DNA of 64,000 nucleotides from Spirochaetia bacterium (GCA_963677925.2 CAXXYH010000003.1:1120001-1184000); one strand, 5' to 3'. Numbered from the stretch's first letter, positions 1 to 64,000 are shown. Program-made: numbers and translations. The notes: generated by a model from the letters alone, not told the origin.

Positions 1-332
1 GGGAATTCAGGCAGACCCGAACTTATCGAGAAGGCGCTGTCTTCATCAATAAGAATACTTTCAATCACTATATCCGATTCAGTTGTATTTTCAATTGCAA
101 AGGAAGCTTCCAAGCTTTCACCGAGAATGATTTCACCAAAATCGAGCTCTCCGATATAGCCTTTAATGACGCTTTCCGAAGAGCCTTCATCATAACCGGA
201 GAATGTAAGCCCGGCCGACTCACCCGGGGTAAAAATTTCACATCCGGTAAACAGCAGGATTAACATCAGTACAACGGTAAGATATGCTGATATTGCAGAA
301 TAATTTCTGACTGTACTTTTTTTCACTTTCAT
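1..332 (-). CDS. Lipoprotein with probable Ig-like (ASH/choice-of-anchor D-like) domain, partial (3' end outside window)
   Basis: Not in the ORF track. Manual translation from ATG at 332 gives MKVKKSTVRNYSAISAYLTVVLMLILLFTGCEIFTPG...GELDFGEIILGESLEASFAIENT and stays open to base 1. Lipobox LLFTG-C. Starts 2 nt after the PrsW stop. Confidence 0.75.
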   Translation of the reverse strand, partial: MKVKKSTVRNYSAISAYLTVVLMLILLFTGCEIFTPGESAGLTFSGYDEGSSESVIKGYIGELDFGEIILGESLEASFAIENTTESDIVIESILIDEDSAFSISSGLPEF

Positions 333-334
333 TT

Positions 335-994
335 TTATTTTCTCCTTAATCCGCCTGAAACTCTTTTTCTTCCGAAAATATTGAACAGGTAGTGCTGAAC
401 GAAAAACAGAAAAACCGGAATGATAATTCCCAGAACCTGCAGGGATTCAGTTAATCCTGATAAATTGTAAATTGAATGAATTGTAGATGAAAGAATGAAC
501 ATTCCCGCCAGCAGCGGCAGAGAGATAAATTCATAATCCATCATAACCTGAATTGCATAGCCTACAAGTGCTGTCATTGATCCATGCAGGACACAGGCCG
601 TCAGGCTCCTTGTTACTATAAAGAAAAGGCTGTCGCTGATTCCGTTTGAAGTTGTGATTGTAAGGTAGAGATAATTCTCAAGAATTGAAAACCCAATCCC
701 CACAGCCATGGCATACCTGACTATATTATACCGGGAAGTGCTTTTGTTCTTTCTCATGAAAATCAGCAGGGGTAAAAATTTGATACCTTCCTCCATGACG
801 GGAATTATCTGGCTCAGCAGCAGAGTTTCATCCGGAATGATATAGGTATCAATAAATATATTTATAAAATAGACGAGTATTGTTGAGGTAAGCCCCCAGG
901 TGAAAAATACTATAAGCCTTCTATACTCACCCTTAATTACCATGATGAGAAAAAAAAGCGGAAGCAGCGTTCCAATGTACAGAGCTTCTATCAT
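335..994 (-). CDS. prsW: PrsW-family intramembrane glutamic/metalloprotease
   Basis: Multi-TM protein with PrsW motifs PVMEEGIK, GIGFSILEN, RSLTACVLH and HSIYN. Confidence 0.85.
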   Translation of the reverse strand: MIEALYIGTLLPLFFLIMVIKGEYRRLIVFFTWGLTSTILVYFINIFIDTYIIPDETLLLSQIIPVMEEGIKFLPLLIFMRKNKSTSRYNIVRYAMAVGIGFSILENYLYLTITTSNGISDSLFFIVTRSLTACVLHGSMTALVGYAIQVMMDYEFISLPLLAGMFILSSTIHSIYNLSGLTESLQVLGIIIPVFLFFVQHYLFNIFGRKRVSGGLRRK

Positions 995-1716
995 ATTAAT
1001 TTCTCCTCATTGAATACAAAAATACTGCAGGTAAAATATATTATTACAAATGGAAGCAGCATATAATTCAGCAGAGGCGGAAAGTAGACGGATATTGCCG
1101 TGTTATCCAGAAAACATGTCATATCTATCAAACCGGATGCTGACACCGTACATGTATACCATGAGAAGTATTTTGCATCTTTAGCGGGAGAGATCGATAC
1201 GGACATAGCCCTTGCAATTATAAAAACCAGGAGCAGGGCAAAGCCCGATGTAATCCAGTCCGCATTATTAAAAAAGTGAAGTACTGCCGGTACTGCAAGG
1301 AGTGTGTAAGGCAGCATACGGCGGGCATCCTTTTTTTTATCAGGTTTCCAGATTCCGGTTTTTACAAAATATCTGCTTAAGCCGGTAAAAAGAAGATAAT
1401 ACAGGTAGATGCCCGGTTCTCCGAAGGGAAGCCGGTATGCCGGAAATCCGGTTATATGCCGGAACATTCTGTCTGCCGTAAAACCGAGAAGTCTGCCGCT
1501 GAGTATAAATACCGCAATCAGAATAAAGGGGCTGTATTTAAATCGTTCAATATTTGATGCCGCGGCGATTACTGCCGGTACGGCGGCGGCTGCAAACAGA
1601 ATCAGGACCGCATATTCAGCCGGCAGAGGACTCAGCTTCAAATAGTAATCAGCGATCAATAAAGCAAGGAGTACGGAATAGATTATAATCAGCACCGGCA
1701 GAGCTTTCTTCTTCAT
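991..1716 (-). CDS. Hypothetical polytopic membrane protein
   Basis: 241 aa with about 7-8 hydrophobic segments. Its stop overlaps the prsW start (ATGA). Confidence 0.75.
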   Translation of the reverse strand: MKKKALPVLIIIYSVLLALLIADYYLKLSPLPAEYAVLILFAAAAVPAVIAAASNIERFKYSPFILIAVFILSGRLLGFTADRMFRHITGFPAYRLPFGEPGIYLYYLLFTGLSRYFVKTGIWKPDKKKDARRMLPYTLLAVPAVLHFFNNADWITSGFALLLVFIIARAMSVSISPAKDAKYFSWYTCTVSASGLIDMTCFLDNTAISVYFPPLLNYMLLPFVIIYFTCSIFVFNEEKLI

Positions 1717-1732
1717 AGGCTTAAATACACTC

Positions 1733-3433
1733 CTAAAGCCTAATCACGAATGCAGCGTTAACCTGAAAATCGATTCCGCTGCTGTCGGAAAGATCTCCGC
1801 TGTCATCTGTTTCGCGGCCGAGGTCGATATCCCAGGGTCTTGATTCTCCTGAAATCACTGCATTACCTATAGTTGAGAAATTCTGCATATCAATCACACA
1901 GCTTAATTTTTTTCCCATTGGAAGAATAACTCCGGCCTTTGTTCCAATCTCCCAGGTTAAATCTCCGGATGTATTTTTCTCTTCCCATACACTTCTGGTA
2001 TCTGTGTTATATGCCCGGTATACTTCAACTGAATACAACGCCGATACGGAAGCATCAAAGAAGAACCTGAAATCTTTACCAGGATTAACCGTATATCTTG
2101 CAAGCAGGTCTGCGCTGTGGATATAGGTTTCGGAGGGGTAGAGATCATTGTCCGCACTTAGACTGTCATCTGCCGGATCTGTTCCGAGACTGAGTTCGGT
2201 ATAGTGATTTGTGTTAAGGCTGTTATATGCACTGACACCGGCCGCGGTGTCCTCATTCTGGTAATATCGCTCTGCAAAAAGTGAATAGCCAAGCCCGATT
2301 CTAAACCTGGACTTTTTTTCCGGATTAATAAATTCCAGTGCAAGCATAGCATCAAAACTGCTTAATCCGGAATCATAGATATACTCTGAATAACTGTCAT
2401 CAGTTTCAGATTCAGCAAGCTCATGTTCCAGGTAGTAATAATATGTGTAGTCAAGCGGTGTATAACCGGCTTCAGCAATAAAGGACAAAGTCTTTGATAA
2501 TGGCATCACAATGGCTGCTTTTACATCGACATTATTGTTTACCGCATATTCCTGATGTTCATAGGAGGCCAGCTGATACAGTTCACTTGCCTCATTATAG
2601 TACTCCGGTCCGCCGTCAGCTGCCGGGAGCAGGTAGTAATCTTCGAGGGTATAAATGGTATCAAGATATCCGTCAGCATCTGTATCGACAGCCTTATATT
2701 CCCGGCTCAGATCATCAAAGTATCCGCTGTAAAGAAGGCTGAAATAGAGTCTGTTTTTTTCAAGCGGCATATTAAAACCAAGAGTACTGCTGTAGGTATG
2801 CAGATATTCATCAGTGTTATCCTGCCCTGATAATAATTGAGTATATGCGAATGCCGGACTGTATGAGCTGTCAGTTACCCAGTTGTAATACTTCGGATCG
2901 TATGTAAGGCCGTATCCGAATGACAGACCTCCCTCTACATCTTCTCCCGAGAGGAAGCCGAAGTAGAGATCAGCCCAACCGCTGTAATTATTTTCATTAT
3001 ACTTATCGATTATATCTTCGGTCGAACTGTTATAGTTAAGGCTTTCAGTTTTTTCACCCCGGTGTTCTGAGCTGTAAACCAAATCAAATCCGAAAACGCC
3101 CGGTTTATCTTCGCTCTTTTTAAGCAGGGTAAAGTCTGCATATGGAAGTATTTCATAAGAACTGTATGTTTCAGTTCCGCCGTCTGCCCCGAGCGAATCA
3201 TCAGAACGTTCATCACCTGCGCCGGACAAATTAAAATCCGCATCAAAGTTTCCAAGAATCATATCGGATGCAATTCCCATAAGGATTGAAGGGTTATCAA
3301 TATAGTCGTATTCCGGGTATAAGGCTGATGTACTTTCACCCTGAAAGAGAAGATTTGTTTCATCTAAATCTTCACCGGCTGCAAAAAAAACAGCAGCAGT
3401 AAGGATTAAAAACAAGAAGATTATTTTTTTCAT
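1733..3433 (-). CDS. Exported acidic protein, putative outer-membrane beta-barrel
   Basis: Signal peptide MKKIIFLFLILTAAVFFAAG, alternating aromatic/hydrophobic strands, C-terminal strand FQVNAAFVIRL. ATG at 3433 preferred over the track's TTG at 3439. Confidence 0.65.
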   Translation of the reverse strand: MKKIIFLFLILTAAVFFAAGEDLDETNLLFQGESTSALYPEYDYIDNPSILMGIASDMILGNFDADFNLSGAGDERSDDSLGADGGTETYSSYEILPYADFTLLKKSEDKPGVFGFDLVYSSEHRGEKTESLNYNSSTEDIIDKYNENNYSGWADLYFGFLSGEDVEGGLSFGYGLTYDPKYYNWVTDSSYSPAFAYTQLLSGQDNTDEYLHTYSSTLGFNMPLEKNRLYFSLLYSGYFDDLSREYKAVDTDADGYLDTIYTLEDYYLLPAADGGPEYYNEASELYQLASYEHQEYAVNNNVDVKAAIVMPLSKTLSFIAEAGYTPLDYTYYYYLEHELAESETDDSYSEYIYDSGLSSFDAMLALEFINPEKKSRFRIGLGYSLFAERYYQNEDTAAGVSAYNSLNTNHYTELSLGTDPADDSLSADNDLYPSETYIHSADLLARYTVNPGKDFRFFFDASVSALYSVEVYRAYNTDTRSVWEEKNTSGDLTWEIGTKAGVILPMGKKLSCVIDMQNFSTIGNAVISGESRPWDIDLGRETDDSGDLSDSSGIDFQVNAAFVIRL

Positions 3434-3445
3434 ATACAATTTCCT

Positions 3446-4771
3446 TTATTTAAATCTGTGATTATTTTTTATGTCAGCTAATTTTATATCTTCTTCAGGA
3501 GAATTGATTCCGGCAGATATTCCCTTGAGCATCCTGCTGCCGGCTTCCTCATCAACTTCATAGTCATAGTATTTATAGACGTACTTGGTTTCAATTTCAT
3601 AATACACATCATTTATATACTCTTCTGTATACCTGATTGATGTCCGGTCATACAGCAGGGTTCCTCCTTCAGTATAGCGGCATTCTTCAAGCAGATTCGA
3701 ATCATCATCATAACTGTAGCTTGTATATTCAGTTACCGAGCCGTAGAGGCTGCGGGTATCCTTTGTGACGTTGCCCAGGGAATCATACTCGATATTAAGA
3801 ACAGTATACTTGGAGCCAATCTCATCAATATCAATTTTATAGGTAAAGGGATCAGTATCACCTGTATTGAGATCATCAAATGAAAGGTTGTCATAAGCCG
3901 CACTTGAGATCTGCGGAACACTGTCCACTGATTCACCGTCAGAGAGAAGGTCATAAAGATAATCAGCCTGTTCATAAACGTTGCCGTCTTCATCCCGCTG
4001 ATAACGGGTCAGGTAGTAAAACTGATCATCAGCTTCAACATAGGGGCTGTAGGATGAGTGGTAAAGCTCATACATGTAGTCCCAGGAGTCATCGTCATAC
4101 CAGCATGCGTATTCTTCTGTCAGAAAAAGGTCATAATCATCGTTGTCAGGGTCTTCTGCAGCAAAATATTTTTCTGTGCGGTAATACATGTAATCATAAT
4201 CATCTTCCAGATATGTAACTTCCTGACGCGCAATTATCTCATCACCTGAACCGGTAACCTTATAATCAATAATTTCTGTATAATTACTGTAATTAACTGT
4301 GTCTAAGTCCGTCCCTTCCGAATTTATATCAGTATAGGCAACTGTGTAGTACAATCCCAGTTCACCGTCATCGGAGGCAGCCGAGGGCTCACGTGTTTCA
4401 GCACCGCTCAGCAGATAGTCGTATACAGTCTCTCCGTCATAGATGTAATAATCTTTCACAAAGCTGTAAATGTAAAACTCTACCAGAGTCTCTTCACCTT
4501 CAGTTACGCTGTATACATCAGTCCGCGTATTAAGATAAACCCCGTCGTAATCTTCATATGTATACCGGTAAACCGCACTTAGTGTTCCGTTTTCATCATA
4601 GACTCGCGTCTCAACCGGCTCCAGATCATATTGATCAGGATCAACGTATTTGCTGAATGTGACCTCTTTCGAATAATAATCAATTGTTCCTTCAGATCCG
4701 CTGTCCAGATCACAGGAAACAGGGATTATCAGAATAATTGTAATAATTAAATAAATGTATTTACTTTTCAT
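3446..4771 (-). CDS. Acidic Tyr-rich lipoprotein with YD-like repeats
   Basis: Start at 4771 (MKSKYIYLIITIILIIPVS-C) overlaps the upstream stop (ATGA). Motifs YDENGTL, YQRDEDGNV, YDSLGNVT, YSYDDDSNLL. Confidence 0.75.
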   Translation of the reverse strand: MKSKYIYLIITIILIIPVSCDLDSGSEGTIDYYSKEVTFSKYVDPDQYDLEPVETRVYDENGTLSAVYRYTYEDYDGVYLNTRTDVYSVTEGEETLVEFYIYSFVKDYYIYDGETVYDYLLSGAETREPSAASDDGELGLYYTVAYTDINSEGTDLDTVNYSNYTEIIDYKVTGSGDEIIARQEVTYLEDDYDYMYYRTEKYFAAEDPDNDDYDLFLTEEYACWYDDDSWDYMYELYHSSYSPYVEADDQFYYLTRYQRDEDGNVYEQADYLYDLLSDGESVDSVPQISSAAYDNLSFDDLNTGDTDPFTYKIDIDEIGSKYTVLNIEYDSLGNVTKDTRSLYGSVTEYTSYSYDDDSNLLEECRYTEGGTLLYDRTSIRYTEEYINDVYYEIETKYVYKYYDYEVDEEAGSRMLKGISAGINSPEEDIKLADIKNNHRFK

Positions 4772-6327
4772 ATTTCCAGACTTCCATCCCAGTTCCAGAA
4801 GGGCCACTTATCATCCCAGATATCTATCGGAATTGTGATTATCTTGATTCCAACTTCGGCATAAGCGCCTGCTTCGGCATATGCTGCAATAATCCAGTCA
4901 TTGAAGTTGCCGTAAAATCCGTCATCGGTGTTATAGCCCATGATTCCAAGCGGCTCGACATATCCGCCTACAGTCAGATAGATTCCGCCGCCGCCTTCCA
5001 GCTCGACAAGATCGATACCAAGCAGTCCGAGGCTTCCGCCCAGGTACAGCCCAGCCTTTGTTGTGACTTCCGCGGCAATTGTAGGACGGAAGGCAAAGTT
5101 CATATAATTGTTATCAAATGCCGGTTTAATCTTGTACGGAATAAAGGGCCAGGAGAGTTTGCACTCTCCACCGAGCGTCATTCTGGAGTATTCTGAAACC
5201 TCGGCCGTCAGCGAGACATTCCCGTCAATACCGATTTTTGCAGAGATTCCCACGGAAACTTTTATTGTCGTATTCGGATCAAGGAATATAACCTCAAGCA
5301 GAGGAACCGAAAGCTCGGCTGCAAGGGAGGCTGTCCCTATCAGCTTAAAGTCAAACTCCTGGGCCACGGTTGCAATACATTTGGCGGAACCGCTTTTAAG
5401 ATGGAATTCAGGATGATAAACAATCCACCAGTCATGAACCCATGACACCGTACAGCTGGGCATATTAAGTTCGCCTTCAACCCTCAGCTGCTTAAGGTTC
5501 AAAGTTCCTTTGAGCTTTATCTCACCCGAAGCGCTTATTTCAAGTTCGGTCTCAGAGAACTCATTATCGTCATCATTGCTGCTGTCACTATTGTTGCTGT
5601 TATTATCATCGCTGCTGTCACTATTGTTATTATTATCATCACTGCTGCTGTTATCATCGCTGTCGGAGTTCTGGTTCTTCTCTTCCTTCTTACCCTCTTT
5701 AGCTATCTTTTTAAGCTCTTCAATGATCTCTTTTTTAACTTCCTTTTTCCAGAGAGTTATATCCACATTGAATGAACGCAGGGTATCAAGATCATCAACC
5801 TCAGGATCTGTGTCGTACCACAGAACAGATCTTGAATCTGCAGTTGTCTGTTTAAAAGACGAAGAAAGTTTATCGGCCTCAGCAGCATTCTTAGGAAGAA
5901 GAGTGACCCCCTTTGAAAGCGATGCTCTGCCCAGGCTGTCATCAGTACAGCTTATATCAAACTCGGGAACAGATACTCCGTTGAACACCTCTTCGGGTCT
6001 GGGAGCAGTGGTCTCTATTACCGTTTTACCATTGTATTCATATATGTCGACTACCTTTCTGGCTTCATTATCAGCTGTAATAAAAATTGAACCTATTTCC
6101 AAATCATCCGGCGTAGAGGATCTTTCCGGTGTATTGGCTGATCTGGAAAATAGGGTTCCGATCGGTCTGAGATCAATTATACCGTCAGTAAATATTGCAT
6201 TGATTCCGGACATTGGAACGTCGGCAGATACTGAAAAAGCTGTGAAAAACAAAAACAGAATGAAGGGAACCAGGCCCTTCTTCATTAAACCGTAATTATT
6301 TCTATACATTTTAACATCCTGATTCAT
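4768..6327 (-). CDS. Exported hypothetical protein with N/S/D low-complexity insert
   Basis: Signal peptide MKKGLVPFILFLFFTAFSVSA (alternative start 6285). Beta-rich C-terminal half. Confidence 0.75.
   Translation of the reverse strand: MNQDVKMYRNNYGLMKKGLVPFILFLFFTAFSVSADVPMSGINAIFTDGIIDLRPIGTLFSRSANTPERSSTPDDLEIGSIFITADNEARKVVDIYEYNGKTVIETTAPRPEEVFNGVSVPEFDISCTDDSLGRASLSKGVTLLPKNAAEADKLSSSFKQTTADSRSVLWYDTDPEVDDLDTLRSFNVDITLWKKEVKKEIIEELKKIAKEGKKEEKNQNSDSDDNSSSDDNNNNSDSSDDNNSNNSDSSNDDDNEFSETELEISASGEIKLKGTLNLKQLRVEGELNMPSCTVSWVHDWWIVYHPEFHLKSGSAKCIATVAQEFDFKLIGTASLAAELSVPLLEVIFLDPNTTIKVSVGISAKIGIDGNVSLTAEVSEYSRMTLGGECKLSWPFIPYKIKPAFDNNYMNFAFRPTIAAEVTTKAGLYLGGSLGLLGIDLVELEGGGGIYLTVGGYVEPLGIMGYNTDDGFYGNFNDWIIAAYAEAGAYAEVGIKIITIPIDIWDDKWPFWNWDGSLEI
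5561..5670. repeat. In-frame low-complexity repeat encoding NSDSDDNSSSDDNNNNSDSSDDNNSNNSDSSNDDDNE
   Basis: Direct repeat gctgctgtcactattgtt at 5578 and 5611; tattatcatc at 5601 and 5631. Confidence 0.8.
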
Positions 6328-6328
6328 C

Positions 6329-6787
6329 CTAATAATCTTTCATAAAGACGCTTTCATCATCATGCTGCTCCACTACCCCGCGAAGTTCACCATCCTCGTC
6401 ATACCCGAAGTATGTATTCAGTTCAGTTCCGTCAGATGCACTTCTGCTGATTTGGATAAGCCTGTCATTATCATCATAGACTTCTTCGGTATACCAGGTA
6501 ACGGCGGTCTCTGAACCTCCGGTCGGTGTGGAAACAGTCCTGGCCAGGTAGCCGGCATCATCGTATTCATAGGTGACCGTTTTACTGACTTTCTGATCAG
6601 AATCATAACTGAGGGTTTTTAGCAGTGTCTTTCCGTCGGAACTGTATTTATATTCGTTGAGAACATCATTTGTATCCTGATCGATTATGACAAAACTCTT
6701 TGTCTCCTCTTCTTCAGCAAAGAGACCGCAGCCTGATGCCACTAATACGGCCGCAGCTAATAGAGCTGCTGATATCACATTTTTCAT
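6329..6787 (-). CDS. Small lipoprotein with YD-like repeats
   Basis: Lipobox LVASG-C, RBS GGAGGAG, motifs YEYDDAGYL, YDDNDRL, GYDEDGEL. Confidence 0.8.
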   Translation of the reverse strand: MKNVISAALLAAAVLVASGCGLFAEEEETKSFVIIDQDTNDVLNEYKYSSDGKTLLKTLSYDSDQKVSKTVTYEYDDAGYLARTVSTPTGGSETAVTWYTEEVYDDNDRLIQISRSASDGTELNTYFGYDEDGELRGVVEQHDDESVFMKDY

Positions 6788-6801
6788 ATCTTCTCCTCCG
6801 G

Positions 6802-6969
6802 CTACCTTCTTATATGCTGGGAAGGCGGTCTTCTTGCGGCATCAAGGAAATTCATATCATCAAATACCGGGAAATGAAAAAACTGACCGATAACAAAGCC
6901 CAGCAGCAGAAAAACAATCGGAAAGATTATTGCTCCGGCTTTTGAACTTTTCTTTTTCTTTTTAGCCAT
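6802..6969 (-). CDS. Small single-TM protein (55 aa)
   Basis: MAKKKKKSSKAGAIIFPIVFLLLGFVIGQFF: basic N-terminus plus one TM helix. RBS GGAG precedes ATG 6969 (track start is 7005). First gene of the operon. Confidence 0.6.
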   Translation of the reverse strand: MAKKKKKSSKAGAIIFPIVFLLLGFVIGQFFHFPVFDDMNFLDAARRPPSQHIRR

Positions 6970-7037
6970 AATTTTGCTCCTGAAATTTCTGATTTTTTGT
7001 ATCAACAGTTATTTTTATATACCCGGTTCAGAAGTAA

Positions 7038-7070
7038 TTCGTCCGGCTGTATCCAGTGAGACTTTTTTTT
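7038..7070 (-). promoter_or_regulatory. A8-GTCT-N14-GGACGAA motif, putative activator (AraC) site
   Basis: Same geometry as sites at 21343, 37365 and 39346. Lies between the operon and the divergent AraC gene. Confidence 0.5.
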
Positions 7071-7121
7071 AAAATTAATGACAATTTTTTTTATAATCAT
7101 TACAATGAATAAGTAAAATAA

Positions 7122-8240
7122 ATGAATACACAGTTTATTTATCCTACAATAACAGCCATCGCAATATTTCAGTCCTTCTTTTACTTTCTTCTTCTTCTTA
7201 AAGAAAAGAGTAAAAACAGGAGCAATCTGTACCTGGGATTCCTTGTTCTGTCACTTGGTTTAAGCATGACATTTGAGATAATCTATCCGACAGGCTGGTA
7301 TGAAAATCTGCATTTTCTGATTAAGAGCTATGTCCCAAGCCAGTTTCTGATTGGCCCCTTCCTCTTCTTTTATATAAGGTCCCTGACCAGTGAAACTTCA
7401 CGCTTCAGAAGGATAGATTTGATCCATTTCCTTCCGTTTATAGCTGTCATGATCTACCTTGCTCCGTTTTTTCTGTCACCGGTAGAGGATAAAATCGAAT
7501 ATGCCAGAGCATATGTTATCCATGGGCGTGATAATTTTATAGAGGAATGGATAATCTGGCTGGGTATGCAGACATCATTATGGGTGTACGGTATCAAAAG
7601 CCTGCTGCTAACTCACCCGGTTTTTCAGGAACTTAGGAAAAAGAAAGATATCAGAATGTTTCTGAAGAACTGGCAGCTGCTGCTTTATTTTGCAATATTT
7701 CTTACTTTGCTTCTTTATCTGGCCGGTGATATAATGATGCTTGCCGGATGCAGGCTCTGCGAATTCAACCACACAATAACCCTCATACTGACAATAATGA
7801 TCATGGGTCTCGGTCTTGTAGGAATGAACCGGATGGACAGGGTAACAAAACCCCTTGTACTGAAAAGAAATGGCAAACCGCTGAGCAGCAGCGAAATAAT
7901 GAATCAGATTACAGAAATACTTAATCAGCGCAAATACTACCTGGACCCCGAGCTGACACTTGAGGGTCTGGCTAAAAACCTTGAAATTTCACGTACCGAA
8001 CTCTCTAAAATAATCAACCAGGACCGCGGAATAAATTTTTACGATTATATAAATTCCTTCAGAACTGAGGAGTTTATCAACAGACTGCTGCTTGAAGAAT
8101 ACAGAAACAGAAATATACTGGACATAGCCTTTGATGCCGGTTTCAATTCAAAATCAACGTTCAACCGGGTATTCAAGGAACAAACCGGAAAAACACCTCT
8201 GCAATATAAAAAAGACATCGCAAAGATCAGTGCTGAATAA
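7122..8240 (+). CDS. Membrane-anchored AraC-family transcriptional regulator
   Basis: About 6-7 N-terminal TM helices. C-terminal HTH: YLDPELTL...LSKIINQ...FYDYIN...IAFDAGFNSKSTFNRVFK..TGKTP. Confidence 0.92.
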   Translation: MNTQFIYPTITAIAIFQSFFYFLLLLKEKSKNRSNLYLGFLVLSLGLSMTFEIIYPTGWYENLHFLIKSYVPSQFLIGPFLFFYIRSLTSETSRFRRIDLIHFLPFIAVMIYLAPFFLSPVEDKIEYARAYVIHGRDNFIEEWIIWLGMQTSLWVYGIKSLLLTHPVFQELRKKKDIRMFLKNWQLLLYFAIFLTLLLYLAGDIMMLAGCRLCEFNHTITLILTIMIMGLGLVGMNRMDRVTKPLVLKRNGKPLSSSEIMNQITEILNQRKYYLDPELTLEGLAKNLEISRTELSKIINQDRGINFYDYINSFRTEEFINRLLLEEYRNRNILDIAFDAGFNSKSTFNRVFKEQTGKTPLQYKKDIAKISAE

Positions 8241-8266
8241 TGCCGCCGGCTATGTCCGCACCTGAT

Positions 8267-9340
8267 TTACTGTTCCAGAATATGAATTGAATTAGGATCC
8301 ATCGAGAATGAAAGATTCTCACCTACACCGATAGTCACCTTCCGCATTGGATTATTCTCTGATATTTCATATGTCTGTCCAAACAGCTCAACCTCATATT
8401 CATGATGCGATCCCATAAATACACTCTTCGTAACGGGAGCGCTGAAATCCTTGCCGCCGATTATAAAGGATTCCGGACGAATCATGAACTTTACAGTCTC
8501 GCCTACCGCATGACCGGTGGTTTTTTCGGTTTCATAGACTACACCGTGGATATCAAGCGATACCTTATCGGCCTTTTCAGAGATGATCTTTCCTTCCAGT
8601 ATATTTGCACGTCCGATAAACTGTGCGACAAAATCATTAACCGGTTTCTGGTATATTTCATGCGGGGAGCCGACCTGCTGAATGGCTCCGTCTTTCATTA
8701 TTACAATCTTGTCTGAAAGCCCCATAGCCTCTTCCTGGTCATGGGTGACATATATGGAAGAAATTCCAACCTGCTTCTGAATTTTACGTATTTCATCACG
8801 CATATGAAGCCTTAGTTTTGCATCAAGGTTGGAGAGCGGCTCATCGAAAAGAAGAACCCCCGACTCCATTATCAGGGCTCTTGCCAGAGACACCCTCTGC
8901 TGCTGACCTCCTGACATCTCCGATGGAACCCTGTCCGCAAAATCCTCCATCTTCATCAGGCCGAGTATTTTAGCCACTCTCTGCTTAATCTCGGATTTTG
9001 GAAGCTTCTGTAGTTTCAGCCCGTACGCAATGTTATCGTAGACATTCATATGCGGGAAAAGAGCGTAATTCTGAAACACCATGGCGGTGTCACGCTTATC
9101 CGGGGTCAGGTTGGCTACATTCTTATCACCGATGTATATTTCCCCGGATGTCGGGATCTCAAATCCCGCAAGCATTCTGAGGGTTGTAGTTTTACCGCAG
9201 CCTGAAGGCCCCAGCAGACAGACAAACTCGCCGGGTTCGATAATCAGATTAACATTATCTACAGCTTTTACCTGTTCATTCTTATTTGTAATGAAGGTCT
9301 TGGTAAGATTCTTCAGTTCAACTTTAATCTTGTTATTCAT
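8267..9340 (-). CDS. afuC: ABC transporter ATP-binding protein (AfuC/FbpC type)
   Basis: Walker A GPSGCGKTT, signature SGGQQQ, LLFDEP, VTHDQ, TOBE-like tail. In an operon with the permease and SBP. Confidence 0.88.
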   Translation of the reverse strand: MNNKIKVELKNLTKTFITNKNEQVKAVDNVNLIIEPGEFVCLLGPSGCGKTTTLRMLAGFEIPTSGEIYIGDKNVANLTPDKRDTAMVFQNYALFPHMNVYDNIAYGLKLQKLPKSEIKQRVAKILGLMKMEDFADRVPSEMSGGQQQRVSLARALIMESGVLLFDEPLSNLDAKLRLHMRDEIRKIQKQVGISSIYVTHDQEEAMGLSDKIVIMKDGAIQQVGSPHEIYQKPVNDFVAQFIGRANILEGKIISEKADKVSLDIHGVVYETEKTTGHAVGETVKFMIRPESFIIGGKDFSAPVTKSVFMGSHHEYEVELFGQTYEISENNPMRKVTIGVGENLSFSMDPNSIHILEQ

Positions 9341-9358
9341 TATGCACTAACTCCATAT

Positions 9359-11059
9359 TTATTCGGTACTGATATTTTTCACAAAGATCTTTATTACAAG
9401 CATTGCCGCACTGACTATCACGATCAGCAGTGTACAGTATGCTGATGCTACTCCCATTTTACCGACATCAATCTGAGCCATAATGGTTGTAGTCAGTAAC
9501 TTGTATCTGGCTGAAATCAGAAAGATAACAGTACTAACCAGGGTCATACTTCTGGCGAATGTAAAGATAAGGCCGTTGAGGAAGGCGTTTTTAATCATCG
9601 GGATTGTAATGCTTGTAAAAACCTTCCTGCTGGAAGCGCCGAGGACATTGGCGGCTTCCTCGATTGACGGGTCGATCTGCTGCAGGGAAGTGATTCCTGA
9701 ACGGACACCGACCGGGAGACTTCTTATAATAAATGCCATGATAATTATAAAGGCCGTGCCCGTAATAGGAGGTATCAGCGTCATACCGAATATGCTGTAT
9801 GTTTTATTGTAGCTGATAACATATCCCAGACCGATAATTGTTCCGGGAATTGCAAGGGCCATTATGGTGGTAAACTCTATAAACGATTTTCCGAAGAATT
9901 TCTTCCTGACAATCAGGAAGGCAATAATCATTGCAAGGATACCCGATACCGGAGTGGCTATAGCCGACAGCATAGTTGTGGTAAGAACAGGCTGAAAGAG
10001 TTTAGGCTTAAAAACATACCTGTAATGTTCGAGCGTCGGCGTGTAGTTAACACCCCATAGTTTTACAAAGGAACCTATCGGGATGAGTACATACATGAGG
10101 ATTACAAAAAGAGTTACTATCAGCAGAATAATTGTCGCAGGTACGGTTACGTTCCGGCTTGTCACAAGGTCGCGGTGTCTTGAAACCTTGCCGGTAACCG
10201 TAACATATGACTTCTTGCTTACATAGTATTTCTGAAGGACAAATATGGATATCGAAATTGACAGCAGAACCATTGCAAGCGCAGTTGCCGTCCCGAACTG
10301 ATAATTACCGATTCCCTCCTGATAAATCTTCACTGCCACAGTCGTAAAGTTTCCGCCGATAACTACCGGATTTGCAAAATCGGCAATCGACTGTATAAAA
10401 ACAAGCAGAAAGGCGTTTGCAAGTCCCGGGACAGTTAGAGGTAGAGTAACCGATGTGAAAACCCTGAAACGTGATGCTCCCAGATCCCTGGAAGCCTCCT
10501 CGACAGAGGGGTCAATCCGCTGAAGAAGAGCTACCAGCATCATGTACGCAATCGGGAAGAAGCTTAGCGACTGTACAAGCACCAGGCCGTGAAAGCCGTA
10601 TATTTCAGCATCCTTGATTCCGAACAGCCCGCGGGTTATAAGACCGACACGTCCGAACAGAAGAATGGCGGAGAGAGCTACGACGAAGGGCGGAGAAATA
10701 ATAGGCAGAATGGCTATAAAATCGAAAATCTTTTTAAACCTTATTTTCAGGTAGGTTGTGGCATACGCAAAAATAAAGCCTACAATCACTGAAATTGTAG
10801 ATGTGACAGCACCCAGAAGAACTGTATTCAAAAGGATACGGACGTTTCCGTACATTGAAAATACAGCCTTGTAATTTTCAAAAATATTAGCTGTCTTTGT
10901 TGTAAGACTTTCGACAATGATATTGTACAGAGGTATTATTATAAAAAAGGTTACCAGTGCAAGGGTAAATATAATAACAGCAAGCAGAGCCGGATCATTT
11001 TTCAGACTTGCAAGGATCTTGAGTTCACTCTGAAGTTTCAGTTTTCTGGAGTTTTTCAT
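9359..11059 (-). CDS. afuB: ABC transporter permease, duplicated TM domain (AfuB/FbpB type)
   Basis: Two EAA loops (IDPSVEEASRDLGAS, IDPSIEEAANVLGAS) and motif PIISPPFV. Confidence 0.88.
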   Translation of the reverse strand: MKNSRKLKLQSELKILASLKNDPALLAVIIFTLALVTFFIIIPLYNIIVESLTTKTANIFENYKAVFSMYGNVRILLNTVLLGAVTSTISVIVGFIFAYATTYLKIRFKKIFDFIAILPIISPPFVVALSAILLFGRVGLITRGLFGIKDAEIYGFHGLVLVQSLSFFPIAYMMLVALLQRIDPSVEEASRDLGASRFRVFTSVTLPLTVPGLANAFLLVFIQSIADFANPVVIGGNFTTVAVKIYQEGIGNYQFGTATALAMVLLSISISIFVLQKYYVSKKSYVTVTGKVSRHRDLVTSRNVTVPATIILLIVTLFVILMYVLIPIGSFVKLWGVNYTPTLEHYRYVFKPKLFQPVLTTTMLSAIATPVSGILAMIIAFLIVRKKFFGKSFIEFTTIMALAIPGTIIGLGYVISYNKTYSIFGMTLIPPITGTAFIIIMAFIIRSLPVGVRSGITSLQQIDPSIEEAANVLGASSRKVFTSITIPMIKNAFLNGLIFTFARSMTLVSTVIFLISARYKLLTTTIMAQIDVGKMGVASAYCTLLIVIVSAAMLVIKIFVKNISTE

Positions 11060-11087
11060 TATTGCTCCTGATATATTCTATGGAAAG

Positions 11088-11113
11088 CCGGAAGCCCCGA
11101 TTGGAGCCTCCGG
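11088..11113 (-). terminator. Stem-loop between SBP and permease genes (internal terminator or mRNA stabiliser)
   Basis: ccggaggctcc-aatc-ggggcttccgg followed by a short U-run. Confidence 0.55.
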
Positions 11114-11134
11114 TAAATCTTTTTATTGAAAATC

Positions 11135-12178
11135 CTACTCGGTAGGTGCTGTTGTGCTTGTTTCAAGACTGAAACGCTCAACAAGACGTTTTTTGTTTTC
11201 ACCTGCCCACTGAAAGTTATAGTCAATAAGCTTGGTATCCTTGATAGGCATGGCTTCTTCAGGCGGCATAGCGGCCTTGTTTGTGAGGAACTGGAAAGAT
11301 CCTACAGTCTTGCCCATTTCCTGAACATCCTTTGTAAGAACCCAGTCTATGAACATCTTTGCATTTTCCTGATCAGGTCCGTTCTTAAGAAGTGCAACTC
11401 CTCCAATCTCATAACCTGTGCCCTCAAGGGGAGCAGAAATGATGATGTCCTTGTATCCTTCTTTTTTATACTTGATAGCATCATGAAGGAAGGTAATTCC
11501 GACTGTTGTTTCACCAAGACCGGCCATTCTGCCCGGAGCAGTTCCTGATTTGGTGTACTGTCTTACATTCTGATTGAATTTTTTGAAGTATTCCATTGCC
11601 TGATCTTCACCCATCATCTGAACGAGTGTAGCAAGCATAGTATAAGCTGTTCCTGATGAACCCGGATGTGCAACTACAATTTCCTGATTGTATTCAGGCT
11701 TAAGCATATCCGCCCATGAAGTAGGCATTTTAAGACCTTTCTCGGCAAGCATGGCCTGGTTTCCAACGAATCCGAGGTAGCCGATATATATACCTGTCCA
11801 TACACCGTTGGGATCCTTAAAACCGTCACGGATGTTTACAGCTTCAGGAGAAATATAGTGTTCAATTATACCTTCCTGATCTGCAGCAACAATACCGTCA
11901 ACCGGACCGCCGTACCATACAGATGCTGTCATATTGTCTTTTTCAGCCTTAAGTCTGGCAAGTATTTCACCGCTGCTCATTCGGACAAATTCGGTCTCGA
12001 CACCAAATTCAGCTTCGAATTCCTCAGCAATCATAGCGGCATGGTCTTCCTGAAGACCAGCATAGAAAACAAGTTTTCCTTTATCCTCTGAAGCTGCTTC
12101 CTGTGAACCGCCTGCAAATACGGCAGCAGAAGCCATAATAAACAGCACAAGGGTAAGAGCTGTCATTTTTTTTAACAT
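11135..12178 (-). CDS. afuA: ABC substrate-binding protein, AfuA-like (probably sugar-phosphate rather than iron)
   Basis: AfuA-type motifs RMSSGE, WYGG, HPGSSGTAYT, YTKSG, GETTVGITFLHD, EGTGYEIGG. RBS AAGGAGG. Confidence 0.8.
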   Translation of the reverse strand: MLKKMTALTLVLFIMASAAVFAGGSQEAASEDKGKLVFYAGLQEDHAAMIAEEFEAEFGVETEFVRMSSGEILARLKAEKDNMTASVWYGGPVDGIVAADQEGIIEHYISPEAVNIRDGFKDPNGVWTGIYIGYLGFVGNQAMLAEKGLKMPTSWADMLKPEYNQEIVVAHPGSSGTAYTMLATLVQMMGEDQAMEYFKKFNQNVRQYTKSGTAPGRMAGLGETTVGITFLHDAIKYKKEGYKDIIISAPLEGTGYEIGGVALLKNGPDQENAKMFIDWVLTKDVQEMGKTVGSFQFLTNKAAMPPEEAMPIKDTKLIDYNFQWAGENKKRLVERFSLETSTTAPTE

Positions 12179-12250
12179 TTCATATCCTCCTTAATGATAT
12201 TATAAATACTATAAATCAGGAGTATCGAATTGGAAACTGCGTGAATGCAA

Positions 12251-12290
12251 TTGTAACCATACTGTTACGGCATTGTAACCCTATTGTAAC
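12251..12290. promoter_or_regulatory. Four direct repeats with 11-bp period, putative OmpR/PhoB-type regulator sites
   Basis: ttgtaac (12251), ctgttac (12262), ttgtaac (12273), ttgtaac (12284) in the divergent afuA/HK intergenic region. Confidence 0.7.
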
Positions 12291-12374
12291 TTGCAAAAAA
12301 TCCGTATCCGTGTTTAAACAGTATCAATAAAAAAAATATAGACATAGAAACAATTAACTGTACAATAATAGATA

Positions 12375-13622
12375 ATGTTCAGCCGGTTCAATCAGCAGGA
12401 TAAGCTGCGTACAACTGTAAATATCAGCCGCATTGCAAGACTTCCGCTCCAGACTTCAGCTGCGGCACTTTATTTTTATGCGGTACTCAGCGGACAGCGC
12501 ATAATTTTTGCAGTCCTTGTAATATGCAGCGCCGCCTACTTTACCTTCTATCTATTCTGCAGCCTGACCAGACAGTATCATCTGCTTAACAGTCATGCGA
12601 CATCTATTCCGGACATGCTTATTACCGGAGCCTTACTGCTGTTCATCTCACCCTTTTTAATGCTGCCCTTTGTATATATCCTCACTGCCGAACTGGTTCT
12701 TGAGAAACAGCACCGGAATGTCATTATAATTTTTACAGTGTTTACATCAGCTGCTATGATTTTTCAGCTGATTTCCGGAGACCGGTTTTTGTTTCTCGCC
12801 TTTCTGCTGCCTGCAGTCTGCGCGCAGATCGGCGTCGCTGTAATTCTCTTTATCCAGAACAGCACAAATAAGACTAAATATGAATACATGAAGAAGCTTG
12901 TAGACAATAAAAACAAGTTGCTTTCAACGCTCACCCATGAACTCAGAACTCCCCTCTCTGTGATAAAAACCTCAAATGAACTGATAATGGAGGAGAGACC
13001 GGGCCCCATTAACGAAACACAGAAAGCGCTGATTCATTCATCCATCGAAAACACAAAAAGACTTAACGCTCTGGTGGAAAACATCCTCTCACAGGTAAAG
13101 GTAGAGTTTGCCTGGTTTTCGATGAAGCATCAGCCTATTGATATCAGAAATATAATCCGGAAAACAGTTCTGGATATTAAACCCTATCTCGATACCAGAG
13201 GACAGAAACTGAAATATAATTATCCCTCACTGATGTCAAAGACAATCGGAGACAGAAGATGGCTTGAACAGGTGCTGCTTAATCTTATCCATAACGGAAG
13301 CAAAAACAGTCCCGAGGGTTCCGAACTGCTGATTTCCGTTCAGGAAAACGAACAGTGCATTGTAGTTTCTGTTCACGACAGGGGGTCAGGCATAGAAAAC
13401 AGGGAGATACCGCATGTGTTCAATGAGTTCTACCAGTCAACTGATCCCTCAAAAAACCTGAACGACGGTGCAGGACTCGGTCTTACAATAGTAAAAGATA
13501 TAATAGAACGCCATAAGGGCGAGGTATACATAAGTTCCATGCCGAATGCCGGAACAACTGTCTCATTCACCCTCCCCCTCTATAAAGGAGTATTCTCTGG
13601 AACAGTCAATCCTGATAATTGA
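12375..13622 (+). CDS. Membrane sensor histidine kinase
   Basis: N-terminal TM helices, H-box THELRTPL, N-box NLIHNG, DRGSG, GAGLGL. Confidence 0.92.
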   Translation: MFSRFNQQDKLRTTVNISRIARLPLQTSAAALYFYAVLSGQRIIFAVLVICSAAYFTFYLFCSLTRQYHLLNSHATSIPDMLITGALLLFISPFLMLPFVYILTAELVLEKQHRNVIIIFTVFTSAAMIFQLISGDRFLFLAFLLPAVCAQIGVAVILFIQNSTNKTKYEYMKKLVDNKNKLLSTLTHELRTPLSVIKTSNELIMEERPGPINETQKALIHSSIENTKRLNALVENILSQVKVEFAWFSMKHQPIDIRNIIRKTVLDIKPYLDTRGQKLKYNYPSLMSKTIGDRRWLEQVLLNLIHNGSKNSPEGSELLISVQENEQCIVVSVHDRGSGIENREIPHVFNEFYQSTDPSKNLNDGAGLGLTIVKDIIERHKGEVYISSMPNAGTTVSFTLPLYKGVFSGTVNPDN

Positions 13623-14283
13623 AGACGACCCGCACCTTGTAACAATTCTGGACTTTCTGATGAAGGATGAGGGGTACAGCACCCTTACTGCCGGAAGCGG
13701 AGAAGAGGGCCTTAAAATAATCCGGGAGAATATTGTTGATCTTGTGATACTTGATATCAACCTGCCGGGAATAAACGGCCTGGAAGTCTGTGACAGAATC
13801 AAGGAAATGACTCAGATTCCGGTAGTCTTTCTAAGTGCAAGGGATCAGGACAGTGATGTGGTTTCCGGGCTTGAAACCGGAGGAGATGACTATATCAGAA
13901 AGCCCTTCAATCACCGGGAGCTGATACTAAGGGTGAAAAAACTGCTGAAAAGAGCCCGGCCGCAGAATGATCAAAGTATTATTGAAACCGGACTTCTGAC
14001 GATTAAGACAGACAGAGAGCAGGTATTCTTTGATTCAAAAGAAATAAAACTGACACCTATGGAATACCGGCTTCTTGAAGTGCTGGGAAAGAAGCTGGAC
14101 TGGGTAATATCCTGGCAGGTTCTGCTTAAGGAAGCCTGGGGATATGAAGACTGGGACGGCGGTCGTGAAATAATCAAGGTCAATATACGCAGACTGAGAA
14201 TTAAAATCGAGCCGGATCCGGCTCAGCCCGTATACCTGCTTACTGAACGCGGCCGCGGATATAAACTTGCGAGGCTTAAATGA
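13546..14283 (+). CDS. OmpR-family response regulator
   Basis: ILIIEDD, DLVILDINLPG, GGDDYIRKPF, winged-helix end RGRGYKL. True start may be CTG at 13597. Confidence 0.92.
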   Translation: MPEQLSHSPSPSIKEYSLEQSILIIEDDPHLVTILDFLMKDEGYSTLTAGSGEEGLKIIRENIVDLVILDINLPGINGLEVCDRIKEMTQIPVVFLSARDQDSDVVSGLETGGDDYIRKPFNHRELILRVKKLLKRARPQNDQSIIETGLLTIKTDREQVFFDSKEIKLTPMEYRLLEVLGKKLDWVISWQVLLKEAWGYEDWDGGREIIKVNIRRLRIKIEPDPAQPVYLLTERGRGYKLARLK

Positions 14284-15365
14284 AAGACTATCTTCAGCTT
14301 AGCGGCATCACAAAGGTCTTTAATCCCGGCAAACAAAACGAGGTGACAGCCCTTGAAGATATCGACCTGAGAGTCAGAGAGGGAGAGTTTGTAACTATAC
14401 TCGGACCTTCAGGCTGCGGAAAAACTACAGCCCTCCGAATAATTGCCGGTTTCGAAATACCCACAGCTGGGGAGGTCTTCATTGACGGCGATAATGTGGC
14501 AAAACTGACCCCGGACCGAAGGGACACATCGATGGTTTTTCAGAACTATGCGCTTTTTCCGCACCTTACAGTATTTGAAAATATTGCATACGGCCTGAAG
14601 ATCAGAAACCTTTCCAGAGATGTAATCCGCAACGATGTTGCAATGGCCTGCCAGGTGGTTAATATGGTGGGGATGGAAAAACGCTTTCCAGGAGATCTCT
14701 CCGGAGGTCAGCAGCAGCGAGTAGCCCTTGCAAGGGCCCTTGTGATGAAACCTAAGATGATTCTTTTTGATGAACCATTATCCAACCTTGATCTGAAACT
14801 GAGGCTGCAGACCCGGACCGAAATAAAACGTATTCAGCAGCTGCTGGGTATGACAATCCTGTATGTAACCCATGACCAGTCCGAAGCCCTAAGCATGTCG
14901 GATCATGTAATAATCATGAACCATGGACGCATAATCCAGACAGGGACGCCGGAGGAAATCTACAACAACCCTGCTAATTCCTTTGTAGCTGATTTTATCG
15001 GAAACGCGAATTTCATTTCCGCAGTAGTTGAAGAGACAGAGGGCAGACGGGTGACCGTCCGACTTGGGAAGAGACTCATCATCATAGAACAGGAAACCCC
15101 GGCGGAATCATTCTCGGAAGGTGAAGAAATATATCTGGCAATTAAGCCTGAGGCCGTTCACTTTTCGGATTCGAAAACAGATTTCTCAGGAACCGTTGAA
15201 GTAAAATCATTTATCGGGCCGTACACCGAGTACAAGATCGAATTTGAGGGTTCATTTATAAACGTCTACCTGCCTAATCAGGGTGCAGACATGAAGATCT
15301 ACCGTCCCGGCGACAGGGTATACATGGTTTTCGACAACAGCAGATTCCATATTTACAAGAAATAA
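14280..15365 (+). CDS. Second AfuC/FbpC-type ABC ATPase
   Basis: GPSGCGKTT, LSGGQQQ, ILFDEP, VTHDQ. Close paralogue of 8267-9340. Overlaps the regulator stop (ATGA). Confidence 0.9.
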   Translation: MKDYLQLSGITKVFNPGKQNEVTALEDIDLRVREGEFVTILGPSGCGKTTALRIIAGFEIPTAGEVFIDGDNVAKLTPDRRDTSMVFQNYALFPHLTVFENIAYGLKIRNLSRDVIRNDVAMACQVVNMVGMEKRFPGDLSGGQQQRVALARALVMKPKMILFDEPLSNLDLKLRLQTRTEIKRIQQLLGMTILYVTHDQSEALSMSDHVIIMNHGRIIQTGTPEEIYNNPANSFVADFIGNANFISAVVEETEGRRVTVRLGKRLIIIEQETPAESFSEGEEIYLAIKPEAVHFSDSKTDFSGTVEVKSFIGPYTEYKIEFEGSFINVYLPNQGADMKIYRPGDRVYMVFDNSRFHIYKK

Positions 15366-15376
15366 AGTCCCCCCCC

Positions 15377-15405
15377 TTGCATCAAACAGATTCAGAAGTT
15401 ACAAT
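15377..15405 (+). promoter_or_regulatory. Putative sigma70 promoter
   Basis: TTGCAT-N17-TACAAT upstream of 15433. Confidence 0.45.
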
Positions 15406-15432
15406 TCCATTTTAACATTTCATGCAGTAGAC

Positions 15433-16917
15433 ATGATGCAGTTTCAAAGTTCAGTAAGATCTCACAGCAGACACCATCTTGAACTGAAAACGGATTATCC
15501 GCTCGACAGGACTTCCGGAATAACAAGATACAGAACAGATTTATACTTTTTCTTTCCCAATCAGCTTAACATGAATGAAAAGGTTTTCGGTATCCGGCGT
15601 GTTTTAAGAAATATCAAAATGTATACCCGCTTCTCTACACCGAAGATGTCTCTCAGGATGCTCTCTGATCATAACAATGAATTAAGCCCGATACACAGAA
15701 TAAGAGCTCTGCTTGAAACTCCGGAAACTGAAATTCCCAGGCAGAGAGACCCTCTGGTTTATGAACTTCAGGTCCTTTCCAATATCTACCGTGCAGAACT
15801 GGAGAACACGGTAGAGCTAATCTCTCTGGAGATCCTGAAGCAGAACAGGGAAAGTCCATGCAGGAAAAAGATTGAAGATTTCATTTCCGAAATAAAAGAA
15901 TTCCTTTCTGAATTCAGAAAACTTCACACGCTGTTTCTCTCTCCCCGGCTCAGTGAAATGCAGAGAACAGCCCTTGCCTGGTGTGACGAATCAATCAGCA
16001 TAATTTCAGAGCGTTCTATGAACAAATTATTTTCATCAGCTGAACTGATAGAAAAATCCGATAAGATTCTTCCTTCAATGGAGAAGCTTGCCAAGAACGA
16101 GACAGCATACCGGAGATCGATGGACTACAAATATCTTTACGACGAATCTAATCCCAACATGGGTGAACTTCTGGCATACCGGGAAAGCATGCTTAAAAAA
16201 TGGGCTCAGTCCGCTATGTATATGACCAGGGAGGAGAATCCAAACCAGAGACGCGTCGGTCATATTCTTGCGGGAACGGCCGCCGGAGTGGCAATGCTGT
16301 TTGCAGTAATAGCCACCATTTTTGCCGGTAAGATTTTCATTCCGAACACAATTCCATGGGTCCTGGTTATAATTCTTTCGTATATCTTCAAAGACAGAAT
16401 CAAGGAAGTGCTCCGTGAAGGACTACGAAAGCTTTTCCCTGTTTTCACCTCGGATCAGCATTCATTCCTCTACGATAAATATGATGATACAAGAGTCGGC
16501 TCTGCAAGCTCACTCGCCGAGTTTACAAAGGCCGGCAGGGTTCCGGAGGATATCCAGCGGGAAAGAAATACCGACCCCAATCCATTTCAGTCAATCCTGC
16601 CGGAACAGGATGTTCTTCATTACAGGCGTATAATTGATTTGAATTCAAAAAAGCTGGAAAAAAATCATACAAGGCTGACAGGCATAACCGAGATTTTACG
16701 ATTTCAGATTGCAGACTGGCTGCGGGAAATGGATGATCCCAAGGATATTTTCTACAGGCTGGATGGTCTTAAGAAAATAAAGATAAAAGGAGACAGGGTA
16801 TACAAGATTCATCTTGTCATGAGTCTTAATACAGACCTGTATCATTACAGTATTATTATGAACAGGGCCGGGATTCTGCGAATTGAAGAGCTTTCAGTTC
16901 CGTCACGTTATTTATAG
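15433..16917 (+). CDS. Hypothetical protein, large helical domain plus two TM helices
   Basis: 494-aa ORF with a hydrophobic hairpin around residues 277-320. No family recognised. Confidence 0.75.
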   Translation: MMQFQSSVRSHSRHHLELKTDYPLDRTSGITRYRTDLYFFFPNQLNMNEKVFGIRRVLRNIKMYTRFSTPKMSLRMLSDHNNELSPIHRIRALLETPETEIPRQRDPLVYELQVLSNIYRAELENTVELISLEILKQNRESPCRKKIEDFISEIKEFLSEFRKLHTLFLSPRLSEMQRTALAWCDESISIISERSMNKLFSSAELIEKSDKILPSMEKLAKNETAYRRSMDYKYLYDESNPNMGELLAYRESMLKKWAQSAMYMTREENPNQRRVGHILAGTAAGVAMLFAVIATIFAGKIFIPNTIPWVLVIILSYIFKDRIKEVLREGLRKLFPVFTSDQHSFLYDKYDDTRVGSASSLAEFTKAGRVPEDIQRERNTDPNPFQSILPEQDVLHYRRIIDLNSKKLEKNHTRLTGITEILRFQIADWLREMDDPKDIFYRLDGLKKIKIKGDRVYKIHLVMSLNTDLYHYSIIMNRAGILRIEELSVPSRYL

Positions 16918-16918
16918 C

Positions 16919-17593
16919 TCAGTTCTCAAAACGCAGGCTAACCTGTGCATTAGACTTATGTACCTTGCCTACAAGGTCATGCCCCAGGCTCTGCTGAATT
17001 TTAATCCAGAAGGCGTTATTGCTGACTTTCAGCTTTGAAAGATCACGGCTGGTCCAGAACTTAAGCCGCATCGGCATGTCTGATATTACATCGGCAGAGG
17101 TCGGTTTTCCCGACAGGAAACTCATTTCACCGATAAAATCACCGCGCCCGAGGATGGCTACTGTATTTATTCCGCTTTGCACGTAGGCCTTTCCATCGGT
17201 AACAATAAACACAGCCTCAGCCTTTACATCCTTTCTAAGTATATACCCGCTTTCAATATTTTTATCCTGCCCCATTTTCCAGAATCTCAGAAACTCACGA
17301 TGCGTCATATGGAGAAAATTGGAGTTGTAAATATCCTCAAGATCAGCAGGGATTTTCACATCCCGCCTTTCCAGAAGCAGAAGAATTATGCGGTAAAGGT
17401 TTATTACCAGAAAAACACAGTTCCAGAATACAACAATAGGGTTTCCCTGTTTGGTTCCCGTATAGATAAGCAGAATCTGCGCAGAGATCATAAGTATTCG
17501 CAGAATCAGGATATTTCGCACCGCCAGCCCGATGAGAGTACAGAGGTAGGCAATATTCATAATAATCAATGTAGCAGACAGACTGAAATCCAT
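16919..17593 (-). CDS. Membrane cyclic-nucleotide-binding protein, Popeye-domain-like
   Basis: 3 N-terminal TM (NIAY...ILILRIL...FWN.VF..IN), linker IPADLEDIY, cNMP fold GDFIGEMSFLSGKPTSADV. Confidence 0.78.
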   Translation of the reverse strand: MDFSLSATLIIMNIAYLCTLIGLAVRNILILRILMISAQILLIYTGTKQGNPIVVFWNCVFLVINLYRIILLLLERRDVKIPADLEDIYNSNFLHMTHREFLRFWKMGQDKNIESGYILRKDVKAEAVFIVTDGKAYVQSGINTVAILGRGDFIGEMSFLSGKPTSADVISDMPMRLKFWTSRDLSKLKVSNNAFWIKIQQSLGHDLVGKVHKSNAQVSLRFEN

Positions 17594-17596
17594 ACT

Positions 17597-19513
17597 CTAT
17601 TTATCGGATATTGGCTGCGAGTATTTACTTTTCACCGGTATAGTAAAATAAAAATCAGAGCCTTTATTCTCAGTACTCTCGACTCTCAGCTTCCCGCCAA
17701 GCTTTTCGGAAAACTCCCGGCAGAGGACGAGCCCCAGGCCTGTACCAAGCTCATTCCCTGTACCGATGGTTGAATGAATCCGTTCGACACTGAACAGTTC
17801 GTTTATTACAGCCTGCGACATTCCGATACCCCTGTCACTTACGCAGACTGTTATTTCTGTTTTATTTTCATCAGCTGAAACAGTAACAGAACCGTCAGTA
17901 TGAGAAAACTTAATAGCATTTGAGATAAGATTCCTTAGAATAGTCTTGAGCATGGATAAATCTGTATTTACCTCAATTTTGTGCTCGGATTTGTAGATTA
18001 TATGAATCCGTTTCTGCATCGCAGCAAGTCTTGTAAGCTCAATGACATCTGAAACTACATCATCAAGTATAAGGTTCTCTGGCTCCACGTTTATTCCGCC
18101 GGTTTCAGTCATAGCCCAATCCAGAAGATTGGATAGAAGATCCATAACCTGCCGGGATGACTGCTGAACCATCCTGACGATAGAACCGACATCTTCTTTT
18201 GGTTCTCGTTCAGTCTTCAGTGCCAGCATATCGCATATACCCACAATCGAGCTTACAGGGTTTCTTAGATCATGTGCAATAATAGAAAAGAAACGATCCT
18301 TAAGCGCATTCATTTCACGAAGCTTTTCTCTGCTTGAAATAATTTCTTCCTCATACTTTTTGAAGACTGTAATATCCTGATTTATACCGAATATCTTGAT
18401 TGTATTTCCGTCCCTGTCCTTTTCAACAGATACTCGTACATTTATACTGCCGGGATTACCATCTGCGTATATCATCCTGTGAACAATCTGCGCAGTGTAG
18501 TCAGCTTTATCGGTATCCAGCGCTTTTTGAATCTCAGTCATCACAAGGTAACGGTCATCAGGATGTACAAATTTTTCCGCATACTGTTCCGGAGACAGGG
18601 TGCTGCCGCCGGCTTCCTTAGTGTCTGTCTTGAATAGAGAATAGAAGGTGTCATTAAAATGAAAAAGATTTTCTTCAACATCATAGACCCAGGGCCCCAG
18701 ATGGGCAATCTTAAGCGCCATATCAAGCTTGCTTTGAGCATCAATCCGGGCTGATTCAGACCGTTTCCTTTTTGAAATATCATGAGCCACGCCGATTATC
18801 ATTTTGGTATTTTCATCACGGTCCAGAGCCAGAGAGAAGCTAGATTCATACCAGACCCAATTCCCCAGCTTATTGCAGACCCTGAATTCAATTGATGAAA
18901 TTTTCCGTCCGTTTTCAGCGACCTGCTGTATTTTTTCCATAAATGCAGGATAATCCTGCTCGTGAATGATTTCACTTACATGGATACCTATAACTTCATG
19001 GACCGAATGCCCCAGTTTTTCCTTCCAGTTAGGACTCACATAATCAAAAATACCGTCTGTTGTAATTGAACAGATAATATCATTTGCGTATTCGACAATC
19101 GATCTGAATTTAATTTCTTTGGCAGATAGGCTGTTTTCAGCCTCCTTAATACTGGTTATATCAATTATTGTAGTTATTGTCTTTTTAGAGACCGCGGTTA
19201 CAGAAGCAGAAATTATACAGTAACGCAGTTCTCCTCGCTTATTTATGTAGGAGGTTTCGTATTCAGCTGGAGCCCCGGTTTCAGATTGATACCTTGCCTG
19301 ATTATACTTTTTAAGCCTGCTTGTCTCATTTACAGGCATCAAATCTGTCCACTTTCGGCCTGTCAGTTCATCTTCGGTGTATCCGCTCAGCACACAGAAT
19401 GCTTCATTAACCAGGGAAATTGTAAAGTCCTGTTCCAGGACGGCAATAGCAGCAGCACTGTTTCTAAAAATTTCCCTGTAAAGTGAATTGTCAAACTCAA
19501 GATTACCGCCCAT
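17597..19513 (-). CDS. Cytoplasmic multi-PAS histidine kinase
   Basis: Three PAS/PAC units, IIAHDLRNP, NLISNAIKF, DRGIG, GTGLGL. Confidence 0.92.
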   Translation of the reverse strand: MGGNLEFDNSLYREIFRNSAAAIAVLEQDFTISLVNEAFCVLSGYTEDELTGRKWTDLMPVNETSRLKKYNQARYQSETGAPAEYETSYINKRGELRYCIISASVTAVSKKTITTIIDITSIKEAENSLSAKEIKFRSIVEYANDIICSITTDGIFDYVSPNWKEKLGHSVHEVIGIHVSEIIHEQDYPAFMEKIQQVAENGRKISSIEFRVCNKLGNWVWYESSFSLALDRDENTKMIIGVAHDISKRKRSESARIDAQSKLDMALKIAHLGPWVYDVEENLFHFNDTFYSLFKTDTKEAGGSTLSPEQYAEKFVHPDDRYLVMTEIQKALDTDKADYTAQIVHRMIYADGNPGSINVRVSVEKDRDGNTIKIFGINQDITVFKKYEEEIISSREKLREMNALKDRFFSIIAHDLRNPVSSIVGICDMLALKTEREPKEDVGSIVRMVQQSSRQVMDLLSNLLDWAMTETGGINVEPENLILDDVVSDVIELTRLAAMQKRIHIIYKSEHKIEVNTDLSMLKTILRNLISNAIKFSHTDGSVTVSADENKTEITVCVSDRGIGMSQAVINELFSVERIHSTIGTGNELGTGLGLVLCREFSEKLGGKLRVESTENKGSDFYFTIPVKSKYSQPISDK

Positions 19514-19620
19514 TTACTCCCCTATTTCCATATAAAGGATAGGCTGTTGCACGTTCAGAGTCAAATAATTGGATAGACTTTAATTGGACTTACATTGAAG
19601 CTGAACTTATAATTGAATAT

Positions 19621-21339
19621 ATGAAGAAGTTTTCAATAATTATTATTCTTCTGTTCTGCCTTCATTCTGTGCTGCCCGCTCAAAATGAATCTCCTAATAT
19701 ACTTGTGATTCATTCATATAATCCGGATTATCCATGGACTTCAAATCTTGATAGAGGTCTAACAAATACACTTATTGAACGATATCCCTTTATCTCACTG
19801 GATAAGGAATTTTATGATTCCAAAAGATATCCTGTTGAACTTGTTGAATCTCCTTTTTATAACCACATAAAGAAAAAGTATGAGCATAAGGATTTTGATA
19901 TAGTCCTGACATCTGATGATAACGCTCTTAGATTTTATCTGAAATACAGAGAAGAGCTTTTTCCGAACACTCCCTGTGTTTTCAGTGGGATAAATAATAT
20001 TGATTTGTATGATTTTAAAAAAATGGACAAAATTACAGGGATATCAGAGGATTCAGATTTTGTTGCAAACCTTGAACTGATAGAGAATCTCCCGCTCAAT
20101 ATAGATACTATTGCCGTTATTTCCGATCCGACAACTACAGGCTCTGCAGATTTGATTAAGTTCAGAGAAATTTCAGAACCTTTTAAATCCAGATTTGATT
20201 TTATTGAACTGGTTGACCTCTCAATTGAGGAGCTTCTTTCTGCACTTGAAGAACTATCTCCGACAACAGCCATTTTCTTTATAAGTTTCTGGAGAGATAT
20301 CAACAATAAACCGCTGGAACCTGCTGTTATAATTCCAAAGCTGGCAGAAGTAAGCCAGCGGCCTGTAATTGGCGCCTGGGATTTTTTTATTACCGGAGGG
20401 GCTTTCGGCGGAATTGCAATTAATTCATATAATCACGGAGTCCTGCAGGCTGAATATGCCATTAAAGTTCTGGAAGGAATTCCTCCGGGCAGTATTCCAA
20501 TATTCCGGGGTGAAATAACCACTCCGTATTTCAATTATCAGGCTGTTAAAAAATTCGGACTGAAGATTTCCGACCTTCCGGAAGGAACTGTATTATTCAA
20601 TACTCCGGACACTCTCTATTTCAATAATCCGCAAATGTTCCGGGCAATCCTTATTGTTATTGTGGTGCTCACCGTTATGGTTAGCCTTCTTACATTCAAT
20701 ACTTTTAGAAAAAAACAGATCGAGACGGCACTCAGGAAAACGCTTAAAGAGAAACAGATTCTGCTTCAGGAGATACACCACAGGGTAAAAAATAATCTGC
20801 AGACCATTTCAAGTTTACTCAACCTCCAGTTGTATAATATTTCGGACGAAGAAGCTTCAAAAGCTATCATGGACAGCCAGAACCGTATCGAGGCTATGGC
20901 GCAGGCGCATAAAAAACTTTATGAATCTGACTCGCTGGATGATATTGACTTTGGAGATTATATTCGAAGTCTCAGCCGAATACTGGCTGCACAGGGACCT
21001 GAAGATCTGATAGTTGAAACGAATTGCAGCGAAGTCCCTGCCAGCATAGACATATCAGTTCCTGTTGGATTGATTCTGAATGAACTTATAACAAACAGTA
21101 TTAAATATGCCTTTAATTCAGTCAGCGATAAAAAAATCATAATCACTTGTTCAAGGATTGGGGAAAATAATTTATTACTGACATACACAGACAGTGGGCC
21201 GGGATTTGACCTTGAAACAGAGAAGCACACATCATTGGGACTGCAGCTCGTTGAGGCTCTGTTGCTCCAGCTTCGGGCTGAAATGAAATATGACAATTCT
21301 GACCGCTCCAAATTTCTAATAAACATAAAATTAAATTAA
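19621..21339 (+). CDS. Sensor histidine kinase (HisKA_2 type) with periplasmic SBP-like sensor
   Basis: [13 protein letters not shown] sensor start, single [36 protein letters not shown]. Confidence 0.9.
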
Positions 21340-21342
21340 AAG

Positions 21343-21371
21343 AAAAGTACAGATTTGCAAGGTCGGTCGCC
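21343..21371 (+). promoter_or_regulatory. A4-GTAC-N14-GGTCGCC motif variant
   Basis: Ends 56 nt before the ATG at 21427. The gene lies next to a membrane AraC. Confidence 0.4.
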
Positions 21372-21426
21372 GGATCCTGAAAGCGGACATAGAATTAACC
21401 TAAATAATAATTAAAGGAGATATTCT

Positions 21427-23106
21427 ATGAAATCCCTAAAGTCAGCCGTAACGGCTCTTCTGCTGGCAGGAGCTGTATTATGCTCTTTTTCATGTGCCTC
21501 ATTTGAGATGCCAGAAGGAGCGAGTATTGAACTTGTTCAGAACGATGTAAGTGAAGCCGGAGGAAGTTTCTTCATCTACACACCTTCAAAAACAAATCAC
21601 CGCTTTGTGATGTCGCCAATGAGAAATTCGGTAATCTATATTTACCCGGATACTCCCTATGCAAATGGAGAAGAAGCACTGGCTGCCATGCATAAAAAAG
21701 GTCTCATCGGGATTGCTGAAGAAAATGCAGCCTATTTAATTGCACCTAACCCGGCAGCTGGAAATGCCTGGAGCGAAGCCGATTTAAGTCTTTATGAAGA
21801 TATACAGGAATGGCTATACGGAGGAAAAGGCGAGGTATTGTTCATGACTCAGAACAAGGTAAGAGCGACAAGCAACCTCACCTACATTGCAGCCGAAGGC
21901 AGCGGTGCTGATTATGTTAACAGCATTGTTGCAAAAGGAAATAACGGAAAAAGAGTTGCAGCTGTACTGACCTGCGGAGGAACAATTGCCAATCAATCCG
22001 CAGAAAGCCTTTCAATCCCTGCATTTATTTCAGGCAGCAGTGCTGAAGTTGAAGCTTTCTACATGAACATAAACGGAACTGATTCTGAACCTGAAACAGG
22101 AGTCTTCGTTAACAGCAGTTTTCCCCTGAAAAGGGTTATAGTTCAGAGCTCAGGCAGTGAACTTACAAAATCAACAGTAAACAAAGCCTGGGATGAACTT
22201 TTCAGTGTCACAGCCAGGTTTAATGTTGACGGAGCTGCAGTACTTACTCCATCTGTATTCTACCTCAACAGCCGGCTCAACTGTGAAAAATACGGACTCA
22301 CAAGAGTTGAACATCTTGATGAAGAACTTGCCGACGGAACAAAGGCCATTTGGTACGACTACATCCCATCAAGCGTGACGGCCGACATGGACAGGAATGT
22401 ACCGCTGGTTATTGCTTTCCATGGAAAAGACGGCGATCCCGAGGATATTGCCGACAGTGCAGGCTGGGCACAAAAAGCTGCTGAAGAGGGATTTATCCTT
22501 ATCGCTCCTGACTACCCGGATCAGGGTATCACAGCCGAGAATAATTCAATTGTTATGCAGATCCTGGATTATGCTGTTAAAACATACCCTGTTGACGAAA
22601 GCCGGATTTATCTTACAGGATTCTCTATGGGCGGAGTTATGTCAGGATTTGTCGGACTGCAGAATACAGATAAAATTGCCGCAATCGCTATAATGGGCTC
22701 AACAGGCTATTATGATGATAACTTTGTTAAACTTGTTGAAGAAAAGAAAGCAGATACCGACCTTCCATTCCTGCTGCTTGTGGGCAAGAAAGACATGCTT
22801 AACATTACACCTGATGAATCGGGAAATCCTGTAATTGGAAACATCTATCCGGGAAGCATTGATTTACTTATGAAGTTTAATGAAATTGAGGTATCTGAAC
22901 GGAATTACGCAGCCTACCCTTTCTGGGGATTTAAAACTGAAGATTCAAGAACTGTTGAAGATAAAGATCTGCATTATGATTTCAGTTATCTTTACAAAAA
23001 TGGAAAAACAGCTGCAGAGTTTATCCTTTTCGAAGAAGCAGGCCACACTCATGCTGATTATTATGCGACCATAGGCTGGGACTTCCTTTCCGGATATACC
23101 AGATAA
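21427..23106 (+). CDS. Exported esterase / PHB-depolymerase-family alpha/beta hydrolase (probable lipoprotein)
   Basis: Signal peptide with Cys, PLVIAFHG, DESRIYLTGFSMGG, GKKD, EAGH. RBS AAGGAG. Confidence 0.82.
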   Translation: MKSLKSAVTALLLAGAVLCSFSCASFEMPEGASIELVQNDVSEAGGSFFIYTPSKTNHRFVMSPMRNSVIYIYPDTPYANGEEALAAMHKKGLIGIAEENAAYLIAPNPAAGNAWSEADLSLYEDIQEWLYGGKGEVLFMTQNKVRATSNLTYIAAEGSGADYVNSIVAKGNNGKRVAAVLTCGGTIANQSAESLSIPAFISGSSAEVEAFYMNINGTDSEPETGVFVNSSFPLKRVIVQSSGSELTKSTVNKAWDELFSVTARFNVDGAAVLTPSVFYLNSRLNCEKYGLTRVEHLDEELADGTKAIWYDYIPSSVTADMDRNVPLVIAFHGKDGDPEDIADSAGWAQKAAEEGFILIAPDYPDQGITAENNSIVMQILDYAVKTYPVDESRIYLTGFSMGGVMSGFVGLQNTDKIAAIAIMGSTGYYDDNFVKLVEEKKADTDLPFLLLVGKKDMLNITPDESGNPVIGNIYPGSIDLLMKFNEIEVSERNYAAYPFWGFKTEDSRTVEDKDLHYDFSYLYKNGKTAAEFILFEEAGHTHADYYATIGWDFLSGYTR

Positions 23107-23116
23107 AACTGATTTA

Positions 23117-23152
23117 AAAAGGCTGAAAACCTGTAATAGTTTTCAGCCTTTT
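23117..23152. terminator. Bidirectional intrinsic terminator
   Basis: aaaaggctgaaaac-N8-gttttcagcctttt between convergent genes. Confidence 0.8.
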
Positions 23153-24273
23153 CTCTGAAGTTCCTTTCTGTAAGCAGTGGGCGTTTGCCCTGTCTGCTGT
23201 TTAAAAACAGTATTAAATGTAGATTTTGAATTAAACCCGCATCGGAAAGCAATATCAATCAGTTTTACATCCGGGTTAATTTCATTTTTCAGAGCTTTTA
23301 TCACCTCTGAAACTCTGTAGTAATTAATATAGTTATAGAAATTCTTTCCATATATATTATTTATAACTACTGAAAGATGGTAATAGGGAATTTTCATCTG
23401 CTCGGAAAGGTCCTTGATATTAAGTCTTTCATCAAGATAAGGTTTTTCTTTTTCCATATATTCTTCAAGCCTGCCTGCATACAGTTTCTGAAGAGGCAGA
23501 TCGATATTCAGCCTGGAATACTTCGGATTTTCATCAGTCTGATTTGATAAACCGCTGTTAATGAGACTATACATATCTCTGTTCTGGGTGACAATCAACG
23601 GCTGATTTATTAAAAGGCTTAGAATTATAAACATGCTTACACACAGCGTAGTAAGAATAATGATGGCAACAAGCGGTGTCGGTCCTTTAAAAAAAGCATA
23701 CCAGAACCCTGCATTTGAAATGGCAAAAAAGATTAGGGGTGTTATTAGTATCCTCAAAAACCAGTTAATATCTCTTTTTTCAATCTCGGAGAAGTAATCC
23801 CTGATATCGGCAGAGTATTTTTTCATTTTAATAAATGCCAGGCATACATAGATCAGGGAGTTTATCATCCCTATACCAACGATATAGAGAGTATTTTTAG
23901 TCAGCAGCTGTCCGTAAATTCTGGGCGAATCATCAATGATAAATGAAGTAATATGAAAAACCAGTAGTACAGCATAAACACTTAAATGAAGCATTCGGCT
24001 TCCGAGGCTGTTGTGTTTTTGACCCGTGAGCGTAATTGTATAAAAATAAATAAAAACACCGTGAAGTGCATTTGAAGGCAATAGTATAATAGAAAACAAA
24101 TCACCGATTTTCCACATTCCTAAATTCCAGAAAAAAAACGGTAAATAAGAGGCTGCTGAAATCAGAATGAACCATGATAAAAATGCATTTGCCTCACGAT
24201 TCTGTTTGGAAACAGTGATGACAAAACCTGTAAGGACTGCCATAGAAATTGAAATGACCTGTGTGTGATGCAT
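23143..24273 (-). CDS. Membrane-anchored AraC-family transcriptional regulator
   Basis: N-terminal TMs, EKPYLDERL, NFYNYIN.YR, IAFRCGFNSKSTFNTVFKQQTGQTP. Confidence 0.92.
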   Translation of the reverse strand: MHHTQVISISMAVLTGFVITVSKQNREANAFLSWFILISAASYLPFFFWNLGMWKIGDLFSIILLPSNALHGVFIYFYTITLTGQKHNSLGSRMLHLSVYAVLLVFHITSFIIDDSPRIYGQLLTKNTLYIVGIGMINSLIYVCLAFIKMKKYSADIRDYFSEIEKRDINWFLRILITPLIFFAISNAGFWYAFFKGPTPLVAIIILTTLCVSMFIILSLLINQPLIVTQNRDMYSLINSGLSNQTDENPKYSRLNIDLPLQKLYAGRLEEYMEKEKPYLDERLNIKDLSEQMKIPYYHLSVVINNIYGKNFYNYINYYRVSEVIKALKNEINPDVKLIDIAFRCGFNSKSTFNTVFKQQTGQTPTAYRKELQRKG

Positions 24274-24429
24274 CAGACTGTTTAATATTTCCGTAAGATA
24301 TCTCCATATTCCAGTGATAAGCAGTCAATATTAAAATTAATGCTGTCTGGTATCAATAAGGAATTCAAAACTAAGCACTAACCTGTCGAGAAAATTAATA
24401 TAGGTATAATAAAGCTTGGAGTTAAGTTA

Positions 24430-25068
24430 ATGAACGATGAAAAAGATTATTCCGGACTTCTGAATCTGCCTGATAAGATCGGAGAGATATCAGAATATTA
24501 TGACAGCTGGGCAAAAGAATACAATGACACCCTGAAACAGTGGGATTATCATGCCCCTGAAAATGCAGCAGAAATAATCAGCAGCAATGTACCTGTATCA
24601 GGAGAGATTCTTGATGCAGGATGCGGAACAGGACTTGTCGGCACTGCACTTGCAGCAAAGGGATTCACAAAAATAGACGGTATAGATTTATCGGCAGAAT
24701 CACTCATTCAGGCATCAAAAGCCTCTGTTTACCGCAGTCTTCATGAGCTGAATATGAAAGAACTGCCGCTGCCTATTGACTCAAACACATACGACGGATT
24801 GCTCTGTGTAGGTGTCCTTACCTATCTGCCGGACAGTACAGATATCATTCGTGAATTCTCCCGAATAGTAAAACCAGGCGGGATAGTAGCTCTTACACAG
24901 AGGGATGATATATTCCAGGAAAGGAACTTCGATACAGTTCTTGATAAGCTGGTGGAGAAGCAGGTAATCGCAGACCTTAAAATATCTGCACCTCTTCCAT
25001 ACCTTCCGGAAAACGAGGAATTCGGCGAAGATATTCTGGTACAGTACATAAGTTTCAGAGCCGCATAA
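24430..25068 (+). CDS. Class I SAM-dependent methyltransferase
   Basis: YDSWAKEY, ILDAGCGTG, GIDLS, VKPGG. Confidence 0.9.
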   Translation: MNDEKDYSGLLNLPDKIGEISEYYDSWAKEYNDTLKQWDYHAPENAAEIISSNVPVSGEILDAGCGTGLVGTALAAKGFTKIDGIDLSAESLIQASKASVYRSLHELNMKELPLPIDSNTYDGLLCVGVLTYLPDSTDIIREFSRIVKPGGIVALTQRDDIFQERNFDTVLDKLVEKQVIADLKISAPLPYLPENEEFGEDILVQYISFRAA

Positions 25069-25174
25069 ATTATATAAAAATATGTTTCCATTATTTATGC
25101 AAATGCGGTATAGTAACTTTAATATAAAAATCAGAGTAATCGATTACAACCTTAGTATATAAGGAACACGGCCG

Positions 25175-26740
25175 GTGAATACAGTATTTATTATAAAAAC
25201 TTCTACGCTTTTAGCTTCTCTGCTATCAGCGGCTCTTTATATATACGTATTCAGACAGCGCAAACTGTCAAAACCGCTGTGGTATTATGCAGGTTTGATG
25301 CTTGCTAATACGGTTTATGCAACTTCATATTTTATCGAACTTCATATTCCTAATCTTAACGGTGCAATATTATGCCTTAATTTTGAATATTTAGGTTTGT
25401 CATTCGTTCCTTCGTTCTGGGTCCTGATTGCATGGTCTTATAACAACCGGGGAACCAGTACTATAGGCATAGGAAATATTTGGAGAAAAATCATTCTTAT
25501 TATTCCGGCAGTAATTGTTATCCTGGTATGGACAAACCCGCTGCACCATCTGGTTTACACTGATATTTCGCTGACATCCGGTTTACCCCTTACGGTATTG
25601 CAGACAGAAAGAGCTCACTTTTTCTGGCTTATAAATGCTGTACTGACAATCCTGCATGTTCTCGGAACCGGCAGGCTGATATACAGCCTCATCAGCTTCA
25701 AAGGCAGATTCAAAATACAGTTCAGCCTTATGATCTCGGCAACGATCCTCCCGACTATTGCACATATTCTTCTTTTACTAAAAAAAGTTCCATACAACAT
25801 GGACCTTGTTCCTTCTGCATTCGGAATTTCAGGACTGCTTCTGTTCTGGGGAATGATTAAAATGCAGCTTTTTGACCTGCTGCCTATCGCAAGAAATATG
25901 GTACTTGAAGCTATTGATGATGCTGTTTTAATTGTCGATTTAAAATACCGGCTGGTTGAATGCAACAAGTCTGCAAAAAAACACCTTGCAAAAACAAAAT
26001 ATAAAGATCCTGAGAAGGTTATGGAATGGACCAACCTTGAGCTTTGGCAGAAACTTCTGAGAGTTGAAGATTCTGCAGAAATACAGCTCACAGTCGACAG
26101 CTGTATTCATTTTTTCAAAGTTTCAAGATCTTCAATTTCACATGGTGTTTACGGCACATTGGGCTACCTCTACATCATGCATGATATTACAGAGATTAAA
26201 TCATATGTCGAAAAGCTGGAAACCCTTGCCTCGGTAGACAGCCTTACAGGTCTTTTCAACCGCAGGCATTTTATGCAGCTTGCAAAGCTTGAAGTTTCCA
26301 GAGTTGACAGATACGACGGATTTTTTTCTATGATCATTTTCGATCTCGATCATTTTAAAAAGGTCAATGATAAATTCGGGCATAGCGCCGGAGACGAAGC
26401 CCTGCAGATGGTGGGCCGTCTGGTCATGGAGAATACAAGAGCCGGAGACCTGTATGCAAGATATGGAGGAGAAGAATTCGTCCTGCTTTACCGTGAGACA
26501 ACACCGGAACAGGCGGAGATGTCTGTTGAAAGACTGAGGCTGGCCATTGAGACTGCACAGGTTTATCATAATGAAAAAAGGATTCCGGTTACTGCAAGTT
26601 TCGGAATCAGTCACTATAAGCCCGGAACCGGGATGACTCTTGAAAAATGCCTTAATAACGCTGACACAGCAATGTACGAAGCCAAACGCCTCGGCCGTAA
26701 CAGAATATGCCATTTTGATCCGCTTACAACAGTGAAATAA
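25175..26740 (+). CDS. Diguanylate cyclase with HisKA_7TM-type membrane domain and PAS-like domain
   Basis: 7TM with WTNPLHHL, DSLTGLFNRR, DLDHFKKVND, RYGGEEF, AKRLGRN. GTG start. Confidence 0.92.
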   Translation: MNTVFIIKTSTLLASLLSAALYIYVFRQRKLSKPLWYYAGLMLANTVYATSYFIELHIPNLNGAILCLNFEYLGLSFVPSFWVLIAWSYNNRGTSTIGIGNIWRKIILIIPAVIVILVWTNPLHHLVYTDISLTSGLPLTVLQTERAHFFWLINAVLTILHVLGTGRLIYSLISFKGRFKIQFSLMISATILPTIAHILLLLKKVPYNMDLVPSAFGISGLLLFWGMIKMQLFDLLPIARNMVLEAIDDAVLIVDLKYRLVECNKSAKKHLAKTKYKDPEKVMEWTNLELWQKLLRVEDSAEIQLTVDSCIHFFKVSRSSISHGVYGTLGYLYIMHDITEIKSYVEKLETLASVDSLTGLFNRRHFMQLAKLEVSRVDRYDGFFSMIIFDLDHFKKVNDKFGHSAGDEALQMVGRLVMENTRAGDLYARYGGEEFVLLYRETTPEQAEMSVERLRLAIETAQVYHNEKRIPVTASFGISHYKPGTGMTLEKCLNNADTAMYEAKRLGRNRICHFDPLTTVK

Positions 26741-26743
26741 GGC

Positions 26744-27619
26744 TCAGTGGATTTTCTGCTCCAGCCAGACCTTTGTAACCGCCCCGCTTCTGATTGTATC
26801 TATTATACCGTCATCCCTTATAATTACTGTAGTAGGAATAGAACTTATATCGAAGGCCAATGCGGCCTCTCCTGTCCGATCAAAATAAACAGGAAAGGGC
26901 ATTTTTTCATCTTCAAGGTAGCTCTCCAGAGCCTCACGATTCTGTTCACTTGTTGTTAAATTAACAGACAGAAATAGAACATCCCCGTTTTTATTTTCCG
27001 CATAAAACGCTTTCAATTCAGGCATCTCTGCTCTGCAGGGCGGGCACCAGCTGGCCCAGAAATTCAGGACTATAGTCTTGCCGGCAAAATCTGAAATATT
27101 ATAAAGATCACCGGATTCGCCGCTTATCGAAAAATCCGGAACCAGTGCTCCGGCATTTATTGAGTCTTCCGTACTTTCATTCAATATCCGCTTCCCTGCA
27201 GCTCCGGTGACAAAACCTGTCACTACTATTATCAGGATAAGAATTAATGAATTTAGTTTGAAACTCCTGAGTAAGGGGCTTCTCTCCCCTTTTGCTTTAT
27301 AAAGTTTCCAGAATACATACCCGATAGCAGGTATAATTCCAAGGATAACCCCAGAAAGCCCTCCCGGCAGATATAGAACAGCTACAGGATTGCTGATTAC
27401 AGTTTGAAACTGAAAAACCAGCGGGGATAATTTCCAGACGATTATAAGAATGAATACCGCATTAAAAAGTATCCCGTCAGCTGATTTAAGCTGTTCGGGG
27501 CTTTTCCGATATACCTGCCTGATAACAATGCTGTAAACCAGCCAGGATAGAGCAAGCACTATGAAATAAAGGGGCAGATTCAGCGGCCCCAGAGTAACTA
27601 TTCTGTTAAAAACTTCCAA
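26744..27619 (-). CDS. TlpA/ResA-family thiol-disulfide oxidoreductase with N-terminal membrane domain
   Basis: VLNFWASWCPPCRAEMP and IPTT cis-Pro loop; about 4 N-terminal TM. Confidence 0.88.
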   Translation of the reverse strand: MEVFNRIVTLGPLNLPLYFIVLALSWLVYSIVIRQVYRKSPEQLKSADGILFNAVFILIIVWKLSPLVFQFQTVISNPVAVLYLPGGLSGVILGIIPAIGYVFWKLYKAKGERSPLLRSFKLNSLILILIIVVTGFVTGAAGKRILNESTEDSINAGALVPDFSISGESGDLYNISDFAGKTIVLNFWASWCPPCRAEMPELKAFYAENKNGDVLFLSVNLTTSEQNREALESYLEDEKMPFPVYFDRTGEAALAFDISSIPTTVIIRDDGIIDTIRSGAVTKVWLEQKIH

Positions 27620-27629
27620 ATATATAACC

Positions 27630-29345
27630 TCACTGCAGGGTTATTATAACAGATCCGTCTCCTGTATTTCCACCGGCGGTATTGGACTGAGATGTACCGC
27701 TGTTGAAGGAACCTCCGCCCCCGCCCCCGTAATAGACACTTAAATAATACTGACCGCCTGTTCCGCCGGAGTATCCGCCGCCTGCACCGCCTCCGCCGCT
27801 TGTATTATGGTTTCCTCCGCCGCCCCCGAAGCCGCCGTATGAATCACCGTCACGTGAAGAACCGCCGGCTGCACCGTTTAGAAATGACAGTCCGGGATAT
27901 CCGGAATTACTCTGCTGGGCGGTTCCGTCACCTATAAATCCTCCGCCGCCTCCGCCGCCGCTTGTATTATCAGTGCTGCCTGAAAGACCTCCGCCGCCTG
28001 CAGTACCTGGAGTCCCGTATCCGCCGCCGTCAAGGGTTCCGTCAGTTCCGGTATCTCCGGCAACACCCAAAGCACTGCCGCTGCCTCCGACACCGCCGCC
28101 GCCGCCTGCAACTATAAGCGGAGTAACCTTGTAGGAGCTGGCTGCTATAGTATATGACGAACCTGAATCAACAAGGGTTACAAAAGATCCTCCGCCGCCC
28201 GCACTTGAAAGAGTCGAAGAGACGGACTGGGAGCCCTGCTGACCGACAAGGATAATAAGCTGTTCGCCTGAGCTCAGGTTGAAGTCACCTATCATAACTG
28301 CACCGTTTGCTCCTGTGTAGCTTGAGTCGTAGTTTTCAGCCCCCTGAGCTCCTCTTGCTTCTATTGTGTATGTTCCGGTTGCAGGAACCGTCCACAGCTG
28401 ATACCCGTCATCAGCCGACGGATTGGTTACCGCACCGTCAAGAGAGGTGCCTGAATATGCTGATGTAAGCATGCTCTGAGTCGGGCCGCTGGCGCCGGCA
28501 GCCCCTGCAGCAGTAAAAGTATAAGTCTGAGGGGCTAACCACTGAGCATACAGGGTGATGTCAGAAGAAACTGAATGCGTATATGATGCCGAATCAAAGT
28601 AGTCTGTACCTGAACCGTCACTCTGAGTATTCCATGCAGAGAAAGCATATCCTGTAAGGCTGAACCCATTCGGGTTCAGATTTACAGTTTCACCATATGA
28701 CACAGACTGTGCTGTCATTACTCCGCCGTCTGAACCATTACCATTGAAATTTATTGAATATGAAGCAGTTCCCCACTGTGCGTACAGAGTCTGTCTTGTC
28801 ATTGACTGTCTGGTATATGATGCTCCGCCTGCGTATGAATCACCGGATCCGTCAGCGGTGGTATTCCAGCCTGTAAAGCTGTAGCCTGATTTTACAAATA
28901 CATTGGACGGCAGACTGATTGTTTCACCTACAGCAACCCGTAGTCCTTCCATACTGCCGCTGTCTGCAAAGTTTCCGTCAAAGAGCAGACTAAGAGTCCA
29001 GTCCATATTAAGAATAATCTCAGTCGTTTCTCCCGCTTCAAGATTTTCGGATGAGGTTCCTATATAAATTGAACTGCCGTCTGAATCAAAAGCTTCCAGA
29101 CTTATTAGACGGCTGTCACCTGCATTTACTTCGGCGGTAATTTCTTCTCCGGGAGCAAAGGACAAAGGAGAGAAGCTCACCCCCTCACCTTCTACAGAAA
29201 GCTTCAGACTTTGCACCGAGGCGGGGACAGTAAGCCCTCTTGAGGATGTTGTGTAAATCTTTATTACAGAGTTCTGGAGGATATCATTATTTAGAGTGCA
29301 GGATATAATTGTCAGTATAATTATAAGTATAAATAATCTTCTCAT
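27630..29345 (-). CDS. Lipoprotein with two InlB B-repeats and an ALK/LTK-like glycine-rich domain
   Basis: Lipobox TIIS-C. Two repeats of GY.F..WNT..DGSG..Y...TLYAQW. Then GPTQ...YQLWTVPATGTYTIEARGAQG...ILVGQQG and poly-Gly runs. Confidence 0.82.
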   Translation of the reverse strand: MRRLFILIIILTIISCTLNNDILQNSVIKIYTTSSRGLTVPASVQSLKLSVEGEGVSFSPLSFAPGEEITAEVNAGDSRLISLEAFDSDGSSIYIGTSSENLEAGETTEIILNMDWTLSLLFDGNFADSGSMEGLRVAVGETISLPSNVFVKSGYSFTGWNTTADGSGDSYAGGASYTRQSMTRQTLYAQWGTASYSINFNGNGSDGGVMTAQSVSYGETVNLNPNGFSLTGYAFSAWNTQSDGSGTDYFDSASYTHSVSSDITLYAQWLAPQTYTFTAAGAAGASGPTQSMLTSAYSGTSLDGAVTNPSADDGYQLWTVPATGTYTIEARGAQGAENYDSSYTGANGAVMIGDFNLSSGEQLIILVGQQGSQSVSSTLSSAGGGGSFVTLVDSGSSYTIAASSYKVTPLIVAGGGGGVGGSGSALGVAGDTGTDGTLDGGGYGTPGTAGGGGLSGSTDNTSGGGGGGGFIGDGTAQQSNSGYPGLSFLNGAAGGSSRDGDSYGGFGGGGGNHNTSGGGGAGGGYSGGTGGQYYLSVYYGGGGGGSFNSGTSQSNTAGGNTGDGSVIITLQ

Positions 29346-29556
29346 TTCCGGCTCCTTGAGAATCCAATAAAATTCATTACATTTTGGAGCTTACTTTGAG
29401 AAATCTATTTTGCAATGGTTTAAGTATAGTAATAGAAAAAACCCGAATCAAGAAAACTGTTATAGATATTTTGCCGGTCTTAATTCATTTTTTACAAATT
29501 TTACTATACATGATAAAATATTGTAAATTTTTATTAAAAAATATAGGGAACTGAAA

Positions 29557-31374
29557 ATGAAGAAAATCATGATAAAGGTTATCCTCTCATGCCTCATATT
29601 CTGTTCTGCGTCCATTCTTGGATTTTCTCAGGACAGCAATGATGAATCATCCGGCAGTCAAACCATCTATTATAATCCATCTTCATCAAATGACGGAGTA
29701 ACCACAAAAGCGGAAATAAGATGGAAGATATACCGGTATATGACAGAAGTCGTTTTCATGCTCAACCTCAGGCTCGAAATGACCGGAAGCGAGGTCTATG
29801 TAGAAGGAAAACAATACAGTAAAAATGAACTGGGAGATGTATGGAAGAAAATAAAAGTACAGGAATCGAGTTTTAGATTAAAGGCTGATCTGGCCGTCAT
29901 GCACGGAAGAGCTCTGGGAACCGGAACCCTGACTCTCTGGCAGGAAGGCACAATGACAGGTCTGGACGGATACTTCGGATTATCCAACAGTGATCTCAGA
30001 GGCCTGTATGACGGTGGCGGCGGAAATCTTGAGCTGAGAAATTTTAAATTAACAGAATTAAGTTTTGAAGGCCTGTATGATGTAAAGCAGTACATACGGC
30101 AGAAAGAAAGAGAAGAGCGGCAGGCTAAAGAACTTGAACAGAAAGCAGAGGCCGCTTATGAAAAGGCATCCAGGCTATACGGAAACCGGGAATGGGAAGC
30201 TTCAATCAAATCATATGAGGAAGCTTTGAAATTGTCTCCCGACCATTATCAGGCCCCTATGGCAAGATTTAACATCTCCCAGGCAGAAATCAGAATCAGG
30301 AATATTCTGGAACAGCAGCAGAAAGCCGACAGTTTATACAGTCAGGCAGAAAGCAGTTTCAGAAGCAGGAACTGGCAGGCTTCAATCAACCTTTACAGAG
30401 AAGCCTTAAATTTTGCTCCCGAACACAGTAAATCTGCAGAGGCACAAAGAAATATTCGAACTGCAGAAGAAGAACTTGTAAAAATAGAAGAAAAGGAAAA
30501 AACAGAAGCCGAAGCTGCTGACAATGCTTTCCGGAGAGCTGATGAATTATACAATGATAAATTCTGGGAAGAGGCTGTCAAAGCATATCAATCGGCCATC
30601 GAAAAGTACCCGGATGATTACCGGACTTCATCAGCAGGGCGCCGAATAAATTATGCAAGACAATACATTGCCAAGGAAGAAGCCGAAGAAAAAGCAAGGA
30701 TAGATGCAGAGAGGGAGCAGGCGGAACGCGAAGAACGGCTGGAAGCGGCCAGAATAGCCCAGCAGAATCAGCTGAATCAGGCCCAGATGGAAGCCAGACA
30801 GCGAGAAGCACTCAGGCGCCAGCTTGCAAGCTCGATTACCGGAGTTATTGATACCTTTGATTTCGGGTACATAGGCTTTTCCGGAGGGCTTATGTTTCGT
30901 GAGGATTATAATGAAGATTATTTTGCCGAATCTGAGTATTCAATTATACCCGGCATCAACATAACCGCCCGTGGAGGTTGGCTTATGAACGACGAGGGCT
31001 CCCTTATAAATATGGGCTTGGGACCCGTAATAGGTGCAGGATACTATTTCGGAGATGAACTTACATATCAGGAAATTTATCCGCAGGAGATGGTCACAGA
31101 AAATGATACACTCATGATCTACCGAGCAGGTTTGACCATGATGGTAATACTGCCGTATATACGCATCGATACTGAATTTTCATACGGATGGGTACTTCCT
31201 TATGAAAGTCTATTCGACGGAGAAGCAATGATCATTTCCGTAATCCTTGGCTTTGGCAATTTTAATATCGGGATGGATCTGATGTTTATGGAATTTGATG
31301 ATGAATATTATGAATATGCGGATGAATATAATTCAGGCACGAGACCTGTAATCACACTTGGATTTGAATTCTAA
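29557..31374 (+). CDS. Exported TPR-repeat protein with C-terminal beta-barrel-like domain
   Basis: Signal peptide, three TPR-like units (W.ASI..Y.EAL...P), coiled coil, C-terminal strand ending ITLGFEF. Confidence 0.78.
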   Translation: MKKIMIKVILSCLIFCSASILGFSQDSNDESSGSQTIYYNPSSSNDGVTTKAEIRWKIYRYMTEVVFMLNLRLEMTGSEVYVEGKQYSKNELGDVWKKIKVQESSFRLKADLAVMHGRALGTGTLTLWQEGTMTGLDGYFGLSNSDLRGLYDGGGGNLELRNFKLTELSFEGLYDVKQYIRQKEREERQAKELEQKAEAAYEKASRLYGNREWEASIKSYEEALKLSPDHYQAPMARFNISQAEIRIRNILEQQQKADSLYSQAESSFRSRNWQASINLYREALNFAPEHSKSAEAQRNIRTAEEELVKIEEKEKTEAEAADNAFRRADELYNDKFWEEAVKAYQSAIEKYPDDYRTSSAGRRINYARQYIAKEEAEEKARIDAEREQAEREERLEAARIAQQNQLNQAQMEARQREALRRQLASSITGVIDTFDFGYIGFSGGLMFREDYNEDYFAESEYSIIPGINITARGGWLMNDEGSLINMGLGPVIGAGYYFGDELTYQEIYPQEMVTENDTLMIYRAGLTMMVILPYIRIDTEFSYGWVLPYESLFDGEAMIISVILGFGNFNIGMDLMFMEFDDEYYEYADEYNSGTRPVITLGFEF

Positions 31375-31398
31375 TTAACAGTTAAAAACTGAAAATAT

Positions 31399-31431
31399 AA
31401 AGCCCGAATCATGTTTTATGATCCGGGCTTT
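31399..31431. terminator. Bidirectional intrinsic terminator
   Basis: aaagcccgaatcat-N5-atgatccgggcttt between convergent genes. Confidence 0.7.
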
Positions 31432-31466
31432 GGTTTCAAATAAAGTTTTACTGAAAATATTTCTGA

Positions 31467-31838
31467 CTATTTTCTTATTCCAAGGCTTCTTACATAGTGA
31501 ATTCCTGAATCTTTATCAATAGTCATTTCAAGGTTCATATCTGTCGGAGCCTTGACAAATTTATATTTTCTTCCGCTTTCAGCACAGTAAAATTGAATAT
31601 AAATGCCGTCCATATTGGCACCGGCTTTAAAATCCTGGATGGTTTTCCCCTCAAAATCAAAATATACATTTCCGTTAACATCGAGAATTCTAATATTGGT
31701 TGAGCTGAATTCCCACACAGCTCCGTATGTATCATCAATCCATTTCCCAAGCGGAAACTCACCAAGTTCTATACCCTCAGCAAAAAGTCCGCCGCCGATA
31801 AAAAGAAGAATCAGTGTAACAAACAGAATCTTTTTCAT
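31467..31838 (-). CDS. Small exported hypothetical protein
   Basis: Signal peptide ending GLFA-E, RBS AGGAG. Confidence 0.8.
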   Translation of the reverse strand: MKKILFVTLILLFIGGGLFAEGIELGEFPLGKWIDDTYGAVWEFSSTNIRILDVNGNVYFDFEGKTIQDFKAGANMDGIYIQFYCAESGRKYKFVKAPTDMNLEMTIDKDSGIHYVRSLGIRK

Positions 31839-31916
31839 ATATACTCCTAAGTTTTGTATATTGTTTCTTTAATATATCATAAATAAGAGACTAAAAGAAT
31901 TCTTTTATTTTATATT

Positions 31917-32918
31917 CTAGCTGATGCGGACAAGGGTTTTCATTCTTGAGGGCTCATCGAAATGTTTTAGAGCCTCCCCAAGCTCTTCAAGGCTGATACT
32001 TGATGAAACAAGTGAGGAGGAATCAATACGGCCCTGAGCCAGAAGTTCCAGGCTTTCCGGGATTTCTGTTGTATAGATCATCGAGCCTTTAATGGTAAGT
32101 TCTTTTCTTACAATTTTTACAGTTGATACCGGATATTCAAGCGCAGGCAGACCGAGTGTTACAATCACGGCACCGGGGGCTGCAAGTTCAATGCATTCAT
32201 TCAGTCCTGCAGGAGATCCGGTGGTTTCGAATATAACATCAAATTCTCCCTGATGTGAATAAAGCTCATCACTGTCGCCGAAAACACGTGCGGCTCCCAT
32301 GCTCCTCGCAAGTTCAAGCCTTGAATCCAATAGATCGCTGCTTGTAATATTATCACTGTATGCCTTGGCAGTCTGAAGACAGAGCTGACCAATTACTCCG
32401 GCACCCAGAACAAGAACCCTGTCTGCTTTTTTTATTCCGGCTTTCTTGATTCCATGGAGACAAACGGCAAGAGGTTCAGCAAAAACCGCAACCTCATCCG
32501 GCATTTCCTCAGGAACCTGAAATACCGCCGATGCGGGAACTACCGCATATTCCGCAAATACACCGTCAATATCCACACCGAGCCGGATTTTACTGCTGCA
32601 GATATTTGTAAGCCCCTTCCTGCACATTTCACAGACACCGCAGAAATAATTCGGGTGTATGGTAACCCGCTGCCCCGGGTGCAGATGTCTGACATTATTT
32701 CCTGCCGCATCGATAAGACCTACAGCCTCATGACCGGGAATCAGAGGGAAGGGAGCTTCAAGCTTTCCATGAAACATGGAGTTATCGGATCCGCAGATTC
32801 CGCCGAGTTTTACCTGAACGCGAACTTCATCAGGTCCGGGAACAGGAACCTGAACATCATTTACTTCTATATTACCAATTGCTTTTATAACAGCAGCTTT
32901 CATTTTCATATCCTTCAA
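31917..32918 (-). CDS. Zinc-dependent MDR alcohol dehydrogenase (sorbitol/threonine DH-like)
   Basis: GICGSD, GHE, CGVCEMC..G..NIC, GAGVIG. Confidence 0.92.
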   Translation of the reverse strand: MKDMKMKAAVIKAIGNIEVNDVQVPVPGPDEVRVQVKLGGICGSDNSMFHGKLEAPFPLIPGHEAVGLIDAAGNNVRHLHPGQRVTIHPNYFCGVCEMCRKGLTNICSSKIRLGVDIDGVFAEYAVVPASAVFQVPEEMPDEVAVFAEPLAVCLHGIKKAGIKKADRVLVLGAGVIGQLCLQTAKAYSDNITSSDLLDSRLELARSMGAARVFGDSDELYSHQGEFDVIFETTGSPAGLNECIELAAPGAVIVTLGLPALEYPVSTVKIVRKELTIKGSMIYTTEIPESLELLAQGRIDSSSLVSSSISLEELGEALKHFDEPSRMKTLVRIS

Positions 32919-32938
32919 CGTTGCAACAGGGTATTAGT

Positions 32939-33859
32939 TTAGACACTGAAAATCAAGCCCGCATGTCTGGATCTCTGCCGGATTGCATAAAACTCACTTA
33001 TAATCCCGGCCATTTCCGGGCATCGAAGATAACCGTAGGATTTATGAGGATTTCTCTCACCTTCAAATTCATAGTTATTCCGGATAAGCGTATCCTGAGG
33101 TTGTATCCCGTGACGGTTCGGCAGAAAATCATCATTAAGAATATAATTAATTGCAACACGGTCCTTGAAATCTGCCAGATTATACCAATTCCGTATAATA
33201 TTATCAGGCGTTCTTAAAACAGGATCTGTCCCCGGATATTCTGAAATAAGCTTGCTTTTAACTACAGGATTACCAAGCGGTGATCCTATGGTAACCAGTG
33301 TATCAATCTTAACATCGGGCACCCATCTGGTAAGAACATCCCAGGCAATTATTGACCCCATTGAATGAGCAACCAGCATAATTTTCTTTCTCCGGTTTTT
33401 TCTAATGCAGTCAGCCAGCCTTCCGCAAATTTCATCACGTTTTCTGTAATCCTTTTCGTTGAAGTAGGCATCAAGATCCTTAAGGAAATGACGTATTATA
33501 AAATCTGTAATTCTCGAGAAATTGGGAGAACCGTCGTCCTCAATAAAAATCTTTTCGAGCTGTTCGTTGAGCATTTTTCTGAACCCTGGATTTTGATCAC
33601 GTATTTCTGTAACCGAATATGCCCCGCCCCCCCGAACATAGGGTTCTTTTAAAAATAATTCACTGCCTTTATCTGTAATATTCGGGTCTAAAGCATTCGG
33701 ATGCAGCAGTGAGGCCCAGTAAACCATGCTGAAATTAATAAATCTGTACCGTAAGGAATCACCCAGACCCTCTATGACAGAAGCCTTCCACCACTGCTCA
33801 AGCTGGCGGTACGGGGGTTTGTTTCCCAGACCATGGATTCCTATGATTATTCTGGACAT
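32939..33859 (-). CDS. Alpha/beta hydrolase (lipase/acyltransferase-like)
   Basis: IHGLG, VAHSMGS, LVTIGSPLG, D.VA, PH.SYGYL. Confidence 0.8.
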   Translation of the reverse strand: MSRIIIGIHGLGNKPPYRQLEQWWKASVIEGLGDSLRYRFINFSMVYWASLLHPNALDPNITDKGSELFLKEPYVRGGGAYSVTEIRDQNPGFRKMLNEQLEKIFIEDDGSPNFSRITDFIIRHFLKDLDAYFNEKDYRKRDEICGRLADCIRKNRRKKIMLVAHSMGSIIAWDVLTRWVPDVKIDTLVTIGSPLGNPVVKSKLISEYPGTDPVLRTPDNIIRNWYNLADFKDRVAINYILNDDFLPNRHGIQPQDTLIRNNYEFEGERNPHKSYGYLRCPEMAGIISEFYAIRQRSRHAGLIFSV

Positions 33860-33994
33860 TTTTGGAGTACCCTCACTTTATAATATCTGTAAACCAGTGA
33901 TGCTATATTGCAATAAAGCTGAAGGTTTTCACAAGACTTTTTAGAGGATATCGGCCCTTTTTAATCATTTATAGGCATCAGATATCAGAGCATT

Positions 33995-35059
33995 TCAAAA
34001 ATCAGCCATAACCCGGTTCTTTCCGGATTCCTTCCCACGGTACAAAAGGGCATCGACACGCTCAAACAGTGATTTCTGCGTATCTCCCTCTCTGCAGTGA
34101 GACACACCGAAAGTAACAGTGACATCAATTGCTGTCTCTGAGCATTGAATCGGTAATGAAACAACCTGCTTCCTGATTCGTTCCATGGTATCAACGGCCT
34201 GCTCTGCAGTAGTATTCTTCAGAATAAAAATAAATTCCTCACCGCCCCATCTTCCGATAAAATCATAGTTTCTTACACAGCTTCGGAAGCGTGCTGCCAT
34301 TTCGGTGAGTACCTCGTCACCGCACTGATGACCGTAAGTATCGTTTACTTTTTTAAAATTATCCAGATCTCCCAGGGCAACAGCCACACCCGTTGCTCCA
34401 TCTTTTGAGGAACATAAAAGTATTCTGGAAAGTTCATCCTCTACACTCCTTCTGTTGGGAAGCTCTGTTAAAGTATCGGTGTTTGCCATATGTACTACCC
34501 GGCCGTGATACTGTTTCAGTTCAGATTCTACATCTTTTAATGCCAGATGATAACGGTAGAAACTCAATGAAAGAACTGTAAACGCTGCAATGATGTTAAG
34601 CTCACGAAATACCATACGATGAGCAGCAGGAATTTCATAAAGTGAATTTCCATTTCCGAAAAATACCAGAATCAGAACGTAAAAAATGAGTATGGAAAAA
34701 CTGATGATCAGGCCGTGATTTCGTTTTATACTTGCGCTTGCCGAAATCAGAACATTAACAACAAGAAGATAATGATGTATACCGACTGAAATTCCCATAA
34801 AATAAACCATACCCGGAATATCAATGAGGAATGTTGCCAACCCCATGGTTACAGCAGCTGTAAACAATTCCAGTCTGGCAAGCATAAGGGCAGCACCGAA
34901 AAGCAGGATAATTCCCAGACTGAAATATAATGGAATTAAAAAACCCATCACCATATAGTAAAAAGTATACGGAAGGGTGAATAGCATCGCCATAAAATAG
35001 ATTGTTGACTGGTAGGTATAGACAGGGTCAAAGCGTTTTGACGATGTATCGTTGTTCAT
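33995..35059 (-). CDS. Membrane diguanylate cyclase (GGDEF)
   Basis: N-terminal TMs, DTLTELPNRR, DNFKKVNDTYGH, RWGGEEF. ATG 35059 preferred over the track start 35089. Confidence 0.9.
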   Translation of the reverse strand: MNNDTSSKRFDPVYTYQSTIYFMAMLFTLPYTFYYMVMGFLIPLYFSLGIILLFGAALMLARLELFTAAVTMGLATFLIDIPGMVYFMGISVGIHHYLLVVNVLISASASIKRNHGLIISFSILIFYVLILVFFGNGNSLYEIPAAHRMVFRELNIIAAFTVLSLSFYRYHLALKDVESELKQYHGRVVHMANTDTLTELPNRRSVEDELSRILLCSSKDGATGVAVALGDLDNFKKVNDTYGHQCGDEVLTEMAARFRSCVRNYDFIGRWGGEEFIFILKNTTAEQAVDTMERIRKQVVSLPIQCSETAIDVTVTFGVSHCREGDTQKSLFERVDALLYRGKESGKNRVMADF

Positions 35060-35247
35060 AATTAAATTATATGAACTGAACAGCGGCAATCAAACCTTGA
35101 ATCAGTAAATTTACGCTTTTATTACTATTTGCATTCTGCTGTAAAGCAGAAGAAATTATAGCTGAGCACAGGCGGTTTCATAGCTCAGGCGGACCTGCCT
35201 GAGCACAGCTGTTAAATGCAATAATCAGATATGATCTTTGGATTAGA

Positions 35248-36168
35248 TTAAGCAAAATATGATTTTGCTATCTCCGCACCCACACGGGCATTATTGAAAA
35301 CAAGTTCAATGTTTGTATTAAGTGAAGCCTTTCCGGTTATTGTCTTAATTGCATCAAGCAGAAAGGGCGTTGCATCTTTCCCTGATATGCCCTTTGCGTC
35401 CATATCTGCAAGAGCCTTTTCTATTGCGCTGTCAATTGTCTTTTTATCTGCTTCAAATTCTTCGGGTACCGGGTTTGCTACAACCATACCGCCCTTGAGT
35501 CCGAGCTCTCTTTTTACACGGAACATGTCGGCAATATCCTTTGCGCTGTCGCAGGAAATCTCAACAGGGTATCCGCTGTCACGGGTAAAAAATGCAGGGA
35601 ACTTCGTTGTGCCGTAACCGACAACCGGAACACCGTATGTCTCAAGGTATTCAAGTGTGAGACCGATATCGAGTATTGATTTTGCCCCTGCGCAGACTAC
35701 TGCAACAGAGGTATTGGCCAGTTCCTGAAGGTCGGCCGATACATCAAAGGTCTTTTCAGCACCGCGGTGAACTCCGCCGATCCCGCCTGTAACAAAAACA
35801 GGAATACCTGCGAGGTCGGATATGATCATAGTTGCGGCTACAGTGGTAGCTCCGCAGAGTTTTTGTGAAACAACCCAGGGGATATCCCTTCTGCTGACTT
35901 TCAGAATATCACTGCTGTTTCCAAGTCTTTCTAGCTCATCATCCTCAAGCCCTACGGTGAGCACACCATCAAGAATGGCTATAGTTGCGGGGATAACGCC
36001 TCTGTCACGTACGATCTTTTCAACCTTCAATGCTGTTTCAACATTATCCGGATACGGCATACCGTGAGATATAATAGTTGATTCAAGACTGAGGACTGGT
36101 TTGCCCTCTGCCAGAGCCTGTTTAACTTCGTCCTTGATTTTTATATAGCTGCTGAAATTCTTTTCCAT
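35248..36168 (-). CDS. psuG: Pseudouridine-5'-phosphate glycosidase
   Basis: LESTIISHGMPYP, KVSRRD, GATTVAATM, TGGIGGVHRG, DVSADLQEL, AGAKSILDI, TPFLL. Confidence 0.96.
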   Translation of the reverse strand: MEKNFSSYIKIKDEVKQALAEGKPVLSLESTIISHGMPYPDNVETALKVEKIVRDRGVIPATIAILDGVLTVGLEDDELERLGNSSDILKVSRRDIPWVVSQKLCGATTVAATMIISDLAGIPVFVTGGIGGVHRGAEKTFDVSADLQELANTSVAVVCAGAKSILDIGLTLEYLETYGVPVVGYGTTKFPAFFTRDSGYPVEISCDSAKDIADMFRVKRELGLKGGMVVANPVPEEFEADKKTIDSAIEKALADMDAKGISGKDATPFLLDAIKTITGKASLNTNIELVFNNARVGAEIAKSYFA

Positions 36169-36185
36169 TTGTCTGTAAACTCCTG

Positions 36186-37277
36186 TTATTCGATTATTTC
36201 CAGTATTTTTTCAGTTGATAGCGACGGATTAACTGTTTCATTGCACAGAACCGTCAAGGCTGATGCGGCTGATGCAAATTTGACTTTTTGATGCACGTTC
36301 ATGTCATTCAATGAACTATAAACCAGACCGGCCATAAACGCGTCACCGGCACCGTTGGAATTCGCCATTTTATAAGGATCCCTGCTGTAGAAACCGATTC
36401 CGTCTTCGGAACCGTAGCAGGTTCCCTTCACACCTCTGTTTATATAAACCTCACTGATACCAGCTGAAACAAGGCGACCGGCGGCTGCCTCAAAATCAGA
36501 ATCCGATTCAATTTTAATTCCGCTTATTATCTCAGCCTCATACCTGTTGCAGGTAAGGGTATGAATATTATGCAGAAGTCCTGCCAGTTTACCGGCCTTT
36601 GCGGTAGAGACAGGATCTACAAAGAACCTTGTATTACGAAAATTATTCAGAAGGTAATCAAGAACTTCTGCCGAGAGATTAGCTTCAACAACAACGGCAG
36701 AGGCGTTTTCTATCAGATTGTTATTTTTGTTTATATAATCAATATTTATCCGGTTGGTGATATCCATGTCAGACAGGGCAAGAACCATTTCACCTGCCTC
36801 GTCCTGGATTGACAGATAAATGGAACTGCGGCCATCATCAATAACCTTAACAGCATCCATATCTATTTTAAGTGTTCTGCAGTCAGCGAGTATTTTATCT
36901 CCGTAAACATCGCCCCCGACAGCCGATAGCATTTTTACACATACATCAAGCCTTGAAAGGTTTTCAGCAATATTACGCCCTACCCCGCCGAGAGACATTC
37001 TGACGGAACCGGGATTGCTGTCGTTGAATCGCAGGCTATGATCGGGAAATCCTGAGATATCTATATTTGCACCGCCAATTACAAGCGCATAGTTCTCTTC
37101 TCCAAGAATATATTTCTTACCCTTTATCATGCCCTTTCTTGTCAGGTTAAGAATATGAACCCCTACGGACGATCTGGTTATGCCAAGCCTGAGGGCAATT
37201 TCCTTCTGACTTATCCATGGATCTGATTTTATCAGCTCAAGGATTTCCTGTTCTCTCTTTGTCACAGCCGCTCCCAT
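36186..37277 (-). CDS. psuK: Pseudouridine kinase (PfkB family) with N-terminal HTH
   Basis: HTH (ISQKEIA..LGITRSSV..HI.NL), GGANID, GGVGRNIAENL, GAGDAF. Adjacent to psuG. GTG at 37265 is an alternative start. Confidence 0.9.
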   Translation of the reverse strand: MGAAVTKREQEILELIKSDPWISQKEIALRLGITRSSVGVHILNLTRKGMIKGKKYILGEENYALVIGGANIDISGFPDHSLRFNDSNPGSVRMSLGGVGRNIAENLSRLDVCVKMLSAVGGDVYGDKILADCRTLKIDMDAVKVIDDGRSSIYLSIQDEAGEMVLALSDMDITNRINIDYINKNNNLIENASAVVVEANLSAEVLDYLLNNFRNTRFFVDPVSTAKAGKLAGLLHNIHTLTCNRYEAEIISGIKIESDSDFEAAAGRLVSAGISEVYINRGVKGTCYGSEDGIGFYSRDPYKMANSNGAGDAFMAGLVYSSLNDMNVHQKVKFASAASALTVLCNETVNPSLSTEKILEIIE

Positions 37278-37280
37278 AAC

Positions 37281-37322
37281 TAAACATATATTTATATTAT
37301 AAACTATTATTTATATTGTCAA
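37281..37322 (-). promoter_or_regulatory. psuK promoter with two near-palindromic TAAAC-N4-ATTTA boxes
   Basis: TAAACATATATTTA at 37281 and TAAACTATTATTTA at 37300; TTGACA at 37322-37317. Confidence 0.5.
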
Positions 37323-37364
37323 TTATGTAAATGTACAGAATAAATGTTCATTCATTAATTATAT

Positions 37365-37910
37365 AAAAAAAGTCCAGAAATATATTTCTGGACGACAGCG
37401 TAATCATTTTTTTATAGATTTATATGATTTTAATTTCAGGAGAATCAAAGAAATGAAACAATTCAAGATCCAGTTTTATTTTCTCTCTATTTTACTTGTT
37501 CTGAACCTGTCAGGATGCGACCCGGATATTGCAACCGGAGTTGAAGACTCAGACGGCACAGGAACAGTTGAAACTGACAGCGGCATATCAGCCGATGCGG
37601 CAGCAGTGGCAGCAGATACTGCCGCACTTGATGAGTCGGATTTCACCTTCGCATCTGGAGACAGCAGGACAGACGTTACCGGAGACTTTACAGTCCCCAC
37701 CAGCGGGGACAGCGGGACAATCATCACCTGGACTGAGAAACAGGATACGGGTGATAACGTATCAGTTAATGCAGGTACAGTAACAGTAACCCGGCCGGCA
37801 GCCGGCAGCTCAGATGCGGAAGTAATTCTTACTGCCGCTGTAAGCATGGGGTCCGAATCAGCAACAGTTGATTTCACATTTACAATCAATCACATCCCGG
37901 ATGACGAAGC
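37365..37910 (+). repeat. Copy 1 of a ~545-bp duplicated segment (upstream region plus 5' CDS)
   Basis: Very similar to 39346-39891 (offset 1981 bp). Confidence 0.9.
37372..37393. promoter_or_regulatory. Perfect 22-bp palindrome GTCCAGAAATATATTTCTGGAC
   Basis: Exact inverted repeat. The GGACGAC ends 57 nt before the ATG. Identical copy at 39353. Confidence 0.75.
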
Positions 37911-39252
37911 ACTTGCGTTTGCCGTGAACAGTCTTACATTTGCTGATTTCATATTTGCAGGCATTGAAAATGAAAATACTGTTAAAAGCAGCTTTACCCT
38001 GCCGCTAACAGATGCCAACAGCAATGCAATCACATGGACTGAAACTACTGACAGCACAAATAACATCAGCATTTCCGGAAATACTGTCACAGTAACACGT
38101 CCCGCAAAATTCTATGAGCATGCCTCTGTCACCATCACAGCCGCGCTAACTTTCGGCAGCTCGAGTGATACAAAAGATTTTACAATACTGATATTGGCTG
38201 ACTACATGTCCGGAGTACACTTCAGTACAAATGTATCATCCTTTACGTATGAAACACCTGCAGAAAACTCTGCAGCGAGGATATTCAGACTCGCAGAGGA
38301 TTCAGAAACAAACTCGGTAGCAATCGTTGGAAACTATGCCTATGTAGCTCACGAGTACGGTCCTGCGGGAGATCCTGTCTATGTTTTTGATATCAGCAAC
38401 CCTGCAGATCCCAAGGCTGTATGCTATTTTGATTTAAACGCAAGTTTTTACAACATTACTGCTTCAGGAAACTATCTGTATGCGGTATGGAACAGGCAAA
38501 TCTTCCCGATTGATGTATCGGATCCTGTTAATCCGGAGGTAATGCGACCGGTTGAAATTGCGTCAACTGAACTTACATCGGTTCTTGACTTATATATTGA
38601 CGGCAGCACCCTGTATTACACCGGCGCTTACTCCTACAACACGTCAACTAGAGTTGGAGCAATCGATATTTCAAATCCAGCAGTACCGGTAATTATGGAT
38701 TATATTCTTTTCAGTGGCCGTCCATACAGAATGACCTGCAGCAACGGCTATGTCTACATTGCAAATGGGTATACTGCTGATGCATCGCTTTCTATAGTGG
38801 ATGGAACTGACCCAATGGATCTAAAACAGATATATCTTGGTGATCTTGATGATAACCTTTCCTATACCACCGGTATCAGTATCGATGGTGATTACCTCTA
38901 CGTTTCTGATGACGGGTATCAAATAGATGTTGTAAATATCACAGACCCGGCAGCACCTGTCTATGTTAAAACAGTGGAGCCAAGCGGAACTCGCAGCCTC
39001 GGAATTCTTTTGGTTTCCGGTAACTCCTTATACGGGGTAAACCGTGGAGATAGTTCAGTACTCAGGTTGGATATTTCAGGCACACCGGATATTACTGAAA
39101 AAACAAAAGTAGTATACGGCGGAGATTTAACAGGAAGTAATGTAACAGGTACTGACTTTGAAGTAAATGGCGGCTATCTGTATGTTACAGGAGTATATAA
39201 CCCCACATCAAACGATATTTGGAATGGTTTCGCGGTAATGCCGGATAATTAA
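37453..39252 (+). CDS. Surface lipoprotein: two Ig-like (aBig-type) domains plus LVIVD-repeat propeller, paralogue 1
   Basis: Lipobox NLSG-C, F.LP...G..ITW...VTRP twice, repeats VAIVGNYAYV..YVFDISNPADP. Confidence 0.85.
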   Translation: MKQFKIQFYFLSILLVLNLSGCDPDIATGVEDSDGTGTVETDSGISADAAAVAADTAALDESDFTFASGDSRTDVTGDFTVPTSGDSGTIITWTEKQDTGDNVSVNAGTVTVTRPAAGSSDAEVILTAAVSMGSESATVDFTFTINHIPDDEALAFAVNSLTFADFIFAGIENENTVKSSFTLPLTDANSNAITWTETTDSTNNISISGNTVTVTRPAKFYEHASVTITAALTFGSSSDTKDFTILILADYMSGVHFSTNVSSFTYETPAENSAARIFRLAEDSETNSVAIVGNYAYVAHEYGPAGDPVYVFDISNPADPKAVCYFDLNASFYNITASGNYLYAVWNRQIFPIDVSDPVNPEVMRPVEIASTELTSVLDLYIDGSTLYYTGAYSYNTSTRVGAIDISNPAVPVIMDYILFSGRPYRMTCSNGYVYIANGYTADASLSIVDGTDPMDLKQIYLGDLDDNLSYTTGISIDGDYLYVSDDGYQIDVVNITDPAAPVYVKTVEPSGTRSLGILLVSGNSLYGVNRGDSSVLRLDISGTPDITEKTKVVYGGDLTGSNVTGTDFEVNGGYLYVTGVYNPTSNDIWNGFAVMPDN

Positions 39253-39270
39253 AAACAAGGATAAAGTATT

Positions 39271-39303
39271 AAAGGCCGCCTGAACTTGAGGTGGCCTTTT
39301 TTT
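39271..39303 (+). terminator. Intrinsic terminator
   Basis: aaaggccgcc-loop-ggtggcc followed by T7. Confidence 0.8.
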
Positions 39304-39345
39304 CCCCGGACAGTACTTGCCGAATACATGGAAAAAAATGTTTGA

Positions 39346-39891
39346 AAAAAAAGTCCAGAAATATATTTCTGGACGACGGCATCTGACAAATCGAGTAGAT
39401 TTAGCTGATTTTAATACCAGGAGAATCAAAGAAATGAAACAATTCAAAATCACGCTTTATTTTCTCTCTATTTTACTTGTTCTAAACCTGTCAGGATGCG
39501 ACCCGGATATTGCAACCGGAGTTGAAGACTCAGACGGCACAGGAACAGTTGAAACTGACAGCGGAATATCAGCAGATGCGGAAGCAGTGGCAGCAGATAT
39601 TGCCGCACTTGATGAGTCTGATTTTACATTCATATCAGGCGACAGCAGAACCAGTGTAAGCGGAGACTTCAATCTTCCTACAAGCGGAAGCAGCGGCACT
39701 ATAATTACCTGGAGTGAGAAACAGGATACGGGAGATAACGTATCAGTTAATGCAGGTACAGTAACTGTAACCCGGCCGGCAGCCGGAAGCTCAGATGCGG
39801 AAGTAATTCTTACTGCCGCTGTAAGCATGGGGTCCGAATCGGCAACTGTTGATTTCACATTTACAATCAAGCACATCCCGGATGACGAAGC
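39346..39891 (+). repeat. Copy 2 of the duplicated segment
   Basis: Very similar to 37365-37910. Confidence 0.9.
39353..39374. promoter_or_regulatory. Perfect 22-bp palindrome, copy 2
   Basis: Identical to 37372-37393. Confidence 0.75.
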
Positions 39892-41224
39892 CGTAGCTGA
39901 AGCAATAGCCAATCTGACAACTGATAATTTCACATTTTCAGGATCTGAGAAGGCTAACGCTGTAAAAAGCAATTTCACCTTACCTCCCACAGATTCAAAC
40001 GGTAATACTATTACCTGGTCTGAAACCGCTGATACCGGAAACAACATTTCAATTGCCGGAGATACTGTCACGGTAACACGTCCGGGGGCATCCTCTGCAA
40101 ATAAATCTGTTACAATTACAGCAGAGATCACATCCGGTACAATAACCGATACAAAAGATTTTACAATACGCATTCTGGCTGATTACATGTCAGGAGTAAC
40201 CTTTAGTACGAATGTATCATCTTATTCCTACGTAATACCCACAGAAAACAGTAATGCACGTCTGTTCAGCCTTGCTGACAGTGCGACAAGCCAGGCGGTA
40301 GCTATAATCGGTGATTACGCATATGTTTCCTACGACTACAGCACACAGAATCACCCGGTTTACATTTTTAATATCAGCGATCCTTTGAATCCGACAGCTA
40401 TAGGTTATTTCGCGTTTAACACTCAAATAAAAACAATGTCTTTGACAGGAGACTATCTGTACGCAGCAGGCAGCTATAATGTTTACCCGATCGACGTATC
40501 AGATCCCGCAAATCCTGAGGTACTGAGACCAGTGAATCTTACTTCGTCGGTAATTATATCTATCAATGATACAATTATCGAAGCTGGTACCCTGTTCTAC
40601 GGAGGCTTTTACGATAGTTCTGAAAGCACAATCGGAAGCCTGGATATTTCCAACCCTGCAGAACCGGTTTCACTTGATTATATAAGACCGTCCGGAAGGT
40701 TTTTCCAGTTCAGCTACAGTAACGGATATCTTTATGCAGCCAACGGCTGGACAGCCGATACAACAGTCGCAATTATCGATGTTACAGATCCTGCGAATAT
40801 GAACCAGATCTATCTTGGGGATCTGGATGGGAATGCCGCATACGTAAAAGGTGTTGCAGTATACGGAGACTATCTTTTCTATCCATACGGCAGTATTATC
40901 AAAGTAGCTGATATTTCCAATCCGTCAGAACCCGTCTATGTAAAAACATTAAGTCCATCCGGAGCTTCCGGATTCCAACAACTTCATATATCCGGAAATA
41001 GATTATACGGTGTAAACGGTGGAAATTGCACTGTGAGCAGAGCCGATATTTCAAATATCCCGACTATCGGCTCATTATCAGCAGTGACTTACGGAAAAGT
41101 ACTGTCAGGCTCGCCGCTAACAGGTAACGATCTTGCCGTCAGCGGAGGATACCTATTCCTCGCCGGAGCTTATTATAACGATAACAGCTTTAACGGCTTC
41201 GTAATAATGCCGGATAATAATTAA
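39434..41224 (+). CDS. Surface lipoprotein: two Ig-like domains plus LVIVD-repeat propeller, paralogue 2
   Basis: Start set at 39434 (MKQFK, RBS AGGAG) by homology with paralogue 1. Same domain order. Confidence 0.85.
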   Translation: MKQFKITLYFLSILLVLNLSGCDPDIATGVEDSDGTGTVETDSGISADAEAVAADIAALDESDFTFISGDSRTSVSGDFNLPTSGSSGTIITWSEKQDTGDNVSVNAGTVTVTRPAAGSSDAEVILTAAVSMGSESATVDFTFTIKHIPDDEAVAEAIANLTTDNFTFSGSEKANAVKSNFTLPPTDSNGNTITWSETADTGNNISIAGDTVTVTRPGASSANKSVTITAEITSGTITDTKDFTIRILADYMSGVTFSTNVSSYSYVIPTENSNARLFSLADSATSQAVAIIGDYAYVSYDYSTQNHPVYIFNISDPLNPTAIGYFAFNTQIKTMSLTGDYLYAAGSYNVYPIDVSDPANPEVLRPVNLTSSVIISINDTIIEAGTLFYGGFYDSSESTIGSLDISNPAEPVSLDYIRPSGRFFQFSYSNGYLYAANGWTADTTVAIIDVTDPANMNQIYLGDLDGNAAYVKGVAVYGDYLFYPYGSIIKVADISNPSEPVYVKTLSPSGASGFQQLHISGNRLYGVNGGNCTVSRADISNIPTIGSLSAVTYGKVLSGSPLTGNDLAVSGGYLFLAGAYYNDNSFNGFVIMPDNN

Positions 41225-41245
41225 TTCTTAACCTTTGACAGTTTT

Positions 41246-41277
41246 AAAGCCGTCCCTGCGTGGGCGGCTTTTGTTTT
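41246..41277 (+). terminator. Intrinsic terminator
   Basis: aaagccgtcc-loop-gggcggctttt. Confidence 0.75.
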
Positions 41278-41399
41278 AAACGATATTAACGCCTTTTTAT
41301 GCTTAGAATAAAACTTTAGATTTATCACATAATTTGCTTATACAGCTCAGATTCATATAATTAAACAGGAACTACATTGCCAACTCAGGAGGAGCAAAA

Positions 41400-43493
41400 G
41401 TGATCGGAATGAAGGATCTAAAAATTGGAATCAGGCTTATAGTCCTGCTTTCTTTTGTAACTGTATTAGTTCTTGGTACAATAATTATTTTCGTACAGGA
41501 TAGAATTACAAATCTTGCCATGATTGATGCAGAGAGTATAGGCAGTTCAATCTCATCAAAATACAGTGAGGCAGCCGCTTCAGACATTGACCAGGCACTG
41601 GTTACAGCCCTTGTACTTGCAAGAACAGCGGAAGGCCTGCTATTTGCCGAAAACGGAGATTTTTCAAGAGAAGAAGGCTACCGGATCCTTGAAAATGTAT
41701 TAGATAAAGAACCCAGTTTAATTGGAACTTATTTCCTGTTCGAACCTGACCAGTTCGACGGAAAAGACAGTGAATACGCAAATACAATCTATCATGATGC
41801 GAGCGGGAGGTATATTCCATATGCATATCGTGATGAATCCGGCAAGGTTAGTCTGGCACCGCTTGAACTGTATGAGGATCCTGTTGACGGAGCCTACTAT
41901 CAGGATCCAAAAAAGATGAATAAAACGGTGATTCAGCCTCCTTTTTACTATAACGTCGATGGTACCGATGTGCTTATGATCTCAATTTGTGTGCCTGTAA
42001 GGAATCCTTCAGGAATGTTTATCGGCATAGCCGGCTGTGATATAAGCATAGCAGATATAAATGACATATTACAAAACATAAAACCTTATAAGAATTCCGG
42101 TTCACTGACTGCAATCTGGGAAGATGGAACAATAGTCGCCGACAGGAATCCCGATATAGTTGGCGGAAATATAAATTCATTAAATATTTACAGTGCAGGA
42201 ACTATAAATAATATAATGTCAAACGAGGAATTTATAGCAATTGAAACAAGTTCTGTTGACGGCAGCCGTATAATGGTCTGCGGCAGCCATACTCCTCTGA
42301 AAGAAGAAAGTGTTTCAGTGTACATGACTGCCAATATTCCTTATGAGCTGATTATGGAGGAATCTGCAAACGCAATTTTCATTGTAACAGTTATAAGTAT
42401 TTCCGGACTGCTCCTTATTATCATTTTTATTACATTGATTTCACGGCAGATAAGCAGACAGCTGAATCTAGGCGTTAAGTTTTCAAGTGAATTATCAAGC
42501 GGTAATCTGAATGCTTCATTAGATATCGTACAAAAAGATGAAATCGGAGTTTTGGCGGAAAGCCTTAACTCTATGAAAAACCATCTCCTGAGAGTCGTCA
42601 CAGATGTAACAACCTCTGCAGATAATGTTCTTCAGGGCAGCGAGCAGCTCTCAAAAGCTGCAGAACAGATATCTCAGGGCGCTACCGAGCAGGCTTCTAC
42701 AGCAGAAGAAGTTTCCGCTTCAGTAGAGGAAATGAGTGCAAACATTCAGCAGAATACCGATAACGCAGCACAAACTGAGAAGATTGCAAATCAGTCTGCA
42801 CTGGATGCCGGAGAAGGCGGAAATGCGGTTCTGGAGGTTGTTGCTGCGATGAATGCCATTGCCCAGAAGATAGGAGTAGTTGAAGAGATAGCAAGACAGA
42901 CAAATCTGCTGTCCTTGAATGCTGCAATCGAAGCCGCCAGAGCCGGTGAACATGGAAAAGGCTTTGCTGTAGTTGCATCGGAAGTCGGGAAACTGGCTTC
43001 AGTCAGTCAAAACGCTGCTGTTGAAATTCAGGATTTGGCGAATGCAAGTGTAACCAAGGCCAACAAAGCCGGGGAACAGATTAAATCAATGATTCCGGAC
43101 ATTCAGCGAACCTCCGATCTGATTTCTGAAATAAGCGCTTCAAGCAATGAGCAGAATGCCGGCTCTGCACAGATTTCAGAAGCCATCCAGCAGCTTGATC
43201 AGGTAATTCAGCAGAATGCATCACTGGCAGAAGAAACTTCTTCCATGTCGGAGGAATTAACATCCCAGGCTATGCAGTTAAGAGAAATGATCAGCTTTTT
43301 TAAAATAGATAAATTCAGTCAGCATAATATTAATAAGAACAGGAAACCTGAGGTAAAAGCCGTAGAAAAACCTGTATCAAAACCTAAGCCGGTACCGGCT
43401 GAAAAAAAAGAAAAACCTATGCTTCCTCCTAAAGTAGAAACGACCAGGGATCTAACTGAAGATGCTGATGATGACGGATTTGAAGATTTTTAA
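41400..43493 (+). CDS. Methyl-accepting chemotaxis protein with dCache sensor
   Basis: TM-dCache-TM-HAMP (DEIG), [30 protein letters not shown], acidic tail DDGFEDF. GTG start with GGAGGAG. Confidence 0.93.
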
Positions 43494-43524
43494 TTAAATA
43501 ACCGATTCAACCGAAGGCTGAAAA

Positions 43525-44751
43525 TCAGGAATGAGTAAGCCTTCGGTTAAAACTGCTGATCAGTGAAAGAAACAGCATAAGTCCGCCTGTTATTAATAGC
43601 AGAAGCTCAATGGATACCGTTTCTGCGAGCGGACCGAAGAGAAGCATGGCCAGAGGCATCATCGATGTAAACAGCATTGTTGATACACTCATCACCCTGC
43701 CAAGGAACTCATCTTCCACAGTCTCCTGCAGCAGTACCATACTCGGAGTATTGTAGAAACCGAAGCCTATTCCGAATATTCCCATTATTCCTAGATAAAC
43801 CCAGAACGGCGGAGCAAAACCGAGAGCCACAGTGCAGAGAGCCATGATATAGACCGATAGAAGCATTGTCCGGAACCTATGCCTGAAACCTCCCCATACA
43901 GCGAGAATCCCGCCGCCGGCAAGCATCCCTGCCGAAAAGAAAACTTCAATCCCGGTAAGTCGCCATACATCGGGTCCATAGGTTCTTGAAGCCTGAAGCG
44001 GAGTCAGAAATGCCGCCGGGGAAATAAGAAAGAGAACAAGTGCAATAAAAACAAAAAACGGAACAAGATAATGATGATTTCCGATATACCTGAACCCGTC
44101 GATCATGTCGCTGAAGTATGAAATTTTATGATCATCAGCCTCAAGCTCTGCCGACTTATATTCCGGAACTATCAGTTTGAGAAAGAAAGCCAGAAGACAA
44201 ACGGCAATTACGGCGGTTACAACATCAATTAAAAATATAAAAAACAGCGGGGTAAAGGCCATCAGTATTCCGCTTACAACCGGTGAACCCAGGCCGACAG
44301 CGGACTGCATTGACGCAAAGATACCGTTGACCCGCATCAGCTTTTCCTTCGGTACAAACTGCGGAAGAAGCGCCCCCACAGCCGGCCCCTGGACTGCAGA
44401 ACCCACAGCACGCAGAGCCGCAGCGGCTATCAGTACCCAGACATTCTCGCCGATGAAGATAAAAATCAGTGCAGCCATAAGGGTAACAAGGGCTATCCCG
44501 CTGTCGCTTATGATTATCAGCTTTTTTCGATCATAACGGTCCGCCCAAACTCCGGCGAAGGGTGAAAGCAGAAATGTTGGAAGAAATCCGGCAACGATGT
44601 AGACTGTCATCATCGTACCTGAACCGGTCTTCAGGGTTACATACCAGATCATCGCATACTGAACAAGGGATGTTCCAAGAAGCGAAATTATCTGACTGGT
44701 TAGAAAGAGGGCTGCTCTGCCCTTCCATCCTGTCTGCTCATCTTTTTTCAT
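43525..44751 (-). CDS. MFS transporter, DHA3/Mef-like efflux family
   Basis: SQIISLLGTSLVQYA..W, AGVWADRYDRKK, LQE.V....LGRV; about 12 TM. Confidence 0.88.
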   Translation of the reverse strand: MKKDEQTGWKGRAALFLTSQIISLLGTSLVQYAMIWYVTLKTGSGTMMTVYIVAGFLPTFLLSPFAGVWADRYDRKKLIIISDSGIALVTLMAALIFIFIGENVWVLIAAAALRAVGSAVQGPAVGALLPQFVPKEKLMRVNGIFASMQSAVGLGSPVVSGILMAFTPLFFIFLIDVVTAVIAVCLLAFFLKLIVPEYKSAELEADDHKISYFSDMIDGFRYIGNHHYLVPFFVFIALVLFLISPAAFLTPLQASRTYGPDVWRLTGIEVFFSAGMLAGGGILAVWGGFRHRFRTMLLSVYIMALCTVALGFAPPFWVYLGIMGIFGIGFGFYNTPSMVLLQETVEDEFLGRVMSVSTMLFTSMMPLAMLLFGPLAETVSIELLLLITGGLMLFLSLISSFNRRLTHS

Positions 44752-44759
44752 AGAAGCTG

Positions 44760-44788
44760 ATTATATACTCACTTCATGCGGCAGACAA
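44760..44788 (-). promoter_or_regulatory. Putative sigma70 promoter of the MFS gene (leaderless-like)
   Basis: TTGTCT-N17-TATAAT, ATG 8 nt downstream, no RBS. Confidence 0.5.
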
Positions 44789-44795
44789 GCTCTCA

Positions 44796-46421
44796 CTAGT
44801 GCAGACTGTGCTCTGTTTTTTCGAGGTAATAATCGTATCCGCCCTCGTAGATCCGCATTGCCCCGTTATCTATCTCAAACACCCGGTTTACCAGGTGTTT
44901 GAGGAAGTATCGGTCGTGACTGACAATCATAACTGTACCTTCAAACTCCTGAAGCGCCTCAAGCAGAACTTCACGGCTGGCAATATCAAGGTGGTTAGTC
45001 GGTTCGTCAAAGACTAGGAAGTTTACCGGCTGGGCAAGAATAGTGGCAAGCACTACCCTGCTCTTCTCACCGCCTGAAAGTACTGAAATTTTCTTGTCAG
45101 CGTCATCTCCGGAAAACTGGAAGGCTCCAAGCAGGTTTTTGATATAGCCTATGCTTGCAAGCGGAAGCCTGGAGCTGACCTCTTCAAATATAGTATTTTC
45201 CGGGTTCAGCAGATCTGATGAATACTGACTGAAATAGCCGAGGTTTACGCTGGCTCCCAGTGTGCTGCTGCCCTCAGTTGCTTCCGTCATTTCACAGATA
45301 ACCTTGAGAAAGCTGGATTTTCCGGCTCCGTTGACACCTGTTACAGCTATTTTATTCAGCCGCTCTACCGTTCCCGTGATTCCGCTGAATACGGGAGTCT
45401 CGCTGCCGTCATCATTAATCCATTTCTTTCCAAGCCCGTTCATCTCAACAACCTTGTCGCCGCTGCGTTTGACTGAATCAAAACTGAACTTCATAACCTT
45501 AGGTTCAGGCGGAACAACAATACGCTCAATCTTCTCGATTGTTTTGATTCTGGACTGAACCTGAGCTGCGTGCGATGCACGGGCGGCAAACTTTGCAATA
45601 AACTCTTCTTCCTTGGCAAGCATTGCCTGCTGCCGCTTCTGGGCTGCAACAAGCTGTTCCCTCCTGATAACCCGCTCACGCAGATAGAAATCGTAATCCC
45701 CGGAATAGGTGGTTATTGTGCCTGGTGAAACCTCAACAGTCTTTGAGCAGAGTCTTGTCATAAACTCACGGTCATGGCTGGTCATCACAAGGATTCCCTT
45801 GAATGAGTTAAGCCAGGATTCAAGCCAGACTATAGATTCAACATCGAGGTGGTTGGTAGGTTCGTCCATCAGAAGAACATCAGGATTGAGCAGAAGGATT
45901 CTGGCAAGGGCTATGCGCATTTTCCATCCTCCGCTGAAGCTTTCAACCGGCTGGTCACGCCTTTCCCCGTCTATCCCCAGACCGTCAAGAACGGTTTCAG
46001 CCCTGTTTTCAAGCTCGTAGCCGTCGAGGTCCATAAACTCCATCTGAATTTCACCGTAGCGTTCCATCTCGGAGTCGCTGAGTCCGCCGCTTTCAGGATC
46101 ACTCATCCGGTGTTCAAGATCGGCCAGCTGCAGGCTCAGTTCATACACCCGGCCTGCACCGGCAAGAGCTTCTTCCAGGGCAGTCCGTCCGCTCATCTCT
46201 CCGACGTCCTGGGAGAAATATCCAATTACCTTACCGGATTCAATATTTACGGTTCCTTCATCAGGAGTTTCCTCACCCGATATCAGCCTGAATATCGTGG
46301 TCTTTCCCGAACCGTTGGGACCGACCAGACCGATTTTTTCACCGGGGTTTATCTGAACATCAGCCCCGGAGAACAGGGTTCTGCCGCCGTAGCTCATGCG
46401 TATTTTAGAGAGATTTATCAT
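44796..46421 (-). CDS. ABC-F family ATP-binding protein
   Basis: Two ABC domains (GPNGSGKT/FSGGW/DEPTNHLD; GVNGAGKS/LSGGE/DEPTNHLD), no TM. Confidence 0.93.
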   Translation of the reverse strand: MINLSKIRMSYGGRTLFSGADVQINPGEKIGLVGPNGSGKTTIFRLISGEETPDEGTVNIESGKVIGYFSQDVGEMSGRTALEEALAGAGRVYELSLQLADLEHRMSDPESGGLSDSEMERYGEIQMEFMDLDGYELENRAETVLDGLGIDGERRDQPVESFSGGWKMRIALARILLLNPDVLLMDEPTNHLDVESIVWLESWLNSFKGILVMTSHDREFMTRLCSKTVEVSPGTITTYSGDYDFYLRERVIRREQLVAAQKRQQAMLAKEEEFIAKFAARASHAAQVQSRIKTIEKIERIVVPPEPKVMKFSFDSVKRSGDKVVEMNGLGKKWINDDGSETPVFSGITGTVERLNKIAVTGVNGAGKSSFLKVICEMTEATEGSSTLGASVNLGYFSQYSSDLLNPENTIFEEVSSRLPLASIGYIKNLLGAFQFSGDDADKKISVLSGGEKSRVVLATILAQPVNFLVFDEPTNHLDIASREVLLEALQEFEGTVMIVSHDRYFLKHLVNRVFEIDNGAMRIYEGGYDYYLEKTEHSLH

Positions 46422-46657
46422 TAAAAGTCCTTGCTTATGTATTCCTGTTAATTCTGTACTGAGGGGAAAGTTTAACTATAATTATGCAGGATTGTCAAAG
46501 GGCAGAACTTTCAATTCTGATAAGTTTAACAGAGATAAGCATCCCGGAAATACTGACAGCCGCTTAAAATGAAAGCCGCGGCCGGGGCAGTAATAATCAA
46601 CACATTACTTATTTTTCGTATTTTCACTTAAACAATTCCTTTACTTTACATGTTAAA

Positions 46658-48250
46658 TCAGAAAGCGGTTATTTCAACCGGTGATGTTCTTGTTGTCTCA
46701 GTGCCGTCCCCAAGCTGGCCGAACCAATTGCTGCCCCAGGCATATAAATCCCCATCGGCTGACATTGCCATTGAATGCCCCGAACCGGAGCCGATGTTTT
46801 TAATTCCGCTGATTCCGTCAATTAATTCAGGACTTAAGCAGCTTCCCTCATCTCCATTCCCAAGGCCGCCGCTTGAATCGTTTCCCCATGACCAGACTTC
46901 TCCTGATTCCGTAAGTGCAATTTCATGGGTCGATCCTGAAACAACAGATACCACTCCTGTAATATCTGATACATTTACCGGTTCATAGCTGTATTTGTTT
47001 GAAAGTGAGCCATTACCGTCGCCCAGCTGGCCATAGCGGTTATAACCCCAGGCCTTCAGAGTTTTATCTGTCTGAATAACAAACACTGAGCACCAGTTGC
47101 TGCCGTCACTGTAGGTACCTCCGCATGAAATGCCGATAACACCTGAGACTCCGCTTACCTGAGAAGCATAATGTCTTTCCGAAACACCGCCTGCACCGAG
47201 AGCTCCGTATCCGTTCTCACCCCAGGTCCATACGGTTCCGTCATCCTTCAAGGCTACAGAAAGATGTCCGCTGGCACATATCTCCACAATATCTGAAAGA
47301 GGGGTTTCGCCATCTTCAAGAAGAACCTGAACCGGAGCAGTCCTGTCATCCGTCGAATTATCACCCAGCTGACCGTTCAGATTATCTCCCCAGGTGAACA
47401 CTGTTCCGCTCTCACCCAGAGCCATGGAATGCTCCATACCGGCACTGATAGAAACAATATCCTCCAAATCAAGCTTAACCGGAGAGCTCCTGTCTGCAGT
47501 ATCGCCAAGCCCCAGCTGCCCCTCTGAGTTTGCTCCCCAGCTCCAGACAGTACCGTCATTTTTAAGTGCAAGTGAATGCAAATCACCGGCAGCAACTTCG
47601 AGAATATCGGTTAAATCCGGGATTACAGCCGGTAGTACAGTATCGTCGGTTGATCCGTCTCCAAGCTGGCCGTTATAATTACGGCCCCAGCTTTTTACTG
47701 TTCCGCTATCTGTCACTGCAAGCGTAAAACTGCTGCCTCCGTCTATAATTATTCTGCTTGAAACAGCTGTATTTACTGTAAAACTCCTGATACCGCTTGT
47801 ATAAACCGAACCGTCAGAGCCTGTGACAGTACCGGACCAGTAGAAGGTTTTGCATTCGGTTATGACTCCCTTGCTCAGGGTATATGAAGGACTGTCTGTT
47901 CCGGACAGATTTATAAGCGGAGAAGAAAGGTCACTGTTCTCTGATAAAATAAACCCATACGAGGAAACAACAGAAGCAGATTTAGCCTTGATTGAAAATA
48001 CAGGTGTCGAAGTAGTAACTTCCGCCCCGTCTTCAGGTTCAAGAAGGATAATCTCATCTGCATCAAGGTAGTCCCCGATTCCGTCACCGTCTGTATCAGT
48101 TGATTCCTCGCCGCAGTAAAAGGTACTCTGCGGGTCTACAGAATTTTCAAAAACAAATGAATCCAGGTTCGCAGGACTTATTACATCACAGGCTGTAAAA
48201 AATACCGCAACAGCGGCAGGCAGCAGTACTTGTATGAGATACTTTTTCAT
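46658..48250 (-). CDS. RCC1-repeat lipoprotein
   Basis: Lipobox FFTA-C; seven repeats of HSLAL..DGTVW.WG.N..GQLG.G. Confidence 0.9.
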   Translation of the reverse strand: MKKYLIQVLLPAAVAVFFTACDVISPANLDSFVFENSVDPQSTFYCGEESTDTDGDGIGDYLDADEIILLEPEDGAEVTTSTPVFSIKAKSASVVSSYGFILSENSDLSSPLINLSGTDSPSYTLSKGVITECKTFYWSGTVTGSDGSVYTSGIRSFTVNTAVSSRIIIDGGSSFTLAVTDSGTVKSWGRNYNGQLGDGSTDDTVLPAVIPDLTDILEVAAGDLHSLALKNDGTVWSWGANSEGQLGLGDTADRSSPVKLDLEDIVSISAGMEHSMALGESGTVFTWGDNLNGQLGDNSTDDRTAPVQVLLEDGETPLSDIVEICASGHLSVALKDDGTVWTWGENGYGALGAGGVSERHYASQVSGVSGVIGISCGGTYSDGSNWCSVFVIQTDKTLKAWGYNRYGQLGDGNGSLSNKYSYEPVNVSDITGVVSVVSGSTHEIALTESGEVWSWGNDSSGGLGNGDEGSCLSPELIDGISGIKNIGSGSGHSMAMSADGDLYAWGSNWFGQLGDGTETTRTSPVEITAF

Positions 48251-49812
48251 TATTTCGCTCCTTCACTCAAAGAGGCAATCTGTTCATCTATTTTATTTAT
48301 AGATGGTCTTACAAATAGAAAGGTCAGTCCGCCCGCAGCACCGGCACCGGAACATATCAGTGCAATATTCCGGTACAGCCTGTAGCTTTCAACTGCAGTA
48401 AGATTTGCACTTACTGCATCATGCAGAGTCTCTGCTTCAGAGGAAAGTGTGGCCGAATTATAGGCGGTGTAATTGCTGTCAAGTTCAGTTTTTTCTGATG
48501 CAATAAGAGCCTCAAAAACACCTGAGACAATTCCGGACGCCGCAGCAATACTGAAAGAGGAAATCATGCTTATATTCAGACGCCTGCGCGCTTCAATAGC
48601 TGCAGTTCTTTGAGCTTCCAGCTCTTCAAGCTTTTCCACAGTTAGAAATTGATCTGTGTGAATCAGAAGCGGAGATATTTCCTGAAGAGTACCGGCCTTA
48701 AGAGAAAGAGAATCGGTATATGTCTGATAATCGTCATGAGTGACCTCAAGAATATATTCTCCCGGCGGAACAGTTATTAAATCTTCAGTGAACTGATATT
48801 CTCCTGTATCATCAGATATAAGCCGGGATGATGAGTGCTCAGGCGCATTTAGTAATACATCGGCACCCTTAATTAAACTGAGACTTACAGCCGAAGTACG
48901 CCCGGTGATTATTTCGGTTTGTCCCTCGTAATACCAGCAGTTACCCCTGACTCTCAAACTGTACAGTCCCACAGGCAGATTTTTATTAAGCCCCGCTTCC
49001 AGCGGTATATCATCAAGAAAAATGGTATAGCCTTCCGCATTTTTATTGTTTATCTTCACAAGCAGATTCCCGCGCAGGAGGGCATTATCAGCAATAACTT
49101 CGGTAACATCGGTTGTATTTACATTTATCTGATTTTCAAAAACATATTCATTTGATTCCGCTTTTATAACATGAACTCCGAAATCTACTTCATTTATCAC
49201 CAGCGGGGTTTGTCCAACACTCTTCCCGTCAAGAGAAACCTCCAGCTCCATACCGTCAGGAGCAGTTATATATAAAGAGCCCTTTTCCTTAACTGCTAGA
49301 TCTGAACCTGCAATATATTTCAGACCGGCTATATTATAAGCGGCGGTAAATGACTGTTTCTGAAGATTCTCCAGATTATCAATATTAATAACCTCTGCTC
49401 TTTCAATATTTCCTTTCTCAACATCAACAAGCCTGATCGTAAGAACCATTGCTTCGCCGATACCGTCAAGAGAGCCCACAACAATCTTCTCTGCAGACAA
49501 AAGTTCACCGATCTCTATCGCACAGGAATCATCAGTACAGCCTGACAGACTGAATGCCTGAGCCTCAAGTATTTCTTCAACATCGGTATAGCTCATAACC
49601 GAAAAAGCCCCGGTCTTAATCAGTGCGGCTTCCAGAATATTTCTGCAGGTAGAGGCAATTGATTCAGATACACCCTTTGCCTCAATCGCCGGTACAGCAA
49701 GGACCTTTTTGTCTTCTGAAAATATAGCTGATGGAAAGCTGATAATCAGCAGAAGCAGAGCCAGAATAATCTTTCCTGATTTCATATTACTGACAGGTTT
49801 AACTTTTTTCAT
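48250..49812 (-). CDS. Exported protein with CsgG-like N-domain and PEGA domains
   Basis: ILEAQAFSLSGCTDDSCAIEIGELL.AEKIVVGS, VSLDGK.VGQTPL (PEGA), C-terminal hydrophobic helices. Stop overlaps the RCC1 start. Confidence 0.8.
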   Translation of the reverse strand: MKKVKPVSNMKSGKIILALLLLIISFPSAIFSEDKKVLAVPAIEAKGVSESIASTCRNILEAALIKTGAFSVMSYTDVEEILEAQAFSLSGCTDDSCAIEIGELLSAEKIVVGSLDGIGEAMVLTIRLVDVEKGNIERAEVINIDNLENLQKQSFTAAYNIAGLKYIAGSDLAVKEKGSLYITAPDGMELEVSLDGKSVGQTPLVINEVDFGVHVIKAESNEYVFENQINVNTTDVTEVIADNALLRGNLLVKINNKNAEGYTIFLDDIPLEAGLNKNLPVGLYSLRVRGNCWYYEGQTEIITGRTSAVSLSLIKGADVLLNAPEHSSSRLISDDTGEYQFTEDLITVPPGEYILEVTHDDYQTYTDSLSLKAGTLQEISPLLIHTDQFLTVEKLEELEAQRTAAIEARRRLNISMISSFSIAAASGIVSGVFEALIASEKTELDSNYTAYNSATLSSEAETLHDAVSANLTAVESYRLYRNIALICSGAGAAGGLTFLFVRPSINKIDEQIASLSEGAK

Positions 49813-49839
49813 AGATTTCCCTCTTGTACGTATAGGATG

Positions 49840-49939
49840 AGGCTACTATGAGTATGTAAATGCTGAATTAACAGAATGTTAACAGCATGTGAACAAAAAA
49901 AATTATAGTATTGACATGAAACGTTCAGAGTAAAATAAT
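49840..49939. promoter_or_regulatory. Divergent promoter with four 11-bp-spaced GTWAACAG-like repeats
   Basis: gtaaat 49856, attaac 49867, gttaac 49878, gtgaac 49889. Minus-strand -10 TAGCCT at 49845-49840. Plus-strand TTGACA(49911)-N17-AATAAT. Confidence 0.65.
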
Positions 49940-50657
49940 GGATTCAATTATGAAAAATAGAAACATCAGTGTTCTGCTTCTGGAAGATAATCCCGCTCAA
50001 TACGCCTTGCTTTCCGCATATCTTGAAAAGGAAAACTTCAAAGTTGTTCATGCTGACTGCATTAAAACCTTCAAAAAGCTTATAGAGACTGAAAACATTG
50101 ATCTTGTCCTGCTTGATCTTAACCTTCCGGACGGTGACGGACTGCAGCTGGTAAAAAATATTAAATCAGTACACAGGCTTCCGGTTATCATAATTACATC
50201 ACGCGACACAATAGAAGACAGGGTTATCGGTCTTGAAACGGGTGCCGATGATTATATCTGCAAACCCTACCATCCCAGAGAACTTATAATCCGGGTTTAT
50301 AAACTTCTTAATTCTGAAACAGAAAGCGGTGCTGATGCTCCGGATAAAATAATGCTTAATGATTACCTTTTCGATGAGGAAGCTCACTGCTTCCTGGATA
50401 AAGGCCGAAACTGCATCAAGCTTACTCCTGGTGAATATACAATTATGACATCACTGTTAAAAAATAACGGGCGCATATTATCCAGAAGCCAGCTTATAGA
50501 TACCGCTTTCAGCAGAATTGAATATCCGACAGACAGAAGCATAGATGTTCTTATATCCCGCCTTCGAAAAAAATTCCCGCTAGCCACCGGCGAACCTGAA
50601 ATAATTGAAACGGTAAAAGGCTTCGGCTACCGGATAAACAGGAATGTTCTAAAATAA
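49938..50657 (+). CDS. OmpR-family response regulator
   Basis: LLLEDN, DLVLLDLNLPDGDG, GADDYICKPY, RSIDVLISRLRKK, GFGYR. Start may be 49950. Confidence 0.93.
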   Translation: MDSIMKNRNISVLLLEDNPAQYALLSAYLEKENFKVVHADCIKTFKKLIETENIDLVLLDLNLPDGDGLQLVKNIKSVHRLPVIIITSRDTIEDRVIGLETGADDYICKPYHPRELIIRVYKLLNSETESGADAPDKIMLNDYLFDEEAHCFLDKGRNCIKLTPGEYTIMTSLLKNNGRILSRSQLIDTAFSRIEYPTDRSIDVLISRLRKKFPLATGEPEIIETVKGFGYRINRNVLK

Positions 50658-52568
50658 GTCTGCAAAAACACTCAGGAAGGGATATCCGCCGTTGACTGAA
50701 CTGTCGATATCCCAGATATCACCTGTACCTGTATCATCATCAGGATCCCCGGCAAAATCCCATGCTGTTTCCAGATCATCTCTTTCAGCTCCCTCACTGT
50801 CTGTAGTTTTGGTAAAAGTAGACCGGCTTGTCATTTCATAGCTTGTTTTTGCTGTCCCCTTCCCGGTATCAGTCATGCCGGTAGTTTCTGAATCATAAAA
50901 GCAATCAGTTACTGTTCCTGAATTAAGTCCTGCGACGCCTCCGGTATCACTGCTGCCGGAGACCGCTCCTGAAGCATATGAATAAGAAACTGTACTGTTG
51001 CTATTGTTACCGACAAGTCCACCTACTGAACCGTTCCCTGTGACAGTTCCTGCTGCATAGCAATTGGTCACAATACTGCTGTTTAAATTAAGACCGACGA
51101 GGCCGCCGACCTGAGTCAGTGAACCTTTAACGGTACATTCAGAATAGCAGCTTGATATTTCACCGCCGGAGTTATTCAGCCCTGCCAGACCGCCTATGTA
51201 ATAATATCCTTTACCTGTTACAGAACCGGCAGAACGGCAATACTCAATGACTCCGTCATAGTTTAACCCGGCTATTCCTCCGCAGTACCCCGTACCGGTA
51301 ATCGAAGAGTCAGAGTATGAATATTCAATATTTCCGTTAGAGTTATACCCAACCAGTCCGCCGCTGCGATACGAAGAACCGGTTACCGTTGCTGTACTGT
51401 AAGAGTTTGTAATTGTACCGCTATTATATCCGGCCAGACCTCCTGTATTGTAAACCCCGGAAACGGTTCCTGACGCGTAACAGCTGCTTATCTTACCGCT
51501 AAGATCTCCTGCAATAGCACCTGTATTTTCACCGCCTTCGACATCGGCATCAGTAAGCCCAAGCATGTATACATCTCCGCTCAGCGAGCCGAACAGCCCC
51601 TGATAGTCGTCACTTGAACTGATTTCAAGATTTGAGATCGTACGGTTATTACCGTTTAACTTGCCTGAAAATTTTGAACTTCCATCATTACCGTAATTTC
51701 CCAGAGGGGTCCAGCTCACAGCGTCAAGATCTATATCGTTCATAAGCATGAAGGCTCCGGAAAGTGAATTATTCATATTCTGCAGCTCTTGTGCGGTACT
51801 CACAAGGGTATAACTGTCTGAGCTTCCGGAGGCCGAGGTCCTGATGTAATTGATAACTGCATCAGAGCTGGTTTTATCATCATACAGGCCGGACATACTG
51901 ACAGTATAAATAGTTTCCGATTCCAGGCTGTCAAAAGTAAATGTCCCGGCACCGGGAGCGAAGTTACCGCTTGAGCTTGAATTACCATCAGTTATTTTAA
52001 AGACAATTCTATACAATTCTTCATCCTGCAGATCTGCCAGCGTAATTGCAATGGAACTTGAGGTCGTTGATATACCGGCAATATTATCCTGAGTAAGCGA
52101 ATCCGAATGATCGGCAGCCGTTTGCGGAAAAACAGCTGTAATAATACCGGAATCAGCAGCATTGCTGACCGAAGAAGCCCCGCTAACTGTAAAAAAATCA
52201 GCAGTCAGCCCTGTAAAAGTATAAGCATCTTTAGCGGTAAGCGTGATTGTCGATGTGTATACTGTTTCAGCCTCAAAGGCTGCAGGTGAATCCGACCAGG
52301 AAACCCTTCCGGTGTATTCATCAGTCTCTGTCACCGAGGTAACCGGAGTCTGTCCGAAAACCGGAACCGCTACACCGTTTATGTCATGGATTGTAATGAG
52401 AGTATCGCTGCCGTCATCTGTTGCAGAACTGTCTGTATCTGTATCTGCGTCCGTATATGTCAGTTCTGAATCAGGGTCATCAATTATCAGACCGTCATCG
52501 CATGCCATAAAGACAGCTGATAGAAACACTGCGAGTAAAATATAAAAAAAACTACATTTTCTTTTCAT
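50649..52568 (-). CDS. GLUG-motif surface lipoprotein
   Basis: Lipobox VFMA-C, LMNDIDL...WTP.G...FSGKLNGN...I.NL.I, multiple GGL(A/V)G.N..G.I...Y..G.V.G repeats, INGGYP-like end. Confidence 0.88.
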   Translation of the reverse strand: MKRKCSFFYILLAVFLSAVFMACDDGLIIDDPDSELTYTDADTDTDSSATDDGSDTLITIHDINGVAVPVFGQTPVTSVTETDEYTGRVSWSDSPAAFEAETVYTSTITLTAKDAYTFTGLTADFFTVSGASSVSNAADSGIITAVFPQTAADHSDSLTQDNIAGISTTSSSIAITLADLQDEELYRIVFKITDGNSSSSGNFAPGAGTFTFDSLESETIYTVSMSGLYDDKTSSDAVINYIRTSASGSSDSYTLVSTAQELQNMNNSLSGAFMLMNDIDLDAVSWTPLGNYGNDGSSKFSGKLNGNNRTISNLEISSSDDYQGLFGSLSGDVYMLGLTDADVEGGENTGAIAGDLSGKISSCYASGTVSGVYNTGGLAGYNSGTITNSYSTATVTGSSYRSGGLVGYNSNGNIEYSYSDSSITGTGYCGGIAGLNYDGVIEYCRSAGSVTGKGYYYIGGLAGLNNSGGEISSCYSECTVKGSLTQVGGLVGLNLNSSIVTNCYAAGTVTGNGSVGGLVGNNSNSTVSYSYASGAVSGSSDTGGVAGLNSGTVTDCFYDSETTGMTDTGKGTAKTSYEMTSRSTFTKTTDSEGAERDDLETAWDFAGDPDDDTGTGDIWDIDSSVNGGYPFLSVFADLF

Positions 52569-52604
52569 CCCGAATACTCCGATTGTTATAAATTTCTATT
52601 CCTG

Positions 52605-52702
52605 AACGTACCAGCGGTGTGTAAACAGAAAAGCAACCGTATGTTAACAGTAGGTAAATATGTATTAAATTGATTGACATTGATAACAAGCTGAAAAATA
52701 AT
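52605..52702. promoter_or_regulatory. Divergent promoter with four 11-bp-spaced GTWAACAG-like repeats
   Basis: gtaaacag 52621, agcaaccg 52632, gttaacag 52643, gtaaatat 52654. Minus-strand -10 TACGTT at 52610-52605. Plus-strand TTGACA(52674)-N17-AATAAT. Confidence 0.65.
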
Positions 52703-52729
52703 ACTGATAAAAGAAAAGGCAGCTCTGAA

Positions 52730-54874
52730 ATGACAGATAAAAACACGACTGATTCTCTATACAGAATAAACAGGCTCACCGGGGAATTTACAAATCGGCA
52801 GATTGAAAGCAGGTTCGCGGAAATCTCCTGGCCCGGTATTTCGAAAAAGCTTATTATTGCTTTTATACTCTGTGCTGCCAACTTTCTTATTTCCAATAAC
52901 ATCCAGGGGCCGGGAGAATTTCCGCAATACCGGACACTCATTGTCCCGATCACCAAAGCCTTTGCGGTATTCCTATTAGCTGCTGCTGTCGCTGTAAAAA
53001 AAAGCAGAAAGTATTACCTCTGGCTTCAGATTGCGGTCTCTCTATCAGAAATTTTCATCGGGATGCAGTCGGCGGCCAACCATTATTTTTTTCTTACATA
53101 CATCAACAAATTCTATGATATAGGTACATCATTTATTGTGTTCTATATTCTTATCTTCTATATAGTGGTTCCGAATAGGCTCTCAACAATCCTGATTACA
53201 AATGTCACAATTGCAGTACTGTTCACCTTTATAACGAATCTCAGCGGGCTTACATCTTTTTCAGACATTTTTTCCATATCCATGTATTTTGCAATTGCAA
53301 ATGCACTTGGCTATGTGATCACCCTATCGAATAACAGGGCAAGGCGCGAAGAATACCATCAGCGAATTCAGCTTAGAGCGGCTCAGGATGAAGCAATCGA
53401 TGCCAGAAAGATGGCCGAAGAAGCAAATTCAGCAAAGAGCCGCTTCCTTGCAATGATCAACCATGAGATGCGGACTCCACTGAATGTTGTTGTGGGCGGC
53501 ATACAGATACTCGAAAATGACGGACTGAATGCCGGTCAGCAGGACACCGTGACCATGATAAAGAATTCGGGTGAACTGCTGAAAGACCTCATAAGAAATG
53601 TGCTGGATTTTACCGATATGGAACGCAATCAGATTCAAATCAGAAGTGAAATCTTCTTACTTGATGATCTGTTAAAGGAGCTTCAAAACATTTACACCCT
53701 GATGGCCCTGGAAAACAAAATTGATTTTATTCTGATAGATGAGCTGAATGAGTTCAGGCCTGTAGAGGGTGACCCAATGCGGCTTCGTCAGATTCTTACA
53801 AATCTTTTAAACAATGCATTTAAATTTACAAGAGACGGCTCGGTCTGTCTGAAGATTGCACCTGAAGAAGCAGATGATTCACAGTTATTATCAGTCAGAT
53901 TTTCAGTTATCGATACCGGAATCGGTATCTCTGAAGACCAGTTCACAGAGATAATAAAACCTTTCACACAGGTGGAACAGACAGCCACAAGGAATTTTGA
54001 CGGCAGCGGACTGGGGCTGGCCATTTGCAGTGAACTTCTCAATGCAATGGGAAGCAGGCTTGAAATATCAAGTAAGGAAGATTCGGGCAGTACATTCAGC
54101 TTCATCCTTAGCTTTAAAATATCAAAGCTTCGAACCGGTGCAGTATCAGCTGTACCCGGAACATCCTGCAAAATTCTGCTTATTGATGATATTCCGGCTA
54201 ACTTGAAAATAGCCGGCAAACTTTTGGAGGCTCTGAATCAGAGAGTTGTATGCTGCAGCAGCGGGCAGGAAGGAATGGAATGGGTTACTAAGGAAGATTT
54301 TGATATTGTGTTTATTGATTTTCATATGCCGGAAATGGATGGCTTTGAAACACTGAAAATAATAAAGCAGAAAAAGCCTGATATAACCGCTTTCCTGATG
54401 ACTGCAGATACCAGAGAAGAAATTCAGAAACAGGGAGAAGAAGCAGGATTCTCCGGCATAATAAATAAACCGATTGATTCAGCACAATTGTATGAAGCAG
54501 TATCAGAAAGGAACCTGAATTGTAATTCAAAAAATAATAAAATCAGAATAATTTCCGGAGCCTCTAAAAGTATCAATACTGAATATCTTCTTCAGATGAA
54601 AAATGATCTGGGAGAAGAGGTTTTTGCTGATGTAATAAAATCATGTATTAAAAATCTGGAAGATACTGTAAAGCTGCTGGAAGATAAAGAATCAGGATAC
54701 GGGCCGCAGGAGCTCATTCATCAATTACTGGGTGTTGCCGGAAACTACCGTCTTAATGCTGTTGTAAAAACACTGAAGACCTTCAGGAGTGAACCTTCAG
54801 ATTTTAATCCTGAAAAGCTGACCGGTCAGCTGCGAACTGCAGTCACTGACCTCAGTGAGATGATATCCGAATAA
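52730..54874 (+). CDS. Hybrid sensor histidine kinase (TM-HisKA-HATPase-REC-HPt)
   Basis: AKSRFLAMINHEMRTPL, GDPMRLRQILTNLLNNAFKFT, GSGLGL, REC LLIDD..DFHMP..KP, HPt-like HQLLGVAG. ATG 52730 preferred over TTG 52670. Confidence 0.92.
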   Translation: MTDKNTTDSLYRINRLTGEFTNRQIESRFAEISWPGISKKLIIAFILCAANFLISNNIQGPGEFPQYRTLIVPITKAFAVFLLAAAVAVKKSRKYYLWLQIAVSLSEIFIGMQSAANHYFFLTYINKFYDIGTSFIVFYILIFYIVVPNRLSTILITNVTIAVLFTFITNLSGLTSFSDIFSISMYFAIANALGYVITLSNNRARREEYHQRIQLRAAQDEAIDARKMAEEANSAKSRFLAMINHEMRTPLNVVVGGIQILENDGLNAGQQDTVTMIKNSGELLKDLIRNVLDFTDMERNQIQIRSEIFLLDDLLKELQNIYTLMALENKIDFILIDELNEFRPVEGDPMRLRQILTNLLNNAFKFTRDGSVCLKIAPEEADDSQLLSVRFSVIDTGIGISEDQFTEIIKPFTQVEQTATRNFDGSGLGLAICSELLNAMGSRLEISSKEDSGSTFSFILSFKISKLRTGAVSAVPGTSCKILLIDDIPANLKIAGKLLEALNQRVVCCSSGQEGMEWVTKEDFDIVFIDFHMPEMDGFETLKIIKQKKPDITAFLMTADTREEIQKQGEEAGFSGIINKPIDSAQLYEAVSERNLNCNSKNNKIRIISGASKSINTEYLLQMKNDLGEEVFADVIKSCIKNLEDTVKLLEDKESGYGPQELIHQLLGVAGNYRLNAVVKTLKTFRSEPSDFNPEKLTGQLRTAVTDLSEMISE

Positions 54875-54920
54875 ACCCCGGAGCCTGGCTCTCAGGATTT
54901 ATCCGATATTTCAGCTATGC

Positions 54921-56090
54921 CTATTTCTTCTTTCTGTCTTTCAGAAGCGCAGCGAATGGATTATAGGTATCAGCATCAGATTCAGGCTCCATATATTTTC
55001 TGCTTTCCTCATCGTTGAGGATTGTTGAAGCAGGCTTCAATGAAAGCCGTCTTTTACTCTTATCGATACTGTTTATAAGTACTGTAATGCTCTGTCCCGG
55101 TTTCAGTTTAGCCGCAGGTTTTCCAGATCTTGAATCACCCTCAAGTTCTGAAATGTGAATCAGTCCATCCAATCCGGGTTCAAGCGATACAAAGGCACCG
55201 AAGTTTGTTACCCGCACAACGATTCCTTCGCATTTTGCTCCTCTCTGATACCTTTCATCAACATCATCCCAGGGATCTGCCAGAAGAGCCTTCATGCTCA
55301 GGCTGATGCGCTCGGACTTCCAGTCGATACTGAGAATTGAAGCCTTAACTTCCTGGCCTGGTTTCAGTACAGCGTTAATATCCTCTACACGGTCACGGCT
55401 TATCTCTGAAACCGGCAGCAGAGCCTGAAAACCGTCAATATCAACAAAGGCTCCGAAATTCTGCAGGCGGGTTACTGTTCCGGTTACGGTCATGCCTTCT
55501 TCCAAGGTCTTTTTAAGCTCTGCAATCTGCTTTTCATGTTCAGCCTGTAGAATGGCTCTGTTTGAAACCAGAATATTACGTCCGCCCTCTTTATACTCAA
55601 TAATCTTAAAAGTAAGTGTTTTACCGATCCAGTCAGCAGCGTTTTCGATTCTCTTCATTCCCAGCTGGCTGTAGGGACAGAAAGCTCTGGAATCACCTAT
55701 AGTGATTTCAAATCCGCCCTTGATCTCCTTTTCAACCACACCTTCAACCGGTATTCCATTTTCAAAGGCGGTTTCCATTACTGCTTTTGCAGCCTTGTCA
55801 CCGCTTATTTTTGTTGTAAAATGCATCTCTCCGTTTTTTGCCGAGAGAAAAAAGACCTTTATTTTATCGCCGGTTTCAGCGGTAAGATTTCCGTCCTTAT
55901 CAATCAGTTCCGCCCGGTCCATCAGGCCTTCACTCTTGCCGTTCAGCTGAAGAAAAACTGTATCTCCGGAAATTGAAACAATCTCGGTTTCAATCTGCTC
56001 TCCGGGTCTCATTGATTTGTTTTCAGTAAAACTCTCCTCCAGCATTTGTGCAAAGTCATTTTCATAGTTTTCTGAGTCAGGTTTGTCCAT
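54921..56090 (-). CDS. S1 RNA-binding domain protein (short ribosomal protein S1-like, 4 S1 domains)
   Basis: KSEG, IKGGF, AFCPYSQ, FGAFVD..G..ALL, FGAFV.L.PGLDGLIHISEL. Confidence 0.88.
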   Translation of the reverse strand: MDKPDSENYENDFAQMLEESFTENKSMRPGEQIETEIVSISGDTVFLQLNGKSEGLMDRAELIDKDGNLTAETGDKIKVFFLSAKNGEMHFTTKISGDKAAKAVMETAFENGIPVEGVVEKEIKGGFEITIGDSRAFCPYSQLGMKRIENAADWIGKTLTFKIIEYKEGGRNILVSNRAILQAEHEKQIAELKKTLEEGMTVTGTVTRLQNFGAFVDIDGFQALLPVSEISRDRVEDINAVLKPGQEVKASILSIDWKSERISLSMKALLADPWDDVDERYQRGAKCEGIVVRVTNFGAFVSLEPGLDGLIHISELEGDSRSGKPAAKLKPGQSITVLINSIDKSKRRLSLKPASTILNDEESRKYMEPESDADTYNPFAALLKDRKKK

Positions 56091-56310
56091 ATTTGTTATT
56101 TACTCCATTTTCAGCGCTATTATACATAATAATAAAATATTTTTAAATCCTCTGCGGTGCCAAGTATCCATATCGGGCTTGAACATCTTTGCATATTCGC
56201 CTATAGTGTCACCTTCATAGCCGTGATACAGCCAAGGTTTATTCACGGTCCTTTCTTTTCCATGTTGTCCGGCGGGTAGAGATTGATAAAAAACCCGGAC
56301 CAGGAAATAA

Positions 56311-57708
56311 ATGAATAACAATAATTCTCACACAAAAACAAACAATCTGCAGGGTGTTTTCAATCTGCTGCGCCCCGAAATACAGAAGGCTGTAGCCCTT
56401 AAGGGTTATACTGAACCCTCCCCGATACAGGAACAGGCAATTCCGCATCTTCTTAAAGGATGTGATCTGCTTGGCAGCGCACAGACCGGAACAGGTAAAA
56501 CAGCGGCATTTTCGCTTCCCCTGCTTCAGAAACTTTCACAGAACAGCATACGGCCGCAGAAGGGCACTCCGAAGGCTCTTATTCTTGCTCCGACACGGGA
56601 ACTTGCAGCCCAGATTGGTGATAACATAAAATCATACAGCCGATTTCTGAGAGTGAGCCACGCCGTAATTTTCGGCGGAGTGAGTCAGCATCACCAGATA
56701 AAAGCCCTTAACCGAGGGGTTGATATCCTTGTGGCAACACCCGGAAGACTTCTTGATCTGATGAACCAGGGGTTTATTCATCTGGAGAATATTGAGGTCT
56801 TCATCCTCGATGAGGTTGACCGGATGCTCGATATGGGCTTCATCCATGACATAAAAAAGATTATTGCAGTGATACCTGAAGAACGTCAGACGTTGTTTTT
56901 CTCGGCTACGATGCCTCCCAAGATTATGATACTTGCAGAAACACTTGTAAAGAATCCGGTAATGATAGAAATCACACCGGAACAGCCGGCTGTCGAACGG
57001 ATAGATCAGAGAGTTCTGTTTGTTGATGAAAAGGATAAGGATGATCTGCTGAGGCTTGTCCTCAAAGACAGTGAAATAAGCAAGGCAATAATCTTCACCC
57101 AGATGAAACATGTAGCAAACCGGGTTGTTGATAAGCTGGCATCCGCCGGTATCGACAGTGCAGCAATTCACGGAAATAAAAGCCAGGCAGCCAGGGTAAA
57201 AGCTCTGGATGGTTTTAAGAAAGGTCAGATCTCTGTGCTTGTAGCCACCGATGTAGCAGCACGCGGGATTGATGTAGAAAACATAAGCCATGTTATAAAT
57301 TATGATATGCCGATGGAAGCTGAAACCTATGTGCACCGCATCGGCCGTACAGCAAGGGCCGGAGCCGACGGAATCTCAATATCGTTCTGCTGTGCCGAAG
57401 ACCGGGCCTACCTGAGGGCAATTGATAAACTGCTTGATGTTCCGGTTCCGGCCGACATCAACCATCAGTATCATTCCGATACAGCACAGAACTCAACCCT
57501 TCCCGCTCCAAAAAACTTCGGAAGAGGCAGAGCCGACCGCAGACCGGGCGGCCAGGGAGCACAGGGTCAGAGAAGGCCCGGCGGGCAGCCGGGTAAAAAC
57601 AGCCGGAATGCCTCAGGAAGAAATTATTCAGGCAGCAGAAACGGAAACCGTCCTTCCGGGAATTCCAACCGTTCAGGCAACCGAAGCCGAAACCGGAATC
57701 AGGCTTAG
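56311..57708 (+). CDS. DEAD-box RNA helicase, RhlE-like
   Basis: AQTGTGKT, PTRELA, TPGRLLD, DEVD, SAT, HGNKSQ, ARGID, HRIGRTAR, basic G/R/N tail. Confidence 0.95.
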   Translation: MNNNNSHTKTNNLQGVFNLLRPEIQKAVALKGYTEPSPIQEQAIPHLLKGCDLLGSAQTGTGKTAAFSLPLLQKLSQNSIRPQKGTPKALILAPTRELAAQIGDNIKSYSRFLRVSHAVIFGGVSQHHQIKALNRGVDILVATPGRLLDLMNQGFIHLENIEVFILDEVDRMLDMGFIHDIKKIIAVIPEERQTLFFSATMPPKIMILAETLVKNPVMIEITPEQPAVERIDQRVLFVDEKDKDDLLRLVLKDSEISKAIIFTQMKHVANRVVDKLASAGIDSAAIHGNKSQAARVKALDGFKKGQISVLVATDVAARGIDVENISHVINYDMPMEAETYVHRIGRTARAGADGISISFCCAEDRAYLRAIDKLLDVPVPADINHQYHSDTAQNSTLPAPKNFGRGRADRRPGGQGAQGQRRPGGQPGKNSRNASGRNYSGSRNGNRPSGNSNRSGNRSRNRNQA

Positions 57709-58499
57709 TCAGCTGAGGGCGGGTCTTTTTCACGGCCTGCCTGCACCAGCCATACGGCGGGGATAATAAAGAACGCGGCCATAACAGTTACCACAATTAT
57801 ACCGGAAATGTCAGCAGGGCCGCAGGAAACAAGCGGATTAAAAACCATAAAAATAATCAGTGTAACAAAAAGAAGGACAGCCTGAATAAATACCGGCAGC
57901 AGCATTTTATTTGATGACTGCCTGTTTCTGAAACAGACTGTGCCTGCAGCAAGCCAGATAAGTGAAATAACAACATCTGCAATACTTACCGCTGTTTCAG
58001 AGAGCAGTTCCCCGCCGGAAGCCCAGGCTGCAATTATTACAACGCCCCGGCCTATGAAGATAAAAGAGAAAACTATCAACACCATTGCCGAAAAAACCAT
58101 TTTAAACTTATTCCATGAAAACGGCTTAATCCTGCAGACAGCCGGTATAGCAGTATTATCAAATTTAACCAGCAATACCGAGACTACAGCTATACAGATG
58201 ATAGACGCACCTGTTGTGAACATAGTCCTTATCAGGAATAAAACCGGAATAGTATTATAAAGAATAAAAAGCAGCATTCCTGCCTGAAGCTCTATGTTTC
58301 GTCTGACGAAGCGGCAGATTAGACGAAGGATCAGATAAATTAAAATCAGAACTGCATTTATAATACCGGTTAAATACAGGCTGCGGAATGCGTCTTCACT
58401 GATGAAAGTCTTTTCCGGAAGCAGTATAGAAGTTACTGTCAGGGAGAGAAACAGCAGAGTTACAATAAGTTCCAAAGCCGACCAATTTTTTACTTTCAT
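57705..58499 (-). CDS. Hypothetical membrane protein
   Basis: About 8 hydrophobic segments. Confidence 0.7.
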   Translation of the reverse strand: MKVKNWSALELIVTLLFLSLTVTSILLPEKTFISEDAFRSLYLTGIINAVLILIYLILRLICRFVRRNIELQAGMLLFILYNTIPVLFLIRTMFTTGASIICIAVVSVLLVKFDNTAIPAVCRIKPFSWNKFKMVFSAMVLIVFSFIFIGRGVVIIAAWASGGELLSETAVSIADVVISLIWLAAGTVCFRNRQSSNKMLLPVFIQAVLLFVTLIIFMVFNPLVSCGPADISGIIVVTVMAAFFIIPAVWLVQAGREKDPPSAD

Positions 58500-58541
58500 A
58501 AGTACAGCTTATCATAGATTACTTTTAAGCTGTATTAAAAT

Positions 58542-59144
58542 TCAATCAGCTTTCAGTCCGTGCTTCATGAACTCTACAAAATCTTTCAGAAAATCAATTG
58601 ACTGCTTCAGTCCGTGTTCTTCATCTCTGAAAAATATGTCATCAAAGGATGCAAACAATGAACTCATAACCTTTTGTATAAATTCCGGTGAGAAGTTTTT
58701 TCTGAAACAGCCTGATTCATAATATTGTGCAATAAGAGAACTCAGTCCGGATTCTTCTGCAGCATCGAGATCTTTTAAAACCTGATTATAAAGCTCAGTC
58801 CCCTTCTCTCTTGAAAGCATTATTCCCAGTTTATGATATCCCGGATGAACTGCAGCAAATCGGACACCGCTTTCCGCCTGTTTCAGAAAAAGCTCAAATA
58901 TGTCCCGGGCCGTGGAATCATCACCGGTTTCAGCTTTTATGAATTTCCACTTTTGAGAACTTGCCTCCCTCAAAAGAAACAGGTACAGCTCATACTTATT
59001 CTGAAACCGGTAGTAGAAGGAGCCCTTTGCTATACCTGCATTTGAAATTATCCTGTTCACTGAAGCTTCTTCATAGCTGTGCCCTGTAAACTCTTTAAGC
59101 GCCTCTTCCAGGAGCCTGTTTTCATCAATTTCCTTTCTGGCCAC
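58542..59144 (-). CDS. TetR/AcrR-family regulator
   Basis: EF...YE.ASVNRII..AGIAKGSFYYRF.NK.EL. GTG start directly after the SDR stop. Confidence 0.92.
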   Translation of the reverse strand: MARKEIDENRLLEEALKEFTGHSYEEASVNRIISNAGIAKGSFYYRFQNKYELYLFLLREASSQKWKFIKAETGDDSTARDIFELFLKQAESGVRFAAVHPGYHKLGIMLSREKGTELYNQVLKDLDAAEESGLSSLIAQYYESGCFRKNFSPEFIQKVMSSLFASFDDIFFRDEEHGLKQSIDFLKDFVEFMKHGLKAD

Positions 59145-60026
59145 TCATACCTCTCCAAGTTCCGGAATATATTTTTTAGTGAGAGTCATGACATCATCAA
59201 TATTCCGTCTGCTCCTGCTGTATCCTGATGAAGAAACTTCTTTACAGTTTTCATCAAAATATTTTCCCGTTTTGCTGCGGTACTGCTCAGAAACTGCAAG
59301 TTCGGTATAGGTTTCAGCCATCTTCCCGGGGCTGATAGATTTTCTGGCTTTGGCTGCATACACCTTTTTCATGAACTCCGACAGCTCCGGATGCCGGGAT
59401 ATATCTACCTTTACCGCCGTTACACGTATACAGTTGACTGTTACATTCGAATTCTCAAGCCTTTCCGCCAGACGATAGGTGTACATAAGCTGTGCAAGCT
59501 TGGACTGGTAATAGGCATTTACGATACTGAATTTTCTGCTTTTAAACTCCGGGTCTGCTGTATCAACTTTCATGAAAGGCTTTGCAAGTAGTCCCTTTGA
59601 TGAAACCGTCAGGACCCTGCCGTTTTCACTTTTTTTAAGCTTATCAAGCAGTAATTCAGTAAGAAGAACCGGGCCCAGATGGTTTGTAGCCCAGACGGTT
59701 TCAAGACCTTCAGAGTTTTCCTTCCGCTCCTTTTGTGTAACATTAAATACCGCAGCATTATGAATGATCACATCAAGCTTTTCAAACCGGCTGGAAAAAT
59801 CAGCTGCAAACGATTTGATTGATTTAAAGCTGCCCATATCAACTACGGCTAGTTCCGCGGAAAGCTCACGCCCCGATTCCATCAGCTCCCGCAGAGCCGC
59901 CTCTCCCCGTTCACGGCTTCGGCAGGCAAGAATTACATGCATGTTCTTCTGTGCTATCTGAAAAGCCGCCTGCCTGCCAATTCCGGCGTTGGCTCCTGTG
60001 ATTATGCAAATTTTCTTTTCCATCAA
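59145..60026 (-). CDS. Short-chain dehydrogenase/reductase (retinol-DH-like)
   Basis: TGANAGIG, ILACR, HNAA, ATNHLG, YYQSK. RBS AGGAGG; ATG at 60023. Confidence 0.92.
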   Translation of the reverse strand: MMEKKICIITGANAGIGRQAAFQIAQKNMHVILACRSRERGEAALRELMESGRELSAELAVVDMGSFKSIKSFAADFSSRFEKLDVIIHNAAVFNVTQKERKENSEGLETVWATNHLGPVLLTELLLDKLKKSENGRVLTVSSKGLLAKPFMKVDTADPEFKSRKFSIVNAYYQSKLAQLMYTYRLAERLENSNVTVNCIRVTAVKVDISRHPELSEFMKKVYAAKARKSISPGKMAETYTELAVSEQYRSKTGKYFDENCKEVSSSGYSRSRRNIDDVMTLTKKYIPELGEV

Positions 60027-60038
60027 CTAAGCCTCCTA

Positions 60039-60098
60039 ATTAGACCTTCTAGTCTAGACTTATTGGTCTAATGTAATACAGCATTACCACTTTGTCAA
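60039..60098 (-). promoter_or_regulatory. Sigma70 promoter with tandem TAGAC-N6-GTCTA operators
   Basis: TTGACA(60098-60093)-N17-TACATT(60075-60070). Palindromes at 60041-60056 and 60055-60070. Confidence 0.75.
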
Positions 60099-60122
60099 TT
60101 TTTAAAGGGGATTTCTCTTAAA

Positions 60123-60857
60123 TTACGACCATAGAGAGGGAATAAATGGATTTGGAGGTCTGTTTCCCGACGAACCGCTCAGATTATGAGCACCAATCTG
60201 CACTGCAGCAGCATTCTTCCATTCTGAGACTTCCTGTTCGTTCAGATTGATATACTCAAGCCTTGTCTTATAATGAACATCGGAGCAGCCGCCGGCTTCA
60301 TCCCATGCAGAATAAAACGGTTTACAGCTCCGGCGGGCAAGTTCACCCATATGCTTTCTGTTAATGATAAACCAGTTCTGCTCTGTAATACAGGCATAGG
60401 ACCATAAGTCTTTGGTGGACCCACCGCATGATACTGAATGGATGTAAGCCATACGGCCGGCTTCAGCATCACCCCAGCCCTTTAGAATAAACTGCAGCGG
60501 AATGCAGAAACGCCAGGTTATGCCTTCAGGGAACCTGAATAACATCTGAAACTCGGCATTTCCGGCCTTTGCCCCCTTGATACCCTGGAACTTTACAGCC
60601 CGGGTTTCAACATTATAGTCCATTAAAACATTTATGGGCGAATTGCCGAGTCTTCTGAAACAGCTTACCCGGTTATTCATCCGTTCATTGGCTGCAATCA
60701 GAAGATCAACAGATCCGTTTTTATTACTATCACCGCTGTTAGCATGTTTCTCCAGATACTCATCCAGCATACGAAGAACCTGAATGGTGGGAATTAAAGG
60801 AAGAAGGGAGTTGCAGTTTCGACTGTCTAAAAATTTGAATTTCATAATTATTTTCAA
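60123..60857 (-). CDS. Hypothetical protein, possibly a degenerate GIY-YIG-like C-domain
   Basis: 244-aa ORF with YIH...YACIT..NW.....H. Family call is tentative. Confidence 0.6.
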   Translation of the reverse strand: MKIIMKFKFLDSRNCNSLLPLIPTIQVLRMLDEYLEKHANSGDSNKNGSVDLLIAANERMNNRVSCFRRLGNSPINVLMDYNVETRAVKFQGIKGAKAGNAEFQMLFRFPEGITWRFCIPLQFILKGWGDAEAGRMAYIHSVSCGGSTKDLWSYACITEQNWFIINRKHMGELARRSCKPFYSAWDEAGGCSDVHYKTRLEYINLNEQEVSEWKNAAAVQIGAHNLSGSSGNRPPNPFIPSLWS

Positions 60858-60990
60858 GTATATCCCTTTAACAAAAAAAAATTATGTTTAAAAATATTAA
60901 TTTCAAATTTCAGTATCGTTAACGGAATTATTTACGTATAATCCAATAATTCAAAACATATACTTAAAAAATAATTGGAGGTATGTCAAT

Positions 60991-61674
60991 TTGACACAAA
61001 AAAATGCACTTAAAGGAGATATTCTCTGGGGATTTATTATTATTCTCTGGAGCGTCATGCTCGCAATTCCTGTAAGCCGAGAGACATTTATAAACTTAAC
61101 GTCAGCCCATCCTTATCTGGGAGGGTTCTTTAAATTCTTCATCCTGGCGACAATGGGCGATATGCTCGGAGGCAGAATGATCACCGGACAGTGGAAATGG
61201 GCCCAGGGCTTTGTTTACAAGGCTGTTCTCTGGGGGCTTCTTGGTATGGCTATTACCCTGGTTTTCACTGTTTTCTTTTCAGGTGCAGGAACAGCACAGC
61301 TCACAGGCAAGCTGCCCTTAGCCGGTAATAAAATTATTCATGCTTTCTTCGCAAGTCTGATAATGAATACATCATGGGGTCCAATGCTATACATCTATCA
61401 TAAGTTCGGTGATCTCTTCATCGATTCAAAGTATGAACATCCAAAGCAGAAAACCACTGTAACAGAACTTGTCGGTAAGGTGGACTGGAACGGCATGGTC
61501 AGCTTTTCATGGCTTAAAACATGCGGCTTTGTGTGGATTCCTGGCCATACAATAGCCTTCCTGCTTCCGGAGGAATACAGGGTTCTATGCTCAGCCTTTT
61601 TATCAATACTTCTGGGAATAATTGTTGCATTTTCAAAAAAGGGTGCAATAGAACCTGCAGAGGTTGATGCTTAA
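60991..61674 (+). CDS. Mpv17/PMP22-like membrane protein
   Basis: ATMGDML, KT..FVWIPGHTIAFLLPEEYRVL. TTG start with GGAGG. Confidence 0.72.
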   Translation: MTQKNALKGDILWGFIIILWSVMLAIPVSRETFINLTSAHPYLGGFFKFFILATMGDMLGGRMITGQWKWAQGFVYKAVLWGLLGMAITLVFTVFFSGAGTAQLTGKLPLAGNKIIHAFFASLIMNTSWGPMLYIYHKFGDLFIDSKYEHPKQKTTVTELVGKVDWNGMVSFSWLKTCGFVWIPGHTIAFLLPEEYRVLCSAFLSILLGIIVAFSKKGAIEPAEVDA

Positions 61675-61691
61675 AGACCTCTATAATTAAT

Positions 61692-61730
61692 AAACCGGCT
61701 GCCTGTTCGATGTATCACGGCAGCCGGTTT
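61692..61730. terminator. Bidirectional intrinsic terminator
   Basis: aaaccggctgcc-loop-ggcagccggttt between convergent genes. Confidence 0.75.
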
Positions 61731-62713
61731 CAAATGTTGAAACCTGAATTAATAAGAAATGCCTTTAACCTGTCCCTGTACTCAGTATTTGCAAGCTCCC
61801 AGGCCCTGGCATGTTCGGCACCCTCTGCAATAAAGAGCTCTTTTTCACAGCTGCAGGCATCATACAGACGATAAACCATTTCAGTGGGCACAAAGGTGTC
61901 CGCCCCCCCGTGAATGAAAAACAGCGGAACCGATGCCTCTGCAACCTGAATGAGAGCAGAAGCTTCTTCAAAACTGTAGCCGGCTTTTTTCTTTGTATAT
62001 CTGCTGGTTCTTTTGACAAGTCCGGGATTATCAATATTTCTGAAATGCTTAAGCTGGTAAGTCAGTTCATCCTGAACACTGGTGTAGCCGCAGTCTTCAA
62101 CAATACAGACTACAGTATCCGGAAGCTGTTCGCCGCTGCTCATCATAACAGTTGCACCGCCCATGGATATTCCATGAAGAACAATAGAACTGTCGTCGCC
62201 GGTAAGCTTTGAAACCTCATCAGCCCAGTCTATAATATCAAAACGCTCATGCCAGCCGAATCCTATATAGTCACCGCCGGAGGCTCCGTGGCCCCTGGCA
62301 TCCACGGCAAGAACATTAAAACCGAGCTCATTAAAATAGTACCGTGCAAAGCTGCTCATTGAAAAAGCATCCATCGAATATCCGTGAACAAGAATTACTG
62401 TATTTTTCGTGAGTTTTCTGTCATCGGAAAGATACGGCAGCCAGTAGCCTGCAAGTTTTAGACCGTCACCTGAGATAATCTCTATATTTACGTAAGGCAT
62501 ATCGCCGAACCAGTTACGGTCAGTGCTGAATATGGATTCACCGGCTTCTTCCTCATCAGCACTCCCGTTGCTGTCGGAAGCCGGGGCAACGACAGTGCTT
62601 TTATCATTACGCTTAACTGCCACAGAATAGTAGAACCTTGCGCATGAGCTCAGTTCTGCGGTCAGAGTAAAAATTATCAATATAATCAGGAAAGAATTTT
62701 TAATACTTTTCAT
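61730..62713 (-). CDS. Exported alpha/beta hydrolase (YqkD-like)
   Basis: VHGY, DARGHGASGG, HGISMGG, HG..D.FVP, GAEH. Confidence 0.9.
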   Translation of the reverse strand: MKSIKNSFLIILIIFTLTAELSSCARFYYSVAVKRNDKSTVVAPASDSNGSADEEEAGESIFSTDRNWFGDMPYVNIEIISGDGLKLAGYWLPYLSDDRKLTKNTVILVHGYSMDAFSMSSFARYYFNELGFNVLAVDARGHGASGGDYIGFGWHERFDIIDWADEVSKLTGDDSSIVLHGISMGGATVMMSSGEQLPDTVVCIVEDCGYTSVQDELTYQLKHFRNIDNPGLVKRTSRYTKKKAGYSFEEASALIQVAEASVPLFFIHGGADTFVPTEMVYRLYDACSCEKELFIAEGAEHARAWELANTEYRDRLKAFLINSGFNI

Positions 62714-62801
62714 AATTTGTTTATACCACCCTGCTCAGATTAATAATTCAGGATTATTTAATCAACAGGTATAAATGAACCGTCCAGCAGTTCGGTGTGA
62801 A

Positions 62802-64000
62802 CTAAACCCTGAACCTGGCGGTCTGTGCTGTAAGTTCCTCTATGCTGCTTTTATTCTGCATGCTCAGTTCCGCTACCGATTCGACTGCATCAGTTATCTG
62901 CCCGGCTCCCACGGCCATCTCATTCATGCCCGAGCTGATGCCCTCTGTAACCCTGCTGAGATTAGCTATCTCGGTAAGTACTTCCTGTGCTCCAATCTTC
63001 ATTTCATTTGATTTATCATGGACCTCCCTCGATTCTCCCACCATTGTCTCAACAGCCTTCAGAACAAGCTTGTTTCCTGTCAGCTGCTCTTCCATTGCAG
63101 CCCTGAGCATCTCCTCCTGCTGTGTCACAGTTTTTATTTCATCATCCATTACGGAAAAATTCTGCATAAGCGAATTTGTGGAACCGCTGATTCTGCCGAC
63201 TGAATCCTTAATTCGGGAAAGAATTGCAGAAACAGTTTTCACCTGCTCTCCGGCAGATTCAGCAAGTTTTCGAACCTCATCTGCAACAACAGCGAAGCCC
63301 TTGCCTGAATCGCCTGCATGCGCAGCCTCAATGGCGGCATTCATTGCAAGGAGGTTGGTCTGGCTTGCGATACCTTCGATAACCTGGCTGATTTCAAGAA
63401 GCCCTTCAGACTCGGATTCTATCTGCCTGATATCATCGGCAACTGCAGAAAGACCATTCTTCCCGGCCTCTGAAGAACACTTCAGATTATTGAAAATCTC
63501 GGTATTCCGTATAAGAGTTCCGGCAATGGAATTCAGGTTTTCGATCATCTCCTCAGTAGCAGACGAGCTCTCTTCAATACTTTGAAACTGTTTTTCAATA
63601 ATATTATTGAGTCCTTCAATATTTATAGTTATCTGTTTCATAGCCTCAGAGGTTTCGTTCACACTTGACGCCTGGTATTGAGTCTGCTCTTTAACGCTTT
63701 CTATTGCGGCTGTGATCTGAGTAATGGCAGAGGAGGTTTCATTCATATTAGCTGCAAGTTTCTCACCGATTCCGGAAAGATCACCTGAATGCTGCTGAAT
63801 GGAAATAACAAGGTTCCTGATATTAGTAAAGGTACTGTTAAGAATACGCGTCATTCTTCCTATCTCATCATCTCTGATTTCCGAGAAACTGACTGCCAGG
63901 TTGGTACTTGAATCCTGGACAACTTCGGCAAGAGAAGCTTCAGTTTTAGTAAGCGGTTTTGTAAGCAGGGTTCCGAAGAGCAGCGCAACTATTAGAATCA
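62802..64000 (-). CDS. Methyl-accepting chemotaxis protein, partial (5' end outside window)
   Basis: Frame stays open upstream of 63854 through TM2 and HAMP ([16 protein letters not shown]...DDEIG). [30 protein letters not shown]. Confidence 0.92.

Follow-up and report, generated by a model that had tools for sequence, protein, structure and literature searches.

The window, a stretch of 64,000 nucleotides from a Spirochaetia bacterium, opens with eight minus-strand genes, numbered g1 to g8 in their reading direction, facing a regulator gene on the plus strand:

7122–8240, plus strand: membrane-anchored AraC-family regulator, a neighbour of the block (HTH_18)
6970–7121, 152 bp: region separating the divergent g1 and AraC genes, presumed promoter site
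6802–6969, minus strand: g1, 55-aa bitopic peptide (ORF listing)
6329–6787, minus strand: g2, 152-aa acidic YD-repeat lipoprotein (ORF listing, repeat profile)
4768–6327, minus strand: g3, exported two-domain protein with a predicted C-terminal barrel (ORF listing, AF2)
3446–4771, minus strand: g4, 441-aa D/E/Y-rich lipoprotein (ORF listing, composition)
1733–3439, minus strand: g5, 568-aa predicted outer-membrane beta-barrel (ORF listing, AF2)
991–1716, minus strand: g6, 241-aa polytopic inner-membrane protein (ORF listing, hydrophobic segments)
335–994, minus strand: g7, 219-aa PrsW-family intramembrane protease (PF13367)
1–332, minus strand: g8, a 610-aa lipoprotein of which the window covers the first 110 codons, the remainder lying beyond base 1

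The ATG of g1 at 6969 sits after AGGAG (the longest g1 ORF extends to 7005), and g4, if started at 4771, overlaps g3 by ATGA; its longest ORF extends to 4807 and would make the g3/g4 gap –40 nt. The intergenic gaps from g1 to g8 are 14, 1, –4, 6, 16, –4 and 2 nt, and the second of the two pairs overlapping by ATGA is formed by the g6 stop and the PrsW (g7) start. This ORF listing confirms the earlier observation of at least eight co-oriented genes with tight gaps (–4 to 16 nt) or ATGA overlaps. The unit had also been said to run past base 1, and it does: the sequence retrieved beyond base 1 places the whole g8 gene at L002:12500–14332. Because the g8 stop at L002:12500, 1.5 kb past base 1, overlaps a convergent LacI-type gene, the unit stops at the end of g8 in this genome, in which no paralogue of the cluster was found elsewhere.

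The divergent gene encodes a membrane AraC as proposed, with a double HTH at the C-terminus (HTH_18, E 9.3e-17; HTH_AraC, E 6e-10) and six N-terminal hydrophobic segments. The idea that this regulator makes the operon inducible did not hold up: the AraC gene adjoins the cluster in one of the ten other loci compared, a same-genus genome (it lies divergently in G000 and G001), and no regulator is conserved in the flanks of the related loci. We treat the AraC-family regulator as a neighbour and its membership of the unit as putative. A promoter presumably lies in the intergenic region, which is 96% identical in the same-genus genome, has sigma-70-like matches on the plus strand only, and lacks the long inverted repeats that mark an invertible promoter.

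A gene-neighbourhood search recovered ten other spirochaete loci holding at least three of the genes. Because all ten keep the gene order, we regard the block as a real functional unit, in line with what had been proposed. These loci span at least five GTDB families, with 25–63% identity outside the genus. The complete g1–g8 order is present in five of them (G001, G006, G010, G316, G249), the same order interrupted by contig ends in three (G298, G009, G008), and g2-g3-g4-g5-g8 only in two (G024, G213). In relatives, the cluster extends to a further gene, g9, in five loci and continues with a C11 peptidase lipoprotein (clostripain family) in two. Judging from the sampled genomes, the block appears to be found only in some free-living spirochaetes: g3 is present in 13 of 401 genomes of the class, G000 included, and in a genus labelled "g4" (a taxon, not the gene) four of six genomes carry it and the two in which it was not found are 96–100% complete.

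The putative outer-membrane barrel of the original prediction, g5, is confidently a 16-strand one by AF2 and structure search (pLDDT 85.5, pTM 0.82, 16 long strands by DSSP). Its best structural matches (VIA) are the PopA structures 9gf0 (Z 19.4) and 9ga1 (Z 19.3), aligned with an rmsd of 3.6 over 293–295 of ~332 residues, followed by CymA at Z 16.9, 2.5 units below PopA, and FadL at Z ~15. Two channels (CymA, FadL) and a transporter (FhaC) rank second to fourth, so g5 may have a role in uptake. Foldseek returned FadL, BtuB and BamA at E about 1e-4, and BtuB-BtuG, a complex of a barrel with a surface lipoprotein, is among the fold matches. At the sequence level, no similarity of g5 to PDB chains was found, and Pfam OMP_b-brl models weakly match two of 49 members of its family, which comprises 82 clusters among 1.84 billion. 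Orthologues end in W, F, Y or L in the alignment, and a DxDxDG loop at residues 248–258 is conserved. Distant homologues (23–28% identity) stand without g2–g4 or g8 in G391, G397, G349 and G039, so the barrel family is not tied to the gene set; the G236 contig, which carries another, is too short for its neighbours to be judged.

CymA and FadL each place an N-terminal segment inside their lumen, and g5 resembles these channels, as well as SusCD and BtuB-BtuG, in being a barrel encoded with several lipoproteins and in having what may be such a segment. TonB-dependent transporters, SusC included, combine a plug domain with a 22-strand barrel; g5 has 16 strands, and neither g5 nor the 49 family members matched Plug or TonB_dep_Rec in Pfam at E ≤0.1, which led us to reject this identity and sets g5 apart from SusCD and BtuB-BtuG. 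The cluster also differs from SusCD in having no detected SusD-like family and no cognate inner-membrane uptake genes.

The likeness to the PopA superfamily lies in the 16 strands, in PopA being the top match, and in a helical N-terminal segment (27–55) that precedes strand 1 in the AF2 model, the alignment beginning at model residue 30–31 and at residue 1 of the PopA chain. At 568 aa, g5 falls inside the 442–603 aa range of the predicted members in Spirochaetota, which include T. vincentii HMPREF1222_01173 and T. denticola TDE_2508, the latter linked to adhesion (PMC12228718). Full likeness to the superfamily would call for a tight plug in the barrel, a radial tetramer, pentamer or hexamer with a composite beta-rim, and a hydrophobic loop 8 which, with a hydrophobic face on strands 12–16, lines a lipid chamber; superfamily members are said to keep such a loop 8 (PMC12228718). 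By contrast, g5 has no sequence similarity to PDB chains and the region taken as its loop 8 is acidic: the segment between strands 15 and 16 (~533–560, with loop numbering from DSSP only) has a pLDDT of 32–59. PopA is reported not to behave as a porin, and the consulted sections of the same source describe no fixed YD-lipoprotein set or PrsW with PopA relatives (PMC12228718).

The original description of g3 as an exported beta-rich protein stands but falls short, since g3 is itself a predicted barrel protein. Its conserved N-terminal domain (~45–200) is joined by an acidic, low-complexity and variable linker to a C-terminal domain of 260 aa that is all-beta, has amphipathic strands and ends in PFWEWxxSWE[LF]. 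In the AF2 model (pLDDT 70.7), this C-terminal domain is predicted to form a second, smaller barrel-like fold, with VIA-wide matches to PagL, OprF-N, OmpA and autotransporter beta-domains at Z 8–9.7, only just above the usual background of Z 7–8; Foldseek gave nothing at E ≤1e-3. A closed barrel of the OmpA or autotransporter type would have 8 strands, or 12 strands and a pore helix. The g3 family contains 23 clusters among 5.8 billion, all unnamed. A comparable arrangement is BT1927-BT1926 of Bacteroides thetaiotaomicron, in which a surface-layer protein is encoded beside a small outer-membrane barrel (PMC4611039) now predicted to form radial oligomers (PMC12228718). g3 is alike in its small barrel-like domain and adjoining lipoproteins, and differs in that this domain is fused to its own N-terminal domain and matches 8-strand barrels weakly (Z 8.8–9.7); we found no sequence relation between BT1927-BT1926 and the cluster, and no invertible promoter or recombinase here.

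The lipoproteins g2 and g8 have the lipoboxes ASGC and FTGC, and g4 has IPVSC. Relative to 3362 ORFs of at least 200 aa from this genome, g2, g4 and g5 fall at the 99.2, 99.6 and 95.4 percentiles for D+E and at 97.6, 99.9 and 99.7 for Tyr, so the striking D/E/Y richness noted at first is borne out. Two YD-like lipoproteins had been proposed, and the evidence separates them. For g2 (pI 4.09), a profile of 11 orthologues matches the YD shells of Rhs proteins in the PDB (Tse15 1.1e-6, 7q97 3.4e-4, Tse5 6.9e-4, range to 2e-3), with Pfam RHS_repeat below its cut-off (E 6e-4). For g4, there are weak leads only: it has YD-like motifs, 22.5% D+E, 14.3% Tyr and a basic C-terminal tail ending NNHRFK, and it has no Pfam or PDB sequence match, resembles g2 detectably in the signal peptide alone, and is weakly linked in the Atlas (0.90) to clusters of RHS_repeat, DUF4595 and DUF3836; the g4 family comprises 10 clusters. 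g2 thus shares the repeat unit of the Rhs/YD-repeat proteins Tse15, Tse5 and TccC, and the YD character of g4 is only suggested. The suggestion of YD shells finds no support, because an Rhs-type shell needs far more length than g2 (152 aa, ~130 mature residues) or g4 (441 aa) offers; g2 further differs in its lipoprotein signal and in that neither a closed shell nor an Rhs core or toxin domain is present. Orthologue C-termini of g2 and g4 are conserved, not polymorphic. The last lipoprotein, g8, does have an Ig-like domain as proposed, followed by a right-handed beta-helix that the proposal did not include. Its matches to choice-of-anchor D and HYDIN-type Ig domains stay below their cut-offs, PF13229 Beta_helix is found in three orthologues (E 5.5e-14, 3.5e-7, 8.4e-5), and no catalytic family was detected in g8 of this genome.

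The identification of g7 as PrsW is well founded. PF13367 covers residues 26–198 with 80.0 bits against a cut-off of 23.5, and g7 is a standalone 219-aa protein consisting of the PrsW domain alone. Conserved, membrane-embedded PrsW motifs have a catalytic role, and those of g7 (E68-E69-x-x-K72, F102-x-x-x-E106, H137 and H173-x-x-x-N177) are invariant in six of six orthologues. The PrsW family has four conserved motifs, and its prototype cuts the anti-sigma factor RsiW at site 1 (PMC3482391). g7 shares with Bacillus subtilis PrsW the PF13367 domain, the multi-pass layout and the intact acidic and histidine motifs, but fails the NCBIfam equivalog NF033739 (31.1 bits versus a cut-off of 225), is translationally coupled to the polytopic g6, co-occurs with a 55-aa peptide, and lies in a unit without a sigma/anti-sigma partner: no such domain was detected at E ≤0.1 in 11 proteins (nine window proteins, g8 and the LacI neighbour). 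We rejected a B. subtilis-type RsiW/sigma-W role for g7 on the score and the missing partner. A second, more canonical PrsW is encoded elsewhere in this genome, and g7 is a cluster-specific paralogue. Cluster-type PrsW (at least 61% identity) occurs in six other genomes of 400 sampled, all six also holding g3.

Two further proteins accompany PrsW. No family for g6 was found in Pfam, NCBIfam or the Atlas; it is not similar to PrsW by hhalign and occurs only where PrsW occurs. g1 has a Lys-rich N-terminus whose cytoplasmic part is ~12 residues, a single TM segment (GFxxGQF) and, as a conserved tail, PAFDDYNLLDAMRRPxSxHxRR; eight orthologues align with 67% mean column identity, and all g1-bearing clusters also have PrsW. 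Among the loci examined, g1, g6 and g7 come as a set or not at all. An HMM search, in which the positive control was found, detected none of the three in L015 and L041, and the g1 profile had no match in G024. These losses do not support the view that the operon has its own protease as a core part, as PrsW, g6 and g1 are jointly missing from two sister clusters that keep g2–g5 and g8. The basic tail of g4 is missing from exactly these two PrsW-less clusters. Since these clusters are sisters, grouped with 100/100 support in both trees, a single evolutionary event underlies the apparent tie of the g4 tail to the PrsW module.

The gene set is described by no Pfam, NCBIfam or PADLOC model and we found no published description, in keeping with the earlier remark that it is not a recognised named system. 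Since the block matches no named system, we still infer its function. The reading we favor, with a probability of roughly 40%, is a surface assembly of the outer membrane, specific to spirochaetes and built on a PopA-like platform, with a processing module at the inner membrane as an accessory, which leaves the earlier interpretation of the block as a whole partly supported. g5 would be inserted by BAM and serve as a platform closed by a plug, not as a general porin, and it may form radial oligomers like those modelled for PopA relatives. The C-terminal barrel and flexible acidic linker of g3 would anchor its N-terminal domain to the same membrane. The acidic Tyr-rich lipoproteins g2, g4 and g8, joined by g9 and, in relatives, the C11 peptidase, would be delivered to the outer membrane and attach to the barrels there, possibly bridged by Ca2+ via the conserved DxDxDG loop of g5, and the outcome would be a surface coat or a layer for adhesion and substrate capture. 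At the inner membrane, PrsW and g6 might cleave the short periplasmic basic tail of g1 or the similar C-terminal tail of g4, thereby timing or licensing lipoprotein release. On this reading, the core would work without the inner-membrane module in one clade (G024, G213). We infer the surface exposure of the lipoproteins, the protein contacts, g5 oligomerisation and Ca2+ binding. Counted against a surface assembly are the acidic, low-confidence loop 8 of g5, hydrophobic in the PopA superfamily; the modest g3 barrel scores; the lack of similarity between g4 and g2 beyond the signal peptide; the distant g5 homologues without g2–g4 or g8; the channel-type matches of g5; and the single event behind the PrsW module/g4 tail link.

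A bolder form of this model, which we consider speculative and rather unlikely, is an undescribed spirochaete envelope machine in which PrsW, its polytopic partner and the 55-aa peptide control the assembly of a PopA-type radial platform with YD-repeat lipoproteins. If true, PopA-superfamily proteins would gain their first defined partners, and standalone PrsW would gain a role in surface-protein maturation, not sigma-factor signalling.

A different possibility, tentative and on the whole not probable, is nutrient capture and uptake: g5 would be a TonB-independent plugged channel of the FadL/CymA kind, the lipoproteins would bind a surface polymer, the beta-helix of g8 and the C11 peptidase of relatives would degrade it, and the products would enter via g5. 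The next-best structural matches of g5 after PopA, the beta-helix of g8 orthologues, the clostripain-family lipoproteins of two related clusters and the presence of barrel and surface-lipoprotein complexes such as BtuB-BtuG among the fold matches all suit such a scheme. However, neither the cluster nor its flanks show a conserved transporter of the inner membrane, binding protein or catabolic enzyme, g8 of this genome lacks a detected catalytic family, PopA is reported not to be porin-like (PMC12228718), and a dedicated PrsW would have no obvious role. Envelope signalling, with PrsW acting as site-1 protease on g1 or the membrane AraC so that a surface signal passed through the outer-membrane proteins turns the operon on, would follow the RsiW precedent (PMC3482391) and use the conserved bitopic g1 and the divergent AraC of G000 and G001. 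We find it improbable, given the absence of sigma/anti-sigma domains from the proteins searched, a cytoplasmic part of g1 that is not long enough to act as an anti-sigma factor or bind DNA, and an AraC gene next to one of ten other loci with no conserved flank regulator.

Compared with a surface assembly, the remaining explanations carry very little weight. The matches of g2 to the YD shells of Rhs toxins recall an Rhs-type polymorphic toxin system, or the PrsW-dependent export of RHS-repeat toxins proposed from comparative genomics, in which PrsW is fused N-terminally to the toxin-bearing protein (Zhang et al., 2012; PMC3482391). g7 has no such fusion, g2 and g4 are marked as lipoproteins by their signals and lack toxin, immunity and Rhs-core domains, their orthologues keep conserved C-termini, and PADLOC gave 0 matches for eight proteins, which brings a toxin function close to refuted. 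It is just as hard to believe that unrelated envelope genes lie together by chance, as the lack of a known family for most of the proteins might suggest. Synteny contradicts such a grouping, with the same order in 10/10 other loci across families at 25–63% identity, as do the tight gaps, the two ATGA-overlapping gene pairs, and the occurrence of cluster-type PrsW only in genomes that hold g3.

The conserved core of the cluster, a co-oriented block of eight genes (g1 to g8), consists of two predicted barrel proteins and acidic lipoproteins. We read this core as a putative assembly at the surface of the outer membrane, built on a PopA-like platform. Gene content, folds and co-occurrence are what the analysis shows; localisation, contacts among the members, cleavage and function are inferred. 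The tight co-oriented unit of the original prediction was recovered: eight minus-strand genes follow each other with gaps of 14, 1, -4, 6, 16, -4 and 2 nt, the g3/g4 and g6/g7 pairs overlapping by ATGA. The window corresponds to G000:C3:1120001-1184000 of the source genome.

Genes of the cluster in the window, from the ORF listing
6802-6969, minus strand: g1, 55-aa TM peptide; AGGAG precedes the ATG
6329-6787, minus strand: g2, YD-repeat lipoprotein
4768-6327, minus strand: g3, exported two-domain protein
3446-4771, minus strand: g4, acidic Tyr-rich lipoprotein
1733-3439, minus strand: g5, predicted barrel protein, 568 aa
991-1716, minus strand: g6, polytopic membrane protein, 241 aa
335-994, minus strand: g7, PrsW
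from 332, past base 1, minus strand: g8, lipoprotein

The unit runs past base 1, as had been claimed, and DNA retrieved from beyond that point gives g8 as a 610-aa lipoprotein. Because the g8 stop overlaps by 4 nt a convergent LacI-type gene (L002:11508-12503, just beyond base 1 in the retrieved DNA), the unit ends with g8 in the source genome; the match to the LacI-family gene in the same-genus genome is a 22-residue remnant only. The described richness in D, E and Y also held: against 3362 source-genome ORFs of at least 200 aa, g2, g4 and g5 fall at the 95th-99.6th percentile for D+E and the 97.6th-99.9th for Tyr. The cluster is single-copy in this genome. A genomic island was rejected on its matching GC (0.421 vs 0.427 for the genome), and an invertible promoter on the lack of long inverted repeats around the DNA upstream of g1.

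To place the cluster among relatives, g5 was used to search 40 of them and g3 to search 400 class genomes, and flanks were fetched and compared by tblastn with all cluster proteins. Synteny extends well outside the genus: collinearity holds at all 10 loci with three or more cluster genes, which represent several GTDB families, and identity outside the genus is 25-63%. The full g1-g8 order is found in G001 (same genus, ~90% identity), G006, G010, G316 and G249, and the same order interrupted by contig ends in G298, G009 and G008. G024 and G213 carry g2-g3-g4-g5-g8, lacking g1, g6 and g7, and G027 holds a g3 fragment alone, at a contig start. The spread is sparse, with g3 in 13/401 sampled genomes including the source (two of those matches being weak or partial). 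Within one genus, itself labelled g4, the g3 gene is present in 4/6 genomes and was not found in two that are 96-100% complete. Titled records and named database homologues are all from Spirochaetales or Spirochaetota, and all 'hypothetical'. One g3 homologue, P0023, is assigned by its source to Spirochaeta dissipatitropha, a cultivable carrier.

The genes beside the cluster are less constant. In five relatives it is extended after g8 by g9, a lipoprotein of ~330-335 aa without known family, followed in two of the five by a C11 clostripain-family lipoprotein with an InlB B-repeat.

Continuation of the cluster in relatives (g9, in some with C11)
L013:14917-17593
L040:2122-4802
L039:15699-16706
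L041:13355-14341
L015:7478-8512

The source genome has no g9 anywhere, and its C11 homologue lies away from the cluster (C3:687219-688853). The divergent gene (7122-8240, plus strand) is AraC-type, as first assigned (HTH_18, E 9e-17). Its proposed tie to the unit is not supported: it adjoins the cluster in one of 10 loci, that of G001. Convergent to it, at 8267-11059, are genes for an ABC transporter ATPase and a fused permease, and these, rather than the cluster, could be what the membrane AraC serves.

Searches of Pfam and NCBIfam gave firm families for two proteins only, this AraC-type regulator and g7, whose identification as PrsW was confirmed (PF13367, 80 bits). No above-threshold match was obtained there for g1, g3, g4, g5 or g6; together with g8, whose matches are to generic domains, this leaves six of the eight proteins without a family specific to them. 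PADLOC returned no match for any of the eight, and sequence searches of the PDB came back empty for g8 and for the profiles of g3, g4 and g5. A few literature searches (on PrsW, PrsW substrates and spirochaete outer-membrane lipoproteins) found no published account of the gene set.

The barrel-like nature proposed for g5 is supported by an AlphaFold2 model, built from 48 near-full-length matches plus the window protein, with 16 long strands (pLDDT 85.5, pTM 0.82) and, ahead of them, short helices at residues 27-55. Foldseek with this model returned FadL, BtuB and BamA barrels at E ~1e-4. In a VIA-align comparison with 48,161 chains the top match was Bdellovibrio PopA (9gf0, Z 19.4, rmsd 3.6, 295 residues aligned), and both PopA entries were upheld on a second comparison (Z 19.4 and 19.3). 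In the available portion of its description, the PopA superfamily is defined by a 16-stranded barrel, a tightly fitting plug, a high wall on the outside and lipid-trapping radial oligomers, from tetramer to hexamer, and its predicted spirochaete members, of 442-603 aa, include T. denticola TDE_2508, which is linked to adhesion (PMC12228718). The g5 loop between strands 15 and 16, acidic and of low model confidence, seems not to match loop 8 of the superfamily, which that portion gives as hydrophobic (PMC12228718). In the alignment, the last residue of g5 orthologues is W, F, Y or L. The orthologues also keep a DxDxDG motif (VDTDADGYLDT; window 2666-2698, residues 248-258), with D252 and G257 invariant in nine g5 sequences, which we take to be a possible Ca2+ site.

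We read g3 as a second predicted outer-membrane barrel protein. In its model (pLDDT 70.7), a disordered acidic linker connects a conserved N-terminal domain to a 260-aa all-beta C-terminal domain. Foldseek found nothing for g3 at E <=1e-3; VIA-wide matched the C-terminal domain to small outer-membrane barrels (PagL Z 9.7, OprF-N 8.8, OmpA 8.8) and to autotransporter beta-domains (Z ~8), the latter in alignments that start ahead of the barrel; all these scores are just slightly higher than the usual background. The strands show strong hydrophobic/polar alternation, and orthologues end in PFWEWxxSWE[LF]. The linker differs in length among orthologues and is missing from some. It is an acidic, Ser/Asp/Asn-rich low-complexity stretch (window 5560-5700, residues ~210-260) whose length and sequence vary even between the two same-genus genomes. 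The g3 family comprises 23 clusters among 5.8 billion and the g4 family 10 clusters; for g5, a profile search of 1.84 billion representatives returned 82.

The reading of g2 and g4 as YD-like lipoproteins stands in part. The RHS_repeat match of g2 in Pfam is sub-threshold; against the PDB, a profile built on 11 orthologues picks up the YD shells of Rhs proteins (Tse15 1.1e-6, three others <3e-3), so g2 is a short YD-repeat sheet, but it is far too small for a shell. For g4 there are only weak Protein Atlas leads (YD-type, DUF4595 and DUF3836 clusters) and no sequence match, and in hhalign the signal peptides of g2 and g4 alone align, with no relation detectable beyond them. The predicted Ig-like lipoprotein, g8, is indeed a lipoprotein, but its Ig-like matches are sub-threshold; its orthologues have PF13229 right-handed beta-helix domains.

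PrsW, g6 and g1 may form an accessory inner-membrane module, whose processing target would be g1 or the tail of g4. In six g7 orthologues the motifs E-E-x-x-K, F-x-x-x-E, H and H-x-x-x-N are invariant, and g7 falls short of the B. subtilis PrsW equivalog in NCBIfam (31 bits vs 225). A second PrsW-family gene in the source genome (L053, G000:C4:1768844-1769341) scores higher on PF13367 (121.8 bits vs 80) and is more canonical; the cluster PrsW is thus a specialised paralogue. Cluster-type PrsW (at least 61% identity) occurs in six other genomes of the 400 sampled, and g3 is present in all six. No family was found for g6, with Pfam on its orthologues empty and only unnamed Protein Atlas clusters, and hhalign detected no similarity to PrsW. 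Conservation of g1 is unusual for a 55-aa peptide. HMMs of g1, g6 and g7 detected the control locus and gave no match at either PrsW-less locus; at genome level the g1 profile gave nothing in G024 and, in G213, a TM-like match on another contig only. The same two clusters lack a C-terminal extension of ~40 aa in g4, which elsewhere ends in a basic Asn/His-rich motif similar to the end of g1. The two PrsW-less clusters are sisters with 100/100 support in the g3 and g5 trees (all 11 and all 9 rows), so the co-variation of PrsW module and g4 tail counts as a single event. In the window, the g4 tail ...NNHRFK (3446-3570) resembles the g1 tail ...SQHIRR (6802-6845), and the patterns among orthologues are [NS]-x-H-x-R-R and N-N/K-H-x-R/K.

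The main rival to a surface assembly is a capture-and-uptake unit on a FadL/CymA-like channel. CymA (Z 16.6-16.9), FhaC (14.7) and a FadL homologue (14.0) follow below PopA among the VIA-align matches of g5, and PopA itself is, in the available portion of the account, not a porin (PMC12228718). The YD repeats and the protease could also suggest an Rhs or PrsW-dependent toxin system, of the kind treated in the accessible part of PMC3482391; this fits poorly, as PrsW is unfused, toxin or immunity domains are absent, and C-termini are conserved, not polymorphic. PrsW signalling fits poorly as well, the unit having no sigma or anti-sigma partner.

To our knowledge, the biology of the outer membrane in free-living spirochaetes has hardly been explored. 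PopA-like proteins reportedly gained superfamily status only in 2025, and we know of no established partners or functions for this group. The constant set of genes that accompanies one PopA-like barrel offers testable partner candidates. A PrsW found strictly with an outer-membrane set, not a sigma/anti-sigma pair, would broaden the known roles of this protease family. Should the surface-assembly reading be wrong, the cluster still stands as an accessory envelope locus, well defined and restricted in lineage.

Distant g5 homologues (23-28% identity) occur in G391, G397, G349 and G039 with the other cluster genes absent alongside, so the barrel family is wider than the cluster; a further one, in G236, is on a contig too short to show neighbours. 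The G391 locus is another context for the family: on contig C19 (L056, 2407-9253) the distant barrel is preceded by genes for an ABC ATPase, a pair of permease-like products and a pair of exported proteins.
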